From: a virus
Lineage: Duplodnaviria > Caudoviricetes
Reading direction: 5' to 3' (one strand)
Virus record (IMG/VR): IMGVR_UViG_3300036790_000129
Coordinates: 1 to 59,416 of that record
DNA length: 59,416 nucleotides
Each line of letters starts with the position of its first letter. Position 1 is the stretch's first letter. Position numbers and translations under genes: made by a program. A model generated the notes under the pieces. It did not search any database and was not told where the DNA came from. It was given only the letters and a program-made list of their open reading frames with translations. Shown piece by piece: positions 1 through 59,416 of this stretch.

Positions 1-198
1 GAGGCAGGCTGATCGCGCAGGAGTTCGTGCGCAACGGAATGAATCTTCGTTCGGCCATCCATACCATCACGGGCGCCAATCCCAAGAGCAAGAGCAATGG
101 CATCATGCGATTGCTGGGTGACTCCACCGACACCTTTGTGGATGAGTTATCCAAGGTGGTCAACAAGTCTGATGTAGACCGTGAGCGCGCACTGGCAT
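1..198. repeat. Left copy of 198-bp terminal direct repeat (circularisation overlap)
   Basis: 1-198 matches 59219-59416 except C128 vs T59346. Confidence 0.95.
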
Positions 199-593
199 TG
201 CTGTGGGCCATGGTCAATACCTCCATTCTCGACTTCCTTGACGACAATGGTCATGTGCTGCCGATCAAGGAGTTGCGCAAGTTGCCACGTATCATGCAGA
301 TCATGCTCTCCAAGATCGACGTATCCACCAAGCAAGTGGTGGTGCGCGGTGAGGATAACAAGATCATGCGTGACGACAACGGTTCGCCTTATCTGGCTAC
401 CGAGCAACGGGTGCGCATCGAGGTGCCTGAGAAAATGCTGGCATTGGCACAGCTCGCGCAGATCATGCGCTGGGTCGGTCCTACTACGCTGGTCCAGAAC
501 AACATCAATATCGGCCGCCTGATGTCAGACGCAGATGCCCGGAGAGAACATGCGGAAATCATTTATAGCGAAGCCCGCACGATTAATCCTTGA
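1..593 (+). CDS. terS: Probable terminase small subunit, 3' part (gene starts at ATG 59092 and crosses the junction)
   Basis: In frame with ATG 59092 after circularisation; LDFLDDNGHVLPIKEL...KIDV...KMLALAQLAQIMRW resembles the TerS oligomerisation and 'K-xx-AL-xx-L' segments. Confidence 0.6.
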   Translation, partial: GRLIAQEFVRNGMNLRSAIHTITGANPKSKSNGIMRLLGDSTDTFVDELSKVVNKSDVDRERALALLWAMVNTSILDFLDDNGHVLPIKELRKLPRIMQIMLSKIDVSTKQVVVRGEDNKIMRDDNGSPYLATEQRVRIEVPEKMLALAQLAQIMRWVGPTTLVQNNINIGRLMSDADARREHAEIIYSEARTINP

Positions 594-607
594 TCCAGCC
601 TATGCCA

Positions 608-867
608 TGGCGCTGATCGCCAGTATCGAATCTCATTTCGGCATGACGATTCGCGGCATTTGCACGACCACATGTATTCCCTTGCGCAGGCTCTACAAGA
701 TCAATGAAGGACGTGGGAAACCGGTTAAGTACATGGAGCAGGTAGCTTTGGAACAGATGCTGCCAAGTGAAACAGTTGCAAAGTTGCATTGTAGGTATTA
801 TGCTACACCTGTCGAGACATTCTGGGACAAATTACTCACCCAAGGAGATACCCATGCGCGGCGTTAA
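608..867 (+). CDS. Small Cro-like HTH protein (start uncertain; ORF open from 535)
   Basis: [27 protein letters not shown] is HTH-like. Confidence 0.4.
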
Positions 868-1333
868 TCGAGTCATTATTCTTGGCAATCTGGGCGACAT
901 CCCTTCTACGCGCTACACAACATCTGGCACCGCTGTCACAGAAATCAGTGTTGCCACTTCGGAACAGTGGACCGACAAAAACTCAGGCGAGAAACAGGAA
1001 CGTACTGAGTGGCATCGTGTCGTGTTCTTTGGCCGACTGGCCGAGATCGCGGGCGAATACCTGTCCAAGGGCTCCAAGGTCTACGTCGAGGGCTCGCTCA
1101 CGACCGAGAAATACACCGACAAGCAGGGCATCGAGCGGTATACGACCAAGATCAAAGGTCAGGAGCTGCAGATGCTGGATGGCAAGGACAACAGCAAGGG
1201 TGATCGTGCCGAGCATCGTCCCGATACCTCCACGGCGGACGCGGCCAAGCAGCGTGCACGCGAAGCTGCTGGCACTACCGGGCGTTCCTCGATGGCTGAC
1301 GACAGCTTCGATGACCAATCTATACCATTTTAG
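854..1333 (+). CDS. ssb: Single-stranded DNA-binding protein
   Basis: [14 protein letters not shown]...[30 protein letters not shown]; acidic tail ending IPF; AAGGAG RBS upstream. Confidence 0.95.
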
Positions 1334-1345
1334 TATAGATACTCA

Positions 1346-1374
1346 TTGACTGCCAGATGTTGCTGATATAGTCT
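1346..1374 (+). promoter_or_regulatory. Putative sigma70 promoter of the HNH gene
   Basis: TTGACT-17 nt-TAGTCT; ATG 1382 lies about 7 nt downstream, possibly leaderless. Confidence 0.35.
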
Positions 1375-1375
1375 G

Positions 1376-1786
1376 ATGCGCATGAAAAATTTCGTGTTAT
1401 CACGCTGCAAAATCGGCAATCCAGATGAGTGTTGGGAATGGCAAGGATGCCTAAACTCTTATGGCTACGGAGTATTTATCCGCAATAAGAAAACTATCTT
1501 TGCTCACCGTGTCATGGTAGATGCAGCGCCCGGAGAATGTGCCTTGCATCACTGCGACAACAGAAAATGTTGCAACCCAGCACATATATTCAAAGGTGAT
1601 CGTGCCGATAACATGCGCGACATGTACGCTAAAGGTCGTCGCGTCTATACGCATAAGCTGACAATGGCACAAGTGAAAATTATACGTAACCTCCGTGGAA
1701 AGGTCACAGGTAAAGAACTAGCTGCTACGTATCATGTATCAATTTCCTTAATTTCTATGATTCAACTAGGAAAGCATCGTGTATGA
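1376..1786 (+). CDS. HNH homing endonuclease with C-terminal HTH
   Basis: CWEWQG...GYG...AHR...LHHCDNRKCCNPAH...DNMRDM; AT-rich relative to flanks. Confidence 0.9.
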   Translation: MRMKNFVLSRCKIGNPDECWEWQGCLNSYGYGVFIRNKKTIFAHRVMVDAAPGECALHHCDNRKCCNPAHIFKGDRADNMRDMYAKGRRVYTHKLTMAQVKIIRNLRGKVTGKELAATYHVSISLISMIQLGKHRV

Positions 1787-2163
1787 ATGACATCACACAA
1801 ATCAACAAGCTTGACGTTATGGATACGGCAGTCGCTATGGGACTTCGTGATGACTTCTTGACGTGGATCGACGCCAACTGGGCGATCTGGGCTGAGTTCT
1901 GCAAGCTCGCTAAGTTAGTGCGTGAACGTGGGCGCCATCACTGGTCAGCAAGGGCCATCTTGCACGTGATGCGTTGGAATCAAGTTGTCCGAGACGCCAC
2001 AGATCCTCACTTCCGAATCAATAATGTCTGGTCCCCGAGCATGTCGCGTCTCTACAACCATCTGGCCGGCTTTGATTTCTTCCAAGAGCGCGAGCAGATC
2101 CGGTCGGCGGCGGGATATCCCATACTCAACAGTTCAGTTGAAGGAAGGATCAACATAGCGTAA
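1783..2163 (+). CDS. Conserved phage hypothetical protein
   Basis: ATGA overlap with upstream gene; RGRHHWSARAILHVMRW...FRINN motif. Confidence 0.75.
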   Translation: MNDITQINKLDVMDTAVAMGLRDDFLTWIDANWAIWAEFCKLAKLVRERGRHHWSARAILHVMRWNQVVRDATDPHFRINNVWSPSMSRLYNHLAGFDFFQEREQIRSAAGYPILNSSVEGRINIA

Positions 2164-2196
2164 AAATGAAACGCCCCCGGTGTTGAGCCGGGGGCG
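2161..2196 (-). terminator. Rho-independent terminator, minus strand
   Basis: CGCCCCCGG/CCGGGGGCG stem (2172-2196) followed on - strand by TTTCATTTTT. Confidence 0.7.
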
Positions 2197-2246
2197 AGTT
2201 GGTTCTGGCGAGGAACCGAGGGTTGAACACGGCTGAGGCGTTCACC
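2161..2246 (-). ncRNA. Candidate ~85-nt antisense small RNA
   Basis: - strand promoter TTGCAG-17-TAGCAT (2279-2251), two hairpins, then terminator. Confidence 0.45.
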
Positions 2247-2548
2247 CACTATGCTACACAAGATAGTGGGTATCTGCAACACCCAAACCACAACCCTTGG
2301 TAAATGCCCGAACCCGTCCTGCACAGGATTGGGTAACCGCTGGCTGTGCGTGATGAAAGTCTGGACCAGTGGGATAGCGGCTGAGACACCAGAGCGCCCC
2401 GTAGTCATCACAGGGCGTGCCGCGAACAAGGTGATGGCCGGCTAGTCGGCTCGCTCAAGCAAGCCCCTGTCGAGAGTTCCCTGTACTCACAGGGATGCTC
2501 TCGGCTGTCTCTCACTAAGCAAGTAATGCTTTTCCTCTTGAGGTGTCT

Positions 2549-2845
2549 ATGAAGATATTAACGGAAGCAGAAATTAACGCTGGGATGACACCCGGTGGAG
2601 GATTCACCCGTGAACAGCTGACTGAATGGGGAGTTCCATGGCCACCAAAAAAGGGCTGGCGTAAAAAGCTCACCGGTAAATCGAGCGACTCTAGTAAACA
2701 ACCTCCACCGGGCGCTGATCCGGATACATCACCTGACTGGAACCACACCTGTGACGTGTGCGGTCAGACACCCGTGGTTCCACTCACTGGCTTGTGCGGA
2801 CCATGCACTTTTGGCGAAGCGGACACGGCTGGAGGAAACTGGTGA
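2549..2845 (+). CDS. Hypothetical protein: GVPWPP motif domain plus Cys-rich Zn-binding tail
   Basis: GAGGT RBS; GGFTREQLTEWGVPWPPKKGW and CDVC...CGPC. Confidence 0.7.
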   Translation: MKILTEAEINAGMTPGGGFTREQLTEWGVPWPPKKGWRKKLTGKSSDSSKQPPPGADPDTSPDWNHTCDVCGQTPVVPLTGLCGPCTFGEADTAGGNW

Positions 2846-3159
2846 TGCTTGGCATACCGCGCTTTGACGACAAGATCATGCCGATTCCAGAGTGTGGGTG
2901 CTGGATCTGGATGGGCGCTGTGGCCAGGGATGGTTACGGATCCATCATCGAATGCGGTGTGGGAGTGGGTGCCCATTGTTTCGCGTGGCGCAAGTTCTAC
3001 AAGAAACCATTACCCAAGGGCAAGAAACTGATGCACAGTTGCGACACACCGTTGTGCTGCAATCCCCATCACCTAAAACCCGGCACACACTCACGCAACA
3101 TGCGTGACATGGTGAAGCGCGGACGTGGAAAGAATCAATTTAGGAGAAAATCATCATGA
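2845..3159 (+). CDS. HNH endonuclease
   Basis: GCWIWMGA...GYG...AH...HSCDTPLCCNPHHL...NMRDM. Confidence 0.85.
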   Translation: MLGIPRFDDKIMPIPECGCWIWMGAVARDGYGSIIECGVGVGAHCFAWRKFYKKPLPKGKKLMHSCDTPLCCNPHHLKPGTHSRNMRDMVKRGRGKNQFRRKSS

Positions 3160-3377
3160 AACATCGCCCATTGAATTATGTAAATCCAGTGACACAAGAA
3201 AGAAGGGAAATCTTTACCAAGCATCTTGGTCAGGATGAGTGCAGACTGCAATTTAAGTTGTGGGCTGATGGAACACGATTGAATGTGTCCGGTTTTTGGC
3301 TCGATAGTGATCCAATATATCGTCCTGCTATTTGTGCTTGGGAGGCTTGGAAAGCCGCATGGGAATTACGCAAATGA
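3156..3377 (+). CDS. Hypothetical protein
   Basis: GGAG RBS; overlaps both neighbours; AWEAWKAA motif. Confidence 0.65.
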   Translation: MKHRPLNYVNPVTQERREIFTKHLGQDECRLQFKLWADGTRLNVSGFWLDSDPIYRPAICAWEAWKAAWELRK

Positions 3378-4900
3378 TCCAGCTCCACGATTTCCAGTTG
3401 CGATGCGCACGTGATGTATGGCGCAAGCTGATTATCGAGGATGCGCCGAGCTGCCTGTTGCAGGCGCCCACTGGCTCTGGCAAGACAGTTATGGGCAGTT
3501 TCTTTCTTAACCAGACCATCCAGCACAAGCAGTTCGATGCCGCCGTGTTCGCGCATCGTCGCGAGATCGTCAAACAGACCGCGAACAAACTGAGTCAGTC
3601 GGGCATCTGGCCGGGCATCATCATGGCAGGAGACGTACTGTCGCCATCGCGCAACGTACAAGTCAGCAGCATTGATAGTTACTCCGCATGGGTGAAGTCA
3701 GGCAAGATCCGTGAGCTGCGCCCGAGACTGGTTTGGGTGGACGAAGTCCACCGTGCTATGTCGCCGACTTACTTACGCACCATCAATGCCATGATGGAGA
3801 CAGGGACCAAGCTGTTCGGCACAACAGCCACACCGATCCGATCCGATGGATGTGGACTGGGTGAGTTATTCAAGACCATGGTGTGCGCACCGGGTCCAGC
3901 CGAACTTATCCAGCGTGGGTTTCTGTGCCCCATCCAGTATTACGTGGGCATCGTGCCGGACGTGAAGGGCGTCAAGCTGACAGCAGGCGATTACGATGCG
4001 TTCGAGCTGCAGCAAGTATGCAACCAGAAAATGCTGATCGGCAGCATCATGGATAACTGGATGCGTCTATCGAAAGACCGTCCTACCTTGTGCTTTGCCA
4101 GTGGCGTAGAGCATTCCATGTCGATCGTGGAGCAATTCAAGGCTGTCGGTATCCGGGCGGCGCATATCGACGGCGAGACGAATGTGAAGCAACGCGATGA
4201 AGTCTATGTGGGCTTGCTCACTGGCCACTATCAAGTAGTCAGCAATGCCAACGTCTACGTCGAGGGCTCAGACTTTCCGTTTGTCAGCTGCGTGATCGAC
4301 GCACAGCCCACGAAATCAGTTGGGCGCTATCTGCAGAAGGGTGGCCGAGGAATGCGCACCTTTGAAGGCAAGCAAGACCTGCATTACCACGATCACGCCG
4401 GCAACGTGCACACCCATGGCAAGCTGGAAATGAAGCGCGAATGGGAACTATGCCTCGGCAAGGAACAAGTCGAGAAGTTTCAGAAAGAACGCAATCAGCA
4501 ACAGGCACAACGGATCTGTCCGGATTGCAGCACGCTCTACCACGGCATGATCTGTCCGCACTGTGGTTATGAGTATGTGCGCACTGGCAAGGAGATTGAC
4601 TACCTGCCGGCGGATCTGTCAGCCATGACGGTCGAGAAAACCGAAAAGATCCAGATGGTTCCTTCACCAGCCGAAAAGCAACGATGGTTTCAAGAGGCTT
4701 TGGGTTATGCCGCCGAGCGCAACAAAAAACCCGGCTGGGCAGCACACTGCTACGAATCGAAGTACAAGGAGGGGATGCCACCTATGGAATGGATGCGCTT
4801 ACCCATCCGTAAACCTACGGCTGACGTGACCAAGTACATGAAAAACCAGTTGTCACGTAATGCCATCATCATCGCGGCACGGAAACGCAAGACCGCTTGA
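3374..4900 (+). CDS. Superfamily 2 DEAD/DEAH-box helicase with C-terminal Zn ribbon
   Basis: APTGSGKT, DEVH, TATP, YLQKGGRGMR, CPDC...CPHCG. Confidence 0.93.
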   Translation: MIQLHDFQLRCARDVWRKLIIEDAPSCLLQAPTGSGKTVMGSFFLNQTIQHKQFDAAVFAHRREIVKQTANKLSQSGIWPGIIMAGDVLSPSRNVQVSSIDSYSAWVKSGKIRELRPRLVWVDEVHRAMSPTYLRTINAMMETGTKLFGTTATPIRSDGCGLGELFKTMVCAPGPAELIQRGFLCPIQYYVGIVPDVKGVKLTAGDYDAFELQQVCNQKMLIGSIMDNWMRLSKDRPTLCFASGVEHSMSIVEQFKAVGIRAAHIDGETNVKQRDEVYVGLLTGHYQVVSNANVYVEGSDFPFVSCVIDAQPTKSVGRYLQKGGRGMRTFEGKQDLHYHDHAGNVHTHGKLEMKREWELCLGKEQVEKFQKERNQQQAQRICPDCSTLYHGMICPHCGYEYVRTGKEIDYLPADLSAMTVEKTEKIQMVPSPAEKQRWFQEALGYAAERNKKPGWAAHCYESKYKEGMPPMEWMRLPIRKPTADVTKYMKNQLSRNAIIIAARKRKTA

Positions 4901-4941
4901 AACAGTTTCTTGTATGTGTTACCATATGCTACACATAGAAA
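4897..4941 (+). promoter_or_regulatory. Putative sigma70 promoter with -10 inside an inverted repeat
   Basis: TTGAAA-17-TACCAT with extended TG; TATGTGT...ACACATA arms. Confidence 0.55.
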
Positions 4942-4944
4942 GGA

Positions 4945-6129
4945 GTGGCATACATGAAGTACACAGCTGATGAAGTGCGGTTGCTGGTGCTTAGTATTGA
5001 AGGCCGAGCCATCAACGTATCGGAACGCGTCGAGTTGTTCGCCATTGCTCGCGCCTACGCCGACCGCCTCGAAGCGGACGAGCGGGTGGTGACGGATGGG
5101 CGATTGTCCAATGAAATCCGCAATTTCATTGAGGGCATGAGCGTATCGGTGGACGTTAGCACAAGCGATACTGACGCCGGCCGTCGCTATTTCGGAACGG
5201 TGACCGAAGTGATGGACTGCGCTGACGACAAGCACGGCGTTACGTTGCTGGTGCAGGATGCGGAGCCGAACTTCAAGGCGGAAAAGCCTGTTCCCATTTT
5301 AGCTATCGAAGCTCTACGCGATGTCGATCATGTGATTACCCAGTGGCGGGAAAGTGGTCGGGAGCCGGCATACGGACAATGGCTGAATCTTCAAGACCTC
5401 ATTCAAGCGGCACTAGCCGTCTGGCCGACCCCGCCAGTGCAGGTGACGCAGGTGGATGCATCCGAGAAAGCATGCGAATGGTTCATGCGCGAGTTCACCG
5501 ATTTGAATCCAGCAACAGCGTGTCTCGTGTGGAATTTCGCACTAGCCCTTGGCAATAAGTTGGCTGATGCCGAAAAGAAATACGGATACACAGATGGATG
5601 GCGTCGATCTGATTGGATGGATGAGTGCCGGACGAAACTAATGGAGCATGTTCGGAAGGGCGATCCTCGGGACGTTGCTGCGTACTGTGCTTTCTTGTGG
5701 TATCAGGGCGCTTCGACGGCACTCACTGCCGAGCCAGTAGCGCAGGGTGAGGCGTCAACTGCCACCGATCTTGTTGACGAGGGGCTGACCTATTTTGCGA
5801 AGGCTGGTGATGCTGGCGACAAGGAATATGTACGAGCTATTCGCGCGCACATTGAACGACTCACACACCTAGCCGCCCATCCTCGCGTGCCTGATGAACC
5901 GTTCTATGCTGGCGATCTGTTCTGGCCTGATGACGATGGCGAGATGTGCGCTAACGATATGTGCCAACTTGTGCAGGACATGGCGGATAACGGCATGATC
6001 GAATCGGGCGCTACGATTCGCATCCGCCGAGCAAAGTCACTTCCTTTCTCGGACGTTGTAGTGACGATCGAAGAGGACGGAACTGCCAATTATGTAGCCG
6101 CCCCGCAGCCCGACGCGGCGAAGGAGTGA
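4945..6129 (+). CDS. Mosaic Ead/Ea22-like accessory protein
   Basis: Modules VSVDVST...YFGTVTEV...LLVQDAEPN and AEKKYGYTDGW...KGDPRDVAAYCAFLW typical of phage accessory regions. Confidence 0.65.
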   Translation: MAYMKYTADEVRLLVLSIEGRAINVSERVELFAIARAYADRLEADERVVTDGRLSNEIRNFIEGMSVSVDVSTSDTDAGRRYFGTVTEVMDCADDKHGVTLLVQDAEPNFKAEKPVPILAIEALRDVDHVITQWRESGREPAYGQWLNLQDLIQAALAVWPTPPVQVTQVDASEKACEWFMREFTDLNPATACLVWNFALALGNKLADAEKKYGYTDGWRRSDWMDECRTKLMEHVRKGDPRDVAAYCAFLWYQGASTALTAEPVAQGEASTATDLVDEGLTYFAKAGDAGDKEYVRAIRAHIERLTHLAAHPRVPDEPFYAGDLFWPDDDGEMCANDMCQLVQDMADNGMIESGATIRIRRAKSLPFSDVVVTIEEDGTANYVAAPQPDAAKE

Positions 6130-6133
6130 TGGG

Positions 6134-6319
6134 ATGAGGAAGGCACATGTTGGAAATTGCGGATTGGCGATGTGTATGCCTGGAAAGGGTAAATTGTTTA
6201 CCGTCAGCATCGACACTTTCATGAAGATGGCCGATTGGCAACGATGTAGAAAATGCGCTAACAAAGAGGCTGTAAAAGTCGCGATTAGTAAAGTCGTATC
6301 AAAGGACTCGCAGCCATGA
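6134..6319 (+). CDS. Small Cys-containing hypothetical protein
   Basis: AAGGAG RBS; CRKC motif; bounded by junction repeats. Confidence 0.55.
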   Translation: MRKAHVGNCGLAMCMPGKGKLFTVSIDTFMKMADWQRCRKCANKEAVKVAISKVVSKDSQP

Positions 6320-6338
6320 CCAACGAAGGAGTAATGGG

Positions 6339-6788
6339 ATGAGCCTTTCGCATAACAAGACACCATGGAATCCAAGCCGGAAAGCCACGGCTCGCGTGCG
6401 TGATCCTCAACCTGTGCCGGTGCAATGCATCTATTGCCTTGATGTAGTCGAGATTCGCCACCACGACAAGGTGTACGGGAAGGCTTACGGCGAGTGGCCT
6501 TGGATGTATGTCTGCGTCGGCTGCGGTGCCCGCGTAGGCATGCATCCGTTCACGGCCATTCCGCTTGGCACGCTGGCTGATGAGGCGACGCGCGAAGCTC
6601 GAAAGGTCTGCAAGCCAGCATTCGAACACTTGTGGTTAGACGCCGGATTCGAACGCAGCGGCGCCTATGTGTGGCTCGCTGACAAGTTGGTTCTGACGGC
6701 CGAGCAATGTCATTTCGGGCTATTCGATATCGAGACTTGTCGCCGCGCAAAGCTGGCATGCGATGGCTATGGGAAAGCGCAGCCATGA
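6339..6788 (+). CDS. Zinc-finger protein (DUF3268/zf-TFIIB-like)
   Basis: CIYC...CVGCGARVGMHP...PLGTLAD...AYVWLA...CHFGLFD. Confidence 0.85.
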   Translation: MSLSHNKTPWNPSRKATARVRDPQPVPVQCIYCLDVVEIRHHDKVYGKAYGEWPWMYVCVGCGARVGMHPFTAIPLGTLADEATREARKVCKPAFEHLWLDAGFERSGAYVWLADKLVLTAEQCHFGLFDIETCRRAKLACDGYGKAQP

Positions 6789-7132
6789 CCAATGATATGA
6801 AGAATGTGCCGGGTGTTATGCGTTGTGCAAAATGCAAATTTCAGATAGTGCGGACGAATCTTTACATTAAACAAGGCACAACAGGACAGGGTGATTCCAA
6901 GATAGAACTATGTCCAAATGGTTGTGGACCACTATGGCCAGTGACGTGGAAGGAATGGGCGCAAGAGCATTCGAATATTTCCGACCGATCAAAGCAGAAC
7001 ACTGAGGTTGCGCTGCGGCTCATGGCGTTGGAGCAGGCGATGGAGGAATATATGGTCGGACCCATAGCCTATTTGCGTGCACGAGCCAGCGAACTCCTGC
7101 GTGAGTGGGCTGAGGAGAAGAGCGATGAGTGA
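6785..7132 (+). CDS. Zn-ribbon hypothetical protein
   Basis: VPGVMRCAKCKF...CPNGCGPLWPVTW; ATGA overlap. Confidence 0.7.
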   Translation: MTNDMKNVPGVMRCAKCKFQIVRTNLYIKQGTTGQGDSKIELCPNGCGPLWPVTWKEWAQEHSNISDRSKQNTEVALRLMALEQAMEEYMVGPIAYLRARASELLREWAEEKSDE

Positions 7133-7424
7133 GGAACTTTTGCCGTGCCCGTTTTGCGGAATGTCACCAGAGATTGTCTCGCGCCCCGTAAGTTACGGGC
7201 GTGAATTCTGGTATGTCTATCACCCAGAACATCCGCGTGGCGAATGCATCCTGTCGGATGAAAAATTTAGTTCAAAGCATGGATGGAATACCCGCACCAA
7301 CGCCGGGGATTGGGAGGAGGTGCGTGAGGTGATTGTCCAATTACAGGGTCAATTCACTGGATTATCGTCATTGGATTATTGGGCCGACATGCTCACTGCC
7401 GCGTTACCGGAGAATCAGAAGTGA
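7125..7424 (+). CDS. Lar-like (restriction alleviation family) Zn-finger protein
   Basis: MSEELLPCPFCG...WNTR. Confidence 0.65.
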   Translation: MSEELLPCPFCGMSPEIVSRPVSYGREFWYVYHPEHPRGECILSDEKFSSKHGWNTRTNAGDWEEVREVIVQLQGQFTGLSSLDYWADMLTAALPENQK

Positions 7425-7597
7425 CTTACATCGACCCTCCTGAAAAACAATTCACAGCCGGTGAAAGGCGTGCCGTCATAGCGGGACGCAAGGGTGCGCG
7501 TAAATCTCCATGGGGACGTGGGCCCATGGCCTGCACACAACGTGCAGCCAAGACATTCTCACAAATGCACGCCAAGCCCAAGAAATCCGGCAAGTGA
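7421..7597 (+). CDS. Small basic hypothetical protein
   Basis: GTGA overlaps with both neighbours. Confidence 0.45.
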   Translation: MTYIDPPEKQFTAGERRAVIAGRKGARKSPWGRGPMACTQRAAKTFSQMHAKPKKSGK

Positions 7598-8793
7598 ATG
7601 ATCCTCATGTCGGACTGAGTGGCCTTTGGCCAAGCATCCTTGTCGGTGAAGGTATCGACGCGGATCTGCTGGACGGCAAGCAGCATCCTTGTCCGATCTG
7701 CGGCGGCAAAGATCGCTTCAAGTTCGACGACAAAGGTATGGGACTTTGGTACTGCAACCACTGTGGTGCGGGTGATGGCTTTGGTCTGCTGATGAGCAAG
7801 TTCGGTTTGACATTCGTGCAAGCCAAGGAGGTGTGCACGAAGTATGGCAGTCTGTCGGGCGATTCGCGTCATGCACGGGCGCCGATGTCAGACGCCACGA
7901 AACGCGAGCTGATGAATAAGACATGGACTCATGCGGCGCCCGAGGCATTGCCCTTGCGCGAATACCTGTCATCCCGAGGCATCATGGAAGTGCTTCAGTT
8001 CAATCCGCCGCTGCGCTGGCATCCGGATCTGCTGTGTACGAACGGCGGCCACCGCAGCCCGGCAATCCTCATCAAGTATTACCGTTGGGGCATCGACGGC
8101 AAGCCCGAGCCAGCCACACTGCAACGGCACTGGCCCAACCTTGGCACGAAGATGCTAATGCCGGCACCGATCAAGCTGGATGGCATTTTCTGTCCCTTGG
8201 GCGGCAAGCCAAAACATGGCCATCTTGGCGTGTGTGAGGGCTACATCACGGCACTGTCGTGCATGGCTCTCCAGCCTGTGCCGGGCATGATGCCAGTGTG
8301 GTCATGCCTATCTGCCGAGCAGCTGATGAAATTCATGCCGCCGCCGGATGTGAAGATGCTTTATATCTACATCGACGTGGACAAGAGTTACACCGGGCAA
8401 GCTGCTGGCTATGCCTTGGCCAAACGCCTGCGCACGATTCGTCCGGATCTTGAAACAGTGGTGTGCTACCCCACTCATGTTCAGAACGTGGATTATGACT
8501 TCAACGATCTCTTAAAGGGTGTGCCATGCCACCGATCTTCAAGCGAAAGAGTTGTCGATGCCGATGCAGCAACCGGTATTGCCAGTCCCGAATCACCCTC
8601 CCAAAACATCCCGATGATTATCGGCGCGTCAAACTCTGCCATCAATGCAATAAGGGACACTATCGACTCGATCCCTTTCGATCGGATGGACGCGAGCACG
8701 CCGGAAAAACCTGTAGATGCAGCAACTACTCCTTTCCTCATCGGAGAGGTTCACTTTACTGCGCATACAACCCTCGACTTACCGCAGCCATGA
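7594..8793 (+). CDS. DNA primase (P4-alpha-type Zn-binding domain plus TOPRIM)
   Basis: HPCPICGGKDRFKFDD...WYCNHCGAGDGFGL; VCEGYITALS; DVD...TGQAAGYALAKRL; DFNDLL. Confidence 0.88.
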   Translation: MNDPHVGLSGLWPSILVGEGIDADLLDGKQHPCPICGGKDRFKFDDKGMGLWYCNHCGAGDGFGLLMSKFGLTFVQAKEVCTKYGSLSGDSRHARAPMSDATKRELMNKTWTHAAPEALPLREYLSSRGIMEVLQFNPPLRWHPDLLCTNGGHRSPAILIKYYRWGIDGKPEPATLQRHWPNLGTKMLMPAPIKLDGIFCPLGGKPKHGHLGVCEGYITALSCMALQPVPGMMPVWSCLSAEQLMKFMPPPDVKMLYIYIDVDKSYTGQAAGYALAKRLRTIRPDLETVVCYPTHVQNVDYDFNDLLKGVPCHRSSSERVVDADAATGIASPESPSQNIPMIIGASNSAINAIRDTIDSIPFDRMDASTPEKPVDAATTPFLIGEVHFTAHTTLDLPQP

Positions 8794-8828
8794 TGGAGGA
8801 ACGTTACGAATCGAGGGCGTTTGCGTGA
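8526..8828 (+). CDS. Cys-rich hypothetical protein overlapping the primase 3' end
   Basis: CRCSNYSFPHRRGSLYC motif; starts just after the primase DFNDLL motif. Confidence 0.65.
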   Translation: MPPIFKRKSCRCRCSNRYCQSRITLPKHPDDYRRVKLCHQCNKGHYRLDPFRSDGREHAGKTCRCSNYSFPHRRGSLYCAYNPRLTAAMMEERYESRAFA

Positions 8829-9169
8829 CTGAGATCATCCGCATCATCGGAACGCGCGAACAAAAGATCACAGCGGCTACCAAGATCAAGGCTGAATTCG
8901 AATCCGTATTTCCTGAGCTGGCTGATCTGCGCAAGCAATTGATCGAGTGTGACATGGCTGCCGACAATCTGAGTTCTGTGTCACGGGTCATCACAGAAAA
9001 GATCGACTACCGGGCAACACGCGATGATCCGGATCGCTACCGTAGAAAACATGCTCTACCACCCATCATCACCGAGGAAATACGTTATGCAATTCAGGAT
9101 CGTTCATCCCAACCTGTTGTCCCCGCCAACACTGTATTTGACTCCCGAGGACGCCATCGCCGCCGGTAG
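8825..9169 (+). CDS. Hypothetical protein
   Basis: GTGA overlap with upstream gene. Confidence 0.5.
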   Translation: MTEIIRIIGTREQKITAATKIKAEFESVFPELADLRKQLIECDMAADNLSSVSRVITEKIDYRATRDDPDRYRRKHALPPIITEEIRYAIQDRSSQPVVPANTVFDSRGRHRRR

Positions 9170-9482
9170 GGAGTTCTGGCCACATGTCGTGTTCCACGTG
9201 GAACAGGTGCGTCAGGCCAAGCTGTCGGATTACTTCCGGGCGCAAGACCTGTCCAGCGCGTTGCGTGAGCGCATGGCGGCTATCTCGGGCGATGATTCTG
9301 TGATGGATACCCGCGTCACTCCTGACGGCGGTGCGCCGAATGAAGGTCCGAACGTATTCGATGATCCGGTTCTGGACGAGGCGATTCGCGAGACGCTGGA
9401 TGCTTTCGCCGATCACGCGCAACTGGATCTGTCCGCCCTGCTGATCGTGGAGAGTCGCCTTGAAGTCAAGCCTGCCATCTAA
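9087..9482 (+). CDS. Hypothetical protein
   Basis: GAGG RBS before ATG 9087. Confidence 0.6.
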   Translation: MQFRIVHPNLLSPPTLYLTPEDAIAAGREFWPHVVFHVEQVRQAKLSDYFRAQDLSSALRERMAAISGDDSVMDTRVTPDGGAPNEGPNVFDDPVLDEAIRETLDAFADHAQLDLSALLIVESRLEVKPAI

Positions 9483-10092
9483 TAAGCCCACGACGGCACC
9501 AAAGCGAACCGTGGAGCCCATTGGTCTGCGAGTGGTCCAGATGGACGATCCGGAGACGCACGCTCCACGGCGTGTTCTGGTGGCTGCCACGGCTAGCGAC
9601 GCAGCCAGACTCCAGACCAAGGGCAACAAGGTCGGGGATCTTATCTTTGCGCAAATCAAAAAGCCGCGCTCACCCGGTTTCCATCGACTCGCTCATGCCA
9701 TCGGAAAATTGGCGGTGGAAAATATCAATGAGTTAAGCCATCTAGAAGCGCATGGAGCACTTAAACGTCTGCAAGTAGAAGCGGGTGCTGCATGCGAGGA
9801 AATGCAGGTTCAAATTCACACGATTTGGCCAGCCGTAATTACATGGATAGATGAGCATCTGGGGCGCCCGATGGCCGTAATGCTCAAGGTAGTAATGGAC
9901 GAAATGAAAATGGGCAAAACCACGGTCACTGTTCGGGTGCCGCGATCTTTATCGTTCGATTCTCTTGACGAAATTGAGTTCAAAGAGGCTGTCAAGATAA
10001 TTTGCCGGTACATGGCAACTACCTACTGGCCAACGATGACACCCGAGCAGATCGAGGACATGGCTGAGGCAACAAAAGACCTGATGGTATGA
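9460..10092 (+). CDS. DUF1367/NinB-like recombination-associated protein
   Basis: KKPRSPGFHRLAH...VPRSLSFDSLDEIEF. Confidence 0.7.
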   Translation: MKSSLPSNKPTTAPKRTVEPIGLRVVQMDDPETHAPRRVLVAATASDAARLQTKGNKVGDLIFAQIKKPRSPGFHRLAHAIGKLAVENINELSHLEAHGALKRLQVEAGAACEEMQVQIHTIWPAVITWIDEHLGRPMAVMLKVVMDEMKMGKTTVTVRVPRSLSFDSLDEIEFKEAVKIICRYMATTYWPTMTPEQIEDMAEATKDLMV

Positions 10093-10517
10093 AAAGAACA
10101 CCGCTCAAGCGCGCCGAATTCAAGCGTAAACCTGTACCTACGCCCAAGCCTTATCGCCGCAAGCCAAAGCCTGCGGCAGTCAAGGCGTACTGGGACAAGG
10201 TGGCCGCGCTGGGATGCATCGTCACCGGGCGCACGGATAACGTCACCATCCACCACGTACATGGTGGCTCGATGCGTGGCGTATTGCCACGTGGACGCGG
10301 TGTCAAACAAGACTGGATGGTAATACCTCTCACCGCCAGTCTGCATACCGCTGGCCCAACCGGCATCGACACGGGGTTTGGCGTATTGGCATGGGAGGAT
10401 ATGTATGGCCCACAGCTACACTTCCTTCTGGAAGTCATGCGTAGAACAGGTATTGATCCGTTCAAGAAATCAGGCATGTCATGGCCTGAAACAGTTGACA
10501 GGCCGATCATGATGTGA
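10089..10517 (+). CDS. Ref/DUF968-like HNH-fold nuclease
   Basis: MKRTPLKR; VAALGCIV...IHH...VIPL...H...WEDMYGPQ. Confidence 0.65.
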   Translation: MKRTPLKRAEFKRKPVPTPKPYRRKPKPAAVKAYWDKVAALGCIVTGRTDNVTIHHVHGGSMRGVLPRGRGVKQDWMVIPLTASLHTAGPTGIDTGFGVLAWEDMYGPQLHFLLEVMRRTGIDPFKKSGMSWPETVDRPIMM

Positions 10518-10531
10518 AACACTTTCAATCA
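10495..10531 (+). promoter_or_regulatory. Putative promoter of the recombination operon
   Basis: TTGACA 10495-10500; weak -10 region inside imperfect inverted repeat TGATGTGAAA-CAC-TTTCAATCA. Confidence 0.4.
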
Positions 10532-10548
10532 CACCCAAGGAGATCACC

Positions 10549-10758
10549 ATGGACATGCACCACGTCGAATCATCCCACGTTCACTCCACCGGCCATGACG
10601 CTTCCAGCAATGTCATGCACGTCAAGTTCAAGAACGGTGCGTTGTACGAATACCACAATGTCAGCGCCGAGGAACACAAGCGCATCCGTGACTCGGGTTC
10701 CGTGGGCAGTACGTTGCGTTCCACGGTCGCCGGAAAGCATTACCACAAGATCGGCTAA
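10549..10758 (+). CDS. KTSC domain protein
   Basis: VESSHVHSTGHD...VKFKNGALYEYHNV...SVGS; AAGGAG RBS. Confidence 0.88.
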   Translation: MDMHHVESSHVHSTGHDASSNVMHVKFKNGALYEYHNVSAEEHKRIRDSGSVGSTLRSTVAGKHYHKIG

Positions 10759-10772
10759 CCGAAGGAACTACC

Positions 10773-11834
10773 ATGGCCAAGGCACAAAACAAGCCGCTGA
10801 CTGCCGAAGAAATCTCCGCACGGAAGATTGGCACGGCACTGGCAATTGCCAATGAAAAGCTGGGCACTGGTTCGGCTGCGAAGTACAACGCGGCTCGGGC
10901 AGTGAACACGCTCAAGTGGCAGACTGAAAAGATGTACGTACTGCAGCTGATCCAGCGCAGCGAATATCTTGCACAGGCCATCATCGAGACACCGATCTCG
11001 TTGCTGACGGCACTGCAGGATGTGGCTAGTCTCGGTCTGTCGTTGTCACCGCAGATGGGACATGCCTATCTGATCCCGCAGCGCCCGAAGGCTGGGGCGC
11101 CGTACGAGGTTTACGCCAAAGTGTCCTACAAGGGCATGGAGCAGGTGGTGTTGACTTCCGGCACGGTGCTGTCGATCGCCACGGATCTGGTCTACGAGAA
11201 CGACACGTTCAAGCGTGGCGTCAACATGGATGGCCCGTTCTTCAACTTTGAAATGGCCATGGGTGATCGTGGTCCGCTACTGGGCGGCTTCTGTCTGGCT
11301 CGCTACAGCAACGGCGAGAAGCATCTGGAGTGGATGCCGATCGCGGACATCGAAGGTTGCAAAGCGGCAGCGATCAAGGCTCAGAACGGCAAGACACCAC
11401 CCGTGTGGGTCGGTGCGTTCGCCAGCGAACAGCAAAAGAAATGCGTCGTACGCCGCGCAGCCAAACATTGGCCATCCAGTCCGGTGATCGAGCGGCTGAT
11501 CCAGAATTTCGACATCAACAATCCGATGGAGTTCGGCAAAGCCAGCATCATCGAAGGTGAGTCGGTCGAAGTCATGGATGACACGCACGTCGATCAGATC
11601 CGCTTGGCACTTCCTACCCTTGAAGATCCGATGGCATCCATGTGGATGGAAATGGCAGCCAAGGCACGTGGCTTCAACAACATCCGCGAGGTTCCCGTGG
11701 AACGCTTCGAGGAGGTACGTGATTCGCTGGTCGCGCGCGTCAAGGCTGTCGAGGAACGCAATGCCAATACTGCCAATGTCAATACGGCGGCTGATCTGGA
11801 AAAAGATGGTGAACACGATCAGGGAGCGCAGTAA
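10773..11834 (+). CDS. RecT-like single-strand annealing recombinase
   Basis: ASLGLSLSPQMGHAYLIP...SYKGM...VYENDTF...KKCVVRRAAKHWP. Confidence 0.85.
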   Translation: MAKAQNKPLTAEEISARKIGTALAIANEKLGTGSAAKYNAARAVNTLKWQTEKMYVLQLIQRSEYLAQAIIETPISLLTALQDVASLGLSLSPQMGHAYLIPQRPKAGAPYEVYAKVSYKGMEQVVLTSGTVLSIATDLVYENDTFKRGVNMDGPFFNFEMAMGDRGPLLGGFCLARYSNGEKHLEWMPIADIEGCKAAAIKAQNGKTPPVWVGAFASEQQKKCVVRRAAKHWPSSPVIERLIQNFDINNPMEFGKASIIEGESVEVMDDTHVDQIRLALPTLEDPMASMWMEMAAKARGFNNIREVPVERFEEVRDSLVARVKAVEERNANTANVNTAADLEKDGEHDQGAQ

Positions 11835-12436
11835 TGCCCACCCATGGTGAACTGAGGCTGGGGATGCTCACCAGTTCCACCGCTGGCATCATCATGCGAG
11901 GTGGACCGGCAGCATGGGATTCCTTGCGCGAGCATCTGTGGACCGACACAGCCGAGGAGTTCGATGGGGATACCGAAGGTGCTCGTGCTTTTGGTCATGA
12001 GGAGGAGGACAAGGGTGTAGCGAAATTCTGGGAACGGCACCCGGAAGTGGAAGCCATCGAACCGGGCGGCTTCCAGATATATCGTGCCACTGGCGTCCTC
12101 AAGGATCGCATCGGAAGTTCACCGGATCGGATCGTGTATGAGCATGGCAAGTTCTACGGTCTGGAAGTGAAGTCACCAACGATCCCCGGCTACATGGGTC
12201 GGCATACGCCAGTCGCGCACAACGATCAATGCCAGCACGGGGCACTCGTGACAGGCTTTAAAAAGTGGGTGCTGGTTGCTCACCACGGCGAAACATTGTA
12301 CGAGGAATACCTCATCAAGCCTGACAGGGACTGGCAGAAACGCTACCTCGATCGAGCCGAGGTGTTCATCAAGTTCGCTTACGAAGGCAAGCCGGTGATC
12401 CGGCGCAAACTATCCATTAACGATCTCAAGGATTAA
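11834..12436 (+). CDS. YqaJ-like viral recombinase exonuclease
   Basis: RLGMLTSS...FGHEEE...GSSPDRI...GLEVKSP...QCQ. Confidence 0.8.
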   Translation: MPTHGELRLGMLTSSTAGIIMRGGPAAWDSLREHLWTDTAEEFDGDTEGARAFGHEEEDKGVAKFWERHPEVEAIEPGGFQIYRATGVLKDRIGSSPDRIVYEHGKFYGLEVKSPTIPGYMGRHTPVAHNDQCQHGALVTGFKKWVLVAHHGETLYEEYLIKPDRDWQKRYLDRAEVFIKFAYEGKPVIRRKLSINDLKD

Positions 12437-12438
12437 CC

Positions 12439-13083
12439 ATGGCTACCAAGAAAGCTACCAAGGAAAAAGCTGTACCACCACCGGCACCACCGAAGGTTCT
12501 GGCCGAACAGTTGCACGAAGAAATCGCCGGCATCCTCAAGGAAAATGCCAAGGTCATTGTGCATGACGAGAACGCCATCGAAATCCCTGCTGACAAGCTG
12601 GGTAGTGCGGTGGATCTGTTGTCGCTCACGCGTGCACTCGTTCGCAACACCGAAGCGGACTACAAGGCCAAGATCAAGAACATCACGGACCCGTTTGCAC
12701 CCTATACGGCCGAGAAAAAGTCGATCATCAAGCGGGCGCAGGAAGTCGAGCATGATTTGGAAATCGGACTGCATACCCTGATTTCCAATGGCGTGATTGG
12801 CAAGGACGGATACGAAACCAAGAACGGATGCAGGCTGTCACTGGTCGGCAAGGAGGAGCTGGTGCTGGACGATCCGGATGCCATTCCGGATGAGTTCCTG
12901 TTGCCACGGGCGCAGTGTCTGGACTGGGGCAAGATCAAACAGTCGATCGTGGCCAATAACGCAGCCGTGGAAGCGGCGGCGGCGGCCGGGATCGAGCTGC
13001 AGATCCTCAATCCGATCAAGGGCGCTCACCTCACCACCACCTACACGCTGCGTACCAAACTGCCTGACGAACTGGGGAACTAA
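12439..13083 (+). CDS. Coiled-coil protein, Gp157/Gam-like
   Basis: Coiled coil followed by DPDAIPDEFL...D.KIK...IKGA; lies in recombination operon. Confidence 0.5.
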   Translation: MATKKATKEKAVPPPAPPKVLAEQLHEEIAGILKENAKVIVHDENAIEIPADKLGSAVDLLSLTRALVRNTEADYKAKIKNITDPFAPYTAEKKSIIKRAQEVEHDLEIGLHTLISNGVIGKDGYETKNGCRLSLVGKEELVLDDPDAIPDEFLLPRAQCLDWGKIKQSIVANNAAVEAAAAAGIELQILNPIKGAHLTTTYTLRTKLPDELGN

Positions 13084-13084
13084 C

Positions 13085-13609
13085 GTGTCCATCAAGCCAA
13101 TGAAACTCCATACATTCAAGCTGCGACTCTTTGTCGCCCTCTGCACGCTATTCAATGTGCCCATTACCACCAGTTTGCGATTCATTCCGGATGAACAGAA
13201 ACGCCGGGATGATCGTGGCCGCACCATCCACACCTATGAGTTCTTCGGCGATGCGTTGCACGATCTGCACGCCTTGCATGATGGCACTCTCGCTTCCAAG
13301 GAACCCGAACATGGCACGTACTACCTCGCTGTCGAAGTCCGCTCCACGTCCGTCAGTAAACTCGGCGCTTGTCGGAAAAACAAAGACACCATCACCGTCC
13401 CCCTCCCGCTCGATGTACCTCAAGGACTATCGAGTTCGACGCTTGGCAGACCCGGTACTGCGCATCCAGCGAAAACTTCGGATGATGAAGCCTTCGCAGA
13501 TCAGGCAGATGGAACAGCTCGCGAACGATCTTCTGGGAGCAAAGCTGGTCAATCCATTGGACCCGTGGGCCACGTGAAAGTCGATCTCTCCAAGATCGGT
13601 GTGCAATAA
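13085..13609 (+). CDS. Hypothetical protein
   Basis: GTG start directly after upstream stop. Confidence 0.5.
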   Translation: MSIKPMKLHTFKLRLFVALCTLFNVPITTSLRFIPDEQKRRDDRGRTIHTYEFFGDALHDLHALHDGTLASKEPEHGTYYLAVEVRSTSVSKLGACRKNKDTITVPLPLDVPQGLSSSTLGRPGTAHPAKTSDDEAFADQADGTARERSSGSKAGQSIGPVGHVKVDLSKIGVQ

Positions 13610-13619
13610 TCACCACGTT

Positions 13620-13725
13620 CGTTCCTGCGCCCGGCTGTTGGGGGTTGCACGGTCGAGTGGCCTCCATACCATGACGACACCGGCCCGGCAGGGGTTGCGC
13701 AACAACTTTACCGGGCGCAGGAACG
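13620..13725. repeat. 15-bp perfect inverted repeat enclosing 76 nt
   Basis: CGTTCCTGCGCCCGG (13620-13634) / CCGGGCGCAGGAACG (13711-13725). Confidence 0.85.
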
Positions 13726-13746
13726 GCATTACCAAGGAAAGATCCC

Positions 13747-14040
13747 ATGTCACAGCACAAGCGCAAGCTTCATCAGGCCGAACGTGAACGCGTGCAGCGA
13801 AATCAGACGGCCAGACGAGTGGCCAATTATGCGCCACTGCCTTGTCATGAATCCCTTTCCACGATTCCCAATGCCGAAGCGATCGATGGCTTCAAGGCCA
13901 TGCTGTTACGCAAGACGGCGATCCGTGAGGCAGCCATCCACTTGGCCCATGCCAAACGTGTTCGCCGCTGGCAGCGGAACCTTGTAGACTTACAACGTCT
14001 GCAGAATGCGGGCGGCCAGGAAACCGTACCGGGTGGGTAA
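13747..14040 (+). CDS. Hypothetical basic protein
   Basis: AAGGA RBS; last gene of + arm. Confidence 0.55.
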   Translation: MSQHKRKLHQAERERVQRNQTARRVANYAPLPCHESLSTIPNAEAIDGFKAMLLRKTAIREAAIHLAHAKRVRRWQRNLVDLQRLQNAGGQETVPGG

Positions 14041-14187
14041 CCCTAACGGAACCAGCTGAAAAACCGGGTGCCACTGCGTTGCAGGTCCGTCGTTCATTCG
14101 GATTCCTTAACCCGGCATGGTCAGTCGCCAACGGAGCGAGATCCGAGGATCTGGTCATCAAGTTCACGGGGATGAAGGATCTGCGCC

Positions 14188-14211
14188 AAAGGCCACCGCA
14201 AGGTGGCCTTT
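14188..14211. terminator. Bidirectional terminator between the convergent arms
   Basis: AAAGGCCACC-GCAA-GGTGGCCTTT. Confidence 0.8.
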
Positions 14212-14214
14212 CCG

Positions 14215-17200
14215 TCAGTGGAAGTCCGTTACCATGTCAAGCATGGGTGCCACGCGATCAAGCATCCGCTCACGCATCTGGTTGATGTTATCCAACCGGG
14301 TGCGCTTGTCCTGTGGCGACAAGGTGGTGGATGCATTGATGGCTTGTTCCATCGTACGCAACTCACCCATCTTGCTCGACACCGTATGCAGCTCGTTGCG
14401 ATATTGAAGTGCCGTGCGATTGTTCTGCATGACTTCCCTCGCGTCGTTGATGTGGCCCTGTTTTACGTAGGTACTGATCGTCTTGGCGGCGGCATCAGCA
14501 TCATGCTGGGCACTGTATACCTCATCAACATAACGATTGCGTGTATCACTGGCTGGCTTGTCGGCATTGACGATGTGCGCTAGCCCGGCCGTAACCGGGT
14601 TGCTGAACGGGCTGGCCGCTCGCGGTGGTGCATGACCCGTGGCACGCTGCATGGCATCGGCGAACTGAAGAGCGTACATGCCGATCGATGAGGTATAGCC
14701 TTGGATCAGATGTTGCAGGCGAACAGGTGAACGCAGGCTATCCGGCGCCCCTTCGGGCATGTGTCGCGCGATAGCTGTCACGGTAGGTGACGTGTTCATG
14801 CCCACTTGTGCGCCCGGCTGGAGCTCCTGTTCATGCTCGCTGACGATCGGGATCTTGCTTCCCAGTTGCTGTTTATTGGCAATGTCCTCGATCACTGGCA
14901 ATGCCACCCGTGGAATCGGATTCATGCCGAACATCTGATTGGCCACATTACCCATTGACTCGGCGAAGGTGCGCGCGGTGTCCTTTCCCTGCAGCACGCG
15001 CATCACGCGCTCAGGGATGGTGGCGGCAATCGCGCCTGCCTCGAACGGTTTGGCCAACGTGTAGTGCGTGCCGCCTGCGTAGAAGTGCCAATACAGATCC
15101 TTGGCTTCATCCGGCAACCGCTCGTAGTCCTTGTTCTGCTGGTTGTAGAGATTCAGCGCCAGCGTGGGCAACATCAGACTGATGCCCTTGAGGAAGAATG
15201 AGGTGACTGCGCGCTGGCGATTCATCGTCACGTCACGACCCATCATGCCGTCGTAGAGTCGGGTAAGGCCCTGAATGTGCGCATTCATGAATGGCGCACC
15301 ACGCATGACGTATTGCGCCAGCTTGCCATCACCGCGCTTCTGCCAGTTGAGGGTGTTCTGTCCCTGCCATGCGGCCTCGGCCATCGAGCCGCCACGATCG
15401 AGCGTGTGCTTGGCGATCGTCAGACGACTGGTCTGTTCACTCATCCAGCCGACATGCTTGTAGGCTTCCCAGAGTTTCTTGGGACTGTTGAGCAGGTTCC
15501 ACTTGTCGCCTTCCAGCTTGCTCATCAGATCACGCACTTCCTCGATCCGGTAATACTCATTGCCGTTGTAGCCGGCAATGCGCAGATCATTGAGAAAATG
15601 GCTATCAGTCAGCACGTCCTTGGCATTGCCTACGAGGTGCTTGAACATATTTGGATTCGTGCCCGTCTGCATCCATGACTGCATCATGTCCTTGAGGAAG
15701 ATCCGTGCCATGAAGCGAGGATCGAGCGTGGTGGCTACCGTATAGATGCGCTTGGCGCCACCCAGCAACGTATCCATCACCTTGCCGATGTCACCGATGC
15801 TCTGCAGGTTCGTGATCGAACGCAACAACAGTGGATCGGTGACGTGGTAGTAAATGTTCTTGCCGTTCTCCACTACCGATACGATGTCCGCGCCCACCGG
15901 CTTCTGTGGACGGAACATGGTGGTCAGCGTGTTCAGATCATCATCAGTCAGATTTGACTTGTCCACCTCGATACCAGCCTTGGCCAACTGGCCAATGGCT
16001 TCCTCGGCGGACATCTGCATCGCACGCATCGGGATCTTTGCGCGCTCCATGCCAATGCCATCCGTGAGAGCCACCACGCGGCGCATGGCTTCGTTGGAGT
16101 AAATCTTGTCAAGGATCGAGCTCGTGTTCTTGACGATGCTCTCGATCACCGGCTCGATCTTTTTCTGCGATCCCACCAGTTTCTTGGATGTGACTTTCTT
16201 GCCACTGAGCGTATTGGATGCACCGCGCCAGCTACTCGATTCATTCTCCTGCATCGAGCGGTAGAACGGCACGTACATGTTCTGTTTCCACTGGTCAGCC
16301 ACAGCCTTGGACATGCTGCCACGGTCAACGGCCAGATCCAGCAGCTGTTTGTTGAAGTTCTGCAGATCGGACAACACTTTCTTGAACTGCGGATACTTCT
16401 GATCCAGCGCCATCAGCTTGTCGATCTCAGGCTGTGTCAGCAGCTTTTCCTTCGACGTGCCATCAGCGTTGGTTTGCTTGATGAGTTCGTTCGCACGATG
16501 CGCGACAGCATAGCCCTCGAACAGGCGATCCAAGGGTTTGCCATCGGGCGTGCCCTTGTACAGCGGAGCCAGCATGTCGATGAAACCCTTGCGCCCGGCG
16601 ACCGACACGAAACTGCCGTCCTTGTATTCCGGAACACCATTCTTCAGTACGCCAGCCGTGATCTGTTCGTTATTGCGTGCCATCCAGTAGGACTTGTAGG
16701 CCGACTGCGCGGCATCGAGCAGCAGACCGCCGTTGGCGTGGCGCTCGTAGTTCTCGATCGACGCGCCAGCATCAATCGTTGACTGTTTCATTTCCAGCGC
16801 GGTGTCCCCGTTCTGGATGTTGTCGCGAAAGTCGCGCGTGACCTGTTGCAGACGATCCCATGGCGTCATGTCCAGCACAGAATGGTCGATCGTCTTGGCC
16901 AGAATGCGCTCATCCTCGGGGTCACCCTTGGCGGCATTGCGCACACTGAACCGGGTGTTTGCCGGCAGATTTTCTGAACTGTTCAGTTCATAATATCCCG
17001 GCCGTTCCTTGAAGGGCACGCCAGAAGCCTCAATTTGGGCCTTGGTGACGTTCTCCTTGCCGATGGCTACCCCTGCACGGCCCTCTTCCTGCGTGAAGCG
17101 GGCCAATGAGCGGATCGACTCGGGCGATGGATCAGCCAGCTTCTCGACACTGTTGACCACCCGGCCATCCAATACGCTGGACTGGAGGGTGGCGTGGAGA

Positions 17201-20200
17201 TCCCCGATGTCGAGCTCACGGCTGCCATCCCGGCGCAGGATCACAGTGCCTTCGCCAGCCGCCCCACGATAGGTCGAGGTGGCTGTGAAGTCCTTGCCGC
17301 TGAAGGTGGTTTGCGGCGACTCCAGCCCGCGATCATTGACGCGGCCCTCCACTACGTCACGATGCACGCGCGCCATCATGGTGGCGATGTCGCCCTCATT
17401 CCACTTCGGAGCCATGCCCATGCGGCGCATTGCGTCATGTACGAAAGCGACCACCTTCTGCATGATCGTGGGATTCTTGCCTGTCTCGGCGACCTTCGCC
17501 AGATACTCTTCAGCCAGATCGCGCCGAGCCTGTGCGTTTGGCTGCGCGCCATAGATTTTCTCGTAGAGCGCAGCGATCCGCTTGAAGTCCTTGGTGTCCT
17601 TCACGGAAGCGTGGATCTCATCGAGCAACTTCGGCAAGTCGCGCCCGAGCGTCTTGCTGCTGTGCAAACCGTAGTGGCCGATTGCCTCGTGCAACAGCAC
17701 GCGACCAGCGTCCTCCGGGTCAGTCAGTGAATGACTCATCAGGTAGACATGGCCATCATGGAACAAGCCAGCGGGATCTTCATCCTTGCCAAGGAAGTGA
17801 TCGAGATATGCCTGTACCGGTTTCGGCAATTCAGTACGATCACTGACCACGTGGATCGGTGGCGCACCCTTCCACGCCTTCGAGATCGCCATGACATGCT
17901 GCTGCACGGCGTCATGATGATCTTTCGCGGCCTGTGCTTTTTCTTCTTCATTGAGCTCGGGTGGAGTGGGCGGCTTTTCCTGACGGATATGCGCTTCAAT
18001 ATCGTTTTCACCGAAACGCACGATCTGTTCTGCGCGCGGGTACTTCTCGGTCATCGACGGCGGCATGGCAAGACGCTCTGCGTCCGTCATGTTCTGCCGC
18101 TCCTGCACGTTGTAAGCCTCGTTCTCGCCCGCAATTTTCATGTATTTGCTGGCCGCACGTCCCATCATCGACTGATAGTCCGTGAGTCCCTGCTTGCGGA
18201 TCATGTCGTTGATACGTTCAATGTGTGCTGAAATTTCTTCGTGCTGTTTCTCTTCATCTTTCGTCAACACACCATCACGGCCATCAGCGAATGTACCGTC
18301 ATTAAGATCATCGAGTTGATCTCGAAATCCTTGACGCATCGTAGTCAGACGCTGCTTCTGTTCCTTGAGTGGGCCAAGGAATTCCATCGGGCTACCACCC
18401 GTGGCGTGATCCTCCTCGCGCTGGATGTAATGCTGCGCCTCATGCAACAGGATCGACTGCACAGAGTGATCGCCTGTCTTGGGATACATTGACAGGTCAT
18501 GGAACATCATCGTGTTGGTTTCAGGATCGAACATGGCACCCGCTTCAGCCGGCATCCGTGGCTCGACCTTGACATGCACGTCATTGGCGATCTTCGGATA
18601 CGCCTCGTACAATGCCGGATGATCCAGTACATCGCCAAGCGGCACGCCTTTCTCGCTGTGCAGCCCGCGAAGATCCATCGCGCCCGGCTTCAAACGGCTG
18701 TCCTTGTCGTTGATCTCGAAGCGCCACTTGCTATCTGCGCCACGACTCCATCCAGTCATGCCATGGGTAAGCGCCTCCATTTCCTTGGCTGACTTGGGCT
18801 GTTCTTCACTCTCAATTTTTTTGGCGTAAGCCAGTGCGCCCTTGTCACCCGTTTTTGCCTTCTCGCCTGCAAACATCAGGCGCGGATTCGCCCTCTTGTC
18901 CTCTTCACCTTCACTGGAGAGGTCCTTGAGTTTGTCCTTGGTCGATTCATTCAACTTGTCGGCCAGTTTTTCCTTGACCTTATTTTTATTTTCCTCGGCA
19001 ATCTCTTGATCCGACAGGCCAATGCGGCGTTCACGATCTGGCGAGACCTTGGCAAGGTAGGATGTACCCACATCCTTGACCGGGATCGTGCCATGGACGC
19101 CCATGACCACGGCGACATGCTTGGCAGTCATGCCCGGCATCGCGTTGGCCAGATAACCGTCATAACCCGCATCGTGGACACGCTCCTCGAAATCGTCATG
19201 ATTCGCCGCATCGCTCACGATGTGATCCGGATCGGTACGCATGTCGTAGAGGTTATTGAGCTGCGTTTCGTAGGCGTGCGTACCTGCCACAGCGGATTCT
19301 TTCGGCGGAAGCTCGTTGCCTTCGCGCACGTAGAAAGCCGTCCTGCGACCCATGGCATCCGGGCCACGTCCGAAGTTGCCCGCACCGAATCGCTTACGTT
19401 CACCACCGGCCGATCCCGTGCCCGCTTCGCGCGGGTCGAGCTCAGTCAGACCTTCCTTGCTGGAATAGTGCACACCTGTCACACGAACAGGATGTGGACC
19501 ACCTTCACCCTCCTGAAAGAGCGGGGCATCGCTCTTTACATCAGGGATGCCGTTGGCTGCAGGTGCGCGTAATGGCCCTGTTCCTTTTTCCAGCGCGTGT
19601 ACAGGAATGCCATGTGCTCGCTGTCCTGATACGGATTGGGCTTGTCCGGATTCGCTGCCTGCCAGCGCCGAGTCAGACGTGCCAGCTCGATCTTGTAGGC
19701 TGGTACGTTCTTTTCCTTGCTGAACAGCTGATCCAGATCCTTCCTGAACCTCGCCTCGCGGGCTCGATCCGGCAACGTCAGCGTGTTTTTCGATGGGGTG
19801 GCCATTGATCTTGCTCCCAGCATAGCCGTCTATACGGCTAAAACTCTTATGGATGGCCGTTGCTTTGGCGGCCGGAATGTCGCCAGTGATTGTATCATCA
19901 TTCTGATTGTAGGTCAGGTTCGTATCATGTTTGGTATTGACGGCCTTTACCTTGTCATCCATGTCATCCATGTTGGCCGAACCCGCATCACCCTCAAACG
20001 GGACATTCTCCCGAAGCTTGAGCATTGGGGCGCCCGAGATCGGATGGGGTGGCACATCGGTAGCACCGCTATGGATGTAATCGGCGAATTTGGCACGTGA
20101 CATCATGACGATATCGTTCTTGCCGTTTGGCAGAAGCTGATGAACCATGCCCATCGGATATTGTTTCCCGTAGACACTCATCGCCTCACCCTTCGACTTG

Positions 20201-22974
20201 GCGCCCATGACCACCTTCATTTCATCAAAGGCACCCGTCTGCGGGTTGTGCTGCGTCAGCACGGCCACTGGGCGTGTGTCGTCGTGAGCATTCTTGGTCA
20301 GGAAAACATCCAGCGGCTCGCCATCCGCCCCGATCGTGCCCGGGATGCGACCGTAGTGGGCATCGATCATCTTGCGCGAGAACTTGTCCGAGGCATCCGG
20401 CTGACTCTTGCGGATCGAACCAGCCGGATTTTCGATGTCCACCGGCACGTCACCCTGATCGCTGGTCAGCAATACCTTGGCTACCGGATAGTGACCATAA
20501 GACTTCTCACCCGGCGTGACCGGGCGCCGCTCACTCTGCGGATGCTCGGCGGCATCGACCGCCGTAGCGTCGATGGTCTTGGCCGCATCCGGTGCATTCG
20601 GGTCGATGGTGACACGTCCGGTCGGCGAGATCGGCGCAGAGACACCAGCCTTGGCCAGTGCATCCGCGACCGGCTGCGCGCGAGCGGTTAGATTTTGCCC
20701 TTCGGCATCGACATTCCCAGCCCCTTCATGCCCGAGGACACTCCCAGTCCCGAGGCTTGACCCATGCCCTTCATCCCCATCTTGCTGCCCGTGGGGTTGT
20801 TCAGGTTTCCCAGCTTCGGCTTCGCTGCCAGCTTCGGCTTCATCCCCTTGGTCACTCCCTGCGACGGGCTTTTCTGGCCGAACTTCTTGTTCGGGGTGAG
20901 GAGTGGATTCTTGGTTGACATACGGCTCTCCCGGCTTGAGGGGCACAATGCCCGTTTTGTCGTAGACGTGACTGAACACGTTCGACGTGTATTGTGAAGT
21001 ATGACCACGAATGCCAAGACGGCCATCGGCCATACGATAGTAATGGATGCCGCCGGCCTGTAGAGACTGCTCCATCTTGGGATTAGGTGCATAGAACGCA
21101 TCGAACGAATCCGGGCGTGCGGCATGATCGCGCGCGTAGGCTTGTTCGTTCGGGATGCCATCCTTGTCGAAATCGGCATCGTACTTGTCGTGGATGTAAT
21201 CCGGCGCAACCTTGTTCTGGATCGTTTCATTAAGCGCCCGGTTGAATTGCAACTGGCTCGGCTGATCGTAAGCAGCCCATCGTGACAGGATATCGAGCTC
21301 CGGACGCGGCACGATCTTGTGCGCCGTCTCCATGCTGATGGCTGCGTTCTTGGCCAGCGCAATAGACTGGTTTTCCTTGCCAGTCAGTTCGGTGTATTTG
21401 TCGAACGCGGCATTCGTTGAGACTTCATTGGCATACGCATCACGCGCGATAGCCTCACCGGTCTTGGGATCGACGGGTGCCGGTCCGTTCTGGGTGGCCT
21501 TGAAGATCGCGGCATAGCGCGGATCTTCGACCTGCAACTGATCGTGTGTCTTGGCCATCTTGGCATTCGACACGGTAACACCATGGACGGCTGAATCGAC
21601 CATGGCATTGTCGATGTTGTTCGTCACCTGACTGAGCGTGTCGATCACATCCGCTGTGCGCTTGGCACCGGCATTGCCATCCGTCGCTGCCTTCTGGATG
21701 CCGTTGTAACGAATATAGGCGGTCTGATAATCCTCCTGTTCCTTACCGGCAAGGAATCCCGCCATGGCGGCACTGGAGGCCGTGTTCTGCCATAAACCCT
21801 TCCATGTAAAGGGCTCCTGCATGTTGTCCGGCATCGCGGCGTTGTTCATCTGCCGCACGACTTCAGAGCCTGCTGCGCCGGCTACACCACCCGTAAACAC
21901 GCGCATGGCCAATGGCCCGGCGATGCTCAAGGGCACCGTATTACCCAACCATGTGGATACGCCGGACATCACGCCGGCTTTCACGGCGGCCAGCGGGTCG
22001 CCGGTCTGCTGGTAGACCGCATCCTGTGCCTTGGACGCGTTCACCACAGCAGGAATCGAGGACAGACGTGCCGAAGTGGTCAGGCCATCCTTGAGGATGT
22101 CGAAACCACCGGCAAATCCTTCACGTGGCAACGTGGCTGTCAGCTTGGCCGCCGCTTCCTCTGGACCCATCAGTGACATTTCCGCCAACTGGCCGCCAGC
22201 CGAACCGGCAATCTGCATACCTGTACCGACAGCACCTGACTGATCAGCCTCGGCCTGTGATTCCTGATTTAACCGAGCCGAAAAGTCCTTCTGTGGCTGG
22301 ATCGCATTGCGATTCCACCAGTCATAGGCACTCGTGGTTGGCGTGTCACTAACCAGACTGGCGATCTTGTCATAGGCATAAGGTGCAGCTCCGGCCGCTT
22401 TGGCTACAACGGTGCCCACATCCGGGAGGATGCGATCGAACTGACCTGCTCCTGCACCAAGCGCGTTGTAACTGCGCACACCAATGTCCCTCATGACATC
22501 AAGGCCACTGGGCTGATCTGGATTGCCACCCAACGCAAGATCCGCCGCCGCCCACGTCGGATCAAGTGGCGACTTCTGGATCTTGTCGATCTTGTCGGCA
22601 CCCCATGCCTCACCAGCTTTAAGGTCGGCCGGAGCTTGATCAATGTTGGCTTGTCCCACGAATGGACGCACCAGATCATCGGCCGCACTGCCGGCGGCAT
22701 CATTGACAGCTTTCAGGCCCGACTTGATCTTGTCGCCGATACTGGGTTCGGCAAAATCCGCATCCGTGACAGGCTGCAGTTGGTCATCACTGGGTGCTGG
22801 TTCCGGGGCCGGGATCTCGCCGTTGGTCGTGGGATCTGGATTGTCTACGGGTGCCGGGGGTGCAGATAACACGGAGCCCTGCACGTTGACAAGGCTCGTG
22901 GGCGGTGTAGCGAAGTCCGCATCCGTGACAGGCTGCAAGCCATCAGGGAGCGACGACGGATCAGGAGTATCCAT
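14215..22974 (-). CDS. Giant virion-associated large polyvalent protein (PPase-like, ART-like, LPD23/zincin, second zincin, LPD38-like C-terminus)
   Basis: 2919 aa; HYGRIPGTIGADGEPLDVFL...FDEMKV; VHYS...GYDGY; TGWSRGADSKWRFEIND...LLHEAQH; LLHEAIGHYGL; DLYWHF...AKPFEAG. Confidence 0.75.
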   Translation of the reverse strand: MDTPDPSSLPDGLQPVTDADFATPPTSLVNVQGSVLSAPPAPVDNPDPTTNGEIPAPEPAPSDDQLQPVTDADFAEPSIGDKIKSGLKAVNDAAGSAADDLVRPFVGQANIDQAPADLKAGEAWGADKIDKIQKSPLDPTWAAADLALGGNPDQPSGLDVMRDIGVRSYNALGAGAGQFDRILPDVGTVVAKAAGAAPYAYDKIASLVSDTPTTSAYDWWNRNAIQPQKDFSARLNQESQAEADQSGAVGTGMQIAGSAGGQLAEMSLMGPEEAAAKLTATLPREGFAGGFDILKDGLTTSARLSSIPAVVNASKAQDAVYQQTGDPLAAVKAGVMSGVSTWLGNTVPLSIAGPLAMRVFTGGVAGAAGSEVVRQMNNAAMPDNMQEPFTWKGLWQNTASSAAMAGFLAGKEQEDYQTAYIRYNGIQKAATDGNAGAKRTADVIDTLSQVTNNIDNAMVDSAVHGVTVSNAKMAKTHDQLQVEDPRYAAIFKATQNGPAPVDPKTGEAIARDAYANEVSTNAAFDKYTELTGKENQSIALAKNAAISMETAHKIVPRPELDILSRWAAYDQPSQLQFNRALNETIQNKVAPDYIHDKYDADFDKDGIPNEQAYARDHAARPDSFDAFYAPNPKMEQSLQAGGIHYYRMADGRLGIRGHTSQYTSNVFSHVYDKTGIVPLKPGEPYVNQESTPHPEQEVRPEKPVAGSDQGDEAEAGSEAEAGKPEQPHGQQDGDEGHGSSLGTGSVLGHEGAGNVDAEGQNLTARAQPVADALAKAGVSAPISPTGRVTIDPNAPDAAKTIDATAVDAAEHPQSERRPVTPGEKSYGHYPVAKVLLTSDQGDVPVDIENPAGSIRKSQPDASDKFSRKMIDAHYGRIPGTIGADGEPLDVFLTKNAHDDTRPVAVLTQHNPQTGAFDEMKVVMGAKSKGEAMSVYGKQYPMGMVHQLLPNGKNDIVMMSRAKFADYIHSGATDVPPHPISGAPMLKLRENVPFEGDAGSANMDDMDDKVKAVNTKHDTNLTYNQNDDTITGDIPAAKATAIHKSFSRIDGYAGSKINGHPIEKHADVAGSSPRGEVQEGSGSAVQQGKERTSLQDRAGTSDSALAGSESGQAQSVSGQRAHGIPVHALEKGTGPLRAPAANGIPDVKSDAPLFQEGEGGPHPVRVTGVHYSSKEGLTELDPREAGTGSAGGERKRFGAGNFGRGPDAMGRRTAFYVREGNELPPKESAVAGTHAYETQLNNLYDMRTDPDHIVSDAANHDDFEERVHDAGYDGYLANAMPGMTAKHVAVVMGVHGTIPVKDVGTSYLAKVSPDRERRIGLSDQEIAEENKNKVKEKLADKLNESTKDKLKDLSSEGEEDKRANPRLMFAGEKAKTGDKGALAYAKKIESEEQPKSAKEMEALTHGMTGWSRGADSKWRFEINDKDSRLKPGAMDLRGLHSEKGVPLGDVLDHPALYEAYPKIANDVHVKVEPRMPAEAGAMFDPETNTMMFHDLSMYPKTGDHSVQSILLHEAQHYIQREEDHATGGSPMEFLGPLKEQKQRLTTMRQGFRDQLDDLNDGTFADGRDGVLTKDEEKQHEEISAHIERINDMIRKQGLTDYQSMMGRAASKYMKIAGENEAYNVQERQNMTDAERLAMPPSMTEKYPRAEQIVRFGENDIEAHIRQEKPPTPPELNEEEKAQAAKDHHDAVQQHVMAISKAWKGAPPIHVVSDRTELPKPVQAYLDHFLGKDEDPAGLFHDGHVYLMSHSLTDPEDAGRVLLHEAIGHYGLHSSKTLGRDLPKLLDEIHASVKDTKDFKRIAALYEKIYGAQPNAQARRDLAEEYLAKVAETGKNPTIMQKVVAFVHDAMRRMGMAPKWNEGDIATMMARVHRDVVEGRVNDRGLESPQTTFSGKDFTATSTYRGAAGEGTVILRRDGSRELDIGDLHATLQSSVLDGRVVNSVEKLADPSPESIRSLARFTQEEGRAGVAIGKENVTKAQIEASGVPFKERPGYYELNSSENLPANTRFSVRNAAKGDPEDERILAKTIDHSVLDMTPWDRLQQVTRDFRDNIQNGDTALEMKQSTIDAGASIENYERHANGGLLLDAAQSAYKSYWMARNNEQITAGVLKNGVPEYKDGSFVSVAGRKGFIDMLAPLYKGTPDGKPLDRLFEGYAVAHRANELIKQTNADGTSKEKLLTQPEIDKLMALDQKYPQFKKVLSDLQNFNKQLLDLAVDRGSMSKAVADQWKQNMYVPFYRSMQENESSSWRGASNTLSGKKVTSKKLVGSQKKIEPVIESIVKNTSSILDKIYSNEAMRRVVALTDGIGMERAKIPMRAMQMSAEEAIGQLAKAGIEVDKSNLTDDDLNTLTTMFRPQKPVGADIVSVVENGKNIYYHVTDPLLLRSITNLQSIGDIGKVMDTLLGGAKRIYTVATTLDPRFMARIFLKDMMQSWMQTGTNPNMFKHLVGNAKDVLTDSHFLNDLRIAGYNGNEYYRIEEVRDLMSKLEGDKWNLLNSPKKLWEAYKHVGWMSEQTSRLTIAKHTLDRGGSMAEAAWQGQNTLNWQKRGDGKLAQYVMRGAPFMNAHIQGLTRLYDGMMGRDVTMNRQRAVTSFFLKGISLMLPTLALNLYNQQNKDYERLPDEAKDLYWHFYAGGTHYTLAKPFEAGAIAATIPERVMRVLQGKDTARTFAESMGNVANQMFGMNPIPRVALPVIEDIANKQQLGSKIPIVSEHEQELQPGAQVGMNTSPTVTAIARHMPEGAPDSLRSPVRLQHLIQGYTSSIGMYALQFADAMQRATGHAPPRAASPFSNPVTAGLAHIVNADKPASDTRNRYVDEVYSAQHDADAAAKTISTYVKQGHINDAREVMQNNRTALQYRNELHTVSSKMGELRTMEQAINASTTLSPQDKRTRLDNINQMRERMLDRVAPMLDMVTDFH

Positions 22975-22977
22975 GGA

Positions 22978-23991
22978 TCAGGAAGCCAGCTGGGGTGCGT
23001 TCGGGTCCGGTTGTCCAATCGGCGGCGTGGCGTTCGTGGGATCAGGTGGCACCGTCGGCTGTGGTGGTGCGGCAGGTTGCGCGGCAGCATATGAATCGGC
23101 CGACGTATTGTCGGTGGCCGACGATTGATCATCCGAATCATCGGTAGGACTGGACTCGTCAGGCTGCGGTGCCACGGGTGAAGGTGATGCTGGCGAAGGA
23201 GTCGCGCCAGATTTGTTCTGGTTGTAGATATCCTTCGCCTGCTGGATCGTGATCGGCGTCTTGCTGCCATCCGAGCCCACCTTGTAGAAGTTGCCTTTGG
23301 CATCCTTGGCCACGGATACGCCAGCGGCACCTGCAGCGGGGGTGCTTGGTGTGGCGCCCGAGGGCAATAGAATACCGTTGTCGCCAGCCATCTTGGTCTG
23401 CACTTGCAGATAAGACTGGTAGTACGCCGCACTAATGTCCGCCTGCGCCTGCGCGACCTTGGCAGCTTTCACGGCCGATGGATCGCCAGCCTCATACATC
23501 TTATCAGCTTGCATCTTGGTTACACGCGCCTGATCGGCCGATGCCTGCTTGCCCCACGCGTAGACATACTTGTCCACGTGGTCGAGCTGCTGCTGGTGCG
23601 TCATCGCCTTATCAGCACCACTATTCTTGGCGAGATTGTCAGCTTCTTCCTGTTCGATCGCTAGATGCTGTGCTTCCTGTATGCGTGACTCGGCGAACTG
23701 ACGATCCTGTTGTGACTTGGATTCATCGAATTGCTGTTGCTGCTGCGCCTTGTCTTGCGCATGCTGTTCACGAGCCAACTCGGTTTCTGCCGCATGATCC
23801 TTGGCTTTCTGGGCTTCATTGGCATCGTCACGAGCATCTTCAGCAGCCTCTTTCTTGTCGGAGAGCATCTGCTGAAACTGTTCCTTCGCGGCCTGAATCC
23901 GTTCCTCATGCGCTGCGATGGCGTACTGCCCGACAGTCGTGGCGACTGCACCCAGACCACGCGAGAGATTGTTGGAAAGCTGTGCGTCCAT
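22978..23991 (-). CDS. Putative internal virion/ejection protein
   Basis: Q/A/E-rich coiled coil; position just upstream of the giant protein. Confidence 0.6.
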   Translation of the reverse strand: MDAQLSNNLSRGLGAVATTVGQYAIAAHEERIQAAKEQFQQMLSDKKEAAEDARDDANEAQKAKDHAAETELAREQHAQDKAQQQQQFDESKSQQDRQFAESRIQEAQHLAIEQEEADNLAKNSGADKAMTHQQQLDHVDKYVYAWGKQASADQARVTKMQADKMYEAGDPSAVKAAKVAQAQADISAAYYQSYLQVQTKMAGDNGILLPSGATPSTPAAGAAGVSVAKDAKGNFYKVGSDGSKTPITIQQAKDIYNQNKSGATPSPASPSPVAPQPDESSPTDDSDDQSSATDNTSADSYAAAQPAAPPQPTVPPDPTNATPPIGQPDPNAPQLAS

Positions 23992-25037
23992 TATTGGGCT
24001 CCCCCGGTAAGACCCGGACCACTAGGTGGTGCAGCGCCCGATGGTGGTGCACCCTGCTGCGCACCCTGATCGGGCGCAGCTTGGGGTGGTGGTGTGGACG
24101 ATCCGGCTTGTGGTGGCGGCGAAGGTGGTGCTGGCGCCGAAACGGGTTGCGGACCGTCACCGGGCGCAAAGCTGTTGCTGGGTTTCTTGGACAAGACACC
24201 CGAACCCGACAACTTGTCCAGTACGTTCTGGTTGACCATGCCGGAAGCCATTTCACGCTTGACCTGTTGCTGCCAGAACTGCATGTTCTGCTGGCGCATG
24301 GCAGGGGAGATCATGCCAGCCTTCAACTCCATCGTGCCGAATACGCGCACGGCCTGCATCTGTGCCGAACAGATCAGGCGGATCTCGAAATCTGAAAAAT
24401 CGTATTCGCCCTTGCTGGTCAGACCACGAAATGGCGGCACACCCTTGAAGATCCCCGAGGCATTGCCTGTGATGTAAACCAGTGCGCAACATTCGAAGCA
24501 CGCATGAAACAGTACGTCAGGGCTGTATTGCACCTTGGACACTTGCGCCTGCTGTACGATCATCATCGCGATCTGCGCTGTCGTGGTTCCAATCGCAACG
24601 GCCAGTGGCACTTTGGGATTGTTCAGGTATTTCAGGATCGCATCATGCGGAGACAGCGTGCTGGGATGGACATGTGCGGGTCGTTTCTTGCCTGTGTCGC
24701 TCAGGATAAGCGTAAAGCGACTCACGAACTGATCGAACTCGGCCTGCTCCTTGGGATCGACCGACATGGGCTGCGTCGGATCGTTCGCAGTCATCGCATT
24801 GCGCGCATCCTGCACCGTGCCGATCGCCCGTGGACCGCCGGCATCCGCACCATTCACGGATTGATCGGTGGTCGAGGCGTTATCGCTGCCCGGCACCGTG
24901 CCCGGATACGTGGGCTGCTGCATCGGGGGCGCCTGCGTCTGCGTCTGCGCACCCTGACCGGGCGGCTGGCCCGGCGTGGGAGGTTGCTGCTGCGATGGAT
25001 CGGGCGCATTCTGGCCCGGCGTAATCAATCCTGTCAT
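23991..25037 (-). CDS. Putative virion protein with Pro/Gln-rich termini
   Basis: Translationally coupled in the structural operon. Confidence 0.6.
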   Translation of the reverse strand: MTGLITPGQNAPDPSQQQPPTPGQPPGQGAQTQTQAPPMQQPTYPGTVPGSDNASTTDQSVNGADAGGPRAIGTVQDARNAMTANDPTQPMSVDPKEQAEFDQFVSRFTLILSDTGKKRPAHVHPSTLSPHDAILKYLNNPKVPLAVAIGTTTAQIAMMIVQQAQVSKVQYSPDVLFHACFECCALVYITGNASGIFKGVPPFRGLTSKGEYDFSDFEIRLICSAQMQAVRVFGTMELKAGMISPAMRQQNMQFWQQQVKREMASGMVNQNVLDKLSGSGVLSKKPSNSFAPGDGPQPVSAPAPPSPPPQAGSSTPPPQAAPDQGAQQGAPPSGAAPPSGPGLTGGAQ

Positions 25038-26389
25038 GACGGCGTACCCATGTAATTGACCGCACCCTGCGGAACCAGTCCACCGATGCCAGCACTGTTG
25101 GCGACTGTCTGGCCAAGATTGCCAGGCGTTCCCGTAGACGGGCTGGCGCCGGCAATAGCGGCATTCGACAGCTGCGCACCGGTATAAGCCCCGGCCGTCA
25201 TCGCGCCCGCACCGGGTCTCAAGTTGGCTGGTACACCTGTGGGTGCTGGCTCACCACCACCTGTAGCTAGCCCGAATCCGGAATTGATCGTGTGGATACC
25301 CAGACCGGAGCCCTGACCCTTGGAGTTGACACCGGCATACTGCATCTGCGGCTGCTGTTTCTGCAGCAACGAAGAGGCCATCTGCAAGCCGCTCTGAAGC
25401 AACATGCTGGTGCCGAGACTCATGCCACCACTGCTAGTGCCGGGGAGAACAGGAGCTACCGCACCCGGTACTGTGGATGACGTTGCCCCTGTACCAAAGA
25501 CCTTTCCAGCCACATTCTTGATGCCATTCCAGAGATTATTTGCACCATTCTCGATTGAGCCAACGAAACCAGTAGGTGTTGTTGCTGTCAATGCCGAGTC
25601 GGCTGCTGGACCTACGCCTGTACCTGCCGTGGCAAGATTGAATGTCGCGCCAGTATTTCCTGTCAGTCCCGCACCAATGTCACCTGTAGTACCGGTTCCA
25701 CCAATACTGGCGCTGGACAAGCCACTGGAATCAGTCAGGATACTTCCGGGCGCCCCAGCTGCGACACCCGACGTGCCCTGACTGGCGGCAGTGAAGTCGA
25801 AGGCGGTGGGATCACTAGCAGCCTGCGATACCGAACTCAAGGCAGATTCACTGGCGCCCGATGGCATGGATGAGAGTGCAGTGGCCTGTGAAATTGTCGA
25901 GGCATCCGCACCAGCATCCATGGCTGCTGCACCAACCGCCTGACCAGAGAATGCCGCCAAGGCATCCCCTCCGCCAGCGACAGCAGCTCCTACTGAAGAA
26001 CCAGCACCTAGCAAACCAAAACTTCCACCACCAACTGAAGCCATGTCTGCACCCGCACTGGCCGCACCCGCGCCCAAGGTGCCAAACGTACCACCACCAA
26101 CCGATGCTGCATCCGCACCAAGGCTGGTGGCATCGATACCCATCGCTGCAGCTGATCCCCCTGCCGCAGCGGCAGGGGCGAAATACGCCATGGCGGCACC
26201 TGCCGTGAAGTAGGCGGCCACAGCGATGGCTACCGTTCGGATGATCGGGTTATGCCACGCTGTCACCGCCGATTCCTTGAGCGTATGAAAGATATTGCTG
26301 ATGTTTTTCCCGATGTCGAATGGGTGCGTGATCGGATTAATGACCGTGGCACGAAAAACTTTTCCAATACTGGACAGGACGCCACTCAT
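25034..26389 (-). CDS. Gly/Ala-rich internal virion (pilot-like) protein with hydrophobic N-terminal segment
   Basis: AGGAG RBS before MSGVLSS; VAIAVAAYFTAGAAMAYF segment. Confidence 0.65.
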   Translation of the reverse strand: MSGVLSSIGKVFRATVINPITHPFDIGKNISNIFHTLKESAVTAWHNPIIRTVAIAVAAYFTAGAAMAYFAPAAAAGGSAAAMGIDATSLGADAASVGGGTFGTLGAGAASAGADMASVGGGSFGLLGAGSSVGAAVAGGGDALAAFSGQAVGAAAMDAGADASTISQATALSSMPSGASESALSSVSQAASDPTAFDFTAASQGTSGVAAGAPGSILTDSSGLSSASIGGTGTTGDIGAGLTGNTGATFNLATAGTGVGPAADSALTATTPTGFVGSIENGANNLWNGIKNVAGKVFGTGATSSTVPGAVAPVLPGTSSGGMSLGTSMLLQSGLQMASSLLQKQQPQMQYAGVNSKGQGSGLGIHTINSGFGLATGGGEPAPTGVPANLRPGAGAMTAGAYTGAQLSNAAIAGASPSTGTPGNLGQTVANSAGIGGLVPQGAVNYMGTPS

Positions 26390-26859
26390 GACATTTCTCC
26401 TATGAAGGCGCACGGAAAATTAAATTGTGCGTCTTGGCCAATTTGTTTCATCAGTTCAAGATCGTAACGCATGGCGGCATCTATTTTTAAGGAAAAAACG
26501 CCAAGGTGAATGCCGCGACATTCAGCCACCCAATTCTTGTTTTGTTTTTGAAACCATACGCCACGAATTTTTCCATGAATCTTGCTTCGTGTATTCATCA
26601 TGTTTTCGCGCTGCGTACCTACACGAAAGTTTGAACGACGATTGTCACGCTTGTCACGATTTCGATGGTCAATCACTTTTCCTTTTGGCGCATTGAGTAG
26701 CCAGCGATGAAGTAATTGCAGTCGTCCATCTATCCAAGAGATAAGATAACCAGCACCATGAGCTGACCACTTCTTTTGAATAACGCGAAATACATCTTCA
26801 TCTGACACAAGGAATGTTCCTTTGCCCGCAGACGCTTTCAGTCTCCAGCAAATATCCAT
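26386..26859 (-). CDS. HNH-AP2 homing endonuclease
   Basis: LHRWLL...IDHRNRDKRDNRRSNFR...GVWF...W.A...HLG.F...AAMRYD...FNFP; AT-rich. Confidence 0.9.
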   Translation of the reverse strand: MDICWRLKASAGKGTFLVSDEDVFRVIQKKWSAHGAGYLISWIDGRLQLLHRWLLNAPKGKVIDHRNRDKRDNRRSNFRVGTQRENMMNTRSKIHGKIRGVWFQKQNKNWVAECRGIHLGVFSLKIDAAMRYDLELMKQIGQDAQFNFPCAFIGEMS

Positions 26860-26868
26860 TTCCTTACC

Positions 26869-27372
26869 TCACGCAGCCTGTTGGCCGACAAGAATTTCTT
26901 CGTATTGGGGATGGTTCATAGTGAACAACGTCCCCTCCAAGACAAACCCTACAGATTCGTAGGTGCGCTGTGCTGTGGCCATCGTCCCCTGACCCGAGCT
27001 GACCGCCATTTCAATGCGGATCACCCGAGGTACGGCGAATGCCCACTCGATCATCATCTGCAGCATACGCTTGCCATCCCCGAACCGCTTGGAATGGAAC
27101 ACCAGATCCGATGCCTTGCGTGGTCCCTCACTCTGATCAGCCCACCACAATGTCTGCACGGCCGCGATCAGGATGCCGGTCAACTCACCGTCGTGTTCGG
27201 CCACCAGCACCAGTCCCATCGCCGGGTTCATGCACGCCATCAGGGTCTGCACGACGACACCCCAGTCTGGGCAGCAACACCGATACGGCGTAGCGCGGCG
27301 AAGCTCATCGAGCAATACGATGGTTTTCTGCAGATCATCCGGTTCGATCAGTCGGATCATGAGGTAGGACAC
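26869..27372 (-). CDS. GNAT-family acetyltransferase
   Basis: MIRLIEPDDL...LVAEHDGELTG...GKRML...YESVGF. Confidence 0.75.
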   Translation of the reverse strand: MSYLMIRLIEPDDLQKTIVLLDELRRATPYRCCCPDWGVVVQTLMACMNPAMGLVLVAEHDGELTGILIAAVQTLWWADQSEGPRKASDLVFHSKRFGDGKRMLQMMIEWAFAVPRVIRIEMAVSSGQGTMATAQRTYESVGFVLEGTLFTMNHPQYEEILVGQQAA

Positions 27373-27662
27373 GCAGCCAGATAGCAGGCAGCCAAGCCAC
27401 TAGTGTAAGCAGTACATACGAGCTGGAATTGCAGATCACCCGCAAGACCCACCACTTGAGTAACGCCAACAGCTGTAATGGGCGCCCCAAGATTGACCCA
27501 TCCTGTCGTCTTTCCACCATACAGACATTGCAATTGAATAGTACCTACGAAACCGGGCCCACCAACCCATACCGTGACATTGGCATTCAGCATTGAAATT
27601 GGAGTACTGGTCTGATTCGCAGCATTGAGATTGACAGTCGTAGAAGTAAGTAGCTGTGACAT
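27357..27662 (-). CDS. Small beta-rich virion protein
   Basis: GGAG RBS; structural operon. Confidence 0.6.
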   Translation of the reverse strand: MSQLLTSTTVNLNAANQTSTPISMLNANVTVWVGGPGFVGTIQLQCLYGGKTTGWVNLGAPITAVGVTQVVGLAGDLQFQLVCTAYTSGLAACYLAACPTS

Positions 27663-27675
27663 GATGTGTCTCCAA

Positions 27676-29058
27676 TCAATCGGTCGGAAAGTTGCCGGTG
27701 TACGAAGCTGGGTTGGAGGCAGTAGGGGTCGGCATCATGGATGAATAGTAGGCATTATTCATCGTCATGAAACTGTTGAACTGATCGACGGCCTGTTGGA
27801 TCGCGGCATTGGCCTGCGTGGCATTGATATTTGGATTGGACTGGATCGAGGCGATTGTCTGCATGAGGTTGGTTTGATCAGTTTGCACGGCAGACAAATA
27901 ACTCATTTGGACATTCATGCCATACTGCTGAGTTGCGTTTTGCTGGGTGTACCCTTCCGTGATCCCGGCATTGGTAATGGCATACCCTTCCTGTGTGGCG
28001 TTAGTGGACGTGGTATCAGCGAACGTCTGCGCCATCGTGGTCAGGGTTGCTTGAGTATTGGCCTGAATGACTGCAAGCTGCGACTGCAGCGATACGCCAG
28101 ATTCGACAGTGTTGGCCTGCACCTGTGCATACAGCTGCTGCATCGACTGATTGGTCTGGTCCGTGAGCATGGCTACACCCTGTTGGAAGTTCTGCTGGCT
28201 CAGGGTGGCATTCTGGATGAAGGTGTTTTGTGCGGTAGCGAAGGTGTTTGCGGCCGTCGCATTGAACTGGGCAGCGGCCGCATTCGTTTGGGCATCCGCT
28301 GAAGCAATCGTGAGAGCGACTTGCGAACCGGCCATGGTGGCCGCTGTCTGGGCCATCAGCGAGTTATTGCCACCGTTGGAAGCATTCGCCCGAATGGCAG
28401 ATTGTTCAGCCGCTTGGATCGCTGGATTGCCAGCCGACATCAAATTGGCGTACTGGCCCGCGACTGTCTGAGGTGCCGTAACATTCCAATTTGTCGCACC
28501 AGCCAGCTGTGGTGCTTCTGCAGCGGTATAGTTGGATGCATCGGGCGTGGATGCGTTCGCTGGTACATTGTTGGGCAACAATGACTGAAGCGAAAATCCC
28601 GGATTGATGGGGTTCGTGGGAGCTGCTGGAGTAGTCGGCGTGACAGGAGCGGTTGGAAAGGCTGGATTCGATGGCACACCGGGCAGCGATGGCAAGACTG
28701 AAGGAATGGATGGCGAGACTGAAGGAATGGATGGCGCCATTGGGCTGGTAATACTGCCCGGATTGACGTTGTTCGTGGGAGCATTCCCGGAAATCACTGG
28801 TGACAGAGGATTACCTGTGAGGCCCATGCCGGCAGAGGTTGGAGCTGGAGTGGTAGGTGTGGCAGCGGCGGGTGATGCGGAAGGTGTAGTCGATGACCCC
28901 GCAGCGATTGACGGCACTGATGGCATGAGACCACTCATTGGTGCAGTGGGCGTGGTCGGTGTATCAGGCACTGTTCCATTGATGACTGGCGACAACGGAT
29001 TGCCTGTCAGGCCTACGCCTCCGGAAGATGTGCTGGGGAATCCAGATGCAAGGGCCAT
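27676..29058 (-). CDS. Pro/Ser/Thr- and Gln/Asn-rich virion protein
   Basis: 460 aa; GLTGNPLSPVI duplicated; almost no basic residues. Confidence 0.65.
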   Translation of the reverse strand: MALASGFPSTSSGGVGLTGNPLSPVINGTVPDTPTTPTAPMSGLMPSVPSIAAGSSTTPSASPAAATPTTPAPTSAGMGLTGNPLSPVISGNAPTNNVNPGSITSPMAPSIPSVSPSIPSVLPSLPGVPSNPAFPTAPVTPTTPAAPTNPINPGFSLQSLLPNNVPANASTPDASNYTAAEAPQLAGATNWNVTAPQTVAGQYANLMSAGNPAIQAAEQSAIRANASNGGNNSLMAQTAATMAGSQVALTIASADAQTNAAAAQFNATAANTFATAQNTFIQNATLSQQNFQQGVAMLTDQTNQSMQQLYAQVQANTVESGVSLQSQLAVIQANTQATLTTMAQTFADTTSTNATQEGYAITNAGITEGYTQQNATQQYGMNVQMSYLSAVQTDQTNLMQTIASIQSNPNINATQANAAIQQAVDQFNSFMTMNNAYYSSMMPTPTASNPASYTGNFPTD

Positions 29059-29059
29059 G

Positions 29060-29377
29060 TCAGTCTCCGTTGATCCACTGGATCAGTACGTCGCGCGATT
29101 TCAGGCATTCACCCGCCACGCCGGCCGCGACGGTATAAAGCAGAGTGGCCGCTTGGGCCTGCTGGCTGGATGGCAGTTTACTGATTGCTTGGGGCGGCGG
29201 CGGCGGCGCGATGGCTTGCATGGCTGCTACCGGCTTTTCCCGCTGTGGCGGCTGGATGGCTGGCAGTACCAAAGGCGGTCTGGTAGGCACGCTGGTACAG
29301 GCCGTCAGCATCAGGAGTGAAAGCACAAGTGCCCACCGGGAGGGCCTTGATGCCAGCCTTGATTTGATCGAGCTCAT
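29060..29377 (-). CDS. o-spanin (Rz1-like lipoprotein)
   Basis: Signal peptide with lipobox LMLTA-C; Pro-rich; overlaps the i-spanin gene in another frame. Confidence 0.8.
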   Translation of the reverse strand: MSSIKSRLASRPSRWALVLSLLMLTACTSVPTRPPLVLPAIQPPQREKPVAAMQAIAPPPPPQAISKLPSSQQAQAATLLYTVAAGVAGECLKSRDVLIQWINGD

Positions 29378-29651
29378 GATCTTGTGTCCCCAGAGAGTTA
29401 ACCAGTCCCGCAATACTGGATTCCGTGACTTGATTTTTCGTGTTGATTGTAGCAGCCAGATTGTTGCTTGCGTTGATGACGCCATTGAACTGCTGCGACA
29501 TCAGGCCGATGTCCGCTTGGGTAGAACGTAGCTGTTTCGAGTCGTCATGCCAGCCACGGACGTGCCAACCGCCGAAACCACTGATGACAACGAGAATCAG
29601 CATGGCGGCAAGGATGCCGAGGATCTTGTAAGGCGTGAGGGTGAAAGGCAT
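29178..29651 (-). CDS. i-spanin (Rz-like)
   Basis: N-terminal TM, GWHVRGW, coiled coil, C-terminal Cys. Confidence 0.8.
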   Translation of the reverse strand: MPFTLTPYKILGILAAMLILVVISGFGGWHVRGWHDDSKQLRSTQADIGLMSQQFNGVINASNNLAATINTKNQVTESSIAGLVNSLGTQDHELDQIKAGIKALPVGTCAFTPDADGLYQRAYQTAFGTASHPAATAGKAGSSHASHRAAAAAPSNQ

Positions 29652-29656
29652 GACTG

Positions 29657-30013
29657 TTATCTCGGGTTGACCACATCAAGCAGGACATCATCGCCACGCA
29701 AGATCGCTTCGGCGATGGGCTGATGGAACATGGCATGAGCTTCGTTCTGTTTCAGGACAACGGTATCCCGGGTACTCATGCCATAGACGATCTCGCGCCC
29801 GAGGACAATGCCATGCCGGTGTGGTACACCCTCCACGAGAATGTCGTCACCACGCAAGATCATGGGGTACTGTCCTTCAGGAATGGCCGTTTCGCCGCGT
29901 GTCTGGAACATCGGCATGGGTGGTTCCAGTGTTGAGCACTGGATATCACCCATCGACATCTGACCAAAGGTCATGCGACTGGAGGCGAACGTGCGGCGGA
30001 TCGTGACGATCAC
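29657..30013 (-). CDS. Degenerate DUF5675-like protein
   Basis: IRR...TFG...CSTLEPP...ETAIPEGQY...GVP; family His/Cys segment not seen. Confidence 0.55.
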   Translation of the reverse strand: MIVTIRRTFASSRMTFGQMSMGDIQCSTLEPPMPMFQTRGETAIPEGQYPMILRGDDILVEGVPHRHGIVLGREIVYGMSTRDTVVLKQNEAHAMFHQPIAEAILRGDDVLLDVVNPR

Positions 30014-30393
30014 ATGAGTTCCTTGGCAATGGCCAACATGATGTTGATGACGATGATTGCGGCAATGGAAGCAGTCACGAACTTGGCGTGACTGCGTTCC
30101 ATTTTTCCGATGCGTTGCTCATGCTCCTTCTCATCACACAAGGATGGTTTGTGTGCTGACACTTCAAGCATTTCCAACCGGATATCGAGGTTTACGATGG
30201 TCTGTTCCATCTGGCGCTGGGTATCGGCCATCTTGGAGAATTCATCGATCTTGCCAAGTACACGCTCCAGTTTGATCGCTGTCTCACGCGAATCACGTGC
30301 TGCAATAACTTGTGCTTCGCGCACATCCTTCATGCTCGACTGGATATCTTCGATACGCTGTAGCAATACCTGATACACGATATCATCGCTCAT
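30010..30393 (-). CDS. Coiled-coil protein with C-terminal TM helix
   Basis: Within lysis cassette; FVTASIAAIIVINIMLAIA. Confidence 0.65.
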   Translation of the reverse strand: MSDDIVYQVLLQRIEDIQSSMKDVREAQVIAARDSRETAIKLERVLGKIDEFSKMADTQRQMEQTIVNLDIRLEMLEVSAHKPSLCDEKEHEQRIGKMERSHAKFVTASIAAIIVINIMLAIAKELM

Positions 30394-30890
30394 GGTTGCA
30401 CCCCACACGTTGAAGTTGGATAGGGTGTACCAATCAGGCACAACTGACACTCATCGTATCGACGTTTGGCCAGTCCCGAGAGATACTTTTTGGCAGCCGT
30501 GGTGTAATTGAGCAAGGCGGGACAGCCTTGTGCGAGATTGCCTGCATTGATGTCACGCCATGCGATCGAAGCCAGTAGTGTTCTCTCACCCTCGTTGTAG
30601 GCAAAGTCGGCCAAGGCAGCTATGCGCGTCTCAGGTTGCGCTTTCTTCACGTGCGCCTTGACGAAGATCACCCGTTCGTTCATGGCGCCCGAGAACATGA
30701 CCTGACATTCAGCCAAGGTCTGGGTCATGCCCATGAATACGCCGTGGGTTTCGCCCATGCAGATCGTGGGCGTGCCATTGCCTGGATCGTGATAGGCCGT
30801 CAGGCGCGTGCCCTCATAGGTACTGCCCAACGCCAAGGCAATGGACAGCGCCAATGCACCGGGTCGGACGAATCTATTCGTCGTCGCCAT
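30390..30890 (-). CDS. SAR endolysin (GH24 lysozyme)
   Basis: Ala/Leu-rich N-terminal SAR segment then YEG...AYHD...TICMG; FAYNEG; GLAKRR. Confidence 0.9.
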   Translation of the reverse strand: MATTNRFVRPGALALSIALALGSTYEGTRLTAYHDPGNGTPTICMGETHGVFMGMTQTLAECQVMFSGAMNERVIFVKAHVKKAQPETRIAALADFAYNEGERTLLASIAWRDINAGNLAQGCPALLNYTTAAKKYLSGLAKRRYDECQLCLIGTPYPTSTCGVQP

Positions 30891-31086
30891 GCAGTTTCTC
30901 CTGACGGATGTAGCTGGCCACGATCGAGGCGATGAAGATCACCATGGCCAGTCCGCAGACAGCCCACACCGGAATCACGTTGTACCACGCAGCCGCACCA
31001 CCACTCAGGGACACAGCAGCGCCAAGGCCGTTGAGCCATGTACTCCAGCGTTTCTTGATCTGCTTGTGGTTATAGACAAGCCTCAT
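30874..31086 (-). CDS. Holin/pinholin
   Basis: 70 aa, two TM segments, directly upstream of the endolysin. Confidence 0.7.
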   Translation of the reverse strand: MRLVYNHKQIKKRWSTWLNGLGAAVSLSGGAAAWYNVIPVWAVCGLAMVIFIASIVASYIRQEKLHGDDE

Positions 31087-31095
31087 GATGTCCCC

Positions 31096-31791
31096 CTACG
31101 ATGACTTGAGTGCAAGGATGCCGCAGATGCCATACGTACCGTTCGCGACAGCCGAGAATGATCCTTGTTGCGTAACGGTACTGGTTTCCAATCCGGTGGC
31201 ACACGAGATACCAAGCCCTGTCGCGGTGGTTGCGAGTGATCCAAGCAAGGTCAATGTGTTTGCCGTACCACTCTGTGGATAGGTTTCCGCGTCGATCAGG
31301 CAAAAGGCAATCAGGATGTCATTGGCATTCGTGGTGGTAATGTTGCCCGAGACATATGGTCCATCGTTGGACGTAACGCTCGTCGCCATGGCGTGTCCAT
31401 CTTGCGGACTGGAGGTGGCGACACCTTTCAATTCCACGGCGTAGATACTGTTATAGCTTCCCGAAGAAGCCGCCTCAAAAGTGTGACCCGATCCACCGAC
31501 ACCATTCACGCAGATATACATGCCGGCACTGATGGTATCAGGCACGTTGGATACCACTGATCCTACCAACGTATACATATTGCCTTTATTGTCGGTGATC
31601 GTGAAAGCCGTCTCGACTGGATAGCATCCGGCGAACACCACAAAGGTTGATCCCGTAGCTTGCGTCGTAACTGCCGTCGTAGTGACGTTGGCGGCATGAG
31701 CCAGCTTGCTCGCGCTGACACCCACACTGATATTGTTTGACGCCGAACGTTGCGTATTCGTGGCCAGCGCAATGAGTTGAGCGAGGTTCAC
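31096..31791 (-). CDS. Tail fibre-associated / receptor-binding beta protein
   Basis: T/S/G-rich; ITDNKGN.YT motif; follows fibre gene. Confidence 0.6.
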
Positions 31792-33473
31792 GCGCGGTCG
31801 CCCGTGCAGGTATATGCCGTGCTGGAGGTATCACAGATCAAGCCGATGATCGCGCCCTGACCAAAAGTCTTGAGTGATTTGCTGGTGGCGATGGTGACGC
31901 CTGATCCGGCCACCACGGTGACTTGGCCTGCGCCATTCTGCTCGACGGCCACTACTTGTCCTTGGGTGAACGTGCTGGCATTCACCGTCAAGGTCACCGC
32001 CGTGGCACTCGTAAACTGCACCACGTTGCCGGCATCGCTGGCCTGCAATGTGTAGTTACCCGACTGCACGTTGTAAGTGATCGTCGCCCCGGAAGGTCCG
32101 GTTGGACCCGTGGGACCACTCGGACCTGTCGTCCCCGTCGGCCCGGGCGATCCGGTCGTACCGGTTGGACCCGGACTACCCGTGGGACCGGTGCCACCAG
32201 CCGCACCAGTCGCTCCCGTTGGTCCTGTGGTTCCGGTGGGACCGGTCGGGCCCGCACCGCCCGTGGCACCCACAATACCGCCGGAGGAAACGCCAGCGCC
32301 CGAAGTGATGGTCGAAGTCGGTGAAGCGTTGCCGGCGTACCCCAGATTGGTCAGTACCATCACGGTTCCGCTGGTAATGGATGCCACGCTGTAATAGCCG
32401 CCCGTGGCTACATACAGGATCTGACCGGCTACCATCCATGCCGTTGAGGCAACTGTTGCGCTGACATTCGAGGAAACCGCTGGCTGAGTGAAGTTGGCCG
32501 TAGTCGTGGTGTAAGCCGCCGCACCTGCCGAGCCACTTGGCCCGGTAGGTCCTGTGCTACCCGCTGGGCCGGTTGGACCCGGTACTGTCGAAGCAGGCCC
32601 GGTTGGGCCTGCAGGACCGGTCGGGCCGGTGGTTCCGGGGGAGCCCGTCGGGCCTGTAGAACCTGCTGATCCGGAAGGGCCCGTGGGACCGGTAATGCCT
32701 TCCAGCCCCGCCGAGGTCACGGTTTTGCCAGTCGTGATCGTGGAACCTGACGAGGTATTGCCGGCATAACCAAGATTGGTCAGCACGGCGTGCGTGCTAT
32801 TGGTGATCGAGGACACACTGTAGTAGCCACCACCGGAAACATAGAGAACTTGTCCCACGGCCATCCATGCAGTAGCCAGCACAGTGACTGAGACTGTCGA
32901 ACCTGAGGTGGGTTGCACGAAACTGGCATTCGTGGTGGTGTAAGCAGCGGCACCACTGGGTCCGGTCGGGCCGGCACTGCCTGCTGGGCCCGGCGAGCCT
33001 GTTGATCCTGTGGGACCACTTGGACCGGTGGGTCCCGGTGGACCACCCGGCGTGCCCGGTGTACCAGCAGCGCCCGGTGCACCCGTTGGACCTTCCAATA
33101 AAAAATCGTTGCCGACGGAATCTACCTGACCCCAGAGTACATAAGGGGATGTAAATGGATTCATCGTGTAGAGCAAAACGCCATCGAACAGTGCCGAGAA
33201 GATCAGTTTCCCTGACGCACCATTTTCAACAGTAAGGGTGATGTCACCTTGATAGACCCAGATACCACTCCCTATGGGCCGGGTGAACACAAGGATATCG
33301 TAATCCTGATCGGTAAATCCTTGCGTGAATCCCACTGTGACTTGATGCTGCGACAGGCCAGCATTGGATGGGCAATTCATCGTAAGGCTCGCTTCCGACC
33401 CTCCTTCCCAGTTTTTGCAAAGGACGGTGGTGATCGCACGCCGACGAGTGGTCTGGTCTACAGTGTTTGCCAT
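31788..33473 (-). CDS. Collagen-like tail fibre protein
   Basis: Three Gly-X-Y (GPT-rich) segments separated by two duplicated ~65-aa domains; C-terminal YTLQASDAG...QNGAGQVT fibre motif. Confidence 0.85.
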
Positions 33474-33490
33474 GACCTAAAGAATCTCCA

Positions 33491-34096
33491 TCAGCGAAAA
33501 GCTGGACCAGTAATCCAACTCACGAGGGAGTAACGGCGCCCACGCATGATCGGAGTCACGCAGTGCGGAAGGTAGCTCGGGAAGATCATGGTGTCGCCAC
33601 GCTCGACATGCCCCGGATCAAAATCACGATTGGAGAACATGTGCAGGCGACAACCTTCATAGTCGAACGGATCAGACAGCTGGGTCACCGTGGACAGCTT
33701 GCGCAACGATGACATGGCGCCACCGATGTCCTGATGCCATTCGTACTTGCCGGGTTTTTCCGGATCGAAGTCGTAACGCAGGAACACCAGATGTTCATGC
33801 AATCCGGACAGGTCATAGCGAAAGTAATCACCATTGGCCAGTGTGGCCTTGTCACGCAGGCGTTCGTAAGCCCATGGCACCTGATGATCCATCAGTGCAC
33901 AGGTTAGAACCTGCCGGTAATCCGGATTGACGATGATTGTGTCAGGATCACCCGCACCGATCTTGCCCGGCTCCAGCGCGCTGGCCTCGCCTACACGAAT
34001 CAGCTCGGCACACTCGGGCGCCGAGAACAGGCGATTGAACCACACATAAGGTGGCGTTTCCTTTTGCTGCGGCGGAAGGATGGCAGAGACGTGCAT
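33491..34096 (-). CDS. 2OG-Fe(II) oxygenase (PKHD-type / prolyl-hydroxylase-like)
   Basis: YEWHQD (HxD), RKLS...QLSDP..YEG, IFPSYLPHCVTP (His), RYSLVSW (2OG-binding Arg). Confidence 0.92.
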   Translation of the reverse strand: MHVSAILPPQQKETPPYVWFNRLFSAPECAELIRVGEASALEPGKIGAGDPDTIIVNPDYRQVLTCALMDHQVPWAYERLRDKATLANGDYFRYDLSGLHEHLVFLRYDFDPEKPGKYEWHQDIGGAMSSLRKLSTVTQLSDPFDYEGCRLHMFSNRDFDPGHVERGDTMIFPSYLPHCVTPIMRGRRYSLVSWITGPAFR

Positions 34097-34105
34097 GAAA
34101 ATCCC

Positions 34106-34912
34106 TTATTGATTGGAAGTAAAATTCCAGTACACAGTGAAGGTCACTGTGAAAGTGCTGCCATACACGGCATCCGTCACGATGCACTGATATGTGCCAA
34201 CAATCGGCGTGTTGACATTGCTGCCCGTCAATCCAGCGGTGGCTGATGCGCCTGAGGCCGTAGGCGCACTACCTCCTCCACTAACCTTGGACCATGCGTA
34301 GGAGTAACTGCCTGATCCATAGTAGGCCGTCACCGACATGATATAGGTGGCCGAGCAACTGCTGTTAGGCGGCTTGTCGTAACTACAGCTGCCACCACTA
34401 CTTGTCCCCACTGCATGCAGTCCCTGCGGACCTTGTGCGCCACGGGGTCCGGTCGGACCGGTCGGCCCCGTGGGACCGGGCGTCGTAGAGGTTGGCCCGG
34501 TAGGACCGATGGGCCCGGTCGGACCGATGGGACCCGGTACGATAGAGGTAGGCCCGACCGGGCCGGTGGTTCCCGTAGGACCGGTCGGGCCCGTAGGACC
34601 GGTCGGCCCGATATTGCCGATCGGACCCACGGGGCTCGATCCGGTGGGGCCACGGGGTCCGGTCAAACCCGTGGGACCCCGTGGCCCGGTCGGACCGGTA
34701 GGTCCTGTGGTCGAGGATGGCGTACCCGCCGGGCCCGTGGGTCCAGTCGGGCCGGTGGGGCCGGGCGAGCCTGTGCTACCGGTGGGACCTGTTGAACCCG
34801 TCCCGCCGGGCGTGCTGGAACTGGGGCCGGTCGGACCGGTCGATCCAGTCGGCCCGGTCGGCCCGGTCGGCCCTGTTGAACCCAGTAGATAATGGCTCAG
34901 TGGTACGCTCAT
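34106..34912 (-). CDS. Collagen-like protein with C-terminal beta domain
   Basis: About 160 aa of GPT-rich triplets then a Cys/Tyr-containing beta-rich domain. Confidence 0.85.
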
Positions 34913-34915
34913 GGT

Positions 34916-35410
34916 TTACCCCGGATTGCCGATCGGACCCGTAGGACCGGTCGGGCCCGTAGGACCGGTCGGCCCCGGGGGCCCCGCATTGCCGGTCGGC
35001 CCCGTGGGACCGGTGGGACCCGTTGGCCCGATGGGACCCGAAGGTCCGGTGGAACCGGGCGCACCCGTCGGACCCGTCGGGCCGGTCGGACCGGTCGCGC
35101 CGGGTGTCGTGGAGGCTGGGCCTTGCGGACCCGTCGCACCAGTCAAACCGGTCGGCCCGGTAGGACCCGTCGCACCGGTCGAACCCGTGGGCCCGATGGG
35201 TCCGGTGGGCCCCACGGCTCCCGGCGCACCGGTCGGGCCAGTCGGGCCGGTCGGGCCCGGTGTTGAGGAAGGGGTACCGCTGGCACCGCTCGGACCCGTC
35301 GGGCCGGTCGGACCCGGTGCTCCGGTCGGACCGGTCGCGCCGGTGGGTCCTGTGGCTCCCGTCGGCCCGGTCGGACCAAAACGCAGCAGCGTGGAGTAGT
35401 TGACTGACAT
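34916..35410 (-). CDS. Collagen-only protein (164 aa)
   Basis: [11 protein letters not shown] then Gly-X-Y triplets to the stop; GGGGT SD-like sequence before ATG 35410. Confidence 0.8.
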
Positions 35411-35414
35411 GGCT

Positions 35415-36155
35415 TTACCCCATCGTCCGCAAGCGCCAACCGTAGGCCGAGCCCGCCCAGAACAACGAGACGGATGCATTCTGCACGTCGAAATTGATCG
35501 TGGCGTTCGAGGTTCCCTCGATGAACTGGCCACTGGCCGCGTTGAGCGTGACCAACTGGCTGCCGGTGAGCGAACCACCCACCAGTGTGATGTTGATCGG
35601 CGAATTTCCCATCGTGGTTTCGGTGGGCAGGTTGATGATGATGTTGCCCGCCGTGGAGTCCACGGCGTAGGAGCCACCGTCAAGTGCCGTGATCGTGGCC
35701 GGTCCGGTGGTGACGCTGGCATACGCGGCGAAATACAGGCTGCCGAAGTTGGCAATGTCGGTGGTGTGCGCCAGATCCGTCGAGCCGAACGATGCGCCCG
35801 AGGTATAGGACGAGTTCACGTAGTACAGGCTGCCATTGGGCGCCGCATTGAAGGCGTCTCCCACGGCATACAGCGTGGAAGCGGTCCATGCACCGCGCAC
35901 ATTCAGTGGTGTATTGGCCAACAGTGGCTGACCGTTCGCATCGAACTTCAACCATTTGTTGACACGCGAAGCCGCTGCCGGAAGATCCGTCAGTGTTTCG
36001 CCAGTCGGCGCCTTGATCGCCCGGTTGGTGTCGGCATACACACCATCGAAACCGCTCTGCACACCCTGAAGTTCGGTATCGACGGATTCAGAGCGTGCAG
36101 TCTGGCCCGGTTGGCCAGAGAAGTTATCCTGATAATACGGGTTGCTGACAGGCAT
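35415..36155 (-). CDS. Tail fibre attachment / proximal fibre protein
   Basis: MPVSNPYY...[10 protein letters not shown]...GFD; [14 protein letters not shown]; TGATG overlap with upstream gene. Confidence 0.7.
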
Positions 36156-38308
36156 CACTGATTCCCCGTGTTGCGGTTGATGATGCGCGGCGACCATTGC
36201 AGTGATGCACCATAGATGGTGGACGCCGCATCGGTGTTGCTGTTTCCAGCAAAGAAAAGGCCAATGTTGTAGCCCTCACCTTCGACCTTCATGATGGCCT
36301 GTGCGTATTGCGCGGCATCCCATATGAATTCATCCCACAATGCCACATCCCAGAAACCACCGTTGCCGTTGAAATCCAGTGACTGGTTGACTTGACCAGA
36401 ACGATTTCCGTAGTCGTAATCGACTGACATGCTGAGCGACATCGGCCCTTCCGGCGACAGGTCAACTTGAATGCGCCGATATCGCTTGAACGTGTCGGGT
36501 GATTTCGAGGCATCGTAGGCAAGACGCAGGAAGTGCATGATGTTCTGGCCGTCGAAGCTGTTGCCACGATCCATGGCATAGACATAACCATTCACGTCGC
36601 CCATGCAAGCAAATTCCACCTGCACGCCATGAGCAACATCCTGAATATACCCACCCCAGAAGCCACTAGGCACATGAACCACTTCACCCGAGGTCCAACC
36701 GCTGAATTTTCCAGCCGCATTCATGCCTAGACACATCACCGTTCCGGAAGCGAACATCAGCCGATACAGATTCTTCTGACGCGTGGTGACCGCGCCGACA
36801 GGTGTGTCACCGTACACAAGGTCAGGGATCAGCGAAAGGATCAGATCGGATAAGCTCTGTGCCTCGAAATTGCCGTACTGCGATGTGGCGGCCGCACTGG
36901 TGAAGCCACGATCTTCCATGAACACGATCTGCCCGGGATTTTCATCCGTGTTGGCGACCGAACCGGCGTTCGGCGAGTAGATCTGGATCTGGAACAATTC
37001 AACTGAAATGCCAGTCAGCGTCCACAAGCGGCGCCGGGTGCCGATGATGAGGGTCTGCGAGATATCCTCACGCAGGAACGTCACATCCTCGCCAACCAGT
37101 CGCATTGACGCACCGAACACGGCATTCCAGTTCAAGGGTAGCTGATAGCCGGAGTTCTGCAGGCTACCTCCCGCGAAACTGTAGAACAGGTAACTGGCAT
37201 GGACTTCGAGATTAGTAGGAATATCCGGCGAGTTTCCTGTCTCGATCAACACGAACGTGTTGGTTACTTGGTCGTATTCAAAACCATTGCCAACACCATT
37301 GATGCCATACAGTCGAAAGCCGGTGATTGGATTTTGCACGGCATTGAAGTTGTAGGTACGGAACTTGTAATAGCCGCCCGGAGGAATAACCTGTGCCGCG
37401 CTGGACAGGTAATTCATGTAGGTTACGCCAGCTACCTGCAACGCTTCGCCGGCTACAGGTGTACCGGTAATCGACGCCACGATGAAATAGCCTGCTGCAT
37501 CCGTGCCCCACGTGCCGGTCATGGCGTTGATACGCTTGACTGTCATGGTCGCACCCGAGGTGGCGCCCGTCAGGAACGTTCCTTCAGCGGGGGCATCCAT
37601 ATTTCCGTCACTGTAGATACCGGTATCGAAGTAGACCTTGGTGCCAAGTTCGATCTTTACCCAGCCACTATTGCTGGACTGCCACATGTCCACCGCCGTG
37701 CCGGCTGCGTTATTACGAAAAGCGTAGACGTAGTCGAGGTAGGGATGAGCGCCAAGCACGGGACCACTGGACGCCGCACCCCCGACTGGTCCAATGAAAG
37801 ACTGGAAATACAAGTATTTTTGCAACTCGTATTCAGTGGTCAGCGCCGTAGTGATACCCGAATCATTGCCCGGCGTGCCAATGCTTGTTGTTGTTCCGGC
37901 AGAGGAGGTGATGGTCGATCCCTTGCCGATAAAGGTTCCAGTGACCAGTACCAGCACAAGTACGCTGTTGATCACATCTACATAGGCGACAACGCCTGTT
38001 GCGCCAGAACCCGACTCGGTGCACACGACACCGGGTGCCGGATTGTAACCCGTACCCACAGCGAGAGATATGTACAGTTCCTGCGAAGGACTAGGCTGAC
38101 CACTGAATCGCTCATAGCCGTCCCAGCGGCGGTAACCACCACGCACGCCGGGCTCGTAGTTCAACACGCCAAGCAGCTGACCGGGTAGCACCATGGATGG
38201 TGGGTCCATGATGTTCAGACCACCATTGAACGCATATGCGTCCGCCACCTTGATGTCGGTCTTGAGAGTCAGCGCCCCCGATGATCGCAGTGCGGTGGCC
38301 AGATCCAT
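36155..38308 (-). CDS. Podovirus tail nozzle / DNA stabilisation protein
   Basis: 717 aa beta-rich; FNGGLN...YRRWDGYERF; FWDVALWDEFIWD; follows adaptor gene. Confidence 0.7.
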   Translation of the reverse strand: MDLATALRSSGALTLKTDIKVADAYAFNGGLNIMDPPSMVLPGQLLGVLNYEPGVRGGYRRWDGYERFSGQPSPSQELYISLAVGTGYNPAPGVVCTESGSGATGVVAYVDVINSVLVLVLVTGTFIGKGSTITSSAGTTTSIGTPGNDSGITTALTTEYELQKYLYFQSFIGPVGGAASSGPVLGAHPYLDYVYAFRNNAAGTAVDMWQSSNSGWVKIELGTKVYFDTGIYSDGNMDAPAEGTFLTGATSGATMTVKRINAMTGTWGTDAAGYFIVASITGTPVAGEALQVAGVTYMNYLSSAAQVIPPGGYYKFRTYNFNAVQNPITGFRLYGINGVGNGFEYDQVTNTFVLIETGNSPDIPTNLEVHASYLFYSFAGGSLQNSGYQLPLNWNAVFGASMRLVGEDVTFLREDISQTLIIGTRRRLWTLTGISVELFQIQIYSPNAGSVANTDENPGQIVFMEDRGFTSAAATSQYGNFEAQSLSDLILSLIPDLVYGDTPVGAVTTRQKNLYRLMFASGTVMCLGMNAAGKFSGWTSGEVVHVPSGFWGGYIQDVAHGVQVEFACMGDVNGYVYAMDRGNSFDGQNIMHFLRLAYDASKSPDTFKRYRRIQVDLSPEGPMSLSMSVDYDYGNRSGQVNQSLDFNGNGGFWDVALWDEFIWDAAQYAQAIMKVEGEGYNIGLFFAGNSNTDAASTIYGASLQWSPRIINRNTGNQ

Positions 38309-38311
38309 GAC

Positions 38312-39028
38312 TTAATCCACATAGCTTTGAGGGACGGTGGTGGTGTCGTTGCGCAGCGTGCGACCAGCAAGATTGTCAGGCAGGCAATATCCCTGCATCT
38401 TGTCCAACTGATCACTGTATTCGGCGCTGGCGCTGGTCATGATCTCTTGGGCATTCTCGCGCCCGGCGTAAATGATCTTGGCACGCTCGGTGATGATCGT
38501 GTCGAAGTTGTTCGGGATCGGACTCGTATCCGTGTCGAGCTGCATCCGGTTGCTGACCACGTAGTATTCCATCGCGAATGTAGTCAGGACAGGCATGTTG
38601 TGCGACAACCAGATATTGCCGGCTGGATCAATCGAAAAATACGTCGGCACAAGCTGCGTATTGATCGGCTTTGACAAGTAGACCTTGTAGAACTGGTTCC
38701 ACTCCATCCATGGAATTTTCTGCGCCGTGGCTAGGCCGAAATTGATCCACAGGGACTCAAGATTGTAGGACTGGATATCCGCCGCCCATACAGGCGGCGA
38801 CGTGAGCAGGCTATTGGAGGTTGCCGCGCAGGTGATCGCGATGTCTTGGACCCAGAGGAAATTCCACTGGGTCCACAGGTTCTGCAGGTACAGGTCTGAG
38901 CGTGACACCCAGTTGCAGATACGGATCAGCTCCTGATTGGTCAGGTTCTGAGTGGACTGCAGTGTGCCGCCCGCAATGCCGAGATCAGCCACGATGTCCT
39001 TGCACAGCGCGAGGTAGCTGCGCGACAT
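38312..39028 (-). CDS. Head-tail adaptor (tail tubular protein A-like)
   Basis: YLALCKDI...WNFLW...PTYFSI...DTDTSPIP; position. Confidence 0.7.
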   Translation of the reverse strand: MSRSYLALCKDIVADLGIAGGTLQSTQNLTNQELIRICNWVSRSDLYLQNLWTQWNFLWVQDIAITCAATSNSLLTSPPVWAADIQSYNLESLWINFGLATAQKIPWMEWNQFYKVYLSKPINTQLVPTYFSIDPAGNIWLSHNMPVLTTFAMEYYVVSNRMQLDTDTSPIPNNFDTIITERAKIIYAGRENAQEIMTSASAEYSDQLDKMQGYCLPDNLAGRTLRNDTTTVPQSYVD

Positions 39029-39031
39029 GGA

Positions 39032-39454
39032 TCAGCTCGCATACTGCGCGATGAACCGGATATTGCCGTCGCGGTTGTCCAGAGCTGGCGTGTAGTCGAA
39101 GGGTACATTCTGCGCATGGAGCGCATCGACCATCTTCAACGCAATGCCATGCACTTCCTCGTCGGATTTGTCGGCCAGCTTGTTGACGATCTCCGGATTG
39201 ACCGGGGTGCGATCGGGTTCCTGAATCGGCTTGGGTGCCTCTTCGGGATTGATGCCGCCAAGCGATTCGATCAGTGCCATCTTGGAGGCGTTGTGCGGAC
39301 TTTCCACCGCCAGATTGCCATTGGCCAAGAAATACAGGCCATGTTGGTAGAACTTGACGGCGGTATCACGCGCGTCGGGCTCGCCCGTGCCTTGGAACAC
39401 CTGACCGAACGGGAGATCGCGATTCAATTTCATCTGCAACAGACTCATGGTCAT
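39032..39454 (-). CDS. Hypothetical head-associated protein
   Basis: KLNRDLPFGQV...FYQHG; coupled in operon. Confidence 0.6.
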   Translation of the reverse strand: MTMSLLQMKLNRDLPFGQVFQGTGEPDARDTAVKFYQHGLYFLANGNLAVESPHNASKMALIESLGGINPEEAPKPIQEPDRTPVNPEIVNKLADKSDEEVHGIALKMVDALHAQNVPFDYTPALDNRDGNIRFIAQYAS

Positions 39455-39777
39455 GCCCTCTGCTTGCCGAACTGGTTCGTGCGAACCGGGAACTGGTCGT
39501 TTTCGCCCTGCCCGGCCATCGGCTCACGCAGGGACAGTCCATCACCGAGCGGGAGATCACCGGAGCGATCCGCCGTGATCTCGGCATGGGTACGCATGAT
39601 GTGCTTCGAGCGCCGGGACGCCATGCCATCATCCGTCGTGGAATTGTAGTTGGGCTCCATGGAAGGTAGATCCGGATCGGCCCGGTTCACTTCCAGTGCC
39701 ACGTTGAACGCCGGCATGGGCGCAGACAGCGCCTCGGCCAACGTCAGTTTTTCGGGGGCAGGTTTGTTCGACATCAT
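39451..39777 (-). CDS. Hypothetical protein
   Basis: GGAGAG RBS; ATGA overlap downstream. Confidence 0.55.
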   Translation of the reverse strand: MMSNKPAPEKLTLAEALSAPMPAFNVALEVNRADPDLPSMEPNYNSTTDDGMASRRSKHIMRTHAEITADRSGDLPLGDGLSLREPMAGQGENDQFPVRTNQFGKQRA

Positions 39778-39845
39778 GACTCTCCACGCGAGGAGGGCGC
39801 ATCGGCTTACCGACACGCCCTCGTAGGTTCCAGTCTACGCGGGAA

Positions 39846-40172
39846 TCAGCCCCACTGCAGCTTGGCGCCCGCTCCACCGTTGTCCACGGCACCACGCTCG
39901 GGGCCATCCGGCTTGCCGGTGGAGTCATCGCGACCCTCACCGAGCGAATCGGGTTCCTCGTCGTGGAAATCATCGCATTCGGACAGGCCCATCACGAGGG
40001 ACTGTCCCGTCGATGGCGGCCGGCGACTGGACTTGTCACCAAACTCGGGGCCGGTGACGGCATTGGCGCCTTCGAAGTTCTCACCGGTCGGAAATTCATC
40101 CGGACCCAGCTGCGTTTCGCCGTTGCCGGCGGTCGCCTTGCGGGATTCGGGACTGCTGCGTTCGCTACCCAT
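39846..40172 (-). CDS. Acidic disordered hypothetical protein
   Basis: AGGAG RBS. Confidence 0.55.
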   Translation of the reverse strand: MGSERSSPESRKATAGNGETQLGPDEFPTGENFEGANAVTGPEFGDKSSRRPPSTGQSLVMGLSECDDFHDEEPDSLGEGRDDSTGKPDGPERGAVDNGGAGAKLQWG

Positions 40173-40201
40173 GACGATTCTCCTGTGACGGGCGAGGTGG
40201 A

Positions 40202-40657
40202 TTACGGAGTGATCTGGTCGTACCCGACCACCACGATCACGGTTGCAGTACCGGCGGGCGTACCTCCCGTGGGTGCCACGAAGGTGACGATGAGGTCATG
40301 CAGGCCAGCACCGGAATTGTAGTTGCCGGCGAGGTAGACCGCCGTGGCGGCATTGCCATACTGGTTGCCGACACCGAACAGGCCACCGGTCACATCGGAC
40401 GCACCAAAGGTGTTCCCGGCGGCGAGCGCGCCCGGCGACAGCTGGCCGAAGGCATTGGCCGTGGTGCCGTCACCGATCTGCACGTTGGCCGGCGTGGTCA
40501 CCTGCGTGAATAGGACCGTGGCCGAGAACAGGATATCGCAGACGCGGGCCATCTTGGCGCCACGCGGAATCTTCATCTTGGCGGTCGAGCCGCTGGCGAA
40601 GTTGACACTCGGAAAGGTATAGCATACTTCCGAGAGGTTGTCGTAATTGCTGGACAT
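40202..40657 (-). CDS. Putative capsid decoration protein
   Basis: Beta-rich 151 aa directly downstream of MCP; GGAG RBS. Confidence 0.6.
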   Translation of the reverse strand: MSSNYDNLSEVCYTFPSVNFASGSTAKMKIPRGAKMARVCDILFSATVLFTQVTTPANVQIGDGTTANAFGQLSPGALAAGNTFGASDVTGGLFGVGNQYGNAATAVYLAGNYNSGAGLHDLIVTFVAPTGGTPAGTATVIVVVGYDQITP

Positions 40658-40683
40658 GATCGTGTCTCCGCGAAATGGGTGGA

Positions 40684-40709
40684 AGCGCGGCGCCTTTTAA
40701 CGCCGCGCT
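40684..40709 (-). terminator. Hairpin after MCP stop (no U tract)
   Basis: AGCGCGGCG-TTAAAAGG-CGCCGCGCT. Confidence 0.45.
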
Positions 40710-40713
40710 CAAA

Positions 40714-41604
40714 TCAGCTGGCCGAGTTCCACTTGACGATACGGGCATTGGCCGCGTCCGCCGTGGAGGCGCCATGCACCAGACCATAACCGCCAAGGTA
40801 ATACCACGCGATGCCGCGCGAACGGCCGAAGTCGGTGGGGATCTTGCCTCGGATCTCCTCGGGGATGACCATGGCCTCGGCCACCGTGTCCTCGCCAAAG
40901 AAGAAACACCAGTCGGACACACCACCGGTCCATGGCACCGGGTTACGGAAGGTGTAGCCGGAAGCATTCACCGCACCGCCGTGCGCGATGGCCGTCTGCT
41001 CGATGAAGCGGATACCCTCGTAGCGGCCGATCTCGCCATTGGCGATCAGCTGGAAGCCCGTTTCCACGTACTGGTGGATCGACTCCAGCGAATTCTTGAA
41101 CGTGCGCAGCGTGGTCGGCCACGCGATGGCGTAGTAGTCATCATCCACATACGGTGGGATGTTGGCTTCCTTCATCAGGTCCGAAATCGCCTTCACGTGC
41201 GAGTTGTTCATCGCGATCGCGTTGGTAATGCCGGTCGCGCCGACACTGGAGGTGACCGAGGTGGTGGAGTTGCCACCGGTCGGAGCCACCTGCAGCACGG
41301 TCGAGTTGAACTGTGCCCATGCCGCGCCGTCCAGCGTTTCCTTCGCATCCACCTTCAGCACCTTGTGGATGATCTCGGTGACCGGGTGCTTGGACATGTC
41401 ATCCAGCTTGCCGGTGTACGGCACGCTGTTGCCGTACTCGGTGATCGTCAGGCTGGCCTGACCCACCGTGAAGTTGGTGGACGGCATATCCACATCTTCA
41501 CTGATCTGGCCACCGCCGTTGGCGACACGCGAGTAAGTGTTCCAGTTGAACAACTGGCCGCTGTGCAGACCTTTCTCGGTCGCATCCTTGGCATCGCAAA
41601 ATTG
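40714..41604 (-). CDS. Major capsid protein, exon 2 (N4-gp56-like); spliced product 331 aa
   Basis: Begins QFCDAKD...; ITEYGNSVPYTGKL, GEIGRYEGIRFIEQT, IPTDFGRSRGIAWY. Confidence 0.9.
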   Translation of the reverse strand, partial: QFCDAKDATEKGLHSGQLFNWNTYSRVANGGGQISEDVDMPSTNFTVGQASLTITEYGNSVPYTGKLDDMSKHPVTEIIHKVLKVDAKETLDGAAWAQFNSTVLQVAPTGGNSTTSVTSSVGATGITNAIAMNNSHVKAISDLMKEANIPPYVDDDYYAIAWPTTLRTFKNSLESIHQYVETGFQLIANGEIGRYEGIRFIEQTAIAHGGAVNASGYTFRNPVPWTGGVSDWCFFFGEDTVAEAMVIPEEIRGKIPTDFGRSRGIAWYYLGGYGLVHGASTADAANARIVKWNSAS

Positions 41605-42316
41605 TGAGTTGTTACAGTGACTTACGTCACCGGGCTGACCTTGCGAGGGCTAGCCTCTGCACGTCGCCGTGCAGGCCGGACTATATCATCAGACAAAACC
41701 AAAGCCTTGCCTGCGCAACGTGTAGTCTCTGAGGGTTCTATGAGCAAATCACGTTCGATAAAGAACTGCTTTTGCAACTCGGCGAATTCAGGAGTGTTAG
41801 CGTAAAGGTGACTTGTCGTGTTGCCACCTTTCGGAAATTTCTGCACAAAGTTGATTGCCTTGAGCATCACTTCCGCCTGTCCTCGTTTCGTCGTCAAATA
41901 AGGCAAGATCTCTGTCAGAACCTTTTTTGCCGAACCTTGGCTATGTACCACAATTGCCAGTTGATCCTTGTAATGGGCTTTTCTACGACGATTGATGTTG
42001 TAGAAAAAGACACATCCAAGTCCTTCCAGAATTCGGGATATTTTGGCAATCATTGCCACATCGGTATTGATGACGCGAAACTTTGGTCGCCAATAAGGCT
42101 TTCCGTTGGTATTCGCTTTCACCACCTGCCAATCGAGATTCCCTTCTCCATCTACGATCCCCGCTAGCCAAGCATAGTCTTCCCTGCTGATTGACCGCAC
42201 CGTCAGATTTTCACACTGTGGTACTGACGGATACTCGGTTATTCCAGCATTTAGTTGCGTTTTCATTCCGCCAATTACACACGATCTTTAGGATCGTGTC
42301 AAGAACCCGAAGGTCA
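41605..42316 (-). mobile_element. Group I intron (712 nt) in the major capsid gene
   Basis: P AAATGCTGGAA (42252-42242), Q AATCAGCAGGG (42192-42182), R TCAGAGACTACA (41732-41721), S ATGATATAGTCC (41689-41678); P3 CGCAAC/GTTGCG; P1 TTCCGT/GCGGAA with U-G; P10 AATTG/CAATT. Confidence 0.92.
41622..42266 (-). CDS. Intron-encoded single-motif LAGLIDADG homing endonuclease
   Basis: WLAGIVDGEG; NTD; ILPYLTTKRGQA. Confidence 0.92.
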   Translation of the reverse strand: MKTQLNAGITEYPSVPQCENLTVRSISREDYAWLAGIVDGEGNLDWQVVKANTNGKPYWRPKFRVINTDVAMIAKISRILEGLGCVFFYNINRRRKAHYKDQLAIVVHSQGSAKKVLTEILPYLTTKRGQAEVMLKAINFVQKFPKGGNTTSHLYANTPEFAELQKQFFIERDLLIEPSETTRCAGKALVLSDDIVRPARRRAEASPRKVSPVT

Positions 42317-42421
42317 ACGGAACTTTACGGTGGGCAAGAGCGCCATGCGCAGCACATTGCTGAGCTGGTCAGCGTACATATAGCCACCCAAAGTATTGAC
42401 GCTCCATACTTGACCTGACAT
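42317..42421 (-). CDS. Major capsid protein, exon 1 (MSGQVWSVNTLGGYMYADQLSNVLRMALLPTVKFR)
   Basis: GGAG RBS after scaffold gene; joins exon 2 in frame as KFR|QFCD. Confidence 0.88.
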
Positions 42422-42440
42422 AGCACTTTCTCCGGTTGAA

Positions 42441-43595
42441 TCACTGTGGATTGAGGCGACGCCCGAAGTTGCGATGTGACTGCATCATGGCCACGGCCTG
42501 TGCATTGGACATGGCTTCATCATCGGTCGTCGTTTGTATAGCACCACTGGCCGTCACGCTGGAGGGCAGGCCGCGCTTCTGCTCAACGATGTTGCCGCGT
42601 GGGCCACCGAAGAACTGCTGTTTGCCCCAGTCACAGGCATCGCGGGCCACATCGACAGCACGGCGGTCACGATTCTCGGGGAGCGCCACCAGCTGCTTGA
42701 AGTATTCAAACGTGGCAACGCGCGCGACTTCGTTCTTGCAGATATCGGGGTATTCCCGAAGGGCCATCGTGTCGATCTGGGCGTTGATTGCCTGAATGCG
42801 TGGATTGACGGGTATAGAGGTGGGTGTGGTGGCGACGGGGGCGGCCTTGGCGACCGCAGCACGTACCCGGGTTTCGATGTCCTCGGCCGACAGGGTTTCC
42901 CCTTTGGCTCGCCGCAGGATCTCAAGGATCGCGGCTTGGGCATCGTTTTCATCACCCGAATAAATCTGCTTGGCCAAGCGTGTGGCCAGTCCCGTCAATT
43001 CCTGTTCCGATGCGCCAGAACCGGGGAGGTTCCGATCCGCTGGAGCGGCGGATCTTGTGGCTGGGTCAGCTTGACCCGCAGGCTTGGCCTGCCGTAGTTC
43101 CTCTCGCACGCGGACAGAATCGGCCAGCTCACGCTGCAACCGGTTGATGGTGATCTTGTCCTGTGCCATCCCCTCGTCTTGCTCACGACGGCGCAGATAC
43201 CCTTCAACACCACCTTCCCGGTCGATGTCCGCTTGGGACACCCGAATCTCGCCTCCTGCGACGGGGATGTTGACATAGCTCGCAACGGCTTGTCCAGTGG
43301 GTGTCGTGGGCGTGCCCGGTGAAGTGGGCGCCGTAGGTGCGGTATAGGTTTCGCCGCGCGCCTCGGCCTCCATCCGCGCGATACGCTCAGGATCATTCTC
43401 GGCCTGACCCTGCGCTGTCTCGCGCTCGCGGATCTTGTCCGCCTTGATAAACATCCCTTTGCGTGCTGCAAACGGGTCAATCTTCACCGGGTGCAGTTCG
43501 TCACCCTTGGGTACGACGGCCGATGCACCGTTTGTGAGATCCCCGCGATCGAGCGCGGCCTGCGTGGTCTGAATGTCCTGCTTGACGCTGCTCAT
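42441..43595 (-). CDS. Scaffolding protein
   Basis: Helical protein between portal and MCP; GGGAG RBS before MSSVKQD. Confidence 0.7.
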   Translation of the reverse strand: MSSVKQDIQTTQAALDRGDLTNGASAVVPKGDELHPVKIDPFAARKGMFIKADKIRERETAQGQAENDPERIARMEAEARGETYTAPTAPTSPGTPTTPTGQAVASYVNIPVAGGEIRVSQADIDREGGVEGYLRRREQDEGMAQDKITINRLQRELADSVRVREELRQAKPAGQADPATRSAAPADRNLPGSGASEQELTGLATRLAKQIYSGDENDAQAAILEILRRAKGETLSAEDIETRVRAAVAKAAPVATTPTSIPVNPRIQAINAQIDTMALREYPDICKNEVARVATFEYFKQLVALPENRDRRAVDVARDACDWGKQQFFGGPRGNIVEQKRGLPSSVTASGAIQTTTDDEAMSNAQAVAMMQSHRNFGRRLNPQ

Positions 43596-43966
43596 GCGGA
43601 TTCTCCCTTGTTGTTGATGGCCTCGGCGGCACGTTCGCCATCGTGGATGTACTGATTGAGGCGCCCGAGGATGCCAGCGGATATCCGCGCATCGAAGTGG
43701 GCCTTGCGTGCCGCCTCCGTATTCAGGTCGGTACAGTCGAGGAGACGCTGGCACAGCATCTGGGTGTCCATTTCGCACTGCGCGATCATCATCGCCATCA
43801 CCTTGGCAATGTCCTTGCGCTGCGCCACGCCACGCATGATGCCCTTGGCCGCGTCGGCGAGATACAGGCTCTGCCACAGCGGCGCATCGTCATCGAGCGT
43901 TTCGAGCTGGCGCGCAATCGCCGCGACAGGAGCGCGGAAACCATCGAGTGGATCGGTAGGGGTCAT
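43592..43966 (-). CDS. Hypothetical protein after portal
   Basis: Coupled to portal stop and scaffold start. Confidence 0.65.
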   Translation of the reverse strand: MTPTDPLDGFRAPVAAIARQLETLDDDAPLWQSLYLADAAKGIMRGVAQRKDIAKVMAMMIAQCEMDTQMLCQRLLDCTDLNTEAARKAHFDARISAGILGRLNQYIHDGERAAEAINNKGESA

Positions 43967-46548
43967 CAGATGTTCGTCTGGTATTGCGGTGGTTGACCCA
44001 GTTGCTGCTCACTGGGCGCGGTGACCATGGGCTGGTTGGGCATCTGCGGCAGCACGGTGCCCGGCGGCGTCTGTGGTTTGGGCGGGGGCGGCATCTTGCC
44101 GGCCTGCAGGTAGTCGTTGGACGAGGCCACATCGGCTTGGAAGGGTTCTTCCGCGCCGATGTTGGAACCGGGCTGGTTGAGCGCGGTGGACTCGGCCTGA
44201 CCTTCGGCATCCACGGCCAGTACCGGTGGATTGGCGGACGCCATGGCGGTCTGCCGGGCCAGATCGAGCTCCATGCGCTGCACGGTGATGTCGTTGGACA
44301 GCTTCTCGCGGTTGAGCATGAGCTGGCCACGTGCCACGTCGTTCTTTTCGTGTTCCAGCTGCAGTTCGATGTAGGCCATCTGCAGCTCCATTTTCTTGAT
44401 CTCGAACGCGGTTTGTGCCTCGGCCTGCTGGATCGCGATCTGACCTTGCATCTTCATCTGCTGTAGGCGTTCCTGACCCTGCACACGCACCTGTTCGCGT
44501 TGGATGAGGCCCTGATTGTGCATTTCGCCCGGATACAGTTTCATCATCAGCGTCTGCAACTGCTGCTGCAGCGTGGCCACTTTCGGGTTTGGATCGGGCT
44601 TTCCGGCATCCCCAAGGAACGGGAAGAACCGCGAAGGGTCCGCGAATCCCGCCGCCGCCCAAATCTCCTTCAGGATCTCGGCCTGATTGGACTGATAGGC
44701 GGTCATCGGGAACATCTGCATCGTCGTCGTCATCGCGGTGGTGATCCGCTCCAGACGTTTCTGTGGATTGGTCGAGCCAAAGCCGACATTGACGATCACC
44801 TTGGTCTCGGTGCCGAGCGCCTTCCAGAACTGGCGGGCACCCTGTGCCATTTTCGCGCCGATGATCGACGCAAGGTGCGCATCGGTTTCCCAGCGTTTCT
44901 CCAGATCGAGGATCTGGGTCAACATCTTGACGAAGAACGTCGAACACAGGGTGTGCAAGTCGTACTCGGTCATCTGGTCGGCTGCGGTGCCGATCATTTC
45001 CAGACCACCGACGGTTTCGTTGAGGTTGCGGTTGTTGGCGATGCTTCCTTGATTGAAGTTGCCGATCAGGTCATCGAGCTCGGTACTCAACACCTGATGC
45101 TCCTGCATCATGCCTTGAGGTGCTTCCGGCGAGCGATCCCACTTCACGTCCTGTTGCGGGTTGTCCATTTCGACTACCGCGCCGGGTGAGAACCGCGCCA
45201 GTGCGTGCAGGTCGATCGCCGTATTGCGCTTGATGAACATGCGCCCGGAAGTGGCCATCTTGTTGGCGTCAATCGACAGATTGGTAATGTCGTTGATTTC
45301 ATCCTGAATCCCAGACATCAGCGTGGTCGCGCCGACATTGAACGGGTTGTGTGATTCGAGCATGTTCGAGCCGATCACGTAGGGCCTGTATCCACGCGGA
45401 TCGAATTCTGACAGCGGGATCACGTTCGACAGCATCAGCGTAGTACCGACGGTATCGAAGATATAATCCTCACCCTCGATACGCACGATGTTGCGGTGGA
45501 CCCAGCAGATCGCGTAATCGGAAGGGTCCGAGGATCGCTCGTAGCGGTTGACACGGTTGCGCTCACGCTGCATCCGGATCGCATCCCACTCGCCATTGTG
45601 GCCGCCGGACATCAGCTGGCCATCGGTGAGTGTTCGATACTGCAGCCGGGCGCGCGGGTTGGCCGCATACCGGCGCACGTCGCAGATGAACATCGGGATC
45701 ACTTCGGTCAGGAAGGGCGAGGAATTCACCACGTCCATCCAGTCAGCGGCCGGCGAGAAGCGGAACCGCTCGATCGGGATCAGGCTCCAGCCGGGCCGAT
45801 CCACGGTGGGCACCATGTCGATGCGCTTGACCGCCCCGAGCTCGGGATGCAGCTCATCGTAGTAGCGCGAGGCTTCCTCGTAGTCCCACTGGGTCTTGCC
45901 GATCACGAATCCCTGCCGATCGGCATCCTGCACGGAACCCACCACAAGGCGATACCAGCGGTCATCCTCCTGCAGGCGGTAGTTGAGCAACGCTTCCTGC
46001 ATACGCGCATCCAGCACCGAGCCCGCATCGCCATTGCTCGCCTGCACATTGACGATATCGGCCGAACCAAACAGGGAGATACAGGTCGAGGCTTCGCGCT
46101 TGCGGGTCATCGCGCGGGTCTTGGGCCGGAACAGTCGCGAGCGTTTCTCGAAAGCGGTTGACCAATACTTGGAGCCCTTGGGATGCTCGGAGTTGAAGCG
46201 CGCCATGGCGTCGATCAGGCGGGTACGATGGCTGGCGTTGAAGTAGTCCTCGGCGGTGATGTAGGACTGCCGCGCCAGCGCCATGCAGCCGTCGTCCGAG
46301 AGCGGCGAGGATCGTCCCAGCTCCTTGGCCATGACGAGGGGCTTGGTCGGTCGCTCGGCATCCGGAGGGGGTGGGCGTGGTGCGCCGGGCAGGCGTTCAC
46401 CGCCCTGATCGTTCATCAGGCTAAGTCCCGTACCCGGCGCGGGTCCGGACAGGGACTGGGTGGGGATGAGGTCATTGGCCGACGTGCCCGGTGTGGACAG
46501 GTTCGCGCCTTCGAGTTTCTGCGAGGAGCTCGGGTTCCACTTAGTCAC
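43966..46548 (-). CDS. Portal protein (P22-like with long coiled-coil barrel); start uncertain
   Basis: RSRLFRPKTR; IQDEINDITNLSID; NETVGG; Q-rich C-terminal coil; position after TerL. Confidence 0.85.
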   Translation of the reverse strand: MTKWNPSSSQKLEGANLSTPGTSANDLIPTQSLSGPAPGTGLSLMNDQGGERLPGAPRPPPPDAERPTKPLVMAKELGRSSPLSDDGCMALARQSYITAEDYFNASHRTRLIDAMARFNSEHPKGSKYWSTAFEKRSRLFRPKTRAMTRKREASTCISLFGSADIVNVQASNGDAGSVLDARMQEALLNYRLQEDDRWYRLVVGSVQDADRQGFVIGKTQWDYEEASRYYDELHPELGAVKRIDMVPTVDRPGWSLIPIERFRFSPAADWMDVVNSSPFLTEVIPMFICDVRRYAANPRARLQYRTLTDGQLMSGGHNGEWDAIRMQRERNRVNRYERSSDPSDYAICWVHRNIVRIEGEDYIFDTVGTTLMLSNVIPLSEFDPRGYRPYVIGSNMLESHNPFNVGATTLMSGIQDEINDITNLSIDANKMATSGRMFIKRNTAIDLHALARFSPGAVVEMDNPQQDVKWDRSPEAPQGMMQEHQVLSTELDDLIGNFNQGSIANNRNLNETVGGLEMIGTAADQMTEYDLHTLCSTFFVKMLTQILDLEKRWETDAHLASIIGAKMAQGARQFWKALGTETKVIVNVGFGSTNPQKRLERITTAMTTTMQMFPMTAYQSNQAEILKEIWAAAGFADPSRFFPFLGDAGKPDPNPKVATLQQQLQTLMMKLYPGEMHNQGLIQREQVRVQGQERLQQMKMQGQIAIQQAEAQTAFEIKKMELQMAYIELQLEHEKNDVARGQLMLNREKLSNDITVQRMELDLARQTAMASANPPVLAVDAEGQAESTALNQPGSNIGAEEPFQADVASSNDYLQAGKMPPPPKPQTPPGTVLPQMPNQPMVTAPSEQQLGQPPQYQTNI

Positions 46549-47128
46549 GAGGGCGATTCCCCTGTCGAATTTCGATGATCTGTCCCGCACCTTGGGTGCC
46601 GATCACGCGGCCGGTACCATCGGACAGGGCCTGCTCGATGGCGACGCGCTGAGTGAAGCGGGTCGCCTTCATGTCGGATACGTCAGGGATGGCTTCGCCG
46701 CGCGGGTTGCGCTTGATCGTCAACATCCTGTCGATCGCGTAGACGGTGCCGGGGTAGCGGAACCGACGCAGGATCTCCCGGCCAGCCTTGATCGCTTCAC
46801 GCCGCTTGGGGTCGTTCATCACGTCGGTGTACTTGACGCGGTAGCCCCAGCGAGCGGAGAAGTCGAGGCAGAAGATGTTGAACACCTTGCCGAACTCGGA
46901 TGGCTGGATGGCCCACCGAAAGCCGGGCATCCGCTTGGTCAGCAGATCAGCCATGTCGGTGACGAGGATATGGGTGGAGGCGTGCAGCGTATGCAGGTCA
47001 TGGTGGTCATCCACGATGCCTTCAGGCTCACCGATCGGATCGTGGCCGGTCAGCGAGTTGCCAATGCCCTGCTCCTTGACCATGGCGGCCACCGCGGCAC
47101 GGGCACGTTCCATGTGGGTCTGACTCAT
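46541..47128 (-). CDS. Conserved hypothetical protein
   Basis: PGFRWAI...AGREILRRFR; upstream of portal. Confidence 0.65.
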   Translation of the reverse strand: MSQTHMERARAAVAAMVKEQGIGNSLTGHDPIGEPEGIVDDHHDLHTLHASTHILVTDMADLLTKRMPGFRWAIQPSEFGKVFNIFCLDFSARWGYRVKYTDVMNDPKRREAIKAGREILRRFRYPGTVYAIDRMLTIKRNPRGEAIPDVSDMKATRFTQRVAIEQALSDGTGRVIGTQGAGQIIEIRQGNRPRD

Positions 47129-47391
47129 TGTCCGTTCCAGTCCGGTGAGTTGGGATTCCAGTAATAAGGCAGGAACTCGACGAACATACGCGAGTAACCG
47201 GAATGGGTAGAGATCGCGAATGGTGCCCCGTTGCCGATCGAGATCATGGTGGGTGCATTGCCACCGAAGGCATACACTACCGGCACTTCCTGCGTGCCGT
47301 CAGCCATTTCGACCAAGGACGCAAAGTCGATCTGCCGGTAGCCCGGATTGGCTGGCGGAAAGCCAATGACATCGCGAACGCTGTAGGTCAT
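47125..47391 (-). CDS. Hypothetical protein
   Basis: ATGA overlaps. Confidence 0.6.
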   Translation of the reverse strand: MTYSVRDVIGFPPANPGYRQIDFASLVEMADGTQEVPVVYAFGGNAPTMISIGNGAPFAISTHSGYSRMFVEFLPYYWNPNSPDWNGQ

Positions 47392-47579
47392 GTTTTGTCC
47401 TTGTCCCGCGCTCGTGAGTTGGCCAGCATGTCGGTCATGATCTCGTGCTTGATGAACTCAAGTGTCCCCAGCTTTTCCGCCTGCGACAGCGGCGAGGTGT
47501 TGCACAGCGTCATGATCGCACGCCAGAACTTTGCCGTGTCATCCAGTGGCTCGGGATCGACCAGATTGACCACGCTCAT
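47388..47579 (-). CDS. Hypothetical protein
   Basis: GAGG RBS; KLGTLEFIKHEI. Confidence 0.55.
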   Translation of the reverse strand: MSVVNLVDPEPLDDTAKFWRAIMTLCNTSPLSQAEKLGTLEFIKHEIMTDMLANSRARDKDKT

Positions 47580-47580
47580 G

Positions 47581-47802
47581 TCAGTCCTCGGCGTACCGGT
47601 TGACTTCACCCTGATGGGGCCTGCCGCCCATGTGCAGCGCCAGATCCTCGGCACTGATTCCCTGCAAGGCCACCACCTCGACCGTGTGCGCAGCGGTGGA
47701 TACCCGAAAATCCTGCCCGGCCTGCAGCAGGATCGAACGGCGCCCAAGGCGGATCTCCACCGCATCGGGGCCGTCATTATGCACATGCACGAGCGAGCCC
47801 AT
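47581..47802 (-). CDS. Hypothetical protein
   Basis: Contiguous in operon. Confidence 0.5.
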   Translation of the reverse strand: MGSLVHVHNDGPDAVEIRLGRRSILLQAGQDFRVSTAAHTVEVVALQGISAEDLALHMGGRPHQGEVNRYAED

Positions 47803-47805
47803 GGA

Positions 47806-47946
47806 TCAGTGGCCGGTGAACTTCACGCCGTTCTTTTTGGCCACCTTTTTGTCGTTCTTGGTGTCCTCGGCAAACGCCTTTTTCACCGCGCCGGGCTTGG
47901 AGGTGGGCTTGGCCACGAACTCGGGTTTTTTCTCGGACTTTTTCAT
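47806..47946 (-). CDS. Small Lys-rich protein
   Basis: MKKSEKKPEF...; GAGG RBS. Confidence 0.5.
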   Translation of the reverse strand: MKKSEKKPEFVAKPTSKPGAVKKAFAEDTKNDKKVAKKNGVKFTGH

Positions 47947-48431
47947 GATGCCGTTCCTCTGAAAATATGCGTTCTGATGCGATGGCAGTTGGAACACACA
48001 ACGTCACACTTGACGATCTCAGTTTTCAGCCTTGCAAGGCTTGCACCATTATCCACCAGTGAACTTACATCGCTTAATTTTTCGCCACGCACATGATCGA
48101 GATCCATCACATACCATGGATACACTATTCCGCAATCCATGCACGGTCGATTTTTGATCTCGGCTACATATTTTCTGGCTGCTGTGCGTCGATGCCTGCC
48201 AGCTTCCAGTCTTTCGGCAATGTGCGCGTCACGATATGCCTTGTTCTTTTCTTTCGCCTTTGGGCTCGACCAGCGCGACTTGTGTGCCAGATAGTAAGCC
48301 CTCATGCGCTCTTTATCTTCTTCTGTCAGCGGCTTAATGCGACAGGCTTTGCACACTTTGTTGCGCGGCCAGTCCTTACGGAACTGATCATCCGGTTTGA
48401 TCTGGCCGCATTTGGAGCAAGTGTGACTCAT
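47943..48431 (-). CDS. HNH-family endonuclease with N-terminal Zn finger
   Basis: CSKC...CKAC; PCMDCG...DLDHVRGEK...EIVKCDVVCSNCHRIRT. Confidence 0.85.
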   Translation of the reverse strand: MSHTCSKCGQIKPDDQFRKDWPRNKVCKACRIKPLTEEDKERMRAYYLAHKSRWSSPKAKEKNKAYRDAHIAERLEAGRHRRTAARKYVAEIKNRPCMDCGIVYPWYVMDLDHVRGEKLSDVSSLVDNGASLARLKTEIVKCDVVCSNCHRIRTHIFRGTAS

Positions 48432-48691
48432 TTACCGTGGTAGTTCGCCTGACCGGGTGCCGCATGAGCCTTGCGCGCTAGCTCGCCAATAACACCCTTT
48501 GGCACACCCTTTGCCTCAAGCTGCTTGGCGCGGCCGCCGTGACCGAGTGCATTCGACTTGCCCTCGAACGAACCGGAATGCTTGATGCCGTCATTTTTCT
48601 CACCTTCTTCCTTGGGTTTGTCCTCGTGCTTGGACTCCTTCTCCGGGTGACGGGCCTTGATCTTTTCCTCGCGTTTCTTTTCGTCGCGCAT
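48428..48691 (-). CDS. Small charged hypothetical protein
   Basis: GGAG RBS; KSNALGHGGRAKQL. Confidence 0.6.
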   Translation of the reverse strand: MRDEKKREEKIKARHPEKESKHEDKPKEEGEKNDGIKHSGSFEGKSNALGHGGRAKQLEAKGVPKGVIGELARKAHAAPGQANYHGK

Positions 48692-48735
48692 GACTTGTCT
48701 CCGGTGGAGTGGGTGTGTTAGGTGGCGCCATCGTA

Positions 48736-50259
48736 TCAGACGGCTTCGGGCTCGGCACTACCCGAGCCGGCACCGCCAGCGGTCGGGGTGACGAACCAGA
48801 AGGTGTTGGCCAGTGCGTCGGCAATGTTCGGCGAGCGCACGCCGCGCGCAAGCATTTCAGCCTTGGGTTCGAGCAGCATCCGGTCGGTGCGCAGGTGGAA
48901 GCGGAACTTGGGCGAACACAGCTCCTCGCCGAGCTCAGGAAGCGGTGGAATATCGGCACTGGGTAGCCATTCGCGCATCCGCGCCCACGTCGTGGTGCGC
49001 ATGTTGGCGTAGCGTTTGGCATCTTCCGGATCATTCGGGGTGGCGCCGCCCTGCACGTCCACGATGATGCGTCCGTAGCCGCGTCGGCGCAGGTAGTCGA
49101 TGACCGGGCCACCGAGCCCCACGCCATCGATGAACACGAGATCGGGCTGCCACTCATTGATCTGCCGGGCGATGAAGTCGGCCGAGATCATCGAGTCCTG
49201 TTCGGACCAGTGGCCTATTTCGCGAAGCATCTTTCGGCCTTGGCGCTTGATGCAGGTGTTCAGATCCTTGCCGGCGCGGGCCAGATCCACACCCATCAGG
49301 CGTGGCACGATGCGCGGGATGTGGCGGAAGTCGATCTCGTTGGTGAACGCCCGGCGGACCGACTCGGAGCTGATGAAGGTGGTCGAGGCCATGGCCGGGA
49401 ACTGGCCATAGATATGCACCTTGCAGAAGTCCGAATCCTCGCCGTAGGTAGCGATCCACTTGGCGATCTCGACCTTGTTGGCGAAGGTGACCTCGCGCGC
49501 ATCGACGCGGAAGCGTATCCAGTTGACAGCGGTCTTGCCGCAGTGCGAGTCGTAGAAGCCGCCTTCGGTTTCGGACGGGTTACCGAAGGCGAGGAAGATC
49601 ACCAGACCGGTGGTCATGGCGCCCTCGATCACGTCCCAGATCGCCGGGGAGATACCGGAGGCCTCATCAAAGATGATGAGGACGTATTTCTCGTGGGTGC
49701 CGGCGAAGGCTTGCGGGTTGGAGTCGGACCACGGGGTGGCCACGGCGTGCCATGTCTCGGGGTAGTCGCGGCAGCGGTATTTGGTCGCGGTCCACTCGAA
49801 CTGCCAGCCGTTGACCGCGTAGTCCTGCCACTTGCGCAGCTCGCGCCACGTCTTGTTGGAGAGCTGGCCTTCGGTGGACGCGGTGATGACGCCTTCGCCG
49901 TTGGGGTAGCAGGACTCGAACCAGTGGATGATCCATGCCACCAGACAGGTCTTGCCCACACCGTTGCCGGCGGCGGTGGTGAAGCGGATCACCCGGTTGA
50001 CGAGCTCGTGCGGCGGCATGTCGGTGCGTTGCAGCTCGCCCTGCAGCTTCATCAGCCACTCGCGTTGCCAGAACTCGGGGATGCGTCCGGCCAGTGGCGA
50101 GTCCTTGACGCGCCATGGATAGCAGGCCATCACCCAGTCATACGGCCGTTTCTGGTAGGACAAGACCCACAGGGCGAACTGGGCAGCCTGTTTCTCATCC
50201 ATGACCGGACGGGTCATGCCGAAGGAATCGCGCCATGACCCGTCAGCCATTGCCGGCAT
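48736..50259 (-). CDS. terL: Terminase large subunit
   Basis: Walker A GNGVGKT, Walker B IIFDEASG, FGNP, nuclease GVDLAR, IDGVGLG, RSPNIADALA. Confidence 0.93.
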   Translation of the reverse strand: MPAMADGSWRDSFGMTRPVMDEKQAAQFALWVLSYQKRPYDWVMACYPWRVKDSPLAGRIPEFWQREWLMKLQGELQRTDMPPHELVNRVIRFTTAAGNGVGKTCLVAWIIHWFESCYPNGEGVITASTEGQLSNKTWRELRKWQDYAVNGWQFEWTATKYRCRDYPETWHAVATPWSDSNPQAFAGTHEKYVLIIFDEASGISPAIWDVIEGAMTTGLVIFLAFGNPSETEGGFYDSHCGKTAVNWIRFRVDAREVTFANKVEIAKWIATYGEDSDFCKVHIYGQFPAMASTTFISSESVRRAFTNEIDFRHIPRIVPRLMGVDLARAGKDLNTCIKRQGRKMLREIGHWSEQDSMISADFIARQINEWQPDLVFIDGVGLGGPVIDYLRRRGYGRIIVDVQGGATPNDPEDAKRYANMRTTTWARMREWLPSADIPPLPELGEELCSPKFRFHLRTDRMLLEPKAEMLARGVRSPNIADALANTFWFVTPTAGGAGSGSAEPEAV

Positions 50260-50494
50260 CCATGAAGCGTTTCTTCACCAGATCGAGTACACCGATCACC
50301 TCGTAGGCATTGAGGTATTCACCCCACAAATACAGCCCTGTCTCGCGATCATCATGAGTGGCTACCAACAACACGGAATGCGGCGCAGGACTCTTGCCTG
50401 ACTCGATGTCATCCGCCATACGACGAAGCATCGCCGGCACATTGGTCAGTGCCGGCGATGCTATGGTGTCGTTGCCGACCAGCACCAATCCCAT
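50243..50494 (-). CDS. Hypothetical protein (paralog of 50660-50905)
   Basis: VPAMLRRMADDIESG. Confidence 0.65.
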   Translation of the reverse strand: MGLVLVGNDTIASPALTNVPAMLRRMADDIESGKSPAPHSVLLVATHDDRETGLYLWGEYLNAYEVIGVLDLVKKRFMDAGNG

Positions 50495-50655
50495 CAGTGG
50501 TTCAGGATCGCGATGGCGATCAGGATGGCCACGACAACACCGAAGCCGATCAGGTAGACCTTGGTGGGCGCCCCGGAACTGGCGCCGGGCTGGTCGGCCG
50601 GCTTCGTGTCAGGGGCTTTGGTGTCGGAGGTATCGGGGGGTGTGATATCAGACAT
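50494..50655 (-). CDS. Small membrane protein (53 aa, not in ORF track)
   Basis: MSDITPPDTSDTKAP...VYLIGFGVVVAILIAIAILNH; GAGGT RBS. Confidence 0.65.
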   Translation of the reverse strand: MSDITPPDTSDTKAPDTKPADQPGASSGAPTKVYLIGFGVVVAILIAIAILNH

Positions 50656-50659
50656 GGTG

Positions 50660-50905
50660 TTACCTCATCACGTAGTGGATGGCGCATTGGAGGATACCGA
50701 GCCATTCAAGCTTGGTGGTCGGCCGTGTACAGCGGTGCATCTGCATCAGTTCCTTGCCGTTGTCCATCAGCACGCAGGCGTGCATGACTTCCCCACACTC
50801 GCCTTTCTCGATCGAGTCGGCGACGGTGCGCAGCATGGCGGCGATATCGCCCATGTCGCCACTGGGCGGCACGTAGCCTTCGTGGATCGCCCGGATGTCA
50901 GCCAT
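50660..50905 (-). CDS. Hypothetical protein (paralog of 50243-50494)
   Basis: IAAMLRTVADSIEKG. Confidence 0.65.
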   Translation of the reverse strand: MADIRAIHEGYVPPSGDMGDIAAMLRTVADSIEKGECGEVMHACVLMDNGKELMQMHRCTRPTTKLEWLGILQCAIHYVMR

Positions 50906-51119
50906 GATCTTTCACACTCGGTGCCAGCTGACTGGCTATGATTTGCACGGCGTGCAGCTCCAAGGTGATATCCGTCAAGTCCTTGCTGACCTCATCCAGA
51001 TCGCCCTGAATCTTCCTGAGCATGTGATCGAGCGCCCACACCCCGACCAGCAGCATCAGCGCCACCACCAGACACAGCGCGCCGATCACCCAGACCAGCT
51101 CCTCGTAGGTCACGTTCAC
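50898..51119 (-). CDS. Small membrane/coiled-coil protein
   Basis: N-terminal TM segment. Confidence 0.6.
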   Translation of the reverse strand: MNVTYEELVWVIGALCLVVALMLLVGVWALDHMLRKIQGDLDEVSKDLTDITLELHAVQIIASQLAPSVKDHG

Positions 51120-51739
51120 GCCAGCGTCCCCGGTGTGCCCACCTGCGGCTCCCCGCTATTCACATCCTGCGTCAGCGTGTCACTCGCTGCGCTCGCACCT
51201 GCGCCCGGTTGCGGCGCTGGACTGGCCGCCTTGAACCCCGGCTCCTCGTCCTGACCCGGCACCAGCCACCGCGTGCGCTCGTTCGCCTCGAAGTACGCAT
51301 CCGCCTGCGCGTAGTTCGCGAACTCGTGGATCATCGACTCGGCCTCGTTGCGGATGAACCACACCACTTTCGCGCCATCGGTCCACGACAGGCTCGCTTG
51401 TGTCGCTACGATCCCTAGTGTCGCTGCCGATTCCGGCTCCCCGTGACCTGAAATACTGGACTCCTCTTCCACTGGAGTTTGCAAAATATTTTTTTCCGGG
51501 GATGACAAAGGCGCGGGGGGATGACCACCAAAAACTTCGCCTAAAGTGCCGGTCTCAGATCCGGACTCGTTGTTTGCCAGCCCCTTTGGCCTCAATTCCA
51601 CAGGAAACGTTGCATCGACTTGCGGCAACGGATCACCGCCGAAATGAGTTTGTGTGTCGCCGAGTTGAGGCAAACGCTTTGCATCAACTGGCATGTTGTC
51701 AGGGATATGGATCGTGGTGTCGTTAGGTGTCGTGGTCAT
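51116..51739 (-). CDS. Acidic hypothetical protein
   Basis: GGAG RBS. Confidence 0.6.
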   Translation of the reverse strand: MTTTPNDTTIHIPDNMPVDAKRLPQLGDTQTHFGGDPLPQVDATFPVELRPKGLANNESGSETGTLGEVFGGHPPAPLSSPEKNILQTPVEEESSISGHGEPESAATLGIVATQASLSWTDGAKVVWFIRNEAESMIHEFANYAQADAYFEANERTRWLVPGQDEEPGFKAASPAPQPGAGASAASDTLTQDVNSGEPQVGTPGTLA

Positions 51740-51742
51740 GGG

Positions 51743-52057
51743 TTACAACTCCAGTAGTGATTCGAGGTTGACTTTCGGGTTCACCGGCGCAGCTTCCGCC
51801 CGGTGATGAAACGCACGCATCGGTGGCTGGTCGCCAAACACCTGTCGCCACGCATAGTAGTAGACATAGGCCATCGACCGGGTGCAGCCGAAGCGCGCCT
51901 GCAGTTCGCCAGCTTTGAAGGTGCCACCGCGTAGGAGAGCCCAACGGGTGACCTTCATCATCTTGACCATGGAGCTGTCGCCCGGGTGGAACTGGGTGAC
52001 TTCGTCGCCAACGGGTCGCTGCTGCCGCTTGGTCGATTTGTTAAGTTTCTTCTTCAC
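51743..52057 (-). CDS. Small HTH DNA-binding protein
   Basis: AGELQARFGCTRSMAYVY. Confidence 0.65.
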   Translation of the reverse strand: MKKKLNKSTKRQQRPVGDEVTQFHPGDSSMVKMMKVTRWALLRGGTFKAGELQARFGCTRSMAYVYYYAWRQVFGDQPPMRAFHHRAEAAPVNPKVNLESLLEL

Positions 52058-52063
52058 GTTTCG

Positions 52064-52325
52064 TTAACTCCATGACGCCAAATTCTCTTCGATTCTGTGG
52101 CACTCAGTCCGTGAAACTCTCCAGATTTCGCGCAGGCGGCTGTACTTATTCAGCATGTTCAGTACAGTAACTCGGGCCTCTCCACGCAGCGCCTTGCGTC
52201 CCTCCAGCGTCTCCACGCACAGTTCCAGCCACAGCCGAACCACCCAAGACTTATATGTTTCCCCTATAACTGGACGCCAAACTTCCCCATCCGGACACTC
52301 CTTACTTATATGCGCGCTGGCCACA
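52064..52325 (-). CDS. Hypothetical protein (start uncertain)
   Basis: GGAGG before a GTG; fills the gap between HTH genes. Confidence 0.45.
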
Positions 52326-52499
52326 AAAAACCTCCTGCTGCGTCTGGTGTGTCCGGTACAGCATGAGCCAGCGGTAGGCCGTGGCACGCGAGCAACCGAA
52401 CCGGGTGCGTATGTCGTCAGCGGTAGGCATGTGCCGCCGTGACTCGAACCACGCCAGCAGGTCACCCAGATCCACACTACGGGGAATGACTGTACTCAT
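52302..52499 (-). CDS. Small HTH DNA-binding protein
   Basis: PTADDIRTRFGCSRATAYRW. Confidence 0.75.
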   Translation of the reverse strand: MSTVIPRSVDLGDLLAWFESRRHMPTADDIRTRFGCSRATAYRWLMLYRTHQTQQEVFCGQRAYK

Positions 52500-52735
52500 T
52501 CCATCACCTTGTGCAGATTATGGAAGACAGCCAGCATCGCCAGTCGCTCCATGGCTCGCGGCTTGCGCTTTACCATGACTGCCGCACGAGTACGGCTTAC
52601 ATCGAACAAATGACATAACTCAGGTGCACTCACCTGTGCCTTGATCATAAATACCCGCCATTCCTCGTGCATGACCACGTGAAATCCGGCATGTTTGCCA
52701 CAAAACACGGACTTATGACCTATTTTTATGCTCAT
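52496..52735 (-). CDS. Small HTH-like protein
   Basis: VSAPELCHLFDVSRTRA. Confidence 0.55.
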   Translation of the reverse strand: MSIKIGHKSVFCGKHAGFHVVMHEEWRVFMIKAQVSAPELCHLFDVSRTRAAVMVKRKPRAMERLAMLAVFHNLHKVME

Positions 52736-53030
52736 TCGTTGTCCATGCAACCTATGCAATAACCACTGGGAGGGTAAAAAGCGCCAGCCAAAGCCCGTCC
52801 TCCCTCGCGGATATGCTGCCCAAATCGACCCCAAGTGACATGTGTTGAATGGCGATGTGACTGGGGTTGAGCGGCAACGCATGGCGGTTGAGCGGTGCTG
52901 CAGCCTGCAAAGCATCATCGCCTGACAAGGGCAGGCTCAACACATGCTGGATAGATGGAGTGTGGAGGGTCATGGGATAGAGGCGCCCGAGGTCAGCGCG
53001 GACGCAACCACGAAAACGTGCAGGTTGGCC

Positions 53031-53294
53031 TCATCGGATCGTCCTCCACCAGCGTTTTGACCATGTTGGCCAGACCATCGGCCGTTCGACGCCGTACAAG
53101 GCGATGCCGCAGACCAGCGCCCAACCAAGGAAGGGCAAGATCCATGCAATCCCGCCTACGATCGGCAAGACTAGTAACACCGAGCCAATGACGCGACGCT
53201 GGCGATACAGCCATGTGAGAGCGCGCCCGTGATGAACAGCGTAACGGCGCACGTCCTCGCGATGCCAACGTGCACAGGGTGTGACGTGGATCAT
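53031..53294 (-). CDS. Small membrane protein
   Basis: Hydrophobic segments; ATGA overlap. Confidence 0.45.
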   Translation of the reverse strand: MIHVTPCARWHREDVRRYAVHHGRALTWLYRQRRVIGSVLLVLPIVGGIAWILPFLGWALVCGIALYGVERPMVWPTWSKRWWRTIR

Positions 53295-53587
53295 GCGTCA
53301 TTGGCCGCTTTCGGGCTGGCCGGAACCTGTGGCGCCGCTTCACGCGCCATGGCCTGTCCGATCAATGCCACCGCCTCCTCGCGGCCCATGAGCGCGCCGG
53401 ACGGATGCCGCCACTCAATACTGACCCCGAGAGCTTCAAGAGTGTCGTAATTCAGGTATTTCTGCCAGACAAAACCGGTAGCCGGGACTATAAATCCATC
53501 GCCATCCGTGTGCACCGGCAACGCCATTTTCGCCGGCAAGTCGATCGTGACCGGAGCCTTGATCGAGGGAGTGCCTTTGACTTCCAT
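53291..53587 (-). CDS. Hypothetical protein
   Basis: AAGGTG RBS. Confidence 0.55.
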   Translation of the reverse strand: MEVKGTPSIKAPVTIDLPAKMALPVHTDGDGFIVPATGFVWQKYLNYDTLEALGVSIEWRHPSGALMGREEAVALIGQAMAREAAPQVPASPKAANDA

Positions 53588-53634
53588 GAATCACCTTGCG
53601 TGTGTGTTGAGTCAGGATGGATCATGGACGTGGC

Positions 53635-54093
53635 TCAACGCCGAGACATGACCGATGTGCTGGTTTTGTTAAGGATGGATGAATCAAGGCTCGCGGGAGC
53701 TTCATAGTGAACCCAGTTCGGACGGATCAGCCGCCCGGTGGCGTACGCCGTGAGCATCGACATCGCGGCATCAAGGTTGTCTGTCCAGCCGGTGGCATAG
53801 CCCTGACCATCCATGTCGGCCAGAAACTGGATCTGGCTTGTGCTCGGTTTCTTGCCGTGCGCCTTGAGCTCCAGCCAGTAACCATGCCATCCCGCCACGG
53901 CCATCGGAATAAACACGTCCGATACACCCGGCGTCATGCCTTCGATCTTGAGCTGCGCACCACGACGCGGTGACCGCTTGCCTTCATTCGGACAGTGAAT
54001 CGCGAAGCGCCGGCCATCACGCTGCGCACGACACCACGCGATCAGCGTGGCCTGCATCTGCGATTCAGTGGCCTGCAGCGGGGTGCGATTCAC
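53635..54093 (-). CDS. VRR-NUC domain nuclease (Holliday junction resolvase-like)
   Basis: ESQMQ...HCPNEGKR...GMTPGVSD...WLELKA...STSQ..F. Confidence 0.9.
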   Translation of the reverse strand: MNRTPLQATESQMQATLIAWCRAQRDGRRFAIHCPNEGKRSPRRGAQLKIEGMTPGVSDVFIPMAVAGWHGYWLELKAHGKKPSTSQIQFLADMDGQGYATGWTDNLDAAMSMLTAYATGRLIRPNWVHYEAPASLDSSILNKTSTSVMSRR

Positions 54094-54311
54094 CGGGTGC
54101 GCTGCCGCTTGCGCGTGCCACCCGTGGGCTGGGTCGGGCTGGGTGTCATGGGCATACCCATGCCATCACTGACTTTGACGCGTACCGGTGGCGGCAAGCC
54201 GTGGATGTGTTTTTGCAAAGGCTGCAATCGCGGGGGGATATCACGCAACTTGGCGGGTTTGCCTTCCGTGCCACTGACCGCCGGAGCATTGTTCTTGACC
54301 TTCGCCATCAT
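54090..54311 (-). CDS. Small basic protein, first gene of the - arm
   Basis: AGGA RBS. Confidence 0.5.
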   Translation of the reverse strand: MMAKVKNNAPAVSGTEGKPAKLRDIPPRLQPLQKHIHGLPPPVRVKVSDGMGMPMTPSPTQPTGGTRKRQRTR

Positions 54312-54453
54312 CGTATCCTGTTGATTTGATTAACGATTATTGCTGGCTTTCATGAGGTTACAGCATATCACAAATCTGCCATGGCAAGACGTTTGTTTGC
54401 TGAACACCAGTTAACTGGCAAAGAGAATGGCGGTCTGGTGCGGTTTGTAGGGC

Positions 54454-54483
54454 TTGTTTGTACTGTAGAACATGATCTACAAT
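54454..54483 (+). promoter_or_regulatory. Putative early promoter in the divergence region
   Basis: TTGTTT-18-TACAAT; palindrome TGTAGA-N6-TCTACA overlaps the -10. Confidence 0.45.
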
Positions 54484-54639
54484 CGCATCTGTCGAACGCG
54501 AAACGCGCCGACTTGCACAGGCACTTGGATCGCCGCTGCAGTCGGATGACACCGATCTTTGACAATCCGGATTGAAAGGTTTTCAAGCGATGTCCATGCA
54601 CGCGCGTGGGCATCACTGGACAACCACGAGGAGAGCGAC

Positions 54640-55620
54640 ATGGCTGCATTGATTGACGAAACCACCGGCAAAGCGGCAATCGCCTATTCCGGCGAAAAGC
54701 CGTGGCACGGTCTGGGTGCTGAAATGACAGCGGGACAGACTCTTGAGCAATGGCGCGAAGCGGCCGGGCTGGCATGGGATGCGATGGAGGCACCGGTCAA
54801 GTTCAACGCGGGACAGACCGATGGCTTGTTCACGTTCAACGACAAGAAAGTGATCTATCGCAGTGACACACTGGTCGGTCTGGGTGTAGTCGGATCGCGC
54901 TATCAGGTAGTCCAGCCGGCACAAGTGGTCAATTTCTATGACGAATTGTGTGACCGCTACGGCTACGCCATGGAAACTATGGGTTCGCTCAAGGAGGGGC
55001 GTGTGATCTGGGCGCTTGCCAAAACTGGCGTGGGTCACAAGATCCAAGGCATCGACGAATTGCAGGCGTACATGCTGCTGACCACCTCGTTCGACGGCTC
55101 CAGCTCAACACAAGCCAAGTTCACGGATGTACGCGTGGTCTGCAACAACACGCTGTCGATGGCTATGCTCAATAGCGGTACGAAGTCTGTCAGCGTGCGC
55201 CATAACACGGCGTTCGACGCGGCCAGTGTCAAGACCAATCTAGGGGTGGGTGAAATCTGGCAGGCACACATGGGCAAGCTGGAAAAACTGGCTCAGACGC
55301 AGATTGATCCGCGCGAACAGGTCGATTTCCTGCTGAAGGTTTACCACGACATTACCAGCAAGTCGATCGAGGCCGCCAAGCCCAACGTGGAACGCACCAT
55401 GCGCCGTCTGAGCGGGATTCTGACGCAGGCGCCCGGTGCCACCATGCTGACGGCTTTCGGCACGCTGTACGGGCTGGTGAACGCGGTCACCTATGACGTG
55501 GATCACTCGCCGCGAGCTCACAGCGACGAGGGCCGGATGGCAAGCGCATGGATGGGCGCTGGCGATAACCTCAAATCCAAGGCGCTGGAACTGGCCGTGG
55601 ATATGGCCACAACGGCTTGA
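54640..55620 (+). CDS. DUF932 (TIGR03299-like) phage/plasmid protein
   Basis: KPWHGLG...AGLAW...VVGSRYQVVQP...ETMGSL..GRVIWALA...SFDGS...VRVVCNNTL...GTLYGLVNAVT. Confidence 0.9.
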   Translation: MAALIDETTGKAAIAYSGEKPWHGLGAEMTAGQTLEQWREAAGLAWDAMEAPVKFNAGQTDGLFTFNDKKVIYRSDTLVGLGVVGSRYQVVQPAQVVNFYDELCDRYGYAMETMGSLKEGRVIWALAKTGVGHKIQGIDELQAYMLLTTSFDGSSSTQAKFTDVRVVCNNTLSMAMLNSGTKSVSVRHNTAFDAASVKTNLGVGEIWQAHMGKLEKLAQTQIDPREQVDFLLKVYHDITSKSIEAAKPNVERTMRRLSGILTQAPGATMLTAFGTLYGLVNAVTYDVDHSPRAHSDEGRMASAWMGAGDNLKSKALELAVDMATTA

Positions 55621-55676
55621 TTAAGCCCTGCCGCTTCGAGAGAGGCGGCAGCACTGAACCAAGCAAGGGGAGAATC

Positions 55677-55856
55677 GTGCGAAACAATCGTGATCCGTAT
55701 CCGTTCCACCGTCCCAAGCCGATCATCTGTCCTGTCCATGAAACACAACCACGGCGCCCGAGTCGCATCGGAGCGTGGTTGTGGGCGTTGGGACAGGCGA
55801 TCGTGCTGGCCGCTTCTACCATGGCATTTTACACCATCCTCAAGGAGGTCTTGTGA
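55677..55856 (+). CDS. Small membrane protein
   Basis: GGGGAG RBS; C-terminal hydrophobic helix. Confidence 0.5.
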   Translation: MRNNRDPYPFHRPKPIICPVHETQPRRPSRIGAWLWALGQAIVLAASTMAFYTILKEVL

Positions 55857-56209
55857 AGGCATACCTGATTGATCCCATCGGTCAGTCGATTACTGAAGTG
55901 CAAACCGATGGCCAGCTGGATTCCATACTGGAGCTCACCCAGAGTCAGTTGATCGCCAGCCTGATCGTGGATGACTTCCACGTGCTATACGCGGCAGCCA
56001 TTGGTACGCCAGCGACAGCGGGAAAATTCAACCTGATCCTGTCATCAGTCTATTTTGGCCGTGCTGTCGAGGAAGTCCATGGCCGTGGCTTGCTGGTCAG
56101 GGTGAACAAGAATGGTGATCCCATGGATATACAGATCACGCCCGATGAAGCACGAGCAAAAGTTGCATTTCCTGAAACAAGCCCTACATTGGTATCTGTA
56201 GGTGCATGA
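55853..56209 (+). CDS. DUF3846-like hypothetical protein
   Basis: MKAYLIDP...ITEV...GRGLLV; GGAGG RBS. Confidence 0.6.
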   Translation: MKAYLIDPIGQSITEVQTDGQLDSILELTQSQLIASLIVDDFHVLYAAAIGTPATAGKFNLILSSVYFGRAVEEVHGRGLLVRVNKNGDPMDIQITPDEARAKVAFPETSPTLVSVGA

Positions 56210-56212
56210 TCG

Positions 56213-56252
56213 TTGACAGGGTTGTAGGTTCTGTTTTAGAATAGAACCTACA
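56213..56252 (+). promoter_or_regulatory. Sigma70 promoter with -10 inside a 10-bp inverted repeat
   Basis: TTGACA-18-TAGAAT; TGTAGGTTCT (56223-32) / AGAACCTACA (56243-52). Confidence 0.7.
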
Positions 56253-56281
56253 TCCGTATCAACCCCATGAGTAACCTTACC

Positions 56282-56440
56282 ATGAGAAGCAAATTTGCAC
56301 GCTATCACGCGCCGGGTCAGGGCGTCGGCTACACGCCACCGATGGATCAGCGGATTTTCAACTGGCTGGTGCTGAATACGACCGCCATCATCATCCTGCT
56401 GGGCATCACAGGTTACACGCTATCCCGTATCGGCTTCTGA
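56282..56440 (+). CDS. Small membrane protein (52 aa, not in ORF track)
   Basis: MRSKFARY...WLVLNTTAIIILLGITGYTL. Confidence 0.5.
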   Translation: MRSKFARYHAPGQGVGYTPPMDQRIFNWLVLNTTAIIILLGITGYTLSRIGF

Positions 56441-56442
56441 CC

Positions 56443-56859
56443 ATGAACGCCGACGACTTCAACCGGGCGCAGTCCAACTATGACAACCAATTGCCGCCAG
56501 AACCGGCCGCAGAACCTACTGAGGCACACTTCGATGAAGCATTCGATCAATTGGTCAATGATGACGAATTGATCGAGCAGTACATCGAAGAATGTGCACC
56601 GAATATCACGGCAATTTTCCAGCTATATCATCACAACGGCTTTCCGCGCATGAATCGTTCTGAAAAGGATGATGAGCTGCGTGATAGCTATGACACGATA
56701 TTTACCCATTTTCTGGATGGATATCGTGACTGGCTAGGTTCGCGACTGGCCGAGACGGCCGAGGCCATCATGGATCAAGAGATTCATGACGCCAAGGAAG
56801 ATGCAGCGGCTGAACTAGCTTATGAGATACATCGCAATTCACTCAATGGAGGATGGTGA
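56443..56859 (+). CDS. Acidic hypothetical protein
   Basis: AQSNYDNQLPPE motif; D/E-rich. Confidence 0.65.
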   Translation: MNADDFNRAQSNYDNQLPPEPAAEPTEAHFDEAFDQLVNDDELIEQYIEECAPNITAIFQLYHHNGFPRMNRSEKDDELRDSYDTIFTHFLDGYRDWLGSRLAETAEAIMDQEIHDAKEDAAAELAYEIHRNSLNGGW

Positions 56860-56860
56860 T

Positions 56861-57139
56861 ATGGAGTACTGCATCAAGACAGGTGCCTACGTGCACTTGG
56901 TCGATTACGGCCTGTATGCGCCAGCTGATCTGTTTCAGGTCGGCGACAAGCGAGTGGTACGTTTCAATGGGAGTCTGCCTGATGCAGGTAGTTTCACCAC
57001 CGAACGAGCCACCAGTCACATCCTTTACCTCAACCGCAAGGAGAACTACTGGCGCAAAGACCTAGGCATTGCTGTCGTGGATCAATCTGATCTGGTGGCA
57101 GTGAAACAAACCCTTTCATCCCATGAGGAAATCGCATGA
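56861..57139 (+). CDS. Hypothetical protein
   Basis: RBS-like sequence; coupled. Confidence 0.55.
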   Translation: MEYCIKTGAYVHLVDYGLYAPADLFQVGDKRVVRFNGSLPDAGSFTTERATSHILYLNRKENYWRKDLGIAVVDQSDLVAVKQTLSSHEEIA

Positions 57140-57792
57140 ATATGTTCCTGCATACCTTCCATCGCACACAAGTTTCCAAGGCCACCGATCTGGCGATTAC
57201 ACTCGCCGCCATGTTGCTGCTGGGCAAGATCCCCAAGACCGACAAGGACAGCATGGCTGGCGCTCGCGAAGCACTCGCCAATGAGTATGCACCATGGCTG
57301 ATGCCCTGCATCAACGAGTCCGAGGCATTGAAACTGGCACAAGCCAAGATCACCAAGGATTGCAAGGCATTGGAAGGTGAGCATCGTGAAGTGATATTAG
57401 GCATATTGCTATCGGGGCTTATGCTCGACCACGGCGGCATTCTCAATCTCAATAAATCGGCTGATAAGGCCACCAAAGATATGGAGACCATGAGTGGCCT
57501 GTGGGAACCCATGCTGCAAAAGATCGACGAGCTGATTGAGCCAAATGATCCAGAAATCCGCGAAGTGATCGAGTCGCTGATAAAGGCTGGCGAGCCGATC
57601 ACCACTGAATCCGTCGAGGCGGCGCTGAAGGACCTTCTGCCGGAAGGTTCCACAGCCAAGATAGGTGTCATCACCCTGTCGGTCGATGGCACGATCGAAG
57701 GTGATCTGGAAAATGCACCACAGGAAATCAAGGATTTGATTGCGAAACTGCAGACCAAGGTCAGTGAGCGCAAGCTGCATTCCGTCAACTAA
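57136..57792 (+). CDS. Hypothetical protein
   Basis: 218-aa ORF; GAGG RBS; followed by terminator. Confidence 0.65.
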   Translation: MNMFLHTFHRTQVSKATDLAITLAAMLLLGKIPKTDKDSMAGAREALANEYAPWLMPCINESEALKLAQAKITKDCKALEGEHREVILGILLSGLMLDHGGILNLNKSADKATKDMETMSGLWEPMLQKIDELIEPNDPEIREVIESLIKAGEPITTESVEAALKDLLPEGSTAKIGVITLSVDGTIEGDLENAPQEIKDLIAKLQTKVSERKLHSVN

Positions 57793-57798
57793 GTCATC

Positions 57799-57829
57799 GC
57801 CCGGTCAGCTCACGCTGGCCGGGCTTTTT
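57799..57829 (+). terminator. Rho-independent terminator
   Basis: GCCCGGTCAGC-TCAC-GCTGGCCGGGC-TTTTT. Confidence 0.85.
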
Positions 57830-57843
57830 CACGAGGACGTGTC

Positions 57844-58155
57844 ATGACGATTCTGAATTTCAACGGCGAACAGGCCACACAGATGGCTGTGTTTACCAAT
57901 CGGCTGCCCGACATCAACATGGGACATGGCTGGGTGACCGCTGGCAGTCAGGGAAGCGCCCGGCGTGCCCTGCAGCAAGGCACCGGTGCCACGGTACGAC
58001 TGCGCATCGGTGACCGGGTATGTCTGGAAGATATCCTCAAGCAGGCTATCCCGGTCGGCACCGTATTGACGGATCTGATTTCTAGCATCGACCCGACTAC
58101 CCTGTCCGCCGATCAACAGGCGGCCCTTACCATCTTCAAGGACATTACCGCATGA
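57844..58155 (+). CDS. Hypothetical protein
   Basis: GAGGA RBS. Confidence 0.6.
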   Translation: MTILNFNGEQATQMAVFTNRLPDINMGHGWVTAGSQGSARRALQQGTGATVRLRIGDRVCLEDILKQAIPVGTVLTDLISSIDPTTLSADQQAALTIFKDITA

Positions 58156-58427
58156 AAAAGACCAAGGCGCCGATCAAGATCCCGCGCACCGAACAGTGGA
58201 AGATTAACGCGCTCGCCCGGCGCAAGCGCGCACTGGAGGGTGGTGGCCGTCTGTTGTTCACGCTGCTGGAAAAGGAGCATTCTGACAAGCTGGACGCTGT
58301 GATCGAGCTGCGCAGCAAGGCCAATCCCAGCATCAACATGACTTCATGGGTCCGGCTAATGATCGAAGCTGACCTCAAGCTGCTACAGCGGCGACGTGAC
58401 ACGACAACGGGCGCCCGTTCCAAGTGA
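58152..58427 (+). CDS. Possible ribbon-helix-helix regulator
   Basis: GGRLLFTLL...DKLDAV...NMTSWVRLMIE. Confidence 0.5.
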   Translation: MKKTKAPIKIPRTEQWKINALARRKRALEGGGRLLFTLLEKEHSDKLDAVIELRSKANPSINMTSWVRLMIEADLKLLQRRRDTTTGARSK

Positions 58428-58635
58428 CTTTCGCGGCCGTATAGCGGCCCGCAGACATGGCGCGTACCACATGATCGATCGTCGTGTAGTCACTCTCGCT
58501 CAAGGCGATCGTGGCAGACACGGCGCGTCCTTCACGCGCCATCGCCTGTGCCACTTGATCGACACGACGCAGATAAGCTGCCAATGTGACCGGCAACGGA
58601 TAATGCTGCAGATTGTCGCTTGCGTGCATATTCAT
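58375..58635 (-). CDS. Isolated - strand hypothetical protein
   Basis: 86-aa ORF divergent from the Cro-like gene. Confidence 0.5.
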   Translation of the reverse strand: MNMHASDNLQHYPLPVTLAAYLRRVDQVAQAMAREGRAVSATIALSESDYTTIDHVVRAMSAGRYTAAKVTWNGRPLSCHVAAVAA

Positions 58636-58680
58636 AACCTGTACTCCATCAAGGAGTCGGGTGCACTATACCTACAAAAG

Positions 58681-58875
58681 ATGAATAAATACACAACACA
58701 GTACAATGATCGCGAGCTGCTGGAGCGCGCCACTGATGAGACTGGAAACCTCAACGAAGTAGCGCGACGCACCGGGATAAGTCGCCGACGGCTTGGCAAA
58801 ATCAAAGCTGGCTCACCCATGCATACCATGGAGAGACAGATCCTACTTCACTTGATCCACAGGACATTGCCGTGA
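58681..58875 (+). CDS. Cro-like HTH protein
   Basis: GNLNEVARRTGISRRRLGKIKAG. Confidence 0.65.
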   Translation: MNKYTTQYNDRELLERATDETGNLNEVARRTGISRRRLGKIKAGSPMHTMERQILLHLIHRTLP

Positions 58876-59102
58876 GTGAAATTCGCGTGACTGTTGTCTT
58901 CGTTCTGACCCTGATGATTCTGTTGGCGGGTGCTGTCTTTGTGATTGCCGGATCGCGGCCCGAGGATCAAGCCTGTCTGCGTGTCATTGCCCGGCTGCCC
59001 GTCGATAACCAGTGGCAGAAAAATGCCCACACCATGAAGCGTGAATCAGGTGTGTGCACTATGGCTGAGGATCTGGATCGGGAGCGCATCCATGGCCATT
59101 GA
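58872..59102 (+). CDS. Small protein with N-terminal TM segment
   Basis: VTVVFVLTLMILLAGAVFVIA. Confidence 0.5.
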   Translation: MSEIRVTVVFVLTLMILLAGAVFVIAGSRPEDQACLRVIARLPVDNQWQKNAHTMKRESGVCTMAEDLDRERIHGH

Positions 59103-59416
59103 TTTTGAGTCACTGCTGCCGGCCAAATCCGAGGCTACCTACGACGCCGAGGCCAAGGGCCTGTCTACGGCACCCAAGCCACCGCAGCACCAGCTACACA
59201 AGCTGAAAAAGGCCGCCCGAGGCAGGCTGATCGCGCAGGAGTTCGTGCGCAACGGAATGAATCTTCGTTCGGCCATCCATACCATCACGGGCGCCAATCC
59301 CAAGAGCAAGAGCAATGGCATCATGCGATTGCTGGGTGACTCCACTGACACCTTTGTGGATGAGTTATCCAAGGTGGTCAACAAGTCTGATGTAGACCGT
59401 GAGCGCGCACTGGCAT
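59092..59416 (+). CDS. terS: Probable terminase small subunit, 5' part (continues through the junction to 593)
   Basis: GGAG RBS, ATG 59092 MAIDFESLLP...RLIAQEFVRNGMNLRSA in frame with 27-593. Confidence 0.6.
   Translation, partial: MAIDFESLLPAKSEATYDAEAKGLSTAPKPPQHQLHKLKKAARGRLIAQEFVRNGMNLRSAIHTITGANPKSKSNGIMRLLGDSTDTFVDELSKVVNKSDVDRERALA
59219..59416. repeat. Right copy of 198-bp terminal direct repeat
   Basis: Matches 1-198 with one synonymous mismatch. Confidence 0.95.

Follow-up and report, generated by a model that had tools for sequence, protein, structure and literature searches.

The DNA analysed here, which we refer to as the window, is a complete IMG/VR record of 59,416 bases from an uncultivated soil phage of the N4-type podophages. 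Its minus strand carries the major capsid gene, present as a single copy in the contig and divided into two exons by what sequence and fold identify as a group I intron with a homing endonuclease frame inside it (Table 1). The capsid protein shares ~50% identity with those of Vibrio podophages and of the Escherichia phages PTXU04, Pondi and Bas95. The gene starts at 42421, and codon 35 (CGT) ends at 42317 to be followed directly by TGA; an intein is ruled out, as this stop codon stands straight behind codon 35. The exon-2 frame restarts at 41604 with CAA TTT TGC GAT, and joining 42317 to 41604 yields ...PTVKFR/QFCDAKD... in frame (the slash marks the junction), which can be aligned without gaps to three annotated capsid proteins encoded by uninterrupted phage genes.

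We compared this junction with related viral loci, using the best 80 of 180 relatives. In 77 of these 80 loci codons 1–35 are joined directly to the rest of the gene, in two the upstream DNA is missing, and one (L060) carries an intron itself, as a 751-nt insertion at the same point as that of the window. In all 77 intronless relatives among these best 80 the motif (K/R)FRQF runs across the junction without a gap. With the in-frame KFR/QFCD join and 77/77 intronless relatives uninterrupted at this point, the splice junction lies where an earlier note on this DNA, made from the sequence alone, had placed it, and recomputation reproduced all the sequence statements of that note.

All junctions shifted by up to 6 nt were tried, and VKFRQFCD came back with just two of them, one with U42317 as the last exon-1 base and A41605 as the last intron base, the other with G42318 and C41606 in these places. 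Neither leaves a terminal G, and the U-G wobble at the point of 5′ cleavage belongs to the U42317/A41605 option. Canonical junctions of the U...G type were sought over a wider range and gave 104 open-frame combinations within 45/60 nt, none of which restores the conserved junction. Read by hand, splicing after G41615 would place UAA straight behind exon 1, and splicing after G41597 would shift the frame, G41597 being missing among the open-frame junctions. Translation without splicing was rejected as well, the first start in the exon-2 frame being a TTG at 41553, the use of which would cost 52 conserved residues. As the contig holds only one capsid gene, capsid synthesis depends on the 42317/41604 junction. 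The major capsid protein of such phages is needed in hundreds of copies per virion. The earlier suggestion that an essential gene hangs on a non-canonical junction thus stands as far as the single capsid copy in the contig and the terminal A carry it.

Table 1. Features of the interrupted capsid gene and its intron, in window coordinates; helix strands are given as RNA.
Feature	Position	Strand	Basis or remark
Capsid exon 1 (35 codons, MSGQVW...PTVKFR, ends TTCCGT)	42317..42421	−	first 35 residues identical or nearly identical to intronless relatives
Capsid exon 2 (QFCDAKD... to stop)	40714..41604	−	phrog_1357 major head protein, E 2.3e-15
Group I intron, 712 nt, starts UGA (in-frame stop for exon 1), ends ...GUAACAACUCA	41605..42316	−	between codons 35 and 36
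ORF of 214 codons, putative single-motif LAGLIDADG homing endonuclease, from AUG inside the P1 guide through P9.2	41622..42266	−	open frame, motif WLAGIVDGEG
P1 5′ strand GUUCCGU, U42317 last exon base	42317..42323	−	7 pairs with guide
P1 3′ strand, internal guide GCGGAAU	42265..42271	−	U42317-G42271 wobble at 5′ splice site
P1-loop insertion, hairpins ACC-UUCG-GGU and ACACGAUC-CUAAA-GAUCGUGU	42279..42314	−	read from sequence
P10 guide strand AAUUG, immediately 5′ of P1 guide	42272..42276	−	pairs with CAAUU
P10 exon-2 strand CAAUU	41600..41604	−	5 contiguous pairs
P3 CGCAAC / GUUGCG	42254..42259 / 41714..41719	−	5/6 pairs change on both sides; 94.4% paired (12 introns)
P4 UGCUG/CAGCA, P5 ACCG/CGGU, P5a CCGUCAG/CUGACGG	42185..42249	−	P4 invariant in 12/12; P5 and P5a covary
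P6 GGG/CCC and P6a CUAUG/CAUAG, around the endonuclease domain	41733..42184	−	P6a 48% paired in A2 (poor alignment); by eye in each relative
P7 5′ strand GAGACUA, A41728 bulged, G41727 guanosine-binding	41723..41729	−	G-C in 12/12 (columns 756/806)
P7 3′ strand UAGUCC, C41679 pairs with G41727	41678..41683	−	alignment A2
P8 hairpin	41692..41711	−	7/8 pairs change on both sides
P9 hairpin, GCGA loop	41657..41674	−	100% paired; 5/7 pairs change on both sides
P9.1 GGCU/AGCC and P9.2 GUGAC-GUAA-GUCAC	41617..41655	−	canonical in window; weakly supported in A2, lengths differ
J7/9 GG, possible P9.0 with U41607 and C41606	41676..41677	−	G-C and G-U in window
GUAACA motif, family-wide, 4–5 nt ahead of last base	41610..41615	−	sequence of relatives
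Omega, the 3′-terminal intron base: A in the RNA, T in the + strand DNA	41605	−	G in 11/11 same-site relatives (column 908 of A2)

Fold of the intron and its endonuclease frame

With a GC content of 0.44–0.50 against 0.60–0.64 in its flanks, the intron is foreign by composition. A search with the Rfam model RF00028 matched positions 41657–41857 of the minus strand at 36 bits (E = 2.5e-7), short of the gathering score of 50; up to E 0.01, no other Rfam hit was found anywhere in the window. The model failed to bridge the ORF of ~450 nt in P6 and misplaced the 5′ half of the intron; the intron of L060 scored 22.9 bits with it. The fold was counted on an alignment of the window intron with 11 homologous introns (alignment A2; 12 introns, 74 pairs), in which 83.2% of the cells are paired, compared to 69.4% after shuffling (0 of 500 shuffles reached as high) and to 36–42% with the pairing partners slid. 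Changes on both sides were observed for 41 of the 74 pairs over the 12 introns of A2, with P3, P5, P5a, P8 and P9 covarying. In the window all helices are canonical, and P2 is absent. On the combined evidence of the RF00028 match, at 36 bits below the gathering score, and of a fold that covaries over 12 introns, the intron belongs to group I, as had been proposed.

The catalytic centre was described earlier as retaining its normal guanosine-binding pair, and G41727-C41679 in P7 is indeed unchanged. The closing pair of P7 covaries, being A-U in eight and G-C in four of the 12 introns, and the U-G wobble at the 5′ splice site is found in all 12 (columns 15/89). Likewise, the proposed P10 is a clean helix, joining 42276..42272 with 41604..41600; its 5 bp lie within a family range of 1–7 and are surpassed only in L176 (7). 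The P9.0 that the earlier note drew from GG and TC fared less evenly, as the pairing is possible in the window but does not covary in the family. G-U plus A-U can form in 6 of the 11 relatives and a G-C beside the last base in the window only, and P9.0 was rejected as a conserved helix, since 66.7% of its cells are paired and none of its pairs varies in both partners.

The P1 loop of the window carries an insertion of 45 nt, compared to 8–22 nt in ten relatives; L171 alone has one of similar length, unrelated in sequence. In all 12 introns the exon-1 frame runs into an in-frame stop within the first five intron codons; the intron opens with this stop in the window (UGA, 42314–42316) and in seven relatives (UAA). 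Such an early stop would keep ribosomes out of the ribozyme.

The endonuclease frame reads through P6′, P7, P3′, P8, P9, P9.1 and P9.2 and thereby through nearly the whole intron. Its start AUG is made by a U-to-G change present in none of the 11 relatives, whose frames use other start codons, often an AUG in P4, and stop 10–40 nt past the start of P7. This conserved P4 AUG is in frame in several relatives and out of frame in the window. Residues 28–164 of the encoded protein match phrog_5046 (E 7e-15), the label of which, 'HNH endonuclease', is at odds with the LAGLIDADG motif, and phmmer aligned residues ~27–143 with I-CvuI (E 2.4e-4), I-CreI and chains of the I-OnuI type. Neither the endonuclease nor the two capsid exons matched Pfam at E 0.01. 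Relatives of the endonuclease protein were sought by pattern in viral contigs, where none turned up, and in deposited phages, where a search gave only four weak hits. In two of the relatives, L176 (66-775) and L181 (intron of 562 nt), the endonuclease frames are shortened to 152 and 133 codons, respectively, with the ribozyme intact and a large deletion in L181; introns in the decay phase of the homing cycle usually look like this.

Introns at the same site and the terminal base

Relatives were sought in viral contigs and in metagenome contigs by pattern on the guide and on P3–P4. L168, L174 and L180, in which no 3′ tail was recognisable by pattern, were dropped, as were L173 and L178, which over the compared stretches duplicate L171 and L177, respectively. 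This yielded 11 distinct introns at TTCCGT/CAR TT of homologous capsid genes (L148, L150/L060, L169, L170, L171, L172, L175, L176, L177, L179 and L181). The window intron shares with them the insertion point, the guide GGCGGAA, the core from P3 to P9, the tail of GTAACA type and a LAGLIDADG gene in P6. It differs in that it ends in A, in that its 3′ half (CAGAGACUA...UAGUCCGG) is like one branch and its 5′ half like another, and in that the 45-nt P1-loop insertion and the ORF start at the guide-strand AUG are absent from the relatives.

With 12 distinct introns of one family set against 77 intronless relatives, homing has recurred at the KFR/QF junction of N4-type capsid genes. The introns at this site show two covarying versions of P7, CAGAGRCUA...AGUCC and CAACGACUA...AGUCU. 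A co-conversion tract was considered and set aside: the first 12 bases of exon 2 equal those of the intron-bearing L177 and show 3 differences from the nearest intronless relative, L005, but the signal is not firm, as the overall divergence is similar.

In the relatives the intron tail mostly consists of GTAACA, four further nucleotides and G, directly before the Q codon; five nucleotides intervene in L150 and L169, and the motif reads TTAACA in L169 and L176 and GTAATA in L148. The tail of the window reads GTAACA, ACTC and A, with the spacing seen in most relatives, and the ACUC before the terminal A differs from every one of them. The 77/77 homologues and the exhaustive junction test fix a terminal base other than G, and the U-G wobble conserved in 12/12 introns goes with A41605, in agreement with the earlier note; in the homologous introns the base at this place is G in all 11 same-site relatives. 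As these relatives end in G without exception, the alignment shows the A as a derived and unusual state within a G-ending family, which would have arisen most simply by one G-to-A change at the last position. The lost omega-G weakens the description of the intron as a typical group I member, not the claim that it works as a group I intron.

An A-ending junction elsewhere was sought in viral contigs by means of a 31-nt pattern that left the final base free (N), which gave no match; nor did a 31-nt pattern of the intron core find a match in prokaryote genomes, or blastn one among deposited phages. The 3′ half of the window intron resembles a branch of the wider family with tails seemingly ending in ...CG, as read without exon-based junctions.

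The stretch 41350–42550 was found to be identical in a contig of 58,874 bases, made by a second assembler from the soil metagenome run that is the probable source, with a mean word depth of 26.9; the second assembly probably draws on the same reads and is not an independent sampling. This run was the only public one found to contain the stretch, with no RNA data set among the matches. No variant contig, other letters or other joints were found at this stretch in the second assembly, whose contigs can hide minority variants. The second assembly argues against an assembly slip.

Probable splicing at a terminal adenosine

We consider it rather probable, judging from sequence and comparison, that the window holds a working mobile intron with a natural omega-A, the 3′ splice site of which is held by the 5-bp P10 together with a P9.0 of G-C and G-U. 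Since the guanosine pocket is unchanged, the first step should be ordinary, with a free guanosine in the G41727-C41679 site attacking after U42317, held by the U-G wobble of P1. In the second step the 3′ splice site would be set by pairing and not by the terminal base: P10, stacked on the P1 guide, and the two-pair P9.0 would bring the bond between A41605 and C41604 to the active site, and exon 1 would be joined to C41604 although A41605 fits the guanosine pocket poorly.

In group I introns the terminal G acts as ligand in the second step of catalysis. The Tetrahymena intron ends in G, and its A variant, made in the laboratory, ligates exons very poorly unless the binding pair is altered as well; the A of the window, by contrast, is a natural state. 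The window segment from J8/7 to P7, GAUAUAGUCC GG, and the tail ACUC-N are similar to the Tetrahymena sequence, including a P9.0 formed from the two bases before the last. Because terminal-G mutants behave in this way, exon ligation in the window intron is probably slower than in its G-ending relatives, or less complete, and would still suffice for the phage to multiply. The earlier proposal that a slow second step could time or limit capsid synthesis gains no support from the present comparison.

Comparing the window with the relatives, we found no compensating change in P7, J6/7 or J8/7, so that the pocket should still prefer G. The GG of J7/9 was considered as a compensation, since in all 11 same-site relatives the second base there is A. 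This candidate was rejected because many introns of the wider family have GG as well, with tails that appear, as read without exon-based junctions, to end in ...CG. Nor does the 5-bp P10 represent a special adaptation, since a P10 of at least 5 bp occurs in four G-ending relatives too. A further point against splicing at the A comes from a 2026 library study of IStron introns, in which all the alternative 3′ sites in use had a terminal G.

The contig is otherwise intact, with long ORFs along it. One of these is an open frame of 2,919 codons at 14215–22974 on the minus strand, which in size is reminiscent of the virion RNA polymerase of N4-like phages. From the depth of ~27, the end-to-end assembly and the intactness of the rest, the genotype has most likely been making capsids and hence splices at A.

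We regard it as unlikely that the intron is crippled instead, the G-to-A change blocking ligation wholly or nearly so and the contig representing a defective, declining or helper-dependent genotype, the capsid protein of which might come, for example, from co-infecting relatives that are 90–95% identical. The preservation of the terminal G in 11/11 same-site relatives speaks for strong selection on it, and the binding pocket is unchanged; very close intronless relatives with 90–95% identity in exon 2 do exist, though in other contigs, and the decaying endonuclease genes of L176 and L181 show that such elements do decay. However, a lethal change in the sole capsid gene should not be the consensus at a depth of ~27 in a contig assembled end to end. 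The rest of intron and contig is intact, and no co-resident variant contig was found, the limit being that contigs can hide one.

Decidedly improbable appears a further reading, in which the terminal A would be kept by selection and not merely tolerated. Slow ligation would then allow the output of the most abundant late protein to be tuned, or the A would suppress side reactions of the terminal G (hydrolysis at the 3′ site, circle formation, reverse splicing), or the intron's own LAGLIDADG protein, whose frame unusually spans the ribozyme from the P1 guide to P9.2, would assist as a maturase. We saw no mark of selection for A, as opposed to a tolerated or harmful A, in the binding pocket or elsewhere.

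There is very little to recommend splicing from the normal 5′ site to one of the upstream canonical bases G41635, G41644 or G41650, which would put 10, 13 or 15 extra residues inside KFR/QF: the exon-2 frame is open for 15 codons into the intron (41605–41649, through P9.2 and part of P9.1), so that the three sites give in-frame insertions and full-length open frames, but an insertion at this point occurs in 0/77 homologues, the three G bases are located within or beside P9.1 and upstream of P9.2, the bases following them do not pair with the P10 guide, and they are 30–45 nt away, whereas the alternative sites of the IStron study were no more than 10 nt from the normal one. Equally remote is a sequence error, in which the true RNA-strand base at 41605 would be G and the A an artefact of assembly or consensus; a single contig is concerned and one base decides everything, but the two different assemblies agree at this word depth with no other letters, the context CTCACAATT is not a homopolymer, and the four bases before the A are likewise unlike those of every relative, so that the tail is not a relative's copy with one miscall.

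If the intron works with its terminal A, as we favour, it shows how far base pairing alone, through P10 and P9.0, can define a 3′ splice site. Its eleven G-ending sisters are natural controls and, as they share the site, rates would be directly comparable by a one-base swap. Should the A prove to be selected, the intron would be without precedent in phages, and in protein-coding genes, as a working group I intron that lacks the terminal G; should the intron be dead, the contig would have caught, in a rare glimpse, a phage shortly after a mobile intron had turned lethal. Annotation pipelines that demand a terminal G would misplace the junction, and the capsid gene would be called broken or split in two.

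Known counterparts and the wider intron family

Group I introns almost always end in G, the terminal G being near-universal and one of two such nucleotides. The intron Cbu.L1917 of Coxiella burnetii reportedly ends in A and self-splices. This 23S rRNA intron is said, in the title of its description, to lack 'the canonical Omega G' (Raghavan et al. 2007, J Bacteriol 189:6572). It is, like the window intron, a natural group I intron without terminal G; it comes from a different lineage and interrupts a chromosomal rRNA gene of a bacterium, whereas the window intron lies in a phage protein gene, carries a putative homing endonuclease gene and has G-ending sisters at its own site. Given this precedent, the terminal A is a rare variant and not a new kind. 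Our literature search returned no other natural group I intron with a terminal base other than G; the omega sign is not searchable, and absence from print is not claimed.

Introns in phage capsid genes are known and efficiently spliced in mycobacteriophage LittleE and in lactococcal phage Tuc2009, for which splicing was shown by RT-PCR and N-terminal sequencing, and the LittleE intron ends in G and has a putative homing endonuclease, according to the portion of the article at hand (PMC3706429). As far as that portion goes, LittleE resembles the window in having an intron in the major capsid gene of a tailed phage and differs in the G end, the phage group, the insertion site and the type of endonuclease.

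Beyond the capsid site, the loci L085–L164 and L182–L216 make up a large family of phage group I introns with CAGAGRCUA...UGAUGAUAKAGUCC, the P4 pair AUGCUGGAA...AAUCAGCAGG and often a GUAACA tail. Members of this family occur in many different genes, tRNA-like contexts included, and one sequence is repeated in ~30 jumbo-phage contigs.
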